A stretch of 64,000 bases of DNA from Podarcis pityusensis (lineage: Eukaryota), in assembly GCA_964106645.2 (NCBI GenBank), contig OZ067049.1; one strand, written 5' to 3'. The stretch's first letter is position 1. Each line of letters opens with the position of its first letter. The translations under genes and the position numbers were made by a program. Below are positions 1-64,000 of the stretch, one piece after another. Under the pieces are notes generated by a model. The model was not told the origin of the DNA. It made no database searches and worked only from the letters and a program-made list of their open reading frames with translations.

Positions 1-945
1 GAATGAAAATGGAGCAGTGTCAAGAATTGCTTCAGATCTAAACTCTGCTTGATTCAGTGCCCGCTGCATTTCCCCCCCATTGGCCTTTGCTTATTATAGC
101 TGCGAAAAGCTTAGAGTGAACTCTGTTGAGCTTTTGGTACCTATTGAAAATGCACCCAGTTTTTGTGTGTGTGTGTGTGGGTTGCAAATTCCGAATCCTT
201 GAGAGGCTACTGTTTATTTGTTTTGATATGCTTTGAATTACCTTGTTTTAATGTGTTTCTTTAGCTCTGCTTATTGCTGCTGTGGGATTTGCATGAAGGG
301 CATATATACACACCCACACACCATACTTTTCTGTGCCTGCTAATATTGATAATAGAGCAGGGGAAAGGCCATTGATTTTGTGTGTGTGGGTGTGGGTGTG
401 TGTAAGTACAAATATGTGAAGGAGTGTGACAACTGCCTGGTGGAGACTGTTTGAAGCTGGCCTGAGGAACTTTACATAGGTTCTGACTTAAGCTGCTGTT
501 CTCTGGGGAGCAGTGGATTTCTTCCTGTGCACCTTTGTACATGGACCCATGTATTCCAGTTAACCCCAGTCTGATAAATAAGATTGAAACAGACAAGCAA
601 ATATTAAGTGAAACAAAGAGGCTGTGGCAGGCTGTGGCTAATTTTCCCAGCAAGGGGAAGGCCTGCAGCAAATGTTGTGATGGTTGCCTGTTGCCCACCC
701 CACATCTAAGGAGTCTTGAGTGTATCTCTGTGGGAAAATATGCAGCTAATTGTCGGATGTTTTGCTTGGTGTAATGCTAGGTAAAAATGGTCCTAGTCAG
801 CCTCACGACCACTATGGGGAAGTGGTTTCCATGTGACTTGGTATATCTGGAAGGTTGGGCAGGGGGGTTCATAAGTTGCTGTGGTCAGATTATCTCCCTG
901 CCTCTTACAGCATTCTTGCCCACATCTACACAAAGCGTTTAAAGC

Positions 946-1084
946 ACGAGATGGTTGGACAGTGTTCTCGAAGCTACCAGCATGAGTTTGACCAAACTGC
1001 AGGAGGCAGTGGAAGACAGGAGTGCCTAGCATGCTCTGGTCCAGGGGGTCACGAAGAGTCGGACACGACTAAACAACAACAACA
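946..1084 (+). mobile_element. BovB (RTE) LINE 3' end
   Basis: gagatggttggacagtgttctcgaagc...gtcacgaagagtcggacacgact with a (CAA)n tail; matches ~46060-46195. Confidence 0.85.
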
Positions 1085-2572
1085 AAAATAGTTTTCTAAG
1101 AGTCATGGCTTCTCCCAAAGTATCATGGGAACTGGAGTTTGTAAAGGGCGGTGGGAGTTGTTAGGAGACCCCTACTCCCTTCGCAGAACTACAATTCCCA
1201 GAGTTCCCTGGGAGGACAAATTGATTGTTAAGCCACTCAGCCAAACCTGATTTAAACTGCCTTCTTTCAAGGACCTCTAGGAATTTTATTTGTGAGGAAT
1301 CCAATAATTTTCTGCTAGGACCCCATTCCTATACTGATGTTAATGAGGCATGAGATCACAGCACACCATGAAAGTAGAACCAGGATGCCGAAAAGTCAAG
1401 AGATATCCTGGTGGGATGAATCTGTTGAATCTTGAATCTATTTGGGTATTACTGCTTTGAACATGTAAATTGTTTTCTAAAGGCCACCTGCTCATTAAGC
1501 TATACTAGGGATTATTAACAAATGTTAATGTGCAGCAATGACCATGTTCCTTATCATGTTATCATGCAGAATTATATAATACCACATGAAGAAAAGCAGG
1601 CTTGAGTCTCTTAGATTTTTTTTTTATCAAAACACACCATTATTCTGCCTTAAATAATCTTAGCTATGGCTTCAAAAGGAAAGTGTTGGCTTCTGAGAGT
1701 AGACTGTACAGGACTGAACAGGATTTCAGGTGCAACTTTTCCTGCTACTTTTGAGCCATTAACTTAAAAATATGTATGGCCTAAATAGCATGGTTGTGTA
1801 GGAGAATATTTGTGTTAGAGATGTCCTGGAAATTTTTCTTTGAGGACTGCTCATAAAACACTTTACCCATGAAAAAACCAACACCTCCTTGTGGTTTGTT
1901 GTCAGGATGGTTCAGACAAATGAGGAGTTAGTATTCTGTTCAAATGCAGCCATGTCACTCTGTTATAGGCACCCCCTCAAAAAATAACTCCATGTATGTA
2001 ATTGTACCAAAAGTATACATTTACATGGATTGTTATATTGGCCTCAGTTTCTTAATTTTAAGGAATATTTTTTTGACTGACATTTTCACTGAAAATGAGT
2101 AACGAGAAACATTTTTGCACTTTCTAAAAAGGCCAGCAGAGAGTAAGGATGGAGAACAAGAAGCAAATATTAAGTGAAACAAGAGGCCCTCTCAAAACAG
2201 AGGGGCTCAAAGGAGAGCAAACAAGGGAGAACAATTAATATTGTACTAAATGACTGCAGGGAAAAGAAACAGATTAGAACCAAACTGCAGCTCATGCTAA
2301 AGGCATCTTTGCAATGGCACCAATGTGGCTTTGCTGCCTCAAGTATCAGCTTCAGAAGAGGGATTTTCCTCAGGACTGCAGCAAGGGAGGAAGGGGTTGA
2401 ATTCCCTATGCCTGCCTGCTATGATCCTCATAATTATCACATGCACACGTGCAATTTGCCTTTTTTAAAATACCTTGCACATTAAATGCAAAGAATCATG
2501 TCATGTCATGTCTAGTTTGGGACTTGGATGGTGTCAGCTCACCCAGAAGCATATAATAGTCCAATAGTCCAC

Positions 2573-2896
2573 GGGAGAGCCAGTGTGGTGTAGTGGTTAA
2601 GAGCAGTAGACTTGTAATCTGGTGAACCGGGTTCGCTTCCCCGCTCCTCCACATGCAGCTGCTGGGTGACCTTGGGCCAGTCACACTTCTCTGAAGTCTC
2701 TCAGCCCCACTCACCTCACAGAGTGTTTGTTGTGGGGGAGGAAGGGAAAGGAGAATGTTAGCCACTTTGAGACTCCTTCGGGTAGTGATAAAGCGGGATA
2801 TCAAATCCAAACTCCTCCTCCTCCGCTGCTTCTTCTTCTTCTTCTTCTTCTTCTTCTTCTTCTTCTTCTTCTTCTTCTTCTTCTTCTTCTTCTTCT
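2573..2896 (+). mobile_element. Squam3-like tRNA-derived SINE with expanded (CTT)n tail
   Basis: gggagagccagtgtggtgtagtggttaagag head with A/B boxes; second copy at 3395-3636; (CTT)n at ~2829-2896. Confidence 0.8.
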
Positions 2897-3394
2897 GTGA
2901 TTTCACATTTTTATTCTCCTTCCCTCTTTCGCTATGGATTGCCATAACTTTCCTCTCTATTTAATGCATGGCATACTGTGTGTACGACCCCCCCTACCCT
3001 CCTGTGTCTGCAATTTCTTTAAACCTTCTGGTGAGAAGAGGGAGGGCATGGACTCTTCTCCTACATGGTCAGGTATGGTGGCATTGGCGGGAAGCTGTGC
3101 CTTTAATCTTTTTCTTTCCCCTCCAGCCAAATTCCTCTGCTTCCCCCTTGCACCATCTTATCCTCTTGCAGTCCTGCAGCAAGAGCACTGTGTACGTTCT
3201 TCTCATGTATCCTTCCTCTTAATCTGTCTCATCTCCCTCCCCCATTTCTCAAGTCTCTCTGTTGTGTGGTCCGTAGGATCATTGGAAGCTGCCTTATACT
3301 GAGTCAGGTCATTGGCCCATTTAGCTCAGCATCGTCTACACTGGCTGGCAGCAGCTCTCAGGCAGAGATCTCTCCCAGCCCTACTTGGTGTGTT

Positions 3395-3636
3395 CAGTGT
3401 GGTGTAGTGCTTAAGAGTGGTAGTCTTGTAATCTGGTGAACCGGGTTCGCTTCCCTGCTCCTCCACATGCAGCTGCTGGGTGACCTTGGGCTAGTCACAC
3501 TTCTCTGAAGTCTCTTAGCCTCACTCACCTCACAGAGTGTTTGTTGTGGGGGAGGAAGAAAAGGAAAATGTTAGCTGCTTTGAGACTCCTTTGGATAGTG
3601 ATAAAGTGGGATATCAAATCCAAACTCTTCTTCTTC
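3395..3636 (+). mobile_element. Squam3-like SINE nested in an older antisense tRNA-SINE (3274-3394 plus 3637-3701)
   Basis: Highly similar to 2581-2820; the flanks are the two halves of the family seen at 49792-49986. Confidence 0.8.
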
Positions 3637-5833
3637 TGGATTGATCCTGGGACCTTCTGCATGCAAGGCAATTGCTCTGCCACTGAACCATGACCTTTCC
3701 CTGAAATTTAACAATTGGGGGAATTGTTAAAATGAAAGCTCACTTGACATATAAGTGGTGATTATCCTGAAACAGCTCAGGATCCTCTTGCCAAGCAATT
3801 GGAAGTTCCATCTGGTGGAGATTGCCAGAGATTTTCCTCTCCCATGAAAGCTTAGCTGCCCTGCTCTGGTCATTCATAAATATGCCCACACTCTCCATGC
3901 CCCTTTACAGAATGTCTAATGTGCCCATTTTGGCAGCATTAAGTACTTTACGCTAGGGGCTTGTCCATACAGGAACAGAGTGTAGATTTACACCAGCTTG
4001 TCTCCCCATTAATGCTAGGGCAGCCACATAATTACTTCCCTGTTGTTATCTCAGACCTCCCCTCACCCTTTTAAACGAAGTGTGTTTTTAATTCTTGGAA
4101 AGTCCAAATTTGGTGGGGACATGCATTTAAAGTGGAAAAGGTCTGGGACAACTCTAGGATGGGGTCCACATTTTTGTTCTGGTGTGTTCGAGTCCTGGGT
4201 CAATTTCTTTCTGTATTGTACCATAAAACAATACTGGCCATATAGCATGGAATGCTCTTTAAAATGTAACCCTGTTAAGTGATTTTAAAAATTATTTTAT
4301 CAGTGTGGGCCTGCTGAATTAATGATTATATTATATTAATATCATATATTAGTATCGTATTGTATCATATGTTATTGTAAGGTCCCCCATCTCTGAGTAC
4401 CAAGAGACAACAGGGGTGCCTGTGCTTATCCTGGGTTCAGTTTCCTTGGAATGAAGGTCAATGGAGGCTGTGGTACCCTTAGGTTATGTGGTTCTATCTA
4501 TACAACCTGACCATAGGATGGAGGTGCTCACTGCATTAAGACTCCAAAATTTATTGCCTCCCCATTAGGTTTCCAGAAAAGCTCCAAGCCATGCTCTGGG
4601 TACAGTATAGGTCAAGACAAGCCTCTGTGTCTTCAGCTTCCAGCATCAGCCACAACTCTCTCACACACCCAGCCCCCCCCCCTTGGCCCCCTGTTCTCCA
4701 TCCTAGGGTGGCATGGCGTCCAGCCAGGTGAGGTAGTAAAAGGTCCACACATTTCTCTTTATGGCAACATGTCTTTGGACATATACATGGCAGTCCAGCT
4801 GACTAGCTAAGGCAACCTGTCTGACTTAGTTCAGTGGCCTCTTCTACTAGATTCTAAACCTTGCTGCATCAAGGATCACAGGCCTGGAAGGGACCAATGA
4901 ATATCATCCAGACTGACTCCGCCCCCCCTTAAACCTATAACAATATTATTGCTGTGGTAAAGATTTTTCTATCGCTATAGAACAGAAGTTCTTGTTTTGC
5001 TTGACCAGACCTTCAACAGTGTCCTTAATAGAAAGCCATGACATACATTGTAGCATCAATAAATACCCTTTCAGTTAGCAAAGAAAAGACCTCTAAATGA
5101 AAATTAACAAACGTGGATAAAAGAGTTCACTCCCTCTGCACTCAAGTCACATTAAACTTCACTGTCTTCAGAGCAGGAAGCAGTTTATAGCATCGTATTT
5201 GCAAACACACCCAAGACTCATCTAGACTGTATCAGCCACATGAAGTAAGGAAGTAAGACAAAAGTGGCATAGGGAATTTTCTTCTGCCTTGGCTAGAGAA
5301 ACCACATGGCCAGACCTCAGGGAGACTACTGGTATGAACGTGGGTGGCATGATCTGGTTTTTAAGTTATATACAATTTAGGAAACAAACTTATTCCCCCT
5401 TGCTGAGTGAACATTACAGCAGAACTAGGGGATGAACAAGGCTTTCTTGTGGATCTCAAATGAATCTACCCTAAAAGCCCAGCCACTGCAACATTCCTTT
5501 CCCAGTCCCCTTATTTGTTTTATTCCATTTCAAATTGCAGTAGCAAAAAAGGGCATTTCTTTATTTATCTAATTTAGTAGTTTCACTGTTTCAAAGTCCT
5601 TGCAGTTAGACTTGCGGGCCTACCTGGTCCGTACCAGCCCACAGGAGCCAATGTGGGTTTTAACCTAGGATGTGCAGCCTAGATGGCCACTTCACTGCTT
5701 TGAGCACAGGGAATGCATTGAGGGGGGAAAGAGTTATCAGCCTTTTCTGGGATATAGGGAACAGATTATACTGAGTCAGACCTCAGTATAGTTCTGCATT
5801 CTCTCTACACCAACTGACAGCAAGTCTCTAATG

Positions 5834-5955
5834 TAGCGTTTCCCAAACTTGGGTCTCCAGCTGTTCCCATCATCCCTGACCACCAGTCCTGCTAGCTAGG
5901 GATGGTGGCAGTTGCAGTCCAAAAACAGCTGGAGACCCAAGTTTGGGAAACCCTG
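5834..5955. mobile_element. Palindromic hAT-type MITE nested in a tRNA-SINE
   Basis: TIRs tttcccaaacttgggtctccagctgtt and aacagctggagacccaagtttgggaaa; TSD ctctaatg/ctgtaatg. Confidence 0.8.
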
Positions 5956-6214
5956 CTGTAATGTTTCAGACAGGAAACCTTCTAGCCTGACGTGGAGTTT
6001 TCAGGAGTTGAACCTGGGACCTGCAGCTTATGAGGCATGTGCTGTATCACTGAACTATGATCACCTCAGGCATTTCCAGAAGGCCCAGATGCATGGCACT
6101 GAACTCAGCCAGGAGCACCGGTAGGAGCTATTCTCTGTGCATCACCCTAATCCAATTTGTAAACTCGCTCATCTAATCGTCTGTGCCGAGTAAGAATCCT
6201 CTCCAGGTGACCTG

Positions 6215-6573
6215 GTAAAGGTAAAGGTAAAGGGACCCCTGACCATTAGGTCCAGTCGTGACCGACTCTGGGGTTGCGGCGCACATCTCGCTTTATTGGC
6301 CAAGGGAGCTGGCGTACAGCTTCCGGGTCATGTGGCCAGCATGACTAAGCTGCTTCTGGCGAACCAGAGCAGCGCACGGAAATGCCGTTTACCTTCCCGC
6401 CGGAGCGGTACCTATTTATCTACTTGCACTTTGACGTGCTTTTGAACTGCTAGGTTGGCAGGAGCAGGGACTGAGCAACAGGAGCTCACCCCGTCGCAGG
6501 GATTCGAATTGCCGACCTTCTGATTGGCAAGTTGTAGGCTCTGTGGTTTAACCCACAGCGCCACCTGCGTCCC
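6215..6573 (-). mobile_element. Sauria SINE, full length
   Basis: Reverse complement of gggacgc(g/a)ggtggcgctgtgg...(acctttt-like) tail; TSD CCAGGTGACCTG at 6203-14 and 6577-88. Confidence 0.92.
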
Positions 6574-8290
6574 ACACCAGGTGACCTGACAGAGAAGCAA
6601 AAGCCGGTTCTCTCTTCATCCTTGTAAGGCCACAAATGTCTAACAGAAGAAATATAGTAAACATGTTTGAGAGTTAGTAATGGGGGGCGGGGGGCAGGAG
6701 GACTAGATTTGCAAGGCTGCCCTACTTGGTAATCTTCTGAAAATATGTCTACTTCTGAATATATTGTGTCCTACAGATGAAAAATTAAAAGCGTCCTAGT
6801 CATTACAGTGAACTACATGGTCTAGCTGTAGATCCATCAGTAAGTAGCATTCTGGCTTACTTGGGGATCTGCCTGTCTGTTGTACGAGCTCAGCATTTTG
6901 AGTTTTGTCCAGAAGCAAAGCAATGAATGAATTTTCTTCAGAGCTCAATTTTGTTGTCAGAAAGCCAAACTGACTCAGAGGAATGGGTGGAGCTGCTTGT
7001 TCAGACAGGATTTTTACTTTTTGCCCTTTACCTCTGGAGCCAGAGGTCTGGCTCCCATCCAGCTGTATGAGGAGAAGATTATGGTCTTTCTCTAGGTAAT
7101 TTGAAGGAGCAAAACCAAAGTGAAGTCAGGTGATCAAAAGCCGGCACTGAGTTTTTCCACAATGTTTCTCTTGATTTTGCTTATCTATTCCACTGTAACC
7201 ACACGGTTTCCCCCCCTCTTTTTAAAGACTTCATGAGCAGTTTCTTGTATGCACAAAATTGCAGATCTGTTCATGTAGGATGAACTATCAGTGGCTCTCA
7301 ACTCTGAGGTTTTGCGGACCTCTCAAAAATTGCCGGGAACCACTTAATAAACTTTATTTCTTCTACTGTGACAATATCATCAAAAACCAGCACAGCATTA
7401 TGAAAATCACAGGTCGGGCTACTGGCATGGATCCCTTTAACTGGGAAAAATATATATCACGAAACTCAGAGGTCCTAGTCCATGGCCTTGATAGTCTCTT
7501 CAGTAAATATGGCCCTAGTCAAAACACCCTCAGTCTCCATTACAAGAAAAGAAATAAATCAAATGCAAGGCCAGCTACAGCATAGCTGTCAACTTTTCCC
7601 TTTTCTTGCGAGGAATCCTATTCGGAATAAGGGAATTTCCCTTTAAAAAAGGGAAACGTTGACAGCTATGAGCTACAGAAGTTCTTGACTGTACCACCTT
7701 ATGAAGCCAACATGGGGGAGATGTTTCGTGAACATTTTTGGCCAGAGAATTCACCATCTGTCCTCAGTGATTCCATGTGCTCCTTGGGGAGAGTCTTGAA
7801 ACTATTCATGGGGGTGAGGGGTGGAGGTGCTGAAGCAAATGGATCAACAGTCCTTTGCTTCAAGCCAATTATGCATAGTTTGCTAAGGATATGTATGCAG
7901 ATCCTGGACCCTAAGTTTGGATGCCATGGATTGAACTTGAGGCCTTCTGCATTTAAAGCAAGTTCTTCACTGAGCTATGGCCTCTCCCCATCTGAACGGC
8001 TACTGAAAGAATTGCAGTGAGGGCTGATGCCATCCCCTTGCGTCGTTTTTCTTTGCTCAGAGAGCCCTTTTATACATGCTTTGCTGTAGTTAATCAGTCC
8101 TAACAGTGCAAATGGGAGCTGGACCAGGGCAAAAGTCTCCCCATGCTATGTTGGTGGGAAATGAAACTGCTTGCAGTCTGGCAATGGGATGCCCTATAGT
8201 GTAACATTTGTACTTCTCTCAATTTTGCAATGCAGTTCTCCAACCCCCAAATGTGCACAAAAATGCATACATTAAGAGAAAATGTGCATA

Positions 8291-9705
8291 GGCTTCCAGT
8301 CCCACCTGCCTTAATGGAGGCATCCCCCACGACGGTGGAGGATTGTTGGCGAACAAAAAACAAGGATGGTAGAGGGTAAATCATCCTTACAAATTCCCTC
8401 CAGGGAATGGGCTTTGCTCGCAGTTCGTCTTGGTACCTGGCTCTCACTCCGGCATGGAATGTGGAAGGCAGGGAGGCGCTGAGTACAAAAGCACTTCACC
8501 TGGTGAAAACCCTCCTACGTCGCCATTAAGTAGAGGTTATCCGTTTAGTTGGATTTATAGTTGATTTTAAAGTACCAGCGTGTTATGGAAAAGGGTTGCA
8601 ACAACATACTGCGGAACATATCAGCTACAGGGATCAAGGGTTTGAACTGAGATAAGATTTTCTTTAGTGTGGGAATCGTTTGGGGAGAGGGAAACCCATG
8701 GTTTGTTTATTCTAAGCTTCTTTTATATATTTATGATTTGGCAATCCTCTTCAGAATACAAGATAAAAATAGATTTACAAGTGAGGAAGGGATGTTGGAG
8801 TAATATTGATATTAACAAGCAAAAATGGAAGCTGCATGTGATCTGAAATGAAGAAAGGGGGGGGGGGACTCAAGTATGACTGTGTTGGAAAGACAGTAAT
8901 TCCCCTCACCTCTGTTTAAAAACAACAGACAAGGAAAAACAGACTGAGATTTGTTTGTGCTATTGTGTTTGTGAGATTTGTTTGACGGATTGTAATCTAA
9001 GATAAAGTTTAATTGGGCCATAAATCTCTTGCTGGAAGGAAAAGAATTTGGGGGGTGTGATAAGAACGCTTCAGAGATTCTGGGAGTTGGAAAAGGGGTA
9101 TTAAATCTTCAGTGCTGAGAAAACTGCCCACCTTTTCCTAGGCTGAGATGAAAATGGCGAAGATCTGTGACATGTTTTACTAGTGAGACAGAATGGTTTC
9201 TAGTAGACTGTCGCCTGTTCCGAGACATAGAAACAAGGACTGAGAGATAAGACTTCTGAGAAACTTTGAGATTCAGTTCCGCCCCAAATCATGATGGGAG
9301 AAAACAACAACTGGGAAGTGAAAGAAACACCATATATGGACAGAAGGAATCTCCAGTTTTCACATGCAGAACAGAATAAAGATAATAGTTCCACACCTGA
9401 AGCATTATAAATTTATATATTATAACATCACAAATGGAAATCATTAATTATGTAGCTGTTGACTAAGGGATGATTATTATAACTGAAATGTAACTGGTAT
9501 TAATTAAGATTATGCAACACAGTGATATAAGATCAGAAATGCGCCTGTTCCACCATGCAGGGAGCCATTTTAACTGAAATGTATTATTAGGAAGTTGAAT
9601 GGCATTCTGATAATTGTATAATTTGGGAATTAACTGTTACTGTTATAATTTAGCTATTATTGGGGGTATATTGGAAAACATTTTTTTTTAATTTACAAAA
9701 AAAGG
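8291..9705 (+). mobile_element. ~1.4-kb A-tailed retroposed element (L1-derived non-autonomous?) inside an older repeat
   Basis: TGTGCATA duplicated at 8283-90 and 9706-13. The host repeat is seen uninterrupted at ~54770-55200. GC-richer 5' part, AT-rich 3' part and A tail. Confidence 0.45.
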
Positions 9706-10695
9706 TGTGCATAAAAATGTATATCTTAATGACAGTAACACAAAAATGAATGCTATTGTGGGGAATTGCTTGCGAAATTATGTATGCTAGACAAAATTGC
9801 TTCCAAAAATTGGTATATTAGAAGAAATGCACAATAAATGCTGACAATTTTTGTGCAGACTTAATATATATATATATATATATATCTGCAAACTGAACTC
9901 AAGTCTGGAAAAAAGAGAAGTGGTGAAAAAAGGATATTGACCGATTCATCTCTACTTCCAAATGGTGACTTAGGTAGTGAGAAAAGCTCATGAAAATTCA
10001 ACACAGAATTAATGTGTGAGTGAAATATAAGTAGGTTTACTCAGTTCTGATAAGCCATAGTCGCCAGGTTTGCTGCTGATATACATTTGTGGAAATGCTG
10101 CTTTAGACAAAGAAAGCTGGGAATCAAGCAGAGGATTTAGCCTTCAGTTGTAATTGTGAAACCACTTATTCTACAGAAGTCCCTTTGAAGTTAATGGGCT
10201 CTCCTGCAGACGGTGGCTGGAGGCTTGCAGACAGATTCTGGAGGCTTGCAGCAGCTCATCTGCCTGCAGTGCTGGCATAATGCCTCTCCACTCTCTGTGC
10301 TACCCCACGGTTGGTGATGTTGATCTGACACATCAGGTAACAGGCTTGATATTAAGCAGGGGTGGTTTTTTTGTTTTTTGTTTTGCTGATGCTGCAAGTT
10401 TTCATCTTATTTGTTCCTTTCTCCAGTTTGAAGAACCTGAGTCAGATTATATCACAGACAAGCAAAACATAACAATGTGCAGATGACGGTCAAAATGAGC
10501 ATATTCTGCACAATCTAACACGATCACAGCACCATTAAAAAAGAGAGATTAGCCAGCTCCATATGCTTTTCTCGATCAAGTTGTTTTCTCCATTCTCCAA
10601 AGGGATTCCAACAAAGCCTCTCTAGGAAGCAAACTCCATAATCAGGGTTCTACCACCAAGAAGACCTAGCTCTGTGTGTCACCGTCAGTCTAGTG

Positions 10696-10831
10696 CAGGC
10701 ACCCCCAAACTCGGCCCTCCAGATGTTTTGGGACTACAATTCCCACCATCCCTGACCACTGGTCCTGTTAGCTAGGGATGATGGGAGTTGCAGTCCCCAA
10801 ACATCTGGAGGGCCGAGTTTGGGGATGCCTG
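10696..10831. mobile_element. Palindromic hAT-type MITE
   Basis: Near-perfect fold-back CAGGCA...TGCCTG; perfect 8-bp TSD GTCTAGTG at 10688-95 and 10832-39. Confidence 0.88.
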
Positions 10832-13231
10832 GTCTAGTGCATGGCTAAGTAACCTTTGGCCTTTCTGATGTTGCTGGACTATAGCTCTCACAATTCCCGA
10901 TCATAAGCTATGTTGCTGGGCCACAAGTTCCCCAGCTTTTGTCTAGCTTTTCACACAGAAGACCTAAAAGGGTGGTTTGGTTCCTATGTGGTGTTCCCAC
11001 AAGAAACCAATTTCAGGCCCAAGATAAAACGTTTCGAGAAGGTGTGGGCATGTAGCCCTTGGCGTAATTTCCAAAGCTGACTGCGACGGATCAGTCTAGA
11101 CAACTCTGGCAAGAACAGTCTCTTTCTCCTTTCGTAGGAAGCAAGAGGGAGAAAGAAGGAGGTGGTGGGAAGCAGTGCTATTTTTCTAGAAAAAGAGGTG
11201 CCACAACTCACCCTTTTTCTCTGATAATGGAAATGGCTCCCACCTGAAAGGTGCCAGAACTCAGTTCCGGCGAGTTCCAACTGGAAAAAGCCCTGTTTAG
11301 GAAGACAGTGCAAATGGGCATGAGGTCTGCTTTTGGCACTGGTCTTGCCCACAGCTGGCTTGGGTTCTTCCCCTTGTTGGGCCCACCCCACTGGCAGATT
11401 ACCTCTGAAGGAATACATGATTTGACAGTAAAAAGTATTGCCCACCCCTCTTTTGGAGGCCTACCAAAAGTAAGCAAAACTTAACAATGAGGCTGGTAGC
11501 AGTTATGCTTGGTCTCTAGGTTATTCACTCCTTCAAAATCATCATCTGTGAACTTTCCCTCCTGTCTAGGCATTAGAACTTTGACCCTCAACAGGCAAAT
11601 TAACTACAAACCCCATAATTTGGGCTCTCCTCCAAACCTGTACCAAAGTTTTGCTGTTATTTTACAGTGTTTTGCAGAGAAACCTCCACATTCTGTAGCG
11701 CTCCACAAACTGATTAATTGATACATCAAACACAAGGTTCGTGCTTAACTACAAGCCCCCAAATTTGGGATCCTCTGCAAACAGCGCTACCACCATCAAC
11801 CATTCTCAGCTGCAAGTAGGGCTTCCCTTCAGACTGGAATCAGCTTTGCCTATAGTCCCTGAGGGGACATAGATCAGAGCCCCCCAGTAACATCCTCTCA
11901 CCAAACCTTTGAAACAACCTATTTTCCCCTGGCTGTCAACAAATGTTAAATATTCTGTTATGTCAGAGTGAGGAAATGTACTGGGGATCTTACATATGCA
12001 GGGATGTCTTGGATAATAAATCACTTTTGAGTCTATATGACTGATGACCCATGAAATCTCCACAGGCCTTCTAGTTTTAACAGTCACAAACACTAATCTT
12101 GGCTGTCGGAGGAAAGTAGTGTATTCTATTGAGCCCTAGTAAACTTTCCACTCGAAAGCATGGTAGTTACCAAATGGTTATTGAAAAGAGCTTGCTGAGA
12201 AGCAATAGTGATTCCTTGGCTCTCTTTCTGACATGGGGCTGGGCCCCCTTGTGGTGCTATTTCTCCTAATACACAAATAAACACCAGGACCGTTCATGTC
12301 CCATATTTATTTTAATGCCTTGTCTGCTTACTAGTGTACAGACGTCACACAGTGCTGTGCCACAATGTTGAAGTTCTTTGGAGCTATGTCTAGATTGTCT
12401 TGCACGCCAGCTTTTTGTACTGACTCTTATTGTATGTATGCATAATGATGGATACATCAACTTGGGGTTAAAAGATTCTGAACATGTGCAGAGTGTTTTC
12501 CTCCAAGCATTGAAAAAGAGCAAAGCCTGCAGGCCCTAGGCAGTCCTGAGCCATGGCTTTTCTTCTTTTAGAACCAAAGCATTCTTAGCCATCTTGTTGG
12601 CCTCATCCATTGGGCTCGCCTTACATCCTTAGCTGCAGGGGTATTCAGTTATCAAGGAAGCAAAAGGAGAGACAAGAGTTAATGCAAAGTAAGAATTGCA
12701 GCACCGGCCCATGTGAGTCACAACTCAACAGATTTTATAAAACCGCTAAGGAGATTAACTCAATAACCAGTTTACCTGTCAGCATCAAGTCCCCCCCCCC
12801 CAAGACCCCTAACACATCTTCAAAAAACTGCTGCCTGACAGACTGATGCTTTCCAGAGTCAGGTGGTGTCTGGCTTGAGGAATTCACTGTGTTTCCCCCC
12901 TTCTCTCTCGGTGTTAAGCATTTTCATAGGTGAGGTTTAAGCCATTTATCACTTATCACATTCCTATGCCTTCCTTAAGGAGTTCAGAATGGGATCCATT
13001 TTATTCTATTGCCATTTTGCCCTCGCAACATCCTGGGAGGCAGGCTGAAAAAGAGTTAATGACCCCCAGATCAGGCAGTGAGCTTCACAGCTGAATGGAA
13101 ATTTGAACCCAGGGCTCTCGTTCAAGCCCAATACTTTATTCACTATACCGAACCTGCTCTTCTTATCCATCTTGCATGGTTGTCAGATGCACATTAAATG
13201 TGTATATTTACCACTTGTATATTGCATTGGT

Positions 13232-13378
13232 GTTTGGATAGCTCAGTCGGTAGAGCTTGAGACTCTTAATCTTAGGGTCGTGGGTTCAAGCCCCACATTG
13301 GGCAAAAGATTTCTGCATTGCAGGGGGTAGAACTACAGTAGATCACTCTTGTGGTCCCTTCCACCTCTATGATTCTAA
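13232..13378 (+). mobile_element. tRNA-Lys(CTT)-derived SINE with CR1-type 3' tail
   Basis: 13232-13304 closely resembles tRNA-Lys-CTT (tagctcagtcggtagagc..gagactcttaatc..agggtcgtgggttcaagcccca) but with a mutated acceptor stem. It is followed by gtcccttccacctctatgattcta, a CR1-type tail. Confidence 0.75.
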
Positions 13379-16166
13379 CTGATGGGAACGGTTGGTGGAG
13401 CTTCTGCTTCGCTTGCAGAAGGTCCCAGGTTCAATCTTTGGCATTCTAGGTATGGATTTGAGAGACCCCTGTTTGCAACCCTGGAGACCCACTGATAATC
13501 AGCATAGTCAGGTCAACAGTCTGATTCAGCATAAGACATCTTCCTACCTTCTTCCACTGTTCCTCTAGGCTGCGTCTCATGTCTGCGTCATGCTCTGACT
13601 TAAGGTGGATCATGCTAACATTACCACTGCCATTTTCTTTTTGCTCTTGCTGTGAAGGGTTTTAAAAAAGGAAGGAAGGATCTAAAGGGGAAGAGAGATT
13701 GGATACATTAAATACCTAAAAGTAGCTTCTGTGTAATAGTTGAAGCTTAAAGGTGAGTCCTGGCTCTAAGAAGGTTGCATATTAAAGCAAAGAACTAGTA
13801 TTAGAGGCATACTGGACTGGAGGTAGTACATAATCATCATGGCTAATAGACACTTTTAAAACCATCTAGGTTGATGGGCATCACTACATGTTTTGGCAGA
13901 AAATCCTATAGTTTAACTTTGCACTGGGCGAAGTAGTGATTCCTTTTGTCTGCCTTGCATCTTCATTGGATGACTCCAGGCTTTAGCATTATGAGAAAGC
14001 CAATTTTGCCGATTTTGGTTTCCCCCCTTAAGATTTCTTTATACTACTACTATTCCCCGTAAGCACTATGATCATAGTGTTGTTGTGAGAAGGCTGAAAT
14101 GGGCACAAGGAGAAACCACTGCTTGGGACTCCTTGAAGACAGACATGCTTCATTTCTTGATGCTGAAATGCACAACACAGTGTGTGGCTTAACTAACTTT
14201 CTTGCGTTATCTGCTCTGCACATAGAACATTTTCCTGCTTTCCAGTTGCGGCACAGATTGTGTTGATCTGTGGTGTTACGTTTATCATGTGTAGATGGTA
14301 TTGATTGGTGCTGGGGAACTTGCAAGTACATACAATTGTTGGATGGGGTAGATAAAGAAAAATGTATGTGTAGGGGGGTGGTTTAGCTGTTGTGTAAGAC
14401 TTATTTTATTTCTATTGTGCACATAAAAAGCAGTTCTTCCTAACAGACTGTGCACTACACCCAGGAAAGACTGTTGACACTCATAGTTTGGAGTAAGTCC
14501 TGCCAGTTAGAGTCAGGTTCTTTTCATCACTGAAACATGGCCTGAATGTGCATATATACAAACAACTAAGCATATACAGATTTTATGCAAATTAGAACAA
14601 TGTGCCAGCTTGCCAGGTCTTTTTATGTACCTAGCAGCTGCCCAGACACTGACACTTACTTCTGAGTAAACATGCCTAGGATTGCACAGTAAATCTCCTG
14701 CGCCAGTGACCCAAGTTCTTTTTCATTGGTTCCTTCCTATAAACGCAGCTATGATGCCCTGACTTTAAAAGAAACCACAAAGCCTAATCATCATGTTATC
14801 TCCAGACTTAGTCTGCTCTTGGAACCCTTCCCTCTTGCCCCCTTTTTATTCTCCTCTTGTAATAGCTTCCACATGCTCATGCAAAAGCGTGGCACATTTT
14901 TAAAATCCTTGGCATAGAAATCAATTAAGCAAAGCGGCCGGGACTTCACAGCAGCGCTGCAGCAGGAGAAGCGATTTAGAAACGCGGCGATCTTACTTTG
15001 CAAATTGTGACCCGATCTTGAGCTCAAGCCCACCAAGGAGAGGAATGAACCAAAACACAAAGTAACACTTCGTGTGGAATGGAGATGATCATGGGGTTCT
15101 CTTTTGAGGAGAGCCCATGTCGAAAAGGAAGGTGTACGTCATCTTCAAAAATGGCAAATAATCATGTTCGTCTGTTTCTGTTGTTGTCCAGGAGGCAGAT
15201 CCAAAAGCAACAGTAGAGCCAATGAAAATGTCACAAAATAGTGAGCAAGCTTTTGAGTTACCTGTGGATGGATGCTACCCAAGTGAATGAATGGTGAGAT
15301 GAGAGAGAGAGAGAGAAAAGAAATGTTCCTGGGCCTTATGAAGATAGCCCTGGGCCACACCAACACCATATATTTAAAAGACACCTACACCACTTTAAAA
15401 GCCATGGCATTCCCCCCCCCCCCCCAAATCCTGGGATGCTTGGATTTGTAGCTCTGTGGGGGGCGGCGGTCCTACTCTCAGCACCATCAACAAACTACTG
15501 TTCCCAGAATTCTTTGGGTGAAGCCATGACTGTTCAAGTGGTGTGGATGTGACCTGCCTACGTTTGGTGAGATAGCCTGGTGCATAAGAGTACAAACTAA
15601 ACCTGTGATCCCATGCATACCTCCAAGACAGCAGAGGTAATATTCAGCTAAATCAGAGTGCATGGAAATGAATGAACATAAGTTAGGCCCGTTGACTTCA
15701 TTAGATCTAATCAGAGTAAAACTTAGCTGAATGCCACCTTAAGTCCCTGTACCAAGAGGGACTCTTCTGCTGATCTTAACACTGGAGAGGGTCTCCTCCA
15801 AACCTGAAGCTGAACTACCACCAGCTTCTTAAGCACCATTCCCCCCAAATGTATATTTGCCACTGACTGATAGTTATTTAACACTTCTGGGTTCTGGGAT
15901 GCCCTCCTAAGGAGTGGGAGCACCATCACTTCCTTCAAGTGGATGGTACCTTCCCCTTCTCCAGTGAAGCATCATTCCCTGGACCCACCCAGGCGAGCTT
16001 TTTTCCTTCTTCCTCCATTCCTCCAGCTTTGCCTGATGAAGAGTTCTGGATAACTTGAAAACTTGCTCATGCTTTTGTGACATTTTACTTGGCCTAATTA
16101 AGTTTTTTTTTTTTTTTTTTAAAGGATTACTTTTTATTATTTATTTATTTCTCCAGGTATAAATCA

Positions 16167-16614
16167 GACACGGGTGGCACTGTGGGTTAAACCATAGAGC
16201 CTAGGGCTTAGAATCATAGAATCATAGAGTTGGAAGAGACCACAAGGGCTATCGAGTCCAACCCCCTGCCAAGCAGGAAACACCATCAGAGCACTCCTGA
16301 CATATGGTTGTCAAGCCTCTGCTTAAAGACCTCCATAGAAAAAGGTCGGCGGTTCGAATCCCCGCGACAGGGTGAGCTCCCGTTGCTCGGTCCCTGCTCC
16401 TGCCAACCTAGCAGTTCGAAAGCACGAAGTACAAGGAGATAAATACCCTCTGGAAGGAGGGTAAATGGCATTTCACCAGAAGCGGCTTAGTCATGCTGGC
16501 CACATGACCCGGAAGCTGTACGCTGGCTCCCTCGGCCAGTAAAGCGAGATGAGCACCGCAACCCTAGAGTTGGCCGCGACTGGACCTAATGGTCAGGGGT
16601 TCCTTTACCTTTAC
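16167..16614 (+). mobile_element. Sauria SINE interrupted by a CR1 3' fragment
   Basis: SINE head 16167-16208, resumes ~16340, ends in ctttacctttac. Imperfect TSD ccag(g/c)tataaat. Confidence 0.88.
16209..16335 (-). mobile_element. CR1 LINE 3' end nested in a Sauria SINE
   Basis: tagaatcatagaatcatagagttggaagagacc is the reverse complement of the (ATTCTATG)n CR1 tail and terminal sequence. Confidence 0.85.
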
Positions 16615-19600
16615 CAGCTATAAATACAAAATCATAAGATCTTGATAAATATTAACAATGCATGTGAATTATTGTTCTACTTAATAAATACATTTTAAGC
16701 CATAGCTAGAACATAAAGAGTATGACTTTTATAATAAAAAAATATTGAATTTTATAAATTATTCATTTAGTTAAAAATACGTATAGACTGCCCCTCATAC
16801 AAATTCCCAGTCTGGTGTACAACAAGATTTACAAAAGAGATAAAATACTATTAAAAACAGTACAGGATGATCATAAAAATGACATACGGTTCTCCAGCCG
16901 TAACTAGATTTTTTCCAGACATAACTTTCAACATGTGCTATATAATAGTGAAACCGCTATAGAATAGAAAAGCGAACTCTGTTATAACTATGAACAAAGC
17001 TTTTTGATCCGACGTGTATTCCTGCTATGTCTCTCCCAATAACGAATATGGGATTAATGAGTCCTGCACTTCGTTATTTATTGGAACAACAAAGTGGCCT
17101 AATAAAGGTATTTCTAAGTTTGTAGATTTTTGTCCTGCAGACCAGCATTGCTACATTTGCTTTTTGCATAAACCAAAACATAACATGCTCTTTGGATATT
17201 GTAGAGCAGCCTTCATCAACCAGATGTTTTGCACTACAATACCGATCAGTCCCAGGTTGAACGTTGTCGTCCACAACATCTGGAGAGCACCAGTCTGGTG
17301 ACAGCTGTTGCAGAGAGAGCAGCCACATTTCTTTACCTTAACTGAAGCCAAGAGAGGCAACTCTGAAGAGCATGCCTTGAAGACTGGGATCAACCTTCAG
17401 CACCATTCCTTGTGTCTGCATCTTAAGAGGCAGGTGTTCCCTTCCTGTCGCCTGAAAGCTGCAGCCTGGCCCCCAACAAACAGTGCTGTTGTAGAGTTTA
17501 AGGGCACATCTACACCACAGATTGAATGTGGTATGAAAGATGTTCCATTTCCTCAAGAAACCCCAGGGGAAATATAGTCCGGGGCAGGTGGGCAGAGAAG
17601 TGATCTCTGTCAGAGAATCTCAACATCCTCACCAAACTACCAAAGAATTCTTTGCGGAAAGCCAGGGTTGTGAAACTGGTATAAAATGGATGCAAATGTG
17701 TAGGACATGTGCAACTGCAGATTTGAACCAGGTGAAAACTGGTTGATTTCCACGGATTCTCTCAAAATACTCTGGAGGCTGTTTGTTCTGGATGCGGACA
17801 GTTGTTTGTTAAGAGATCTCACCTGCCTCGCAGAACGATTCCTGGGATGAGAACAATTGGAAGGATAGCAACAGGAAGATTTAAAGAAGGAACTATTGGA
17901 AACTCAAGGCAGTAGAAACATAAGATGATTGGACCCCACTGAACTTCAAGCATGGGAAGCCCCAACACAAATTTATAATTTGGCAAAATATTTGGACTAT
18001 ATGATATGTATTTGTATAATTTGGAATATTTAATGTGATCTGATTGGATTGTTAAAATGGAAAACTTAATAAAAAATATTTTTAAAAAAGAGAAAAATTC
18101 CAATGTAAAGTAGTTTTAAAATGGTAGCAGTAACTCCACAAGCATAAAGGCTCTTTTCCTGACTGGGTTCAAATTTGATTTCTGCTGGGTGGCTCTCTGC
18201 TGGGTGAAGGACCCCTGATCAGATGGCTCTTATGAGCTGGAGACACCGTTGCGAGATGCACCTTCGTGGAGAGCCTGCTTCCGCCATTCCAAGAGTGTGA
18301 AATACCTCTTTCATGAAACAAGCAAAGCTGATAGATTTCATTGTAGCTTTTAAGCAGCTAAATGCTAGTTAAAACCTGTAAACATGTCCACATGCCTTCC
18401 TCTAAGCAGCGAGGTTCTTAACGTGTGGCGCCTCCTGGATTAAGGAAGATCCTTCATGCAGCTACGCCGGGGAACCAGCCGGGACTTTAGCCCTAGATAC
18501 AGTTATACTTATTGTCATATTTCTATATACCTAAGCTATTCTTTATGATGGAAAGGAGGTGGGTGCCGCAATCGGGGGTTGATCAAGGAGCTGGTGGAAA
18601 CCTAGACATGATTAACATGCGGCGTATGCGTTTGTGACTTTGCCAAACCTTTACCAGGTGTAAGGCCAGTTTTGTGAATTTCTGTGCACATATGCAGTAC
18701 TTGCATGCTGTAGAAATCAGTGATCAGTGTGAAAGTGTTGGTTTTTACCAGGGTTAGTGGGCCTCCAGATTATGTTGGACTCCTCCTCTCAGCAGATGCA
18801 GCCACCATAAACAATGGTCAGGGAGGATGGAAGCTGCAGTCCATCAACATCTGGAGGGCCAGATGTTTTCCCCATCCCTAGTTAAAACCAAGTCCTCTTA
18901 AATGCTACTTCTCCTGAGATGTTTTTGTGCTCATGTTTGGATGCCTGAGTAAAATGCTCACTTTTTCCTTTAAGAACCACACACACAATCCTCAAAGGGG
19001 AATTTTGACCCCTTCAGAAGGCATTCTTCATGGACTCAAAGCTCATCCTTTATGAACTTCATATGACACACATAACAAGAGCACCGCTGGATCAAGCCAA
19101 AGGCTCATCATAGTCCGGCATTCTCTTCTCTCAACGGCCAGCCAAATATCTATGGGAAGCCTGCAAGGGGGATCTGAGTGCGACAGCCCTTACTGCAATT
19201 GTAACTCCCAGCAACTCGTATTCAGAGGCGTCCTGGGTTTAGGACATAGACATTGTGCCTAGTAGCCACTGACCTTCTGTGAAAATCAGTCTAATCTACT
19301 TTTAAAGCCATCCGGATGAGTGGCCATCACTACTTCTTGTTGAGAGCAAATGCCATAGCTCAACTACGTATTATGAAGAAGTGCCTTTTTTTGTGTCTGT
19401 CCTGAATCTTTCAACGTTCAGCTTCACAGAACGTCCCTGAGTTCTTGTGTTCTATATCCATTTTCTCCACACCTCAGCTCAATCATATCCCTCCCTTACT
19501 CACCTTACATTGAGATCCCAGGGCTTGAACCTGCACCTTCTGCATGCCCAGATGTTCTACCACAGAGCTATGAATCTTCCTGTATAACTCGTAAGGATAC

Positions 19601-22019
19601 CTAATGCGGTCAAGAACGACTGGAAGATTGGCTGCACTTTGCAAACTAAAATTGGTTTTTTAAAAAAACAATTATATTTGTACGATCTTTATCATGATTT
19701 TCTTGTAAAGAGATATTAAACCCCACAGGGGGTGATACAGACTGGGGTGTGCGTGTGTGTGTGTGTGTGAGAGAGAGAGAGATGTGTGTGTGTCTACTGT
19801 GTTTGTCTGTATACAGTACATGCAAATTATGTTATATACAAATACACATACATAGGCACACATGTAGAAATCCCATTGTTTAGATTTCTGTCACAAGCGA
19901 TGAGAATATTTAATTTTCTTTTATCTCTGGGGTTTTCATTATCATTTAAATTTCATTTCACACTAATTGATCTGGGATTAGCAAAGCCATTATTCAGAAA
20001 TCAGACTTAAGACGAGCCAGAATGTGATGAATAATTCATGACACCCAATTACATGTTACGAACCTGGTGTACTTTAAAAAAAAAACCAACTTGCTTCGAA
20101 CTTCCAGTCTGTTGTGAAATGAAATGACGCGTAGGCACTTAAAAGTCAAGCAACAGCCCCACGCTCTCTTAGCGCAGCTGTGCTCTCTGGACCTTGCCAC
20201 CTCCTTGCTTCAAACTCAAGTCTTAAACACGGGGGAGGGAGAACTGGCTTCCAGAATACCCAGAAACTACAGATCACCTTGTCCTCAAGAAAAAAAGTGA
20301 AGAGAAGCCCTGGGGAGAGAAAAAGAAAGGAAAAGAAAAGAGCAGAAGTAACTTGATGAGCCGGAGAATGCAGTTTAGCAGGGAAATGTGGCACCAGAGC
20401 ATGCCGCCTGATAGCTAAGTTCTAATGCATAGTGAAAAGATGTGTGTGTTTGGCAGAGAAGCCGTGGCTGGGCTCGTATAGTATTTTTCTCCCATCCTGA
20501 GATACATTATCAGGAGGAAGATGAGTGATTGACTTGCCAAGGGATGCCTGCAGAAGGAAATATCCTGGTGCCCCTGTTGAGAAGCCTTCAGGAACATAGG
20601 AAGCTGTCCATGTGGTTCAGTATAATCCACAATGACCAGCAGCTGATTTCTGGGGTTTCAGGCAGCGCTCTCTCCCAGCCAAACCTGGGTGGACATGGGA
20701 CCTTCTGCATGCAAATCAGATGCTCTGTTAGTGAATTACAGCCCCTCCTCCCTGATCAGAACAGCAGCCATCTTTTATTGCTTTAAAAAAGTGCCTCATA
20801 TGAGTGCGCATGAAAATTGTCATGTGGGAACTGACCATGGGAGCTGCTTAAACACTACCTTTTCCCAGGGGGCAGGAGAGCTTGTGGGTGCACCCCAGTG
20901 ACAGCAGGGAGCCCCAGGGTAGGGGTGTGTGCAGTCAGTTCGGGCGTGAGCTTAAGTTGAAGAGATAGAAGCAGAAGTGAAAGTCCTACTGCTACCTATA
21001 AATACACTGGTGAGTGGGACTGGTTGCCCGTCTTCCATTTCTGTATTTTGGATCTGCTAGTAGTAATTATTATAGTTCTCATATGTAGGTTGTTAAGTTC
21101 ATGCTTCCTTTAAAAAAACAAAAACAAAACCATTATGTCCTATGGAATTGTTTTGTGCTGCTTTAAAACGTGGATTTTTGTTTTGGTATTTGTTTGTGAT
21201 ATTTTTAGGATGTTGTAAACCACTCAGAAGTTTCTTTGAAATATGGAGTGGTATACTAATAAATAAATAAATAAATAAATAAATTCTGCAGATGTGGAAG
21301 TTGTACCTGTAACATTTCAAGGGGCAGTTTTTTGCTTGGTTCTGCGAAAGGGCCACTGTGACCATGAGCTCCCTGCATTTGAATAGAAAACTGAAATACC
21401 AATACCAATACCAATAATAATACTAATACCACTGGCCTGTTGCATCAGTTCATAAACATTTAGTCCTAAGTGCTGACATGGATGTAACCTTTGCACTTTG
21501 GACTATGGCAGCAGGTACCTCTCTAACCTTTTATTTAATATAACAGCCTTATTTAATAAAGCAGCCTTGAACCCACCCAGTATTCCCTAGGAATGCTTAG
21601 AAACAAACAAACAAACAAAAATAATCAGTATTTTGAAATCAGTAGTAAAACCTAGGCAAAAACCTGCTACATAATCTCAGGAACCTCCATGCACAGTTTG
21701 GTTAAAATCAGTGCCATTCTGAAATGTTCAGTCCACCATCCTGATTCAAAATGGCATCTAGTTGTATCCAAACGTCGGCGAAAACCCGTTTCATTCACTC
21801 AGTAGCCATGCAAAATTTGGTTACGACATATTTTTAAAAATGCATAGCGAGCGAGCAACTTTTCAAAACATATCGTGCGTTATTATACATATATATCATT
21901 TAATAGACTTCTGGCTTGCTCTTCAGAGCAAAAAACAAAAACGCTCCACCTTTTTGAAAATACAGTTTTTAAAGGAAAGCAATGAAAAATTTCTAAACAG
22001 CAAGTTAGATAACAGCAGC

Positions 22020-23178
<1,159 letters not shown>

Positions 23179-23569
23179 TAGCATGCTGTGCAGGGCAACT
23201 GCAGCTCCCAGGCTTATTTGGGTGTGCTTTAAATCGGTGGGGTGTGGTTGCACCCTGGATCCTCCCACCCGCTGCACCTTCCAGCTTCCACCTCACAGGA
23301 TCATTTGTCGGCTTCTTGATCCTCCCAGTAGGAGACAAAGTGCTGCCCTTCTTTGCTTGTTGGACTCTAACTTCCGTCAACCCCGACTAGCATGGCCAGT
23401 GCTCAGGCTAGCAACATCTGGCAGGCCGCAGGCATACCCTGTAAGCACCACTTCATCCTTCACTCATACTCTTTCTTGGCGGCAACTCTAGGGGAATATG
23501 ATATCCACCAGAATGTTACTATGGGGAGGGGTGGGGGACCTCTCTGGTAGGATGAACATAGACATTGAG

Positions 23570-23699
23570 CAGGCATGGCCAAACTTGGCCCTCCAGATGT
23601 TTTGGGACTACAACTCCCATCATCCCTAGCTAACAGTGGTCAGGGATAATGGGAGTTGTAGTCCCAAAACATCTGGAGGGCCAAGTTTGGCCATGCCTG
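23570..23699. mobile_element. Palindromic hAT-type MITE
   Basis: caggcatggccaaacttggccctccagatgttttgggactacaactccc and its reverse complement at the other end. Confidence 0.85.
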
Positions 23700-26600
23700 A
23701 GAAGGTGGTTGGAGGCAGTAATACTACAGAGATCTCAAGGAGGGAGAGTGTTTTTGTTCTACTTGAGGGCTTCCCGCAAGCACCTAGTCGGCCGCTGGGA
23801 GGACAGGATGCTAGACTAGATGGGCCAATGGCCTGATCCAGGCTCCTCTTATGCTCTTATGTTCAAGCAAGAGCCAAGCTTGTAACTTGCCTTGTGCAAA
23901 AACTATTGTTGTTGTTAATTTGTGATCCCTATTGTCTTGGTTCATCGCTGGCACCACCCTAACATTAAGCTAAGCCCTGTAAGGAAGGTGAGGGAGGCTG
24001 TGCCTTTGCCCAGGGGCTCTAAATCAAACGTGGCATCTTAGCACATTCATCCCAAAGCCTTCTGCCCCAGATTAAAGGCATGGCACAGATTCCTTCCTTC
24101 TCTTGTGCAGAGTTGATTCACGTTTTCAAAAAGAGTGGGTGTGTCGGGGCTGCTTTGTTCACCTGCACTTCTGCTCCCCCCCCCCCGTTTAATTATTTTT
24201 TCTTCTGCATGCCCCATGAGGAATTTAGAGCATCTCCCTCTCCCCCACCTCCTGTCCCAGTGGTGGCAGGTTTTGGAGGTTTCACATGCCTCTGAAACTC
24301 TGTACCACATGCTGCAGAGGAGTTGCACAAGTTGCGCTTTCTCACGTTGCCATGAAGGACAAAAAGGGAAGCCTAGCCACAGATCTGCACCTTACATTTA
24401 AAGCACATTCAGTGCACGTTTTAAGCACCTGACTTACCTCAAATAATCCTGGGAACTGTAGTTTGTCCAGGGCGCTTGGCTCTGGAAGAACTACAGTTCC
24501 CAGAATTATTCGAAATCTCATGCTTTCAACGAGTGTGGAATGTGCTTTAAATGTGTGGTGTGGAATAAATAATAATTAATAAATCTGTCCTGAGTTGCAG
24601 GTCCAGCCTACTTCCTGGCTTGCCAGAGTAGGCAAAGCAGCTCTTCATTATTTCTCCTTTTGTGAATGTCTTTTTTTCTCTAGGACTGCATATGCAGCAT
24701 ACATTTCAAACACTTCTGCCAGCTCAGCCAAGAGTACTGGGACCTGTAATTTGTGTGGGTGCTGGGAGTTGTAAACTACAGTTCTTAAGATGGGGGGGGG
24801 AGAGACATGTGCTGCTGTAAAATGTATGGTGTGTACAAGGCCTGAGGGGGGGGGCAGGTTACAGCTGTCCCTCAAGCCCTTGGAACCTGCAGGGAAGCAG
24901 ATTTCGGTGAGAATTTAGGAGGAAATTGCTAAAGGCAAGTCCTGTTTGGCAGCGGAACAGACTGCCTCAAAGAGATGTTGGCTGGACAGCCACCTGCCGG
25001 TATGTAGTGCTGCAGCTGCCTCTTCCATATTTACCTGGGAGTAAGCCCCATTGAATTCCATGGGACTTAACTTCTGGTTAAACTTGCATAAGATTGGGCT
25101 TTAAGGCCGTTAAATCTTAGTACACTGACTTGAGATTAAGCTCTATTGAAATTAGCAGTACCTCCTTCTGCACAAACACCTATGCAAACATTTGGGGTAT
25201 GTTGCTATAGTCCTAAGCACACATACAGCCTGATCTTATTGATCGTTTACTTGAAAATAGGTCCCCCTGAGTTCAATGGGACTTACTCCCAGATAAGTGT
25301 GGTGCTTCATTTAGAAGATAACTGACCCTGAAATTTGATGAATGTGTCTTAAGTCTGCAGCGTTACTGAGGAGGTACAGTAACAAGGGCTGGATCATCCT
25401 TCTTTGACTGGGGTGCTGTAGTGGCTAGAACCAGAAAGGTCTGGGTTCAAATCCTTGCCCAGAAGCCATGGGCCAGTCACACTTGCTGCCTTGCAGGACT
25501 GTTGGGAGAATAAAAGGACAGCCAGGGAAGAACAATATAGGCTGCCCTCAGATCCTTGGAGGAAAGATGAGATAAAACTGCATAAGTGAATAATAAACAT
25601 CATTAAAATAGAAAATACCACTAGAGAAGTCCAGATTTTACAAAGTGACCCTTGCCTTATTTTCATACTAGTAAGTATATAATACAAACAAATTTGTGAA
25701 AGTAAGTACTGATAAAAGAAGATTATAAATTAAGAAGCAGCTGCATTAAACTCTTGGATGTATTTCTGAGTGATTTTATTAAGTCTTTCTTGCTGGGGTT
25801 TTTTTTTGGGGGGGGGGCGTTGTTGAGTGTTTTATCGTTTTTGAGTTTCCTAATTTGAATGGAGTTCGTAAAACACTTTCAGAGTGCACTAGGTTTCTTT
25901 GATACATTTATAATTTGCCTCCCCCAAACTGCTGTCTTGTAAGGGCCTGAACTACCAACTCATCAGAAGGAGAAAGAAAGGAGTTTGTAAGGTAGTAGAA
26001 CGGACATAGAATAAACGTTTATTCAATGCTCCAGTATGTAAAACAACAGCATCAAAAGCTACCTGCAGAGTGCAATACCAGCACACAGGGAGCAGACAGT
26101 CCTTCTCCTTGATGCGCTAGCTTTTTAATTGAAGGGAATTGTCACAGATGGGGAACAACAACAACAATAATAATAAAACCAACCAGCATCCCCCAGACTG
26201 AAGTGATACAACCCATTCTGCTCCTTTTTGTCCTGATTGCATAGATCAGGTCTAAGTCAGTATTTTCCTAGCCTATCTGCCTGCAGATGCTAGGAGATGT
26301 GGAAGATATTTTGTCATTTTAAGGTGTGTCCATATTGCCTTTATTTTGAAGCTGACATTCTGCCCAGAATATTACAGAAAATATTTTTGAGATATTCTGG
26401 TCAATAGCACATATATCAGGTATGTCAATCATAATGTTGTTGGTCACAATGCAATTTTGTTTAATCAAATTGGTATGGTTTTTAATTATTGTTTGTTGGT
26501 TTTATTTGTATAATATTAGTATAATATCATTTTATAAACAGGGTTTCTTTGTGTGCTTTATTGTATTCTGCTGTGAAAATGTTCTTTTTAAACTGAGAAG

Positions 26601-29600
26601 TGGGCTATCAATTTACTAAATAAATAAATAAATTCTGTCTCTCTTTCCCCCTCCTGCCACCATTCATTCTTCCCTGCAGGATATATATTCTGCTCCTGGT
26701 CCAAACACACGCAATTGCAAAGCTTCACATGCAATTAAAGCCTTCAAACATAAGATTTCCATACCAGTATTGGGGAGAAATTTAAAAATAGGAACCATAC
26801 AGAGAAAACTCTGTTGCCCTGTTTAGCATCAGTGAAACGTTGAAGTCAGAAAGCTTTGTGAGAAAATATATTCTGTACATGAAAATCAATATCTCTTACC
26901 ATAGCTGCTGCTGCTTTTTTTTGTTCTCTTACAATTTTGTCTCATGCCATTTTTGTATGAATTCAAGCAGCCTGCAGTTTTGCCTAATTTCCAGTTGTGA
27001 AATAACTGCGCCTAATTCAGATTTTACAGAAATTGTCCCTTGAACTTTTCCTTTGTAATCTTTCCCCCCACCCCCGCCCTGCGAGAACGGTCTTGTGATT
27101 GAACGTTCTAAATGCCACCACTGAGAATGGAACAGCCCCCCCCCCGAAAAACCATTGCATCATGCAAGCTGCAAATATATTTTGTAGAATGCTGTCCAGC
27201 AAACGTGCAGTTCAAATCCTATCAGAATTATAAGATAACAATAAGGCAGTGCGGATGAAAGAAACGAGGCTTGTAAAGCGGTTTGTGAGCTTAAAACACT
27301 ATAGAAACGAATAATCGTGATAATAAATTTTGAGTTTCCTAATTGCAGAAAAATAGCTACGTTAGTCTGCAAGAGCAGAAAATCCAGAAAGTGCTCTGGC
27401 GCCACAGAGGCTTCAGGCAGGAGCTTTTAAGGCGAGACAGAGCTTAATTCATCAGTTGTATGTAAAGGACTAAAGAAGGTAGTGGATTTATATACTCGTG
27501 GATCGGGGCTGTAGTCAAGAAACCAACCAAGTTACCAGGGCAAAAGTAGTAACTGCCAGTATTTTCTTCTACTTTTGTGCATGTGGTTAATTCCTTCTTT
27601 CGTATGGCCTTAATATACATTTCAGTGAGAAGAAAATGCACATTTCTACTGCTCCTTGCCGTAAATCACCTTAGACAGGTAAGGAGGGACGAATACTGAA
27701 AACTGGATTGTCAAGTGGAGACTCGAGGTCTTTTGAAGTGTTCTGAGCAGGAAGCTGCAGAGCCGCCTTAATTATAAAGCGAGCGGCTGAAGGAGGATGT
27801 ATAGGGAGGGCTTTTCTCTCCAGCTTTTTCTTTTGGGGGAAGGAGCAAAGAGGAGCAGATCCCTACAGGTGTTACCATTAAGAGCCCTTACTATCAATGC
27901 CATAAGACTGTTAAGAGAAAAGTCCATTTTCTCAAAAAGCAGGCTGGAAAATACTTTATTTTTCCCTCCATCAAGGCTGTTGCAAATCTTCCCTGTTGTT
28001 ATTGACATGGAAATTGCACTGTGATCAATGCTGTTAAAGCATGTGGGGCTGCGAGCAGGATTCACTTTGCTCTTATTTGTTTAATTTGGACCTTTAAATC
28101 TGTGCTAGGCAGATAAACTTTCCATTCCCCTTTCCTCTGGACATCAGCAGGAATAAATTCAGCACCAAGCCAGGAAAAAGCAATCAGAGACCTACCGTAT
28201 CAGCCAAGAAGAAAACTCTTTAGCAACTGAAAGCGGTGGTTCTTTTGATCCTTTGCCTGGCAATTCAGAACTTTAATAAAGAATACTAATGGTGATGATT
28301 TTGTTTCTCCAGAAGTATCGAGCCACGCAGTCCAGCCCAAGTTAAGCCTTTTGATTTCAGTGGCACTGATAAGCATTTGCTTAAATCACTCCTGTTGAGA
28401 GCAAAGGAATAAGTGCTTTCATTTGAATCGTAACCCATTTTTCTTAAGATGTAACTGAACTATCGGATTGGTTCGTTACTAGATTAGAATGAAATTAGCT
28501 GTTTGCAAAAATAAAAAGTCTTGAAACGTTAGCCTCCTCTCCACAATCCAGTTTGAACGGAAGTGCTTAAATCTGATTTAGGTTGCTATCCTAAACCCAC
28601 AGAAGTTGTTTTGCTGAAAAGACTGGGTCTAGAATGTGGGCTCCGAATTGAGACGACAGTTTGGCAGGCTTCTGCAGGACTGCTAAATGTTTTAGAATGA
28701 ACTTTCTTTTTACCCAATGTTCAGGCTGTTTAGCAGGTCAGCGGCCAAATACTGTGCCATCACTGACTTGCAGATCAGAGTGTTAGCAATAGGAAAATGC
28801 ACAGCGACTCTTTACAGGTGTGCCGGGAAAGGGATGGCCTTGCAGATTACAACCAAGTGCCAGCCCACAAATCTGACTGACTGCCCCAAATATAATCATC
28901 AAAGTGGCAGGCCCAGTGAGCTAAGCTCCCAGAGGGAGTTGCTTCTTGCATTCGGAATGTGACTAATCATGGTAAAGGGAATACGGGACAGGCCACGGCA
29001 CGGTGCTCTGGATGCAGAAGATCTCTGGTCCAGTTCCTGGCCCCTGAGGTTAGGGCTCAGAGAAGGAATCTCTGTTGCCAGTCAGTGTATTGAGCTGCCT
29101 CCTGTATTCATAAATGTTATTTATTTTCAAGATTTATAGCCCACCTTTTTATAAAACCCCCAAGGCAGTTTACAATCCAGATTTTGCATTCTATTAACAC
29201 GCAACAAAAACTATCAGTAAATAGTCACAAAAATGAAAAAGGGAACAAGAGCATAAAAATACATTACAGGTAAGACTCTGCAAGACCTTGCTGAAATAAA
29301 AATCTTCACCACCTGCCCAGCTCCAAGCAGTGACGGGGTTGGGGAGTTCCCCCTTGGGACACTGTTTGAAATCTTGGGGTGACACACCCAAAAAACTATT
29401 GCATGAAACCAGCTACAGGGTTCTAGTCACCCCAGTGAAATATTTAGGAACAGGGCTTTAGTCACTATTTCATAAACTTGTTTTATGGAAATAATTGGGT
29501 AGGCGAAATTTATCTTAACTTTCAAAAAATGTTGATGTGCATTCATTTTTGCTTTAGTTCTTTTTTTTAAAAAAAAGAGTATCACAAAAGCTCCCTTTTC

Positions 29601-30793
29601 CTTTTCGCAAGTTTGGAACCAAAGGCCCATTTATGACAGCAAAGGGAATTTTCAAAACTAAGTAAATAAAATGTTCCTAGCAGGTATAAGGGCACATATC
29701 TAGTGGGTCACCCTAAGGTTGGTTATAGATTCAGGAAGTAGTGCATTCCCTGTCCTCTTTTCTCTCTCTCTCTCTCATACACAACACAACACAACACAAC
29801 ACAACAGAGCTCAAACTTGCAGAAATAGCGTCAGTCGATGATTTGGATCAAAACTTGCATTTATCTTGCAAGTGCCATAAACGATAAATCTATGGGATAG
29901 TATGAGAAAGTTTTAGAAATATTTAACCATCCTTTTTTCTTGTATGATTCTTTTTCATTTCTGAGGTTAATGCAAATCTCTAACAAACACGTTTATCTGA
30001 TTTAGAGAAACGTTTTTCTGACTGTTGTTTTTTATTGACATGTTAGGTAGGTAATGACACCATCGATTATAGCTCTTTTAAAGCCTAACTGCTGGACTAC
30101 GGAGTGAAATATATAAAAGGCTTGCATTTGGTTCAGCGTAGCTTCCTGGCTTTAACAAAGGAAAAGCTTGCCATGTTTGATTTATATCCTCAAATGGATG
30201 CAACAATGCACGCATATGATTACCCTACATATGATTACTCATACAGAAAATCTGGTAGTAAGCTCCCCTATGTGCAATGGGGCTTACTCCCAAGTAACTG
30301 TATAGGACAGCAGCTTTAATGTCTGTTTGGTTACTGCGTAATTCTTCCTCTCCTTTTAAAGCACATCAAATATACGTAGATAAAATCTGTCATTTAATAC
30401 ATATTGTTGCATGTAGGTTGCTTCCCCTCCCTATACATTTTAATTACAAATGCTTTGTCAAAACACAAAGGCTTTTAGTGTTTTATGAAGAAATGAATAT
30501 AGAATTAAAATCGCTTCATAATTATACAAACGTTTCTAATTTAAATGGTAAGCATTTGGGAGGGGGTAGGGCTGAAGAGATTAAAATACTTTGGATTAAT
30601 TATTCCTGATAGACTCATATGCTCTTATTAACATTGTTTCCCTAACTACATTTACTTAGAAGTAAGTTTCATGTGATTTTCCGAAAAGCTTCTTAAGAAC
30701 AGGTTGGGATGAAATCTCACAGAAATACATCCTGATAGCGCTTAGTGAAAAAAAATTATTTATTAAATTTTTATACTTTCCTTCAAAGGACCA

Positions 30794-31988
30794 TGTCAGG
30801 GAACTGCCATCGGAGCTAGAGGCGGAGGGAAGGCTCCAAAGGGATGCAGGAGAGGGTCCCAGTAGGGAGAGAGGCAGCCCATCTGCTGGGGAAGGAAATC
30901 AGCGTAACACCAGTGGAGAAGGGGGGCAGGTGGGGGAATCGGGGAGGAGGCTCCAAGACTCTTCACTGGAGACCAGCATGAAGATACATCCGGTGTTCCA
31001 TAGGTCCCTACTCTCACCGTACAGGGAGGGGCGGGAATTCCCGGGGCGGGAGGGAGGAGTCACCGCCCACCCGCGGGTAGAGGAGAGGGAACTCCACCAC
31101 CAAGCCACGGAAATACTCGATTCTAGGTGGTGAGGGCGCCAGGTGGAGTACTTAGTGGCTTGGGAAGGAGAACCCGAGTCAGAAAACACTTGGGTCCCTG
31201 CTGAGGCGGTCAGTGATGGGTATCTAGTGGAAGAATTCCACAGCCTGTTCCCAGACAAACCAAAACCACTAGCGAGATTCTGGGAGGAAGAGTTTGGAAC
31301 CACAGACGACAAGGAGGAATTTGTGGGTTTTCCTGCCTCTGAAGAGGAAGGAGGGGAAATGTCAGAGGGAGAAGAATCAGACTGGGAGGCCCACCCCGCG
31401 GCAAGATATCGGAGCGGGTGGGAAGCGGTTTTGAATCCTCAGAGGAGAGCGACAGCTCCTTCAGGGGCTTCCCCGCATAGTCGGCCGAGGAAAGGGACGA
31501 GGTTGGATCTGAAGGTCGGGCCGGGGGCGGAGGGGGTCCTGGGGGGGAGGTGGATGTCAGGGAACTGCCATCGGAGCTAAAGGCGGAGGGAAGGCTCCAA
31601 AGGGATGCAGGAGAGGCTCCCAGTAGGGAGAGAGGCAGCCCATCTGCTGGGGAAGGAAATCAGCGTAACACCAGTGGAGAAGGGGGGCAGGTGGGGGAAT
31701 CGGGGAGGAGGCTCCAAGACTCTTCACTGGAGACCAGCGGAGAGAGTACGGGTACTCCGCTGCCCACACCCTCCCTGCGCAGAAGACTTCTGCGCAGGGA
31801 GAGTAGGAGGAGACTTGGCGTCAAACAACTTTTATGCTGGAAAAGGTTTAAGAAACGCCCACTGACGGATTCTGCCAGCGACTGAGACAGTCACGATGCT
31901 GGAGGCTGCTCAGTCAGAAAGGGTTAACCAGGTAACCTAGCCAGGAGTGGCGGCAACTTACGCACGAGCAACCCCTAAACCCATTACA
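30794..31988 (+). mobile_element. Gypsy/Ty3 chromovirus-type LTR retrotransposon, internally deleted
   Basis: TG...CA termini; 5-bp TSD GACCA (30789-93, 31989-93). Partial 5' LTR 30794-30977, full 3' LTR 31555-31988 preceded by a G-rich PPT. Internal integrase C-terminal motif KIHPVFHRSLL and chromodomain (EILDSRW*GRQVEYLVAWEGEPESENTWVP). Confidence 0.93.
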
Positions 31989-32214
31989 GACCATGAGGTG
32001 GTTTGCAACATAAAACACAAATGTCAATGTATTACATAATATACAATATAAAAATCAAAACAGTTCTGTAAATATAAGTATAATAATAAGAAATAGATTA
32101 CTGTTGTTGTTGATTTCTATACTGTCTTTCATCTGAGGATCACAGGATGGTTTGCAAGAACATTTTAACAAACAAAACCAATAACCCCTCACCCACCCAG
32201 TTTGAAAGGCCATA

Positions 32215-32899
32215 GATTGTTTAATTAGCCAAAGGCCTGGGAGAAGAGAAATGTTTTTGCCTGGTGCCTAAAGATAGGAATGAAGGCATCAGGCGAGCTT
32301 CTCTGGGGAGAGCATTCCACAAATGGGGAGCCACTGCAGAAAATGCCTGTTTTTGTGTTGCTGCCCTCCAGGCCTTTTGTGGAGGAGGCACATGAAGAAG
32401 GGCCTCAGATAATGATCACAGGATCTGGGTCGGTTCATATGGGGAGAGGCAGTCCTTGAGGTATTGTGGTCCTGAGTCGTTTTAAGCTTTATAGGTCAAA
32501 ACCAGCACTTTGATTTAGGCCCAAAAACTCATTGGCAGCCAGTGCAGTTGTACAGTGGTACCTCAGGTTACAGATGCTTCAGGTTACCCAGGTTACAGAC
32601 TCCGCTAACCCAGAAATAGTACCTCAGGTTAAGAACTTTGCTTCAGGATGAGAACAGAAATCGGGAGGCCCCATTAGCTAAAGTGGTACCTCAGGTTAAG
32701 AACTGACCTCCGGAACGAATTAAGTTCTTAACCCGAGGTACCACTGTATCAGGATCGGTGTGATATGCTTCAATTGTCTAGCCCCCGGTGAGCAACCTAG
32801 CCTCCGAATCCTGCACCAGCTGAAGTTTCTGAACCATCTTCAGAGGCAGTCCCACATATAACGTGTTGCAGTAATCTAACCCAGAGGTTACCAGAGCAT
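32215..32899 (-). mobile_element. L2 LINE 3' fragment
   Basis: The - strand encodes ALVTSGLDYCNTLYVGLPLKMVQKLQLVQDSEARLLTG (L2 ORF2 LDYCN motif); interrupted by a MITE. Confidence 0.85.
32553..32746. mobile_element. Tc1/mariner-pogo (Tigger-like) MITE nested in L2
   Basis: TIR CAGTGGTACCTC(A/G)GGTTA with TA TSD on both sides. Confidence 0.88.
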
Positions 32900-34010
32900 A
32901 CTCATAACAGCAACAGCAGAAACAGAAAAGAAAATCAGCAGTGTGTCTGAAATAAAAAAGCAGTACACACATACAGAACCTTCTCTCTATCCAAAGTAGT
33001 GGCCCACAACTGGGATATTTCCTTTCCTCTCCCAGTATCTCACCTCGGGAGATCTTCACTTCCCTGCCTTCCACCATCTCTCTCCCACGTTCATGTGGGT
33101 TTGATTCTTGGCCACCAGTGGCATCCCAGAAGGGGAAACACCAGAGTCCTTGTGGTATCTTCTGCTCGAGGGAACTCCCACTGGAATTGGCCCCTCCAGC
33201 AGTGAATTGGAGATGGTGACCTTAGTAACCTTTGCTCCACAACTAGTCCAGGCTGTGGTTGAAATTCACACCACTCTTTTTCTAGTGTACGATGTCTATA
33301 TTGAGCACCCTGATCACTGGAGCACATAGGAAACAATGGGTTTATTACATTTATTCATGGAATTCGAGGCAAGTGTCCACAGGAGCTCCTAAGCAGTTCC
33401 GTCCATTCAGGCTATGGATAGACCTGCTTTAGTGAAGTTGCTCCATCATGTGACTGGGGTGGCCAACCTGTGGCCCTCCAGATTTCATTACATTCCAACT
33501 CCCATCAACCCCAGCCTGTGTAGACTATACTACTGCACTCCCAGCAACATCTGCAGAGCCTCAGGTTGCCCCCCATGCTTTAGACTATGCCCTAGTCCCC
33601 CAAGAGAAGCTACATTGCAGTTATTTCCTGCATTTCTCCCCAAGAGTTTTCTGTGTGTTGCCCGCATAGTTTTTCAGCAAAGTAGTGCTCAGGACCAGAC
33701 CAGCTTAGTTCTAGCAGGGCATAAAACACTTCCTCTGGGTAACAAGGGCTTAGCGTCTCTGCAATAGAGATGCAAAGGAAAATGAATAGCAAAAGGATTT
33801 TGAATGTCATGGTTTTTAGCCCATCTTCCTTTCGTTTCTGACCCCATCCTGTCTCAGCTAAACTAATTGCTCTAGGTCAGTAAAATGTTTACATGAAATC
33901 CCTTCAATCTCCTTTCAGCTTTCGGTTTATGCTCTATACCACATTTGAGCTCATTAATCCTTGCCACTCAGCTGAGTCATCCATCATCTTTTGATCTTCT
34001 GTTAGGCCAC

Positions 34011-34013
<3 letters not shown>

Positions 34014-34061
<48 letters not shown>
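34014..34061. repeat. (GA)n microsatellite
   Basis: About 24 perfect units. Confidence 0.98.
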
Positions 34062-34064
<3 letters not shown>

Positions 34065-34286
34065 AAGCTGCAGTGGTTTTAGCATGTCCCAGAGCCAAAC
34101 AAAGTTGTGTGTCACTTGCTGCCCCTTTATGTTTTGCCTGTCTTAAACCTCATCATTTCATTTTCTCTTCTGCTCCTCCCTTACTGCACCACGTGAGTGA
34201 ACAACAATGGATATTTTATTTCATTGTCTTTCATGTGCAAAGCAGTGGCTTTGTCAACATCCACATGAGAATTCTGTCTTTGATAG

Positions 34287-34412
34287 GTTCCAACGGCGAG
34301 CGTGACCATCGAAGGAGCTTCTGCCCTCAATCGTGTCCGTTGGGGCCAAGCTGGGAAAGAAGTGGCCGTTGGGGACTCCGAAGGAAGGATCTGGATCTAT
34401 GATGTTGGAGAG
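34287..34412 (+). CDS. DYNC1I1: DYNC1I1 penultimate coding exon (exon 16 equivalent)
   Basis: AG at 34285-86, GT at 34413. 126 bp encoding [42 protein letters not shown], in frame with the previous exon. Not shown in this frame in the ORF track. Confidence 0.97.
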
Positions 34413-35905
34413 GTACTTGTCTTTCTTCATAGATGCTCTGCATTCTTGCCATTTTTCTTGCAGCTTTGTAAATAAACATTTCACACTGGAGTAAGAAACA
34501 CTTACCCATTTCATTGGCACAATGTGTTGATTCAAGCTGAAATCCAGCCACTTTCAAATCAGGGAGTTTTGCCATGGGTTTCAATTCATGGATATTTTAA
34601 CCACACATTTAAATTTTATATATGACATTTTTTAAAAAAGTCTATCCCACCCACTTTTATGAGTAATGAGTTGAATTCTGAGACATGGCCACATAGCAAT
34701 GTTAATCTTCTGTACTGATGGCTTCATTATTACAAAAGTAGGGTCAACTAACCTGTCTAATGCTAGTCTAGTTATTTATTTATTCAGATTTCTAAGGGTA
34801 TGGAGTAGCCATGTTTAATGCAAAATACAGTAACAGCAAAGTTCATGATGCATATGGACACAATTGTGGCAATCCGGGGCTGGTTATGCATTGTTTTAAT
34901 ATACACAAAATGTGACTTGTAAAATGAGAAAATAAAAATAAAACTTAATCATCATAATAAAAAGAAAATGCATGCACAGTGGGTTTGTTAAAATTTATCT
35001 ATACCCTGATCCATCTCCCACATGTATAACCCCAGCTGGATGGAGAATCAAGGATGCAAGCAAGTGTTGCATCTTTCAGGCTAATCGGCTGTTTGGAAGG
35101 CACAGCTGTATGGATTTTGTGCCTCTCTCACCAAGCAGCTGATCATCGTGATGGCAGCTTATTTAACAAGCTGTGTTGGGTCAGGCTCTCTGTAAGTTGT
35201 ACCAAAATGCCAAGAGACAGACACTGAAAGCAAATTATGGTAAGGGCTGTTTCAAGTCATCTAAGATTCTAATTAGTTCTTTTATATATCAGGTGCTCTT
35301 TGATAAATGCATTCTTACCTATTCTGAGCCTTCAGAATAGGATTGACTAGAATTTAAATTCATTATATACATTGGGGCTTTGGAGGAAGTTGGTCAGCCC
35401 CAGGACTGCGTAGAGTGGAGAAGGCAAATTTTTAACTCTCTGCTGGCCACAATCTCCCCTTTCTGCCCACAATAAACTCACACTCCAAAGGGAAGTTCAC
35501 ACATTCGTTCAATTAATGTGCACTCTAATTTGTACCAACACTTTGAAAATAAGTTTCTTAAGTGTCTGGCAAGAAAGACCATGATAATATCTGCGGCCAT
35601 CTCAACAAGGTTGTTAATTTTTATCAGTAAATTAATTGGTTAATGCTGAAGTTACATTACTTTAAGTTTACTTTTACTTGTGCCGAAGATTTTTGTTTCA
35701 GAGATGATGCTTTGTTTCGTTATGCTTTTGTTATCTTGACGATTGGTCCAATTTTAGACTGGTTAGTTTCATAGAATTGCTTAAAATGGGGCCTTGGGGT
35801 CAGGAACTATTGCACAGTATTGGTAGTGTGGTGGATTTGCAATTACATGGTGGGTAGATATCCGAGCACACCTGTGCACATATGACAGAACACGACCAAG
35901 GAATC

Positions 35906-35967
35906 GTGTTTAAAAAAATCTACCATTTTATTTTCTTGTGTTAAAAAAATCTAACATTTTATTTTCT
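35906..35967. repeat. Local ~31-bp tandem duplication
   Basis: gtgtt(t)aaaaaaatcta(c/a)cattttattttct twice in tandem. Confidence 0.85.
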
Positions 35968-36265
35968 CTCTTGCCTTTTTTACTGTAAAGAAAGAAAGCA
36001 CCATGCTAATAAATACATACTATTGTATTTACAGCTACTAGGATTTCAATTCTTAAAAAAGACTGTGAAAAGTCACTGGTATAGGCAGATTTCAAATGCT
36101 AAGGATTTCTTTCATAGCATTTGGTGCTTTCTGAACATTCAAGCATTTTCATGTATTGTTCTCTCAGCAACCCTTCATTACTATAACCCTGCAGGGAAGG
36201 TCAGCATCTGCCATTCCCAAATTGCTTATGAAAGCTGCGACTGGAAGGGAAGGGTTTCCCTAAGG

Positions 36266-36455
36266 CAGGCATGTCCAAAGTCCGCTTCGGGGGCCTAATC
36301 CGGCCTGCCGGTTGGTTTAATCTGTGGCAGTTTAAACCTCAACAACTTCAATCCTTAAAAAAAGGTCAACAACTTTGGTGAGCCCTTTGGACGGCCCTCA
36401 CGGCCCTTCACTTCATCAAATCTGGCCCTCTTTGGAAAAAGTTTGGACACCACTG
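36266..36455. mobile_element. hAT-type non-autonomous element
   Basis: Termini caggcatgtccaaag and gtttggacaccactg; ctaagg on both flanks. Confidence 0.65.
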
Positions 36456-36667
36456 CTAAGGTCACCTACTAGAGTTCATTGCAGGGACAAGATTTGTCCC
36501 AAGCCGTGCTTTTTTTCAAGAAAAATAGGTGCCAGAACTCACCACAAAGTTGTTACAGTAAGTCACTGGGCAACTCAGGGTAGCTCTGAACAGTTGCCGG
36601 TTTGACAACAGCTGCATTCACTGCCCACAAAAGTGCTAAAAGCTACAACGAGCTGTTTCCCTAGCTG

Positions 36668-37071
36668 TTTCCCAAGCACAATTCAAAGTGTTGGTGTTGA
36701 CCTTTAAAGCCCTAAACGACCTCGGCCCAGTACACCTGAAGGAGCGTCTCCACCCCAATTATTCTGCCCGGACACTGAGGTCCAGCTCCAAGGGCCTTCT
36801 GGCAGTTCCCTCACTGCGAGAAGCAAAACTACAGGGCACCAGGCAGAGGGCCTTCTCGGTAGTGGTGCCCACCCTGTGGAACGCCCTCCCATCAGATGTC
36901 AAAGAGATAAACAACTACCTGACATTTAGAAGACACCTGAAGGCAGCCCTGTTCAGGGAAGTTTTTAATGTTTGACATTTTGATGTATTTTCAAACTTTG
37001 TTGGAAGCTGCCCAGAGTGGCTGGGAAAACCCAGCCAGATGGGTGGGGTACAAATAAATTGTTGTTGTTGT
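36668..37071 (+). mobile_element. L2 LINE 3' end
   Basis: FKVLVLTFKALNDLGPVHLKERL...RAFSVVVPTLWNALP...FRRHLKAALF, then 3' UTR and (TTG)n tail. Confidence 0.88.
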
Positions 37072-38364
37072 TTGGGGTTGCCCCTGGTTCTGGGGCAGGT
37101 CAAAGAAGTGCGCCCCCACCTCCCTCGTTCCCTTGGCTAGGGCAGCTCAAAAGGGCCCTCGCACAAACACACACATGTGCAACGGGAGAGGCCTAGCTGG
37201 AAGCTCAAAGCCCACCGCCGACTTCTAGCTTCTGGGAGATCTGAGTCACCACCCTGTTAGAGGCAGCTCTGCAGCTTATTTTAGTTTTTGTTAGTATTTC
37301 AGTACTTTAAATGTTTTTGTTTTCAAAACAAGCCCACCGCCACGACATAGGAGATGGATTGAAGAAAAGGAGATATGAATTGGCCCCACCCCATAGCTTG
37401 ACCCGTTGTAGCTGGGAGCTGCGTGGAGTCATAGATCTAAACAAAAAAGTGTAGATTTGAACACGCTTGGCAGCTTCCGTTTTGACTTGGGCTTCTGTTT
37501 TGGGCTTCTCGGAAGTATGTAGAGTCGAGAAGCAGGTGAAGGGAGCGCCAGCCTGCCACAGTGCCCACCTGAGAGGTACTGGAACTGTGCTCCGGCATTC
37601 CCCGTCTGAAAAAACCCCACTGGTCCTAAGGCTTCCTGGCTTACAGCTCACTATCTTAGCTTACTGTGTTGCACTGGCTCTCAGGGGCATCTTTCATCTT
37701 GTCAACTTTCATGTAGACAAGAGAATGAATCAGTCCATGATACAGTTGTCTAAACGAGCACATGGGGTATTAATACAAAAAAATCTGAAATGGTGGGCTA
37801 GAAAGGAACAGTGGAAGCCTATAGGGGTGAAGAGTAGATGTAATGGAAATTAGCAGGCTGGATATAGTGTGTTGCAAGGCTGTTCTGAACTGCCCTCCCC
37901 CCCCGTACTAAAATCTGACTAAATTGATGTCAGTATGGTGTGTGCTTGATGGAATGTGCCTCTTTGTTGCTGAATGCAGCACAAAATGTAGCGTCTGCAT
38001 TACAATTCCTGGAACAGTCGAGGGGTGACTCGCAGAGCAATCAGCTTTTATAGACGGAATTTGTTTTTTGTCATTATCTGTGATAGGATACTGGGATCTC
38101 CATCTCCCCACAGTAGGGAAACATTATGTAGCACATACAGATTTAGCTTTAACTCACACAAAGTGATTTTTATGGCCCATAGCAAAATTACTTGCGCATG
38201 ACTCACATTTTTGGCTGGCTTGTGCTTTTGCGGGAGTCGCTCTTGCTCGCAAATGACTGCAGAAACATCTTGCTGTATCGTTACCATAATTGCTAAACTG
38301 TCTAAAGTCATTACACTCAAATTTCTGCTGCGGCACTGGCAGGACAGCATGTTTTATTTATTTA

Positions 38365-38398
<34 letters not shown>

Positions 38399-39176
38399 CT
38401 GTTTCTGAGTGATTTGACAGACGCTAGAAATACCTGCGTTGACAATATAGTCTGTTCTCGCCTATTGTCTGTAGTCTAGACAGGCTGTAAATATGTCTCT
38501 TTGACATATCATACAGCAAGATATTTGGAGTATTTTGTTCATCTCTTCCAGATTAGCCATCCATTTCTTGGCTTCCCTCCACCCCCACATCAGAAGCAGA
38601 ATGGACAATGATCCCAATCTAAAAAAACCAAAGAGGTAGTCCGTCAGGTGATTTAAAATTGCTTATATCATACATTGAGCTTAATATATCCTTCTTGGAG
38701 TAGGTGATTTGTGGAATGAATTCTGATGAGAGGCAGTCCACACGTTCTCCTTTCACTAGGGAAACCCAGAACCATTTATATTGGATCCCTGTTTCCCTTT
38801 CTTCAGTCTCAGCTATTCCATCTCTCCTTTGTGGATTGGATATATTTTCTGGTTGCATATCTACAAGCTGACCTGGAGGAGATGGAGAACCACATCTCCT
38901 GGATTGCTGGCAACTGCAACCTAAGTACCTCATTTCTAAGATGGGTGAGGGCTGAGAGATGAACAGGTGGCAACAGAAACAAAGGTGTTTGTCAACTTGT
39001 TGCTTAGCAGGGTTGGGGTGCAGAATGAATGCCTCATTCATTTCTTGTGGAACCCTACATATGTGCCCTAATGACATAATTCAAATGCATACTTGTTAGA
39101 AGAGAATGCACATTCTATGCAAACCAAGTTCATTAATTTACTCTTGCATGCTTTGGGATTCTGAAATTTTCTTCTT

Positions 39177-42100
39177 CTTTTTTTTTTAATAAATATTTTA
39201 TTGAAATTTTTAAGTTACAATATAATAATCAAACAAAATTATAACAAAACGTAACATACTTTCTTATCTTCTTGTGACCTCCTCACATCTCCCGCCCCTA
39301 CCTTCCATGTTGAAAAAATTTAATCCAGCAAATTATCACCTTACTTCCATCCTCACTGTCTAATTATCAATTAAATTTATCCAACTGTTTGTCCAAGGTA
39401 AAAATTGTTTTTTCTTACATTTTCTTATCTTCCTACTTCTCTTCATCTATTTTGATGGTGCCAAATTGTTTATGATCAAGCATCCTGCTTAGCATTCATA
39501 CAGTTTACAATGTTTTTGCAAATAAATCTTAAATTTTTTCCAATCTTCTTCTACCGTCTCCTCTCCCAGATCTCGGATTCTGCCGGTCATTTCAGCCAAT
39601 TGCATATAGTCCATCAGTTGCATCTGCCATTCTTCCAGTGTGGGTAGATCTTGAGTTTTCCAGTGCTTCGCGAGAAGTATCCTTGCTGCTGTTGTGGCAT
39701 ACATAAATAATATTCGATCCTTCTTTACCACCCCTTGGCCCACCATACCCAGAAGAAAGGCCTCTGGTTTCTTAGAGAAGGTATACTTAAATACCTTTTT
39801 CAGTTCATTATATATCATTTCCCAGAAAGCCTTCACTTTAGGGCAGGTCCACCAGAGGTGAAAGAATGTTCCTTCCTTTTCTTTACATTTCCAACACTTA
39901 TTATCAGACAAGTGGTATATTTTTGCAAGTTTGACTGGTGTCATATACCATCTATACATCATTTTCATTACATTTTCTTTCAAAGCGTTGCAAGCAGTAA
40001 AATTCAACCCAGTAGTCCACAACCTTTCCCAGTCCTCAAACATGATATTATACCCAATGTCCTGTGCCCACTTTATCATGGCTGATTTTACCGTTTCATC
40101 TTGTGTGTTCCATTTTAACAGCAAGTTATACATTCTTGAAAGTACCTTAGTCTTAGGCTCTAACAATTCCGTTTCCAACTTCGATTTCTCCACCTGGAAC
40201 CCTAACTTTTTGTCAAGTTTAAAAACTTCCTTAATCTGAGCGTAATGTAACCAATCTCGCACTTTATCTCTCATTTTCTCCATACTCTGCAGTTTCCAAT
40301 TATCTCCATCCTTTTCTAGTATTTCCCAATACTTTGGCCAATTGGCCTCCATGTTGGGTCTTTTTCGGGCCTTAGCTTCCAATGGTGAAAGCCACCTTGG
40401 TGTTTTATTTTCCAGTAAGTCTTTATATTTTGTCCAGACATTAAACACTGCTTTTCTGACAATATGATTCTTGAAAACCTTGTTAATCTTAACCTTGTCA
40501 TACCATAAATATGCATGCCAACCAAAAGCATTGTTAAAACCTTCCAAATCCAGCACATCAGTGTCCTCGAGAAGTAGCCAGTCTTTTAACCAGCAGAAAG
40601 CTGCTGATTCATAATAGAGCCTTAGGTCTGGCAGGGCAAAGCCCCCTCTTTCTTTCGCATCTGTTAGTATCTTAAACTTAATTCTGGGCTTTTTGCCCTG
40701 CCAGACAAATTTAGAAATATCTCTCTGCCACTTCCGAAAGCACTCTGTCTTATCCACAATCTGTAATGTTTGGAACAAAAACAACATCCTTGGCAATACA
40801 TTCATCTTGATAGCAGCAATTCGGCCTAACAAGGAAAGTTTCAGTCTTGACCAGCTGTCTAAATCTCTCTTAATTTCTGACCAACATTTCTCATAGTTAT
40901 CCTTAAATAAACTCAGATTTTTTGCTGTTATGTTTACCCCTAGGTATTTAACTTTCTTAACCACATTTAACTCTGTCTCTCTCTGAAACCGTTCTGACTC
41001 TGCATCTGTCAGGTTTTTCCCCACTACCTTAGTTTTCTGCTTGTTTAATTTAAATCCCGCCACCCGACCAAAGTCTTGAATTATTTGTAATGCTCTTTTC
41101 GTACTAGATTCTGGCTCCTGCAGGGTCAAAACTAGGTCATCTGCAAAAGCTTTAAGTTTATATTGTTTCACTCCGACCTGTATTCCTTCCACCAACCGGT
41201 CTCCTCTAATCATATTCAAGAGCACCTCCAGAACTGAGATAAATAACAATGGGGAAATAGGGCAACCTTGTCGTGTTCCTTTTTCAATTTTAAACTCTTC
41301 TGTAACCACATTGTTAACTAACAATTTAGCCTTTTGTTCTGAATAAATTGCGTCAATCCCATTTTCAAAACCCCGTCCCACTCCCATCCCTTCTAAGTTC
41401 CCTTTCATAAATTTCCAAGAGATGTTGTCAAAGGCCTTCTCCGCATCTATAAAAATTAGCACTGCTTTTATGTTGACATCTGTTTGCAAGAGTTCCAAAA
41501 TATCGATAATGTTCCTTGTGTTAGCAAACAAATGTCTACCTGGGAGAAAGCCTGCCTGATCTTTATGGATTACTTCATTTAGAACTTTTTTAAATCTACT
41601 TGCTAAAATGTCTGCAAATATTTTGTAATCCACATTTAAGAGGGAGATGGGACGGTAGTTCTTGAGTTGTGTCTTTTCAGCTTCCGATTTTGGTATCAAT
41701 GTGATAAAGGCTTCTTTCCACGGTTCCGGCGCCTTCTTCCCCTCCATAATTTCATTGCTGACCTCCATCAATGGTTGTATCAGATAGTCCTTCAATATCT
41801 TGTAGTACTTGGAGGTCAGCCCATCTGGCCCTGGAGATTTGCCCAATTTCATGTTCTGAATGGCAAGCTCAATCTCTTGTGGTGTTATTTTACAATTCAG
41901 GATTGATCTATTTTCTTGTGACAATTTTGGTAGTCCATTCTTTTCCAAAAATTGTTTAATCTCAGCCTCATCTTGCGGCCCTTGTGTATATAGTTTTTTT
42001 AAGTATTTCTGGAAGCATTTTCTAATATCCACGGGGTTCTGAATGTTTCTTCCTTCAATCTCTAAATTAGTAACTGTGTTTAGTTTTTGTCTTTTCTTCA

Positions 42101-42304
42101 ACTGCCAAGCTAGCAGTTTCCCACATTTATTTGCAGATTCAAATGTTTTTTGTTTCATTAGTTTAACTTTCCACTCTATTTCCTGGTTTATCAGTTTAGA
42201 ATATTGTGCTTGGTATAGTTTAATTTCTCTCAGAATCGGCTGTGACTTCGGTTTAGATCTTAACTTCTTCTCTAGTTCTTTAATTTTCTCCAAGATCTTG
42301 TCTT
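39177..42304 (-). mobile_element. L1-clade LINE, 5'-truncated, young, antisense in DYNC1I1 intron
   Basis: Poly(A) tail read as poly-T at ~39178-87; 3' UTR; uninterrupted ORF2; 18-bp TSD TTCTGAAATTTTCTTCTT at 39159-39176 and 42305-42322. Confidence 0.95.
39489..42293 (-). CDS. L1 ORF2 fragment: reverse transcriptase and C-terminal Cys-rich domain; endonuclease lost by 5' truncation
   Basis: 934 aa without stops. Motifs KSPGPDG, NYRPISLLNVDYK, QAGFLPGR, DAEKAFD, GTRQGCPISP, FADD, KYLG, GGFALPDL and CWKC...HLWWTC. Confidence 0.93.
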   Translation of the reverse strand: MEKIKELEKKLRSKPKSQPILREIKLYQAQYSKLINQEIEWKVKLMKQKTFESANKCGKLLAWQLKKRQKLNTVTNLEIEGRNIQNPVDIRKCFQKYLKKLYTQGPQDEAEIKQFLEKNGLPKLSQENRSILNCKITPQEIELAIQNMKLGKSPGPDGLTSKYYKILKDYLIQPLMEVSNEIMEGKKAPEPWKEAFITLIPKSEAEKTQLKNYRPISLLNVDYKIFADILASRFKKVLNEVIHKDQAGFLPGRHLFANTRNIIDILELLQTDVNIKAVLIFIDAEKAFDNISWKFMKGNLEGMGVGRGFENGIDAIYSEQKAKLLVNNVVTEEFKIEKGTRQGCPISPLLFISVLEVLLNMIRGDRLVEGIQVGVKQYKLKAFADDLVLTLQEPESSTKRALQIIQDFGRVAGFKLNKQKTKVVGKNLTDAESERFQRETELNVVKKVKYLGVNITAKNLSLFKDNYEKCWSEIKRDLDSWSRLKLSLLGRIAAIKMNVLPRMLFLFQTLQIVDKTECFRKWQRDISKFVWQGKKPRIKFKILTDAKERGGFALPDLRLYYESAAFCWLKDWLLLEDTDVLDLEGFNNAFGWHAYLWYDKVKINKVFKNHIVRKAVFNVWTKYKDLLENKTPRWLSPLEAKARKRPNMEANWPKYWEILEKDGDNWKLQSMEKMRDKVRDWLHYAQIKEVFKLDKKLGFQVEKSKLETELLEPKTKVLSRMYNLLLKWNTQDETVKSAMIKWAQDIGYNIMFEDWERLWTTGLNFTACNALKENVMKMMYRWYMTPVKLAKIYHLSDNKCWKCKEKEGTFFHLWWTCPKVKAFWEMIYNELKKVFKYTFSKKPEAFLLGMVGQGVVKKDRILFMYATTAARILLAKHWKTQDLPTLEEWQMQLMDYMQLAEMTGRIRDLGEETVEEDWKKFKIYLQKHCKLYEC

Positions 42305-43871
42305 TTCTGAAATTTTCTTCTTTATCCCTTTTTTGGATTTATTTATTTTAATGTGCATATGTATGAATACGTAATTGCATGCTAAAAGCTTAGGAGTTTC
42401 TGACCTGGCTTGGATATTGTAACCAACCAATTCTATTTCAAACTAACCATACTGTGTCGTTTTGTCCAATATGAGAACGGCCATTAAATTGTCGTTTATT
42501 CGAAGAAGGCAGAAGCAGTAGCCACAATTTGATCTTGGCTCGTTTGGAGGAATTATAGTTTAAAACTCTTCAGAGCTGAGATTCAGAGAAAATGACAAAC
42601 TGTGGTGAGCAGAAAATGGCAGTGGGTGCTTCCGGTCTCCTCATGGCCATGCCAGCAGAAGAGACTGGAGGAAGGACCCATGCTTCATACATGTAACGTT
42701 GGTTTAGCCACAAGTGAGTAATCACCCAAACATTGATGCTCCTATTTCCCCATAATCCACAATATAATTGCCCACAGTATGGAACATTGAAGAGGAACAA
42801 AGAAAAGGTTCTTATAGATAGCATCCTCCATGAGATCACCTCCCAGGCCATGCAGAATTGCTGACTGGCTTGTGCCCTGGCCAAAATTGGATGGCGCCAT
42901 TTGCATAAAGTTACTCAGCATCTCCACAAGTGGCAGCTTTGCTTCCTTTGATTTCCACGAGGGTCAGGGTTTGACCTTTTTTATTCCATCCTGTCTATTA
43001 AATGGATGTCGACAATTCATTTTATGACACCGCAAACAGAAAAGACACGGGCAAATTGTACAGCCTAAGACTAGTAAGTTTAAAATAACATTAATATTTT
43101 CATTTTCTGATAGGTTTTTTAGCAGCATCTACATTTTTTAGCTGTTTGATTTCAGCATCATCTCTGAAAATAACTGAACACATTTATTTTCACAGCCAGG
43201 GGTCTATTTTCTCTCTGACACTTGTACATTCTGCCCATTAGAATGAATGTGAGTTATATACACATGTTTGAGGGACAACAATATATATATATATATTGTA
43301 TACACACACACACACGTTCACATGTATGATAAGGTGAAAGAGCAGGTTATTGATTATTTGACAAAATAGAAATGAATTATCTCCATTATTTTTAAGTGTA
43401 TCCAGCTGAACAAGAATATATCCAAGAAAAATCCATCTGAAATATTTTCTTTTCTGCATCTGTAGACCACCTATGTTATTTGGAGCATTATATAAAGCAG
43501 CACCCCAAAACTTGCCACCTACTGTTGTCATGATATGTCATAAGTAGTAAAAATGAGTGTTAAGCTATTCACCTCTGAGCACAGAGATATTCACATGCCT
43601 TGATGATTTAATAGCCAGATTCAGCTGGATGAGAGCACTTAATTCAACTCTAAATGCTTCTGTGATGGCCCACAGAGGTTACTCTTGTTCATATTATCCA
43701 GCAATGATGGACATAATTTCCTAGGAACCTCCCTGGAGCCAGCCCCAATGTAATGAATTGAAGCTAGCCAAGCGGTTGGGTGGTTATCTGCACACAGGCA
43801 TTTAACTGAAGCTTCTGTAGAAGTTCTTAGTAGTCTGTGGCAATAGCCTGACGAGACACTGAATATATATA

Positions 43872-44080
43872 CAGTGGTACCTCGGGTTAAGTACTTAACT
43901 CGTTCCGGAGGTCCGTTCTTAACCTGAAACTGTTCTTAACCTGAAGCACCACTTTAGCTAATGGGCCTCCTGCTGCTGCCACGCCGCCGGAGCACGATTT
44001 CTGTTCTCATCCTGAAGCAAAGTTCTTAACCCGAGGTACTATTTCTGGGTTAGCAGAATCTGTAACCTGAAGCGTATGTA
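43872..44080. mobile_element. Tigger-like MITE running into the assembly gap
   Basis: TA+CAGTGGTACCTCGGGTTA; body near-identical to 52999-53240. Confidence 0.88.
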
Positions 44081-44229
44081 NNNNNNNNNNNNNNNNNNNN
44101 NNNNNNNNNNNNNNNNNNNNNNNNNNNNNNNNNNNNNNNNNNNNNNNNNNNNNNNNNNNNNNNNNNNNNNNNNNNNNNNNNNNNNNNNNNNNNNNNNNNN
44201 NNNNNNNNNNNNNNNNNNNNNNNNNNNNN
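44081..44229. other. Assembly gap (149 N)
   Basis: Run of n. Confidence 1.
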
Positions 44230-45774
44230 TGTGTTAGAAAATGTGGGCCATGATCCTAATTGCATGTACCTGGGAGTAGTCAAAATTCAATAGGGCTGAC
44301 TTCAAAGTAGACATGGTTAGGATTGTGTTGTCTTTTAGTAATGTTACTCAGAGACAATTCGCAGTTGAGTGTTACATTGCAGAGAATTAGAGCACTACAA
44401 ATTTATACTACAGTATAACTGGCATGGTCTCTTACGAAGAATCTTGGGAAATAACTAGCACTCCTTCAAATTAAGAGTAGTGCCACTCATATCTAAAATA
44501 TACTTTAGTTTCAGTGTCTCCAGCCACTTGCTTCACTCTCCATAGACATGTTGGTATAAAGGTACCAACAAATGCTCCCTCTGTGTAATGCTCTAGAGAG
44601 GTGTAGTGATGCCATTTGCACTTCTGGGAGTTCACCCAGCATCTCTATTAATGCGAGAAAAATACAACTTTATACATAACTGTTGCCTGCCAGGAATGTA
44701 CTGCATTTCAAGGGTTGCCAATATTTGGGGGCTCATTGTCCCATTTGGAAATTGGAAAACATTTGTGGGTACCACCACAAAATGACTATAGTAAGGCCAT
44801 GGCTTGCCACAAAATGGCTGCCACAACAAAGGACAAGTAACCTGCCTAAAAAAACTGAGTGCAAGGCAGAGTTGGGTTCTGAGCCCCAGAATACAAAGCC
44901 ACTTATTTGCTTACACAATTTTCAAAGAAAGTATTACGTTTGTGACAAAGCCCCTCCTTCTTCTTTGTACATGTTCGTTGTATGTAGACTTTGTTTGATT
45001 TTTTTAAAAATAAGAAATATATAGAGCTCTCCTGTCACCATTGCAGGATCACTCAGTAATTGATTCTCCCCACCTCGGCTTGTGTAATGATCACTTGGGA
45101 AACAGCGTGTTGATCAGTTTTGCTCCCAAATGTTGGCATTTAGGAGAGAAATAGTGACTGATGTATCCAGTGTGCCTTTTTTTTTTTTAAGGGTGGCTTA
45201 AAAAGAGCTCCTTAATGAAAAAAATGCCCAGGTTTGAAAAATCAGTCAGTTTAATTACTGTGTTTTATGAAGGCCATCACCCATTGCTGATTACTAGAGT
45301 GATAAAATCTTTGGCTTTGGTAGCCTCAGTAGGGGGTAAGCCGGTGTAAGTAGAGGCAAAGCCCAGTAATTATCACCCTAAATCCTTGTGTTTCTCATTA
45401 CGATATTCCTTAATTTGTGTTACCATACAGTCTTTGAGGTCTTTAATGTACATATTACATACACCAACAGGAATAAAAGCTGTGTCTTCAGCTACACTCT
45501 TAATCTAAAATGAAATATGTGCACTTAAAGTGGTTTAACTTGCTTCCTGCCCATTCTGGAGATGTGTGTGATAGATTGTGATATGTGTATATATTAAGGC
45601 CTGCTACTGCAGTGGGAGGGCCCGACGGAGCCTGTTGCAGCCGCAGCAGACCCTCCCCTCGGCCTTTTGGGGGGCGGCCGGGGCTCCTCCCAGCAGCCCA
45701 CTGTCAGGGGGGCAGCGGGAGGACCCCATGGAGCCACTTGGCTGTGGAATATTGAGGGCTTTTTTGTGGGTATG

Positions 45775-46195
45775 GTAGTAGTGATGTATGGAAGTGAGAG
45801 CAGGAGCATAAAGAAGGCTAATCACCGAAGAATTGATTCTTTTGAATTATGGTGCTGGAGGAGACTCTTGAGAGTCCCATGGACTGCAAGAAGATGAAAC
45901 CTATCCATTCTGAAGGAAATCAGCCTTGAGTGCTCACTGGAAGGTGCTCCTGAAGCTGAGGCTCCAGTACTTTGGCCACCTCATGAGAAGAGAAGACTCC
46001 CTGGAAAAGACCCTGATGTTGGGAAAGATGGAGGGCACAAGGAGAAGGGGACGACAGAGGACGAGATGGTTGGACAGTGTTCTCGAAGCTACAAACATGA
46101 GTTTGACCAAACTGCAGGAGGCAGTGGAAGAGAGGAGTGCCTGGCGTGCTCTGGTCCTTGGGGTCACGAAGAGTTGGACACGACCAAACAACAAC
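45775..46195 (+). mobile_element. BovB (RTE) LINE 3' fragment
   Basis: Translates to FELWCWRRLLRVPWTARR and LKLRLQYFGHLMRREDSLEKTLMLGKMEGTRRRGRQRTRWLD (BovB ORF C-terminus), with a stop and frameshift; (CAA)n tail. Confidence 0.92.
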
Positions 46196-46782
46196 GAGCA
46201 CCCAGGGCACCGAAAAGACGGCACCCCTGCCTGCTGCCTCAGGTAAGGCGGATGATTTTGCCTCGTCGTGAGCATTGAAATAAGATTCAACAGCCAGTCC
46301 AGTCAACACTTGAACCTGGAATGGAGAGGAGACACCGCCTTGTCCTTTTCCTCAGGAAGCAAAATGTCTTAGGCTGACCCTGAGTCAGGCAAACCAGTAA
46401 AAGGCAACAACAGCTACTCGCTGCTCACCTGCCCTTTCTCTCTCGCCTGCACCAACGGGAAGGGGCAGCCTCTTGTTCCTCTGCCTTCAATTCTCTGGGC
46501 GAGTGAGCAGCATGAACAGCAGTGGCAAAGGGGGGGGGGGGAATGAGCTGCTGCCACGAATAAAGCCTTTATTCAGAGTTATCCAATAAAATATTGTTAG
46601 TATTATTATTAACGAATAATAATAATACTTACCATTTAGTTAATTGTAGATTGGTAGGGATGGTTGTTTGCAAGAATCGTTTTACTGTTTTTAGAATTTG
46701 TATTTATTTGCATTTTGTTTTGTACACCCTTTTGGTGGTTGGTGAAGCAGTTTATAAATTTGCTAAATAAATAAATAAATAA

Positions 46783-46952
46783 AGGTTACAGACTCCGCTA
46801 TCCCAGAAATAGTGGTCGCTTCAGGATGAGAACAGAAATTGTGCTCCGGCGGCGCGGCAGCAGCGGGAGGCCCCATTAGCTAAAGTGGTGCTTCAGGTTA
46901 AGAACAGTTTCAGGTTAAGAATGGACCTCTGGAACGAATTAAGTACTTAACC
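46783..46952. mobile_element. Tigger-like MITE, partial, with TIR split by a Sauria SINE
   Basis: Reverse orientation relative to the 52999 copy; TIR remainder cactgta at 47281-87. Confidence 0.8.
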
Positions 46953-47280
46953 AGAGCCTAGGGCTTGCCGATCAGAAGGTTGGCGGTTCGAATACCCACG
47001 ACGGGGTGAGCTCCCCTTGCTCGGTTCCTACTCCTGCCAACCTAGCAGTTCGAAAGCACGTCAAAGTGCAAGTAGACGAATAGGTACTGCTCCGGCGGGA
47101 AGGTAAACGGCGTTTCCGTGCGCTGCTCTGTTTCGCCAGAAGTGGCTTAGTCATGCTGGCCACATGACCCGGAAGCTGTATGCCGGCTCCCTCGGCCAAT
47201 AAAGCGAGATGAGCGCCACAACCCCAGAGTTGGCCACGACTGGACCTAATGGTCAGGGGTCCCTTTACCTTTACCTTTAC
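46953..47280 (+). mobile_element. Sauria SINE, slightly 5'-truncated, inserted in a MITE TIR
   Basis: Near-identical to the other copies from agagcctagggcttgccgatc to the (acctttt-like) tail. Confidence 0.9.
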
Positions 47281-47737
47281 CACTGTATATGTTGCTTAAT
47301 GCCAAACATAGCCTTCTAAGCCATTTGCAAAGTCACGCAACATTAAAATATCAACAACCATTATTAAAAGAGGCAACAGGAGAATCCCGTTAAAATGACG
47401 CCAATTAATATGGGAGATGAACGTTTTGTGCAAGCCAGTGGAATGCCAGTACAGATGAGGCCTTTCAGCAAGGAGACCCCACTCCATAACATTGGGGCTG
47501 CTACCAGTGTGGGGAGGGGGAGATAACGACTGCCTCTGTGTCACCTTAAGGCAGTAATCATGAGGCCACTGCAACCGGGTTCCATTTGTTATCTTAATTG
47601 GGTAGTGAAGCGAAAATTGGTATTTCTAACCTGATCCATAGTAATTTAGGGATTTTAATGTTAAGTTACAAGAGCTTAAAACTGGCTGGGTATGAAATGG
47701 GTGCTGCTTGTCTCCCAGGCCATGAAATTCTACATCA

Positions 47738-48147
47738 AACAAATGAAATACTGTGAAAATCCCTGAAACGAGAAGTAATTGACTAGAAATATTATCTTAT
47801 AGAATTTAAAAAAATAACCAAAATCAAAAAGTTTAAGGAAAAAATTTGAAAAATCTAGAACCTTACCCCCTTTCTTTGAATTTGGTCATTTAAGGTTTAT
47901 GATTTCTCTATTTCCTTCTGAGGAAACTGAATAGTTCAGTGAAACAAGGTTTGTAGCCGGCATCCCGTTAAGGCTTTGTTCAATTCTAGGTTTTTCTAAT
48001 TTTTTCCTTAAACTTTTTGATTTTGGTTATTTAGTTTAATTCTAGAAGATAATATTTCTAGTCAATTACTTCTCATTTCAGGGATTTTCACGGTATTTCA
48101 TTTGTTTTGTGTAATTTCTCAGTTCCGCGACTGTCTTTTTTCTACTG
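47738..48147 (+). mobile_element. Insertion with long inverted repeats and hammerhead-like core; probable Penelope-like element remnant
   Basis: 16-bp direct repeat ATGAAATTCTACATCA at 47722-37 and 48148-63. Inverted arms ~47737-47860 and ~47984-48107. CTGAGGA-A-ACTGAA-TAG-TTCAGT-GAAA at 47918-47944. The structure is seen directly; the family assignment is inferred. Confidence 0.65.
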
Positions 48148-49791
48148 ATGAAATTCTACATCAGCTGCATGCTCTGCAACAGCTATAAGGGAAACAACAC
48201 ATTGCATCTAAACATGAGGACAGGCATGCCCCAGTCCATTGAGTGATCTGCAGTATCTGTCTATAAGGAAGCGGGACGACATGTTGAACTGGTCCGTAGC
48301 CTAGGTGTGGATGTAGAGGAGCCTTCTAGCACAGCACCCTGGTTCATAAACAGATATTCTCCCGGGGCAATGGGGATCAGGAGGGAGAAGCTGTACTGAA
48401 TTTCCTAATATTGTACAACATCTTAATGTGGAAGAAGGAAAATGCACTTTTAAAAGTAATATAGCATCATTAACATTGTGTAGCATCTTAATAAGGAACC
48501 ATGAAATAGTGTATTTAAAATAACAAATTTAGCCAGGATGAGGAGGGAAGTAAACTTATTTCCCAAGAACATTTTCTTGTTTTTTTCTATATACACACAG
48601 TAAGATCAGCTTGACTAGGAAATTGTTACAGCTATTTCCCTGCGCTACAGGGAATTGAGTGAAAAAAATGTTCAGTGCCAATATGGGTTAAAGCGATATC
48701 ACATTAATGTAATGGTGTTCTTGTTTGTGAAATTCAGCTGAACAGGCATGCTCTCCTCCTTGCTAGTACCAGCATATGTTTTCTGGAGGAATATCTTCTA
48801 AAACAAGAATTCGTTTGTATAATTAATCATCTTTATGATTCTTCTGTGGTTTGAGCCTGTCACTTTCAATAGCAACCTTGGTTGTGAGGGAGGACTTAAT
48901 TATGGTGTTAAAATGCTTTTTCCTTAATGGTTGGTGAAGTTGTGTGTTGTATAAATGTATGGCGCAATGGAATGTATGTCTTGATAAGGAGCCGGTTAGC
49001 CTAAAATTGCAGCACATTACGGAAGAGTTCAGGACATTAATTTGCTCCGTAGAAAAGCGGAAACGACATATTTGAACTATAATTTTATGGTATTTGCAGG
49101 CGCTTTGGCTGTGATCCAGCAGACCGCAAGTACACAGGTTTGGTGGCTTTTAAAAAAGCAAAAGATCCATACATTCCTCATGCCAGCCAGGCAGTTCCTT
49201 GCCTTTCCGTAGCAGACAGCCAGAGCCTGTGACGCTTGCAACCTTTCGGAAAACAGCTCTTGAGAATTATTAATTTTCAGAGGCAGCCACCTGCTTTAAA
49301 AAATAAAAAAGAGGTACCTCGTGTTAGGCATTTATTTGTATGTCTTTTTGGAATTTGTATTCTACCCCGTAGGAAGTGTCTCAGGACAGCTTAAAATAAA
49401 TAATAATAAAATCAGTGTCAATATGAAAGGAAGCATACATTCATAACTAAATTGATACACAGAAGAGGTGTCACAGAAAGCAAGTTTACTAATTTCTCAC
49501 TGGAAGCATCCCAGATAAAAAATTTCAATTAATTTGTACCCCACCTCAAATCCCTCCAAATCAGTATCTCTTTAATTTATTCAATTTCAGTTAATTCTCC
49601 AACTGATCCTGTTCCACATCAATCCAGTTCTCTTCAGTTAACCACACTTATTACAGATCTTAAACATATGCGTTGCCCCAAATTAATATCCTACCAGGAA
49701 CCTGGGTCATCTCCCAGTTCAGTTTCCCCTTCTAGTCATTTCCCACCCAGAAGCACTTAGTGTAGTTCAAGATTTCTGGCTTGGCCCCCTT

Positions 49792-49986
49792 GGGAAAGAG
49801 CCACAGCTCAGTGGTAGAGCATCTGGTTTGCATGCAGAAGGTTGCAGGTTCAATCACCGGCGTCTCCCGGTAATACTGGAAATGTCCTATTTCTGAAACC
49901 CTGGAGAGCTGCTGCCAGTCAGTGTAGATAATACTGAGCTATATGGACCAATGGTCTGATTTAGTATAAGGCAACATCCTATGTTC
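49792..49986 (+). mobile_element. tRNA-derived SINE (tagctcagtggtagagcatctg...tgcatgcagaagg family); other copies ~3274-3701(-), 5750-6060(-), 13383-13550(+), 20590-20748(-), 62051-62180(+)
   Basis: Repeated many times in the window, with A/B boxes and a shared 3' body (agacaatactgagctagatggaccaatggtctgactcagtataaggcag). Confidence 0.75.
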
Positions 49987-50027
49987 AGCCGTAGCAACAT
50001 CTCTTCTGTCAGCTGAGATTTATACTT

Positions 50028-50131
50028 CTGACAAAGTGGATTCCAGTCTGCTGGTGTGTATACTATAATACATTTGTGAATGTTTAAGGAGTCACAAGGC
50101 ATTTTGTTATTTTTGCTGGAGCCCAACTAAC
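50028..50131 (+). mobile_element. Degenerate Penelope-like terminal repeat remnant
   Basis: ctgacaaagtgga...tttaaggagtcacaaggcattttgttatttttgctg...actaac resembles the reptile PLE terminus as I recall it (CTGATGAAGTGG..CCACGAAAGCTT..TAAGGTGCCACAAG..GACTAAC). Confidence 0.55.
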
Positions 50132-50637
50132 CCTTAAAGAGAACCACTGCCAGTTTAGTACAGTATGCAGAATGGACTGTAAGTGTTAAGATTTTTGTTG
50201 GAGTTCTTTTCTCAATGCAGTAAGATATAGAAAGCTAAAGTAAATTTTAAAAAGAACCTGAAAATTGCTACAAAAAGTACAAGTAGAATACTGTACAAAG
50301 TCCTCTCTTAAAGGTTGTTCTTAGCCCTTGCCACCCACAGAAGGTAATAGGCCTCCCCTTGGGATTTTTCCTTTCTGCTCTGAGCCAAATAGGCAGAATG
50401 AACCATTATTGGATTTCCCGAGGCCGGTGAAGCTTTGGAGTCGGCAAGGGTGCCTGGACTTTCTTTGGTTCAAAAAGTTTGTGGGGAGGGTTGGATTGGA
50501 GTGAGACGCAGAACCATCAAGCTCAAGCCAACAATGAAGATGGTGCTGTGGAAAATGAGGGGGAAATGTTAGTGCAGTTCTTTAAACGGTAGGCAGTTTG
50601 GCCAACTTGCTAATTTGCTTAACATTATCTAAGCAGG

Positions 50638-50983
50638 GGGGATGTGGGTGGCGCTGTGGGTTAAACCACAGAGCCTAGGACTTGCCGATCAGAAGGTCGG
50701 CAGTTCGAATCCCCGCGACGGGGTGAGCTCCTGTTGCTCGGTCCCAACATAGCAGTTAGAAAGCACATCAAAGTGCAAGTAGATAAATAGGTACCGCTCT
50801 GGCGGGAAGGTAAATGGCGTTTCCGTGCGCTGCTCTGGTTCGCCAGAAGTGGCTTAGTCATGCTGGCCACGTGACCCGGAAGCTGTACGCCGGCTCCATT
50901 GGCCAATAAAGCGAGATGAGCGCCGCAACCCCATAATCGGCCACGAATGGACCTAATGGTCAGGGGTCCCCTATACCTTTACC
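50638..50983 (+). mobile_element. Sauria SINE
   Basis: Family match; TSD TATCTAAGCAGG at 50626-37 and 50984-95. Confidence 0.92.
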
Positions 50984-51770
50984 TATCTAAGCAGGAACTT
51001 GTGGACCTCCAGAGGTTGCTCTCCATCCCTCCCAGAGATGATGGGACATGCAATGTCCTGAGAACTGGAAGGTCACATGTTCCCAACCCTTATCTCTTAA
51101 GGATTAGCCAAACTTTTCAATTTCGAGGGTTTCGTCTGAGGTGCGCCTGAACTTTTAGCTGTTGTGTGTTTCGCCAGTGGAAAAAATCTGGTGTGTGTGC
51201 CTGTAGGGATCCTGCGGTTTCTTATCTTTTGCTGCTGCAACTCCCATGATCTGTAACGGCGGCCCCCGAACAGTGCAAAGAGACACAGTTCGCAGCAGAG
51301 GTTAATCAAGATGAAAACCCACAAATGAACTTTATGGGAGGGGGGTGGTATGTACAGTTCCTGTGCGATACCTGCTGTGTGTTGAGCGGAGACAGTCTTT
51401 AGCCCGTCTGTGGTATCCCACCCCTTCAGTTAAGCACACCAGTATATACACAGAGCTGATTAAAATCATCTGCATGCAGTTTTCTGGCTTCAACCTCTTG
51501 CCGGTGGTTTCATCCATTGTTAGCAATGATGCTTGGCTCTCTGAAGAGTTAAGCACAGTGGTACTCCAGCTATGTGAACAGGGTGCTTTCGGTTACTTTG
51601 GTGGCCTTCCTCCCCCCCCCCCCTTCAGATTACCTCCCACTTTGTTTCCAACCATGTGTGTGGCATTGGGAGTTGCCTGGAAAAATACAGACTTTTTCAT
51701 ACTATATATAAAGAAAAATAATGAAGGAGTTTTGATACTACCGCAGCATCAAAGCCAGAAAAGGTGTGTG

Positions 51771-51772
<2 letters not shown>

Positions 51773-51802
<30 letters not shown>
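51773..51802. repeat. (TA)n microsatellite
   Basis: About 15 units. Confidence 0.97.
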
Positions 51803-51803
<1 letters not shown>

Positions 51804-52097
51804 GTGCGAGCAGACCCCATAGGGAGAAAGAAATCTATATGGATTTCTAATATGGAAATGTTTTCCTTACTGGGTTCGTCTTCTGTGTAAGATTTGGGAA
51901 GGAGTGTTGCATTTACGATTGTCTTCATGCAGTGTTTCATCCTTTTGTAAATTTTAATTATTTATTTTTAATACGTCTGTGCCGATACTTCTACTTCTTT
52001 TGTCTTGATTTGAGTATCTGTCACTCTAAATGAATCCATGCAGGAAAGCTTTGCTGGGTTGGGACCAGACTGACGGAGTTATGATGTAGCCCCCTTG

Positions 52098-52328
52098 AGA
52101 GCCAGTGTGTTGATAGTGGTTAGAGCCTCGGACTAGGACCTGGGAGACTGGGGTTCAAATCCCTACTCAGCAATGAAGCTCACTTAGGTGACCTTGGGCC
52201 GGTCACTGCCTAACCTACTTCACAGGGTTGTTGGGATCAAACAAGGACGGGAAGAACCAAGTATGCCATCTTGAGTTCCTGGGGGGGGGGGGGAAATATT
52301 GGGATATAAATGCAAGAAATAAATAAAT
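52098..52328 (+). mobile_element. Older Squam3-like SINE with (TAAA)n tail
   Basis: gagagccagtgtg...gggttcaaatccc...gtgaccttgggccggtcac...aaataaataaat. Confidence 0.65.
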
Positions 52329-52345
52329 GGGGCAAGTTACTCAAA

Positions 52346-52552
52346 GGGACGCGGGTGGCGCTGTGGGTTAAACCACAGAGCCTAGGACTTGCCGATAAGA
52401 AGGTCGGCCGTTCGAATCCCAGTGATGAGGTGAGCTCCCGTTCCTCGGTCCCTGCTCCTGCCAACCTAGCAGTTTGAAAGCACGTCAAAGTGCAAGTAGA
52501 TAAATAGGTACCGCTCCTGCGAGAAGGCAAACGGTGTTTCCATGTGCTGCTC
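52346..52552 (+). mobile_element. Sauria SINE, 3'-truncated
   Basis: Matches the 5' ~60% of the other copies. Confidence 0.88.
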
Positions 52553-52630
52553 AGTTTATTCGATCTGCAGCACTTGTACAAGTGCCATGCAACACCTGCT
52601 CTTTACTTGTAAGGAGTCATTCCTTTAGAG

Positions 52631-52768
52631 CAGGCATAGGCAAACTGCGACCCTCCAGATGTTTTGGAACTACAATTCCCATCATCCCTAGCTAACAGGA
52701 CCAGTGGTCAGGAATGATGGGAATTGTAGTCTCAAAACATCTGGAGGGCCGGAGTTTGCCTATCCCTG
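52631..52768. mobile_element. Palindromic hAT-type MITE
   Basis: Same family; TSD ctttagag/cgttagag. Confidence 0.85.
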
Positions 52769-52998
52769 CGTTAGAGTGACAGCACCTGAAATTTGGAACT
52801 CCCTGTCTATTGACCTTAGGCTGGCAATATCATTGTCCTCTTTTATATGCTTGCTGAAAACTGTTGTGTTTACGGCAGGCCTATCCAAACATATGATTTG
52901 GTTGTAACTGGTCTTAAATTAGTTGTAGATGTACAATCCTACAATTCTATGATTCTGTTGTTTTAAGATATTTATAACAATTTTAAATGTTTTAAATA

Positions 52999-53240
52999 CA
53001 GAGGTACCTCGGGTTAAGTACTTAATTCGTTCCGGAGGTCCGTTCTTAACCTGAAACTGTTCTTAACCTGAAGCACCACTTTAGCTAATGGGGCCTCCCG
53101 CTGCTGCCGCGCCGCCGGAGCACAATTTCTGTTCTCATCCTGAAGCAAAGTTCTTAACCCCAGGTAATATTTATGGGTTAGCAGAGTCTGTAACCTGAAG
53201 CGTATGTAACCTGAAGCGTATGTAACCCGAGGTACCACTG
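52999..53240. mobile_element. Tigger-like MITE, complete
   Basis: TA-flanked TIRs; internal tandem gtaacctgaagcgtat. Confidence 0.88.
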
Positions 53241-54279
53241 TATTTATTTTATTTTTAATTACAGGTGTCTCTGCTGCCCTGGTAGGAAGAATGGGTTATA
53301 AATCAATCAGTCAATCAGTCAATCAATCAATCAATCAATTAAAATAACTTAAAGCGGCAGCCTGACTGAGATAGGTTTATTAAGACACCTTAGTGTTCAA
53401 CATAACAGTTTCCTTTTTCTCTTAAAATCCCAAACATGCTACTGAGGAAGGAAGAAACTTAAAGCTTTTAACTTAAATTGTTTGGTCAGTCACTCATGTA
53501 TGTGTTATAAATCAGGTATTTGACAGTATCATTCTAGAATCCAGTTCCTTCTTACCCTGTTGTCTAGTTCCTTGCATGACTGAATCGTGAAGAAATCTTT
53601 ACATGCAAAACTGTTTGCAACAAATCTCATTCCATATCAAATGCATTTCTTATGGTTTGTGTGCAGACAACTTCAGGATGGCAAAAGCTGTGCTTGGAGT
53701 AAAGAGTTAATGCGCTCCTGAGATAGGGTTTTTCTGATCTTTCCTAAAATGCTTCTGTTAAATTGAAAGATTATAAGGATGCTGATAAACCACACTTGCT
53801 CTTTATTTTGAAGCCTCATCTTAGTCATTATAACCATTTGCCTGGCTGATGCTATTGGAGGAACCAAGCTAAAATTAACCCAAACTTTTTTTTTTTGCGG
53901 TCCTTAATTAGCCAGCTTTACAAAATCTTTTTAACTAGCTCTCTTGAAGCCAAACATAATTTAGAATGGAATATATAAAAATGAGAACCCTGAGATGGAA
54001 ATTTTAGTGAATCTGCATTACAGGCTTCAGATAAAGAAAGGAGAAGAAATGTGTGTGTGTGTGTGTGTGTGTATCTGTCCAAATATATATTTGAATAGGA
54101 AACATAAAATCCAAATGGCACCTCTCTGACATTCATTTTTGTAAAATGATATGCAAGGATATAGATGGAAGTTGAAGGTGGTACAGTGGTACCCAACCCT
54201 GGTAGTTTGTCTCCTGAAGCAACTGTGGCAGCAGGCACACTATACCTTTAAAAGAGTACCCCAAGCTACATACTTGCTC

Positions 54280-54690
54280 CAAGAGCAGACCGCCTCCCAT
54301 AGGGAGGTGTCTCAGTCTTACCTGGATTGAGCTTCAGTTTGTTGGCTCTCATCCAGTCCATTACCGAGGCAAGACACTGGTCCAGCACGTCCACTGCCTC
54401 ACCTGCCGATGTAAAGGAGAGATAGAGCTGAGTGTCATCAGCATATTGCTGACAATGTACTTCAAAACTCTATAGACGATCCCACTTGGTGGTTCCATGT
54501 AGAAGTTAAAAACTGCAGGGGAGATAAAAATGGAACCCTGAGGAGCCCCATGTTAAAGGCTCCATGGGGCGGAGGAGTGCTCCCCAAGCACCCCTCTCGA
54601 AATGACCATCCAAGCAGGACCAGAATCACCACAAAGCATCACCACCCGCCCCCAACTCGGATAGAGGCTCCAGAGGGATACTATAGTCAA
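54280..54690 (-). mobile_element. Degenerate L2 RT fragment
   Basis: The - strand gives GAPQGS and QQYADDTQLYL RT motifs. Confidence 0.7.
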
Positions 54691-56357
54691 GGGAAGATCA
54701 AGGAGAATTAATAGGGACACATTTCCCTCTCCTTCTTCCGACAGAGGTGACCAAAGCAGTTTTTGTGCCCAAACCAGGAGAAATTCAATTAGGTACACAT
54801 TTAAAGCCAAATCTATCAAAATTCCACTTTCCAAAATGATGTGAACCGACAAACAGCCATCCTTCAAAATTCACATTTTTACCCGAACTTTGTGATGGAG
54901 TTCTCCCACCCAACACTGTTTACAAAAATGTGTGTATTAGGGGGAAGTGTGCATAAAAAGGAAGATATTAATGAAAATAGCATACACAAGTGCATTATAT
55001 TAGGGGAAATTGCTTGTACTGTAGTCCATTAAACTGCATATACAAATGTGTTTTCTAGGAGAAATTTGCACTAAAATGCTGGTGAATTTTCATATGGATT
55101 TAAAGGGGGGGGGGGGAATCAGAAATTGTTGCCAGATGTGGAGAACTGAATTTAAGATTGGAAAAATGGAGGCAACTGAAATGGACAGATCCTTTCTTCT
55201 GCACTTGTAGTACAAATTTGCATAAGGTGCATAAAAGGATTGTCTGGTTTTATGGCTCACTAGCAGTAATGGGACACATACCCCAGATGCTCAGTGTCAG
55301 TCACACTGCTTCCTGCCTTGAAAGAAGTTCCTTTCCAGCCATCTACGTTGCATAATTTCTTTAAACAGTTACTTTCTCCTACAGCATCCAGCGAGAGATT
55401 ACAGACTTTACGGAGCTGTAAAAATGTGCATGGTTAATTTAAATTCATGTTGCCGGCTTCTAGGGTCGGAGTCTATGAAAATGTACATAGAGGAAGCAGT
55501 CTGGTGATTGTTTCAATCTTGTTTTGCATTATCTCTCAAAAATTGCAAGACTAGATTCGGCTAGAATGGATTCTGGGGTGGGGTGGGATTGTCCCGTGGT
55601 ATCACTAAAGCACCCTAGCATCCATTCCATTGAAATACATATCCCGCTCGGAGCATACTTTTGTCCTGTCTTCATAAGAATAAAGTGAAAAAAGGAACAA
55701 TTTTACCAGGTATTTTCAGTGTTAAGGGGTAGGAGAAGAAATTCTGATCAGCTTGCATAATATTCGCTTGCTCTAGAGATGCTTAGCATTTTTATTATAT
55801 ATCTTTTCTGTAGCTGTACTGAGAAACAGGGCAGAGCAAAAATGCCCCCTGCCCCCTCTCAAATCTCGCTGCATAATGATTTCAGAAATATGACATGGTG
55901 CATACATTTTTAACATGTGTAACCCATCCTGGAGTTCCATTCTAACTGCAGTGTAGTATCGCCCTGGCCGTGTCCAACTGCTGCTATTATAACATTCCGA
56001 CCTCAACTTATAGCAGAGATAGGGAGCCTGTGGCCCTCTCATTGGACTCCACCTCCCATCAGCCCCAGCTAACATGGCCAATGGGCAGGGATGGTGGGAA
56101 AGCCACAGCTTCCTTATCCCCAACTTGTTGTGGTCTTCTACTGTAGTAGGACATCTCCTTCCAAACCAACACTTTCAGATAGCAGGGAAGCTAGGCCAGT
56201 CTGATTCAGTGCCATCATTACTGAGATGCATAAACATAAAGAGCACATCTCAAACCAAGGCTGATGAGATCATGTTGTGGCGAAACATGATTTATAAACT
56301 GCGTAAATAAATGCTTAATGTTTGAAAGTCTAAATAGGCTTGCCTACATCAACCAGA

Positions 56358-56707
56358 GGGACGCAGGTGGCGCTGTGGGTTAAACCACAGAGCCTAGGAC
56401 TTGCCGATCAGAAGGTCAGCAGTTCGAATCCCCACGACGGGGTGAGCTCCTGTTGCTCGGTCCCTGCTCCTGCCAACCTAGCAGTTCGAAAGCACGTCAA
56501 AGTGCAAGTAGATAAATAGGTACCGCTCCGGCAGGAAGGTAAACGGCGTTTCCGTGCGCTGCTCTGGTTCGCCAGAAGCGGCTTAGTCATGCTGGCCACC
56601 TGACCCGGAAGCTGTACGCCGGCTTCCTCGGCCAATAAAGCGAGATGAGCGCCGCAACCCCAGAGTCGGTCATGACTGGACCTAATGGTCAGGGGTCCCT
56701 TTACCTT
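56358..56707 (+). mobile_element. Sauria SINE, full length
   Basis: Family match; TSD TACATCAACCAGA at 56345-57 and 56708-20. Confidence 0.93.
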
Positions 56708-57186
56708 TACATCAACCAGAAAAGGCTTTTGTTGGTTTTAAAGGTATCGATAGCATTTGGTTGGATTCTGCCATTTGTTAACATGATGAAAATGTGCCAT
56801 GTTCATTTCATTGCCCTACAGCATTTTTATCCTATATCTAGCCATCCATCCATCTATTTATCTATCTAGTATCACTGTAGGGGCTAACCTGTGGTCCTCC
56901 AGATGCTGAACTATATTGCTGATCAGCCCTAGCCAGCAGTAGGCAGGATGCTTGGAATAGTATTTTAGCAATATCTTTAGGCAAGCCTAAGAAAAGTAAC
57001 ACCATAACTGTTCAACTGGCTGTTAACATACCCCATCATAGATTTTTATAAAACACCCAGTTGCATCATTCCTCCAAGAGGGCTGCTGTAAACAGAATAA
57101 CGAACGACTGTCAAAACAGTGTGGCTTAAGACCTCCCTTTGTCCAGTCTTAATTTCTCCGCGCCACTGTCTGTTTAATTCTTGCAG

Positions 57187-57297
57187 CTTGCTATACCGCA
57201 CAACGATGAGTGGACCCGATTTGCCCGGACTCTGGTGGAAATCCGTGCCAACAGAGCAGACAGCGAAGAAGAAGGAACCATGGAGATCTCTGCCTAG
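57187..57297 (+). CDS. DYNC1I1: DYNC1I1 last coding exon (exon 17 equivalent), including stop
   Basis: ttgcag acceptor at 57181-86. Encodes [36 protein letters not shown], then TAG at 57295-97, matching the DYNC1I1 C-terminus. Confidence 0.97.
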
Positions 57298-57980
57298 AAG
57301 AGAGAAAGGTGTCCTTCCCTTTATAGCCACCTGCCCTCTGTTGATTGCAGTCATGTTCCGTGTCAAGTCAGTATTGTTGTGGCTTTCCATGCCAGTGTTG
57401 CTGCCAGCTTTCCCCAGGGTTCCGATTTCTCCATATTAATCGCGTTGTGCTTCAAGCCGTCTGAAAATATCCAGAGCGTTTTCATGCTTCATATTTCTTT
57501 TTGAGAAGTTTACGAATGAGAGGACAAATCAAGCCCAAGTGGGTTCAGTTGTTGCCTTTTAAATCCTTTAGTAGCTGCAGTAACTAGCTAGGAACTCCTG
57601 AATAAACTTGGGCTCACGCGCGTTTCTGGCACAGTCCTATTAAATCCATATGAAGTCAGATATGATTGGGTACAGATGTGGTGCGCTTCGCAACATGGGA
57701 CTGGGCCAGAGACTTTTAGATGTGGTGTTTCACATGGTGACTTACATTATGAATGGATGTACTATATGAACATTGCTGCTCCTTATTTATTGCGGTGTGC
57801 TGCATGGAACATATTTATTTGAAAGCATTAAAATAAACGATCCCAAAGCATGTGCATAACGAGCAAACTGCATTGTCTCTGCATGCCTGTTGGGGTTATG
57901 TCGAGTCCCAAACAACTATTACTAGATGTCACTTTTTACTAAAATGAAATCTGTAAAAGGGTTTGGTTGAATAAACAGAA
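57298..57980 (+). terminator. DYNC1I1: DYNC1I1 3' UTR with candidate poly(A) signals
   Basis: AATAAA at 57601-06, 57832-37 and 57970-75. Which one is used cannot be determined from sequence. Confidence 0.6.
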
Positions 57981-60579
57981 CTTTCTAAAATCGCCTATTA
58001 ATCCTAGATACTTTAGCGATATTTCATGTGCAGTTGGTCCCCGGCACTCATTGCAGGATACCACTAATGGTCTGAATGAGGAAGTGTTGTTTCAGAAGTA
58101 GACAGAGGCAACGGCAGTAAAATGTGTCAGAGCTGTTCTGTAGCCACATTTTGTTGGTTTTCTTCTTGATAAAATTATTTCCGTTACTGGTCAGTCAGAG
58201 AATTGTAACTTCTGGGGTAGTAACATTGATTAGATGAACAGGGTTTTGTTTTTCTTGGAGTGGTAAGAGTCAATATTACTTGTTCAGATTTGCACCGGTA
58301 ATACAAATGCACAAGCATAATTAATCTTACCGGCGAGATTTCTGTGGGCCATTCTGATGCTTCATATGTATAGACCCATGTGTAAATTTAAGCTCTGAGC
58401 TTCTGCAGCTTCCCAGGCACACGGGCCAATTTTCCACTGTTAGCGCTCAAATTACTGCAGAATCTGTCTGTGCACTTACACGAGGTCTGACATTACTTCC
58501 TCTGTTCAGCTGCAACCATTGGGATGGTCCATTGGGAGGGCTTTGGAGTCCTGCCTGCCCATCCCGCTTCCATCAGTCCCACCCACCATGGTCAATGGTC
58601 AGGGATGGTGAAGAGCTACAAGTTTCCCATCCCTACATTAGTATCCAAATTGGACATACCTTCCTAGTCCACTGTTAAATGATCCAAAATAAGTGTCTTT
58701 TGTCAATGGAATGGGACTGGCAGTGTCTCAAGGTGAGGGTTGTTTGGATACTGGTTAAGCTCCACGTCAGCATCTTTCATCCTAACCTGCTCAAAATGAT
58801 GCAGAGTTTGGTCCAGATACTTGGCTTTACAGAGAGAGCCAAAGCAAAAAAAGCAAAACTACACATTTTGGTCCTATTGTTCACAATTCCATTTTTTTCT
58901 CTCTGCAGCCATGCATCTGCCAACTGGCACCATCCGTTTTGTCCCCGGACTTTGCCAAAATATAGTTGTTGGATTTAGCGCCCTGTATTTCCTGCAAAGT
59001 TGCAGCGCTGCCTCTTAGGCGGCAAGTAGGACTACTTTCTAAAGTACACACAGAGAGTGGTTAAAAAAGCACAATTTGTTCAAGTGCTGTTTCTGGGTTA
59101 TTTGCTGTGTTTAACTTCCCCAGGGAGTTCCATAATGAAAGTATCTTGAGGTTTACTTATTTCCAAACCAGCCAGTAATTTATTATGTATAATCATTAGA
59201 TTTAAAATATGTCCTTTAGCGTAAGCAGCACAGCTAAACGGCTCAAGCGACAAACCGATGCTTCCATTTCCAAAGTGCTTTTTACGCTGCTCGTTTTCCA
59301 CAGTGCGGAGCCTAATCAGAACCGACGAGCCGAATGCACAGCCACACCAATTGGGCTGTGCTCATCGGACGCGTCCAAGGAACCAACGTGGCAAAAAGGT
59401 CCTCCTTGGTGGCACATTCAGGGCACTCTTGCCCTGAAGTCTTGGTGCAGTTAAAGTGATGGCTGCTCTTATCAATAGCGCTGCAGTCCTTACCCTATCC
59501 CTATTATAGCTGACTGGCTGAGGTTAAGACAACAGGATCTTGCTTGTTAAATTTGTGGCAGAATTTGAGGTTTGAACAAGGTGGGTCGGGGAGACTGCTC
59601 AGCATTCAGCTCAAATTCTCAGCCAGGACACAACTACAGTACCCATACAAGGCACAGCAAGGCTTTATAAATTCACAGCCTGGCCTTCTTTTCATGAAGA
59701 AGTCAAGTTGGCAAAGTCCCATCTAAGCCTGCTCCCAGCCAATGCTTAGGCACCTTCTATTTGGACCTTTAAATGGCTGCTGAAAACTTATTTGTTCTGC
59801 CAGGCTTATGCAGGCAATTAAGAATAGGTAATAGTAGTACCAGATTTTAATTTTTATGTGTGTTTTTAAGTATATATAGATATTATTGTAAAACATTTTG
59901 ATATTTCTTATAATAGCGACCAGTGTATAAATATTTTTCTTAAAATAAATGCATGGAGTTTGGTTCTGCTGCAAACACCCGAAGCTTGTTCAATGAAGGC
60001 CCTTGCTCTTAATTGAGACGTAGAACTTTAACCAATCAGTTCTATTAAATCAATAAAAATGGCAGTATTCTGATTTTACATTTTAAGTAATAATTTGTGG
60101 AGAATTTGATCCAGTTAGTGGCTTTAGTTAACGCTTTAAAAAGATCCAAGGCAAACTTTTTTATTACTATTAAAAACCAAAGCCTACATCCATTTTATAA
60201 AAATGGGACGAGCTTTTAAAAAGCTACTGGTGGTCTCAGCATGGGAAAACAGGCCATGTGGTGGCGTCCGTGACAGATGGCTTGCACTGCGAAGCCTTTC
60301 TAGGTACATGTTGCAATACTTGTTAAAAGCAAAAAAAGAGTTCAGCCCTCAATGACTTATCCTCTCTCAGCCCCCTTAACGAAGTACAGCTCCCATAATT
60401 CTTTGCAGGAAGCTGTGACTGTTTTAAAGTGGTGTCATGGCGCTTTCAATTGATGGCCTTTATGTGGCCTTAATGTTGGTCTCAGTTTCCCACTAAACTC
60501 TGCAAGGCAGCCCCACGCGCCACCCCCTCCAAAAGAAGGCAAAATATTTAATCTGGTTGTTGTTGTTATTATTGTATTT

Positions 60580-61657
60580 TTGTTTTTTAAAAAAATCTGT
60601 TTTAATTCATCAAAATTATTCAGAATTTCCACACAAATATTTTTCAATTACAAGCTGGCAGTTAAGGCAGATACCATTGATACAGTGCATGGATTTTTCT
60701 ATTGCATTTATTTAAACAAGCAGCAGGTTACTCTAAGTGCACCAACACAAAAAACAAGAATCCAAATATCAGCAGGGCCTGGTGTGACCCCCTTGGGCAC
60801 AGCCTCCATTAGTGTCAACGAAGCTGTGCTGGAGCCCCGAGCCAAATAGCACTGAAGAATGTATAGCTACGCCTCTCGATGGCTCGTGCCTTTTGGTGTT
60901 GAATTTTCATCTCATGTGGTACGATGCTCTTCCATAAAGTGCAGAGACTATGGAAAAAATTACATTTCTCTCCCCACCCCCCAACCCCACAAGCCTTCTG
61001 ATACCAGGAACAGAATATAATTGCTAAACGCTCGTCGATGTGGTTTCAGTTAGAAAAACATGTTCCCCATAAAACCCTCCTAATACAATCCAGGAATGCA
61101 ACTTGTGCGTGTAGTACTCATGTAAAATACAGTCACTCTTGGCAAGAGTCAGGTACGGCTCGTATCGACACCTTTCGAATCCTCCGGTACGGATGCAAAT
61201 GGAATGTGTCCCCAATTCTTAGACGCACTGTCTAAATTGTTCTGCATTGAGCACCATGATCTCTGTTGAATAGCCAACATGCAGCCATGACGACAGGACA
61301 GCCCTCCCCGAAACACACCACCCTCCCCAACAAGAAGAGAAGTTGCATACAGATGTCTTTCCCCAAATGAGCCCAAGTACATTCACGACCCCCCAGGTAT
61401 GTGCAAGAAAGAACAAAAATGCATTCATGGACCCAAACCGATAAGACTACTCTAGCAAGAATTTCACAGTGATCTGATAAAAGGAAGCGCAGAGACCAAT
61501 GATTCACACTTAAAAGATGGGGAGCAGGTGGGAAGAAAGACTTGCAGATCAGGTGGTGCTGGGTTGAGACCGGAGAGCTAAAGGAATGAAGTATTAAGAC
61601 TGATCAGATGAATGGCTCTTTCCCAACATTCTGTAAAAGGAAGTCACTGCCTTGTGA
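60580..61657 (-). terminator. SLC25A13: SLC25A13 3' UTR with candidate poly(A) signals
   Basis: TE-free ~1 kb after the stop. On the - strand, AATAAA at 60707-12 and ATTAAA at 60601-06. Confidence 0.5.
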
Positions 61658-61838
61658 TCAGACAGGCGCTGCCTTTGAGGTAGGTGGTGAAGACCGAAAT
61701 CGAGGTAAGTAAAGTCCAAATTTGTTTTCAATTCCTGCAAAAGTGGCAACGGCCAACTTGTAGCCCCCCACATGGTCGGGATTCGGTGCAGGTAGGGTGA
61801 TCCTTGTTTTCAGAACAGCTTCCGATCCAGCTGGCTTC
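61658..61838 (-). CDS. SLC25A13: SLC25A13 last coding exon, including stop
   Basis: ttccag acceptor; [75 protein letters not shown] fits SLC25A13 rather than SLC25A12, as does synteny with DYNC1I1. Confidence 0.96.
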
Positions 61839-63411
61839 CTGGAACACATATTTTATCAAGTGTGATTATGCAGCCTTCCACCCTAAAAGTAAAGTTCTTT
61901 CCAGAGAAAAAGAGCCCCCCGCCCACAAGAGCTTGGGACAAAATGCTATTTGGTCCCGCCTCTCTCCAAACTCCCTCCTATCCGTGGCTATTCCTCCTGG
62001 TCATTGGGAACATCAGCACTCAGTCTTATGGAAGAGTTGGTACCTGGGGCTGGGGAAGGACCATAGCTCAGTGGTAGTGCATCTGCTTTTTATGCAGAAG
62101 GTCCCGGGTTCCATCCCCAGCAACTCCAGGTAAGTCGATGCCCTGACTGAAACAGGGCAGACAATACTGAGCTAGATGGGAAGATTCCTATAATCTTCTT
62201 TTTTCTCTTTTGTACCGATTTCTTATGCAATCCTTTCGGACAGCAAGCCACTGTTTTATAAACTTTAGTCCGCTGACCGAGATGCTCTTTGACTACAGTT
62301 CCCATCATCCCTGGCCACTGGTCTTGCTGGCTGGGGCTGATGGAAGGTGGAGCCCAACAGCATCTGGGGTGGAGAATGTTTTACATACCTGTATAAAAAT
62401 AAAGTCCTATAATCTCCAGCAGCTGCCTATAAAGCAGCACAGTAGAAGTACGTTAAAAATTACTTTGAGACTCACCCAGCAATCTGTTCAGTGCGAAATC
62501 TGTTTTGAGTGTCGGCAGAAGAGGTGAAAACATGGAAACTTAAGGTGACATGATGCATCAGTGAGGCAAGTCTTAACACTAGTGTTGAGGAGACTTCTCA
62601 ATCTCATCAACAGCATTGCAGTATTAACAGCATGCCAACACCACTGTACTCTACCGTGCCAAAGGTTTCTAATGATTTTAATTTTTTTTATTGGCAGTTG
62701 GAAAAATGAAAGTTTTTCTTCTGTATCTTTCACTAATGGGTTTTCCCCCTTCCCCCTCTTATTCTTCTCTCTCTATTTTCTTTCTTTCTTTCTTCCTTGT
62801 TTTTTGGCTTTTGTTTTTCAGCTTTCTCCTATTTCTTTGGAGTCCTATGTCTGGGGCCTTTATTAGAGTTCATAGATTGTATACTCATGGGGGTAGTAGA
62901 GGGTTGATGGAGGACCCTGGATGATGACCAGGAAAATGCTGGTCCCCCAGGATATGAGGCTGGGAGGAGAAAGGAAAGATCCCAGGTGGGAGCTGGGAGG
63001 AGCTACTGTCCTCTGTGGGTGGTAAGGACCAGGAACTACTTTTAAGAGAGAACTTCGTTTGGAAATCAATAAAACTATGTTGTGTTGTTTTGTTTTGTTT
63101 TTAAAGAAAGGACTTCGGAATTTCACTTCGTCGATTTGTATCTTCTGTAGTTGTAATTTTATTGTATTATGGGAAAATCTTAATAAACAGTCTTTTTTAA
63201 AAACCCTACTGCACTCTGTGAATAGATCTTCCCTTTGCCATTTAACTACTCGTGTTCCTCTTCCTGTCTGCCCTCATGTACATGACAAGCACTGGTGTTA
63301 AAAAGTGTATCTCCCCTGAGCTTTAGTGACCCTTAATTCATAAAGAAAATCTGGAGCTCTTTATGACTAACTCCTATAAAGAGAGCCAAGGTGGTCAACC
63401 CAACACACTTA

Positions 63412-63525
<114 letters not shown>

Positions 63526-63596
63526 TTATTGGCCACATTAATGCATCGGGTTAACATGCATCCTTCCTTGTTAAAACGAGTGTTTGCAAAGGCTAC

Positions 63597-63755
63597 CTGC
63601 AGCTCCTTTCCAAAATGCCCTGGGGCCTTCCTCTCGTAGGATCTTCCCGAAACAGTCAATCACTCCGCTGTAGGTCGTTTGTCCTGCACGGGCTGCCACC
63701 TGTAACCTCGTCTTGATCACATCCGCAGGCGTCACTAAGGAAGCGGCAGGCATTC
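63597..63755 (-). CDS. SLC25A13: Citrin (mitochondrial aspartate/glutamate carrier 2), third-last coding exon (exon 16 equivalent)
   Basis: 159 bp with AG/GT boundaries on the - strand. Encodes (G)[52 protein letters not shown], containing the mitochondrial carrier signature Px[DE]xxKxR. Confidence 0.96.
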
Positions 63756-63884
63756 CTGGAGAAAGGGAAAGCAGGGCAGAAAAGAAACCAGCTTGTTGAA
63801 CTTGCTTGGAAATGGGTGAGTTGGCCTGTTAGGACCCTGGGAAGGTGCCTTATGCTCCATCTAGCTCAGGATGGTCTGTGCTGA

Positions 63885-64000
63885 CTGGCTTACTAGCAGT
63901 ACATGTGAAAAGGATCTAGGGGTCAACAGTGTGATGCAGCAGCTAAAAAAGGTTAATGCCATCCTAGGCTGCATCAACCGAAGTATAGTGTCCAGATCAA
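63885..64000 (+). mobile_element. CR1 LINE fragment in an SLC25A13 intron (runs off the window)
   Basis: EKDLGV...QCDAAAK..NAILGCINRSIVSRS-like coding remnant. Confidence 0.75.

What the first reader, a model, noticed from the sequence alone, without database searches (positions are those of the whole stretch)
47722..48163. TSD-flanked fold-back insertion carrying a hammerhead-ribozyme-like core in its loop
Seen: a perfect 16-bp direct repeat flanks 410 bp made of ~124-bp inverted arms (47737-47860, 47984-48107; about 90% or more identical, with reciprocal CpG-type differences), a ~123-bp spacer and a ~40-bp unpaired tail. The spacer has CCTT-CTGAGGA-A-ACTGAA-TAG-TTCAGT-GAAAC-AAG-GTTT: both hammerhead core boxes, a perfect 6-bp stem II, and a possible 2-bp stem III with a GUU triplet. 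A canonical stem I is not evident. The long TSD and asymmetric arms argue against a MITE. Known: Penelope-like elements have hammerhead-bearing pseudo-LTRs and often a 5' inverted partial copy. Inference: a PLE or retrozyme-like family unlike the other PLE remnants here. The core is in DYNC1I1 sense, so the pre-mRNA would contain a long dsRNA hairpin presenting a potential self-cleaving motif. This is the best candidate for something undescribed.
Basis: partly seen in the sequence, partly recalled or inferred. Interest (0 to 1): 0.7.

Follow-up and report, generated by a model that had tools for sequence, protein, structure and literature searches.

The report
Truncated Neptune-type Penelope insertion in intron
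This hairpin-shaped insert is one short leftover copy of a known kind of jumping gene (a Penelope-like retroelement) with a hundred or more copies in this genome; it was likely made by copying the element's RNA onto both cut ends of the DNA, and its ribozyme-like motif is damaged and predicted to be inactive, so it is most likely an ordinary passenger in the host gene's intron.

Summary
The structure is real: 16-bp TSD, ~124-bp inverted arms, hammerhead core. It is not a new element class. Bases 47863-48147 are the 3' end (pLTR plus tail) of a dispersed family with at least 127 exact 24-mer hits. Longer copies run into zinc-linker, GIY-YIG-like and RT coding DNA: a Neptune-type Penelope-like element (PLE). 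The left arm is the inverted, tailless partial pLTR described for PLEs. However, no covariation supports it, a rival hairpin is predicted to dominate, and this copy has a CpG change in stem III. Family counts favour priming from both target ends: 26 of 29 double-ended insertions carry the tail at exactly one end, none at both. TSDs of 10 bp or more occur in 24 of 36 inverted versus 12 of 58 direct-only copies. 5' ends pile up at an initiator-like site after a TATA box, not at the predicted cut. The insertion is shared by five related organism labels. This scan has reported the same architecture in many other genomes. Ordinary; low interest.

The parts
47722..47737 (+). Left copy of the 16-bp target-site duplication
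   Evidence: family TSDs are mostly 13-18 bp
47738..47860 (-). Inverted, tailless partial pLTR copy (matches 47984-48107); contains no hammerhead
47861..47862 (.). Head-to-head junction between the inverted and direct copies
   Evidence: junction present in a contig of related organism E
47863..48147 (+). 5'-truncated direct copy: last ~285 nt of the family's ~650-nt pLTR, including hammerhead motif and tail
47914..47973 (+). Type I hammerhead-like motif: stem I 47914-17/47970-73, CUGAGGA 47918-24, extra A 47925, stem II 47926-40 (A-U closing pair), GAAA 47941-44, long stem III 47944-50/47962-68 with palindromic hexamer 47956-61 in its loop, GUU 47967-69; predicted cut 47969/47970; G-to-A at 47946 breaks the third stem III pair
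47943..47980 (+). Predicted rival hairpin that sequesters stem III, GUU and the 3' strand of stem I
   Evidence: prediction only
48115..48147 (+). PLE tail (~33 nt between the two preferred 3' end points of the family)
   Evidence: 69 of 115 arms end at the distal site, 46 at the proximal site, none between; loose ends at 48113-16 and 48141-47 in sequencing contigs
48148..48163 (+). Right copy of the 16-bp target-site duplication; begins exactly at the family's tailed 3' end
34290..34412 (+). Host context: upstream dynein intermediate chain exon (approximate bounds)
57187..57288 (+). Host context: last coding exon of the dynein intermediate chain gene

Best explanation
The insert is a short, truncated copy of a Neptune-type Penelope-like retroelement, likely made when the element's RT-endonuclease cut both DNA strands 16 nt apart and likely copied the element's RNA from each cut end, and its hammerhead is predicted to be inactive at this site. 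Shown: family membership, link to RT and GIY-YIG-like coding DNA, TSD, two 3' end points about 33 nt apart, the one-tail pattern, and a 5'-end pile-up 31 nt after a TATA-like box. Inferred: the family RNA starts at that TATA/initiator site in the pLTR and is copied with its hammerhead uncut. One target end primed at the distal site and gave the 285-nt tailed direct copy. The other primed at the proximal site and gave the 123-nt tailless inverted copy. The two cDNA ends were joined head to head, and fill-in of the stagger gave the TSD. Since then the copy has decayed by about 5% and sits as a neutral passenger in the last intron of a dynein intermediate chain gene. Confidence in the PLE identity alone is about 0.97; the figure given is for identity plus double priming plus inactivity.
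For: Family: 89 matches from 40 scored of 227 candidates, nearly all to query 142-426; 59, 97 and 127 exact pattern hits, 0 for reversed controls. Coding link: longer copies encode a CxxCxxC linker and GIY-YIG-like domain and an RT fragment, 36-39% identical to an intact 749-aa sister ORF that has RVT_1 above and GIY-YIG just below Pfam cut-off. 3' ends bimodal, 69 tailed / 46 tailless / 0 between of 115 arms. Of 29 insertions with an inverted 3'-end arm, tail at one end 26, neither 3, both 0 (hand count; Fisher p = 1e-5); in 11 the tail is on the shorter arm. TSD of 10 bp or more: 24 of 36 with inverted left end versus 12 of 58 direct-only (p = 1e-5); 2 of 300 in mismatched-flank controls. 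Arms of one insertion differ by 7.3% versus 10.0% from other copies, 10 shared rare variants versus 1.7 expected, 14 insertions; both arms here carry a G at 48025 seen in 0 of 52 other copies. 15 of 115 5' ends at the initiator-like site, 1.4 expected; 85 of 115 arms span the predicted cut. PMC11167929 (main text read): an Anolis PLE protein cuts and extends both strands, starts RT at two internal sites that bound the tail, and uses uncleaved RNA.
Against: No intact ORF or pLTR-ORF-pLTR unit of this exact family was found, and no tree was built, so 'Neptune' rests on the zinc linker, which Nematis shares (PMC8557442). The TSD contrast is not significant in the second set alone (6 of 7 versus 7 of 16, p = 0.09), and left boundaries of direct-only copies are less certain, which lowers TSD detection there. 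For this copy alone (long arm tailed, short arm tailless) fold-back self-priming fits equally well. Arm similarity could also come from subfamily structure or conversion between arms; 2 of 14 insertions had arms less alike than the control. Most mapped copies were selected for holding the hammerhead region. No empty site was seen in 5 DNA runs, so the TSD is not confirmed against a pre-insertion allele. Inactivity is a prediction; PLE hammerheads can be protein-assisted (PMC11167929).
Confidence: 0.75

Rival explanations
1. Same element, but the inverted arm arose by fold-back self-priming: one cDNA (or an antisense template, as proposed in PMC3846280) snapped back and copied itself.
For: In this copy the short arm lies wholly inside the span of the long arm and shares a private variant with it. 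Arms of one insertion are more alike than random pairs. The model is in print (PMC3846280, Discussion read).
Against: In 11 of 29 double-ended insertions the short arm carries the tail that the long arm lacks, so it cannot be a copy of the long arm. Tailless inverted arms end at the same proximal site as tailless direct copies. Some insertions have abutting, non-overlapping arms as in L1-type twin priming (L109, L143, L152).
Confidence: 0.13
2. The hammerhead at this locus cleaves the host pre-mRNA (with protein help or as a dimer through the palindromic loop), or the long dsRNA stem is edited or diced, and the insertion has been kept for that effect.
For: Sense orientation in the last intron; complete descriptor match; very stable fold-back; right junction present in all five related organism labels laid.
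Against: Stem I and III pairing probability 0.00; target fold -1.9 versus -19.7 kcal/mol for the rival. Third stem III pair broken in this copy. Divergence from the family majority is 5.4%, the family mean being 5.6%, so no sign of constraint. Sharing among organisms about 2.5% apart in the flanks is expected for a neutral fixed insertion.
Confidence: 0.06
3. A non-autonomous retrozyme-like or fold-back unit that spreads as this 410-bp hairpin.
For: Short, hammerhead-bearing, TSD-flanked; a 2026 preprint (abstract, introduction and part of methods read) links animal retrozymes to PLE pLTRs.
Against: No second copy with this composite structure among 40 scored matches or 71 mapped insertions; inner junctions differ from insertion to insertion; no tandem arrays; 5' ends are graded up into the ORF.
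Confidence: 0.04
4. A MITE or other DNA transposon, or a twin-primed L1 fragment.
For: Inverted arms; 16-bp TSD is in the L1 range (recalled).
Against: Arms are unequal and vary between copies; no poly(A) end; family runs into PLE-type RT and GIY-YIG-like coding DNA.
Confidence: 0.01

Closest known systems
EN+ Penelope-like element insertion unit with inverted 5'-truncated pLTR and one-sided 30-40 bp tail (PMC8557442 Fig. 2 legend; Adineta vaga Pen2a, PMC3846280)
   Same: Head-to-head inverted partial copy, tail at one end only, TSD round the whole unit, hammerhead in the pLTR, heavy 5' truncation.
   Different: TSDs here are mostly 13-18 bp versus 8-10 bp reported for Adineta; this copy holds no ORF.
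Neptune clade of PLEs (zinc-finger-like linker between RT and EN; PMC8557442)
   Same: RT, CxxCxxC linker, C-terminal GIY-YIG-like domain in longer family copies; 36-39% identical to an intact sister ORF in this genome.
   Different: No full-length copy of this family recovered; clade not tested by phylogeny.
Poseidon of Anolis carolinensis, PAc (PMC11167929)
   Same: Two RT start sites bounding the tail; both strands cut and extended; hammerhead copied uncut.
   Different: Other clade; in PAc the ORF starts inside the hammerhead, which was not shown here.
PLE type I hammerheads (PMC4209133)
   Same: Core boxes, extra nucleotide between A9 and stem II, 6-bp stem II, short 4-bp stem I, palindrome in loop 3.
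   Different: Stem III is long (3+3 bp round a mismatch, 11-nt loop), more like the fungal/protist variants than the minimal metazoan form; A-U replaces the usual G10.1-C11.1; triplet is GUU.
L1 twin priming (recalled)
   Same: Second priming from the other target end gives an inverted segment within a TSD; some family copies have exactly this abutting layout.
   Different: Here arms often overlap, the second start is biased to the tail base, and there is no poly(A).

Membership tests
EN+ Penelope-like element | ORF with RT and C-terminal GIY-YIG endonuclease linked to the terminal repeat | tested here: met
   Longer copies (L030/L032, L037, L051) encode EN and RT pieces upstream of the same 3' end; E 1e-48, 6e-55, 1e-22 to the sister ORF with RVT_1 and sub-threshold GIY-YIG. 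Pfam alone did not call the fragments.
EN+ Penelope-like element | pLTR with hammerhead motif | tested here: met
EN+ Penelope-like element | Optional 30-40 bp tail | tested here: met
   69 tailed, 46 tailless, 0 intermediate of 115 arms
EN+ Penelope-like element | Inverted 5'-truncated copy at the 5' end | tested here: met
   23 of 71 and 6 of 23 mapped insertions
EN+ Penelope-like element | Tandem pLTR-ORF-pLTR full-length unit | tested here: inconclusive
   None found; 36 tailed right ends share no downstream sequence; searches score only the best candidates
Neptune clade | Zinc-finger-like CxxCxxC linker between RT and EN | tested here: met
   Intact in L037 and decayed in L032; shared with Nematis per PMC8557442
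Neptune clade | RT phylogenetic placement | not tested
   No named reference PLE proteins were in hand
Type I hammerhead ribozyme | CUGANGA and GAAA boxes round stem II | tested here: met
   47918-47944
Type I hammerhead ribozyme | Stem I of 4 bp or more and NUH triplet with A15.1-U16.1, C15.2-G16.2 | tested here: met
   chance closure 0.23%
Type I hammerhead ribozyme | G10.1-C11.1 closing pair | tested here: not met
   A-U in 98 of 100 aligned copies
Type I hammerhead ribozyme | Covariation in stems I-III | tested here: inconclusive
   No two-sided change between the two subfamilies (74 and 26 copies); one change restores a stem III pair, three break pairs. Copies are neutral decays, so power is low.
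Type I hammerhead ribozyme | Active fold favoured as a monomer | tested here: not met
   Stem I and III probabilities 0.00 in the window copy and in two undamaged copies
Type I hammerhead ribozyme | Match to an Rfam hammerhead model | tested here: not met
   No hammerhead hit at E up to 10 in the window region or in four loci including the sister family
Type I hammerhead ribozyme | Self-cleavage | not testable with these tools
   Indirect only: 2 of 115 5' ends within 2 nt of the predicted cut, 0.8-1.2 expected
Non-LTR retrozyme | Tandem units each with a type I hammerhead, no coding link | tested here: not met
MITE | Fixed symmetric terminal inverted repeats and uniform length across copies | tested here: not met

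The most novel reading that the evidence does not exclude
One RT-endonuclease complex primes both target ends in a coupled, asymmetric way (one at the tail tip, one at the tail base or further in), and this vertebrate Neptune family's hammerhead, with an unusually long stem III, a palindromic loop and a rival hairpin, is a locked switch or RNA-dimerisation module that keeps the template uncut until released. The family would then be a ready test system for how PLE inverted ends form.
Probability: 0.2. Interest if true: 0.45.

Novelty: new member of a known kind. Interest (0 to 1): 0.16.

Why it matters
The locus itself matters little: it is one decayed copy among a hundred or more. The family counts bear on an open point, how PLE inverted ends and the one-sided tail form. 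The one-tail pattern, the link between inversion and 13-18 bp TSDs, and tails on the shorter arm argue for priming from both target ends rather than the published self-priming idea, and agree with in vitro data on an Anolis PLE. I did not find twin or double priming proposed for PLEs in five literature searches (open-access library only), but this scan's own notes already propose it for other genomes.

Tried and rejected
Rfam scans found no hammerhead model hit, also not for the sister family's clear motif, so the blank says little. Pfam on the family's fragments gave only sub-threshold cysteine-rich hits. Walking upstream to a full-length copy ended in RT fragments interrupted by other repeats. 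The first subfamily-B TSD count was spoiled by an unrelated repeat at the start of my reference and was redone. My pair coordinates for the sister hammerhead were mis-indexed, so those sister probabilities are not used. Lower substitution in core and stems than in flanks (1.6-2.3% versus 3.7-5.0%, 48 copies) is not used as evidence: subfamily variants and BLAST selection inflate the contrast. The idea that inverted arms end at the ribozyme cut (7 of 23 inner ends lay 0-20 nt from it) failed on 115 arms picked by a motif 3' of the cut; that set is the first 100 of 127 listed hits plus earlier loci, and includes a few segmental duplicates. No RNA holder was listed; three runs guessed as RNA held family sequence but not this locus's flanks, which is no evidence either way. 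No empty-site joint appeared in 5 DNA runs. The TSD resembles the element sequence just past the tailless end in this copy, but no such pattern was evident by eye in 18 other junctions; not tested statistically. Lunse et al. (PMC5785218) is not held and was seen only as a reference entry. No supplements were read; alignments in those of PMC4209133 may already show long-stem-III vertebrate PLE hammerheads.

Full report
Observation. The whole insert is predicted to fold into a very stable hairpin (z = -23.7). Exons of a dynein intermediate chain gene lie on the + strand at about 22.8, 34.3 and 57.2 kb, and the gene's Dynein_IC2 domain lies upstream on the same strand, so the insert is in the last intron with the motif in sense. 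The paralogue name DYNC1I1 is recalled, not tested.

Family. A genome search matched almost only query 142-426, that is spacer, right arm and tail (40 of 227 candidates scored). Exact patterns gave 59, 97 and 127 hits, with 0 for reversed controls; these are lower bounds. Copies share a 3' end and are truncated at graded points 5'. The longest run into a reading frame with a CxxCxxC linker and a GIY-YIG-like domain, and further into an RT fragment. These pieces are 36-39% identical to an intact 749-aa frame of a very young sister family in the same genome, which has RVT_1 above and GIY-YIG just below the Pfam cut-off. Pfam did not call the fragments themselves. The linker marks Neptune or Nematis PLEs (PMC8557442, passages read). 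No full-length copy of this family was found and no tree was built.

Architecture is known. PMC8557442 (passages) states that PLE insertions often have an inverted 5'-truncated copy at the 5' end and a 30-40 bp tail often at one end only. PMC3846280 (passages and Discussion) shows such units with 8-10 bp TSDs and explains them by self-priming. PMC11167929 (first two of four parts read) shows a lizard PLE protein cutting and extending both strands, starting reverse transcription at two internal sites that bound the tail, and using uncleaved RNA.

What the copies say about mechanism. I mapped 71 insertions against a real long copy after dropping duplicate loci and mirrored second rows, and 23 more from a search seeded with the second subfamily. 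Among 115 arms picked by a 24-mer lying 3' of the hammerhead, 69 end at the distal site, 46 at the proximal site and none between; sequencing contigs show the same two end clusters. Of 29 insertions with an inverted 3'-end arm, 26 have the tail at exactly one end, 3 at neither and none at both (hand count; p = 1e-5; later showed one of the three, L153, to be tailed on its inverted arm). In 11 of these the tail is on the shorter arm, which a fold-back copy of the longer arm cannot supply. TSDs of 10 bp or more occur in 24 of 36 insertions with an inverted left end and 12 of 58 direct-only ones, against 2 of 300 in mismatched-flank controls; the second set alone is not significant (p = 0.09) and direct-only left boundaries are less sure. 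The two arms of one insertion are more alike than chance (7.3% versus 10.0% difference; 10 shared rare variants versus 1.7 expected; 14 insertions with enough overlap, 7 without), and both arms here share a G at 48025 absent from 52 other copies. This fits one source RNA or source locus, though subfamily structure or conversion could contribute. Fifteen of 115 5' ends fall in a 9-nt window at an initiator-like sequence 31 nt after a TATA-like box (1.4 expected), the likely RNA start. The simplest reading is priming from both target ends, with head-to-head joining. This step is inferred.

The hammerhead. A full type I motif can be drawn: stem I 47914-17 with 47970-73, core, an extra A, stem II, a long stem III with a palindromic hexamer in its loop, and GUU at 47967-69. 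It is the only full descriptor match in the window, and the closure is unlikely by chance (0.23%). The sister family has the same layout with a palindromic stem III. Short stem I, extra nucleotide and palindromic loop 3 match PLE hammerheads in PMC4209133 (results and discussion read); the long stem III and the A-U closing pair depart from the minimal metazoan form. Against activity: no Rfam hit; no two-sided change among 100 copies of two subfamilies, with three pair-breaking and one pair-restoring difference; a rival hairpin leaves stems I and III at probability 0.00 even in undamaged copies; and this copy has G-to-A at 47946, breaking the third stem III pair (46 of 100 copies pass my intactness test, this one does not). 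5' ends are not enriched at the predicted cut (2 of 115, 0.8-1.2 expected) and 85 of 115 arms span it, so templates appear to be copied uncut.

Age and host. This copy is 5.4% from the family majority, the mean being 5.6%. Contigs from five organism labels bridge the right junction, and one (organism E) spans the left flank, TSD, left arm and inner junction; left-flank contigs of organisms C, D and E differ from the window by about 2.5%. No empty site was seen. SINE-like inserts in sister copies resemble Sauria SINE (recalled), which suggests a squamate.

Earlier notes. One other palindromic PLE stump was noted in this genome, none for this sequence, and 167 findings in at least 24 genomes hold the same key words, several proposing double priming and a 5' boundary at the RNA start. 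I had reached double priming before reading them. They gave me the lead to test 5' ends: the RNA-start pile-up held, the cut-site pile-up did not.

Verdict. A real but ordinary 5'-truncated Neptune-type PLE insertion; new member of a known kind; interest 0.16.

Noticed in passing
window 16033-16060 (+): Second hammerhead-core-like string with a 5-bp stem II but no stem I/NUH closure by my descriptor; may be a decayed motif of another PLE or chance (0.1 expected per window).
   Followed up: partly
L118-L135, e.g. L119:667-3804: Very young sister Neptune-type family (about 99.4% identity between copies) with an open 749-aa frame and a clean type I hammerhead with palindromic stem III at about L119:3358-3403; several copies have inverted 5' pieces. 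A better substrate for biochemistry than the family studied.
   Followed up: partly
G000, e.g. C4:75470836-75475303, C5:5988494-5992446: A third PLE-like family with open frames up to 921-951 aa, often as inverted pairs of ORF-bearing copies.
   Followed up: no
L081, L138, L108, L096, L139, L047, L173, L211 (reference 1080-1125): Later insertions (about 350-bp SINE-like and MITE-like elements) recur in one AT-rich stretch of this family's pLTR.
   Followed up: partly
L039 and other long copies, about 85-120 nt after the ORF stop: TATA-like box with an initiator-like sequence 31 nt downstream; 15 of 115 family 5' ends pile up there.
   Followed up: yes
C19 loci L031-L034, L036 and L014/L017: Near-identical copies with shared flanks: segmental duplicates rather than separate insertions; L027/L028 on C9 likewise.
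   Followed up: partly
family pLTR upstream of the hammerhead (reference 640-870): Internal tandem repeat of about 110 bp at 70-80% identity, with copy-number differences between subfamilies.
   Followed up: no
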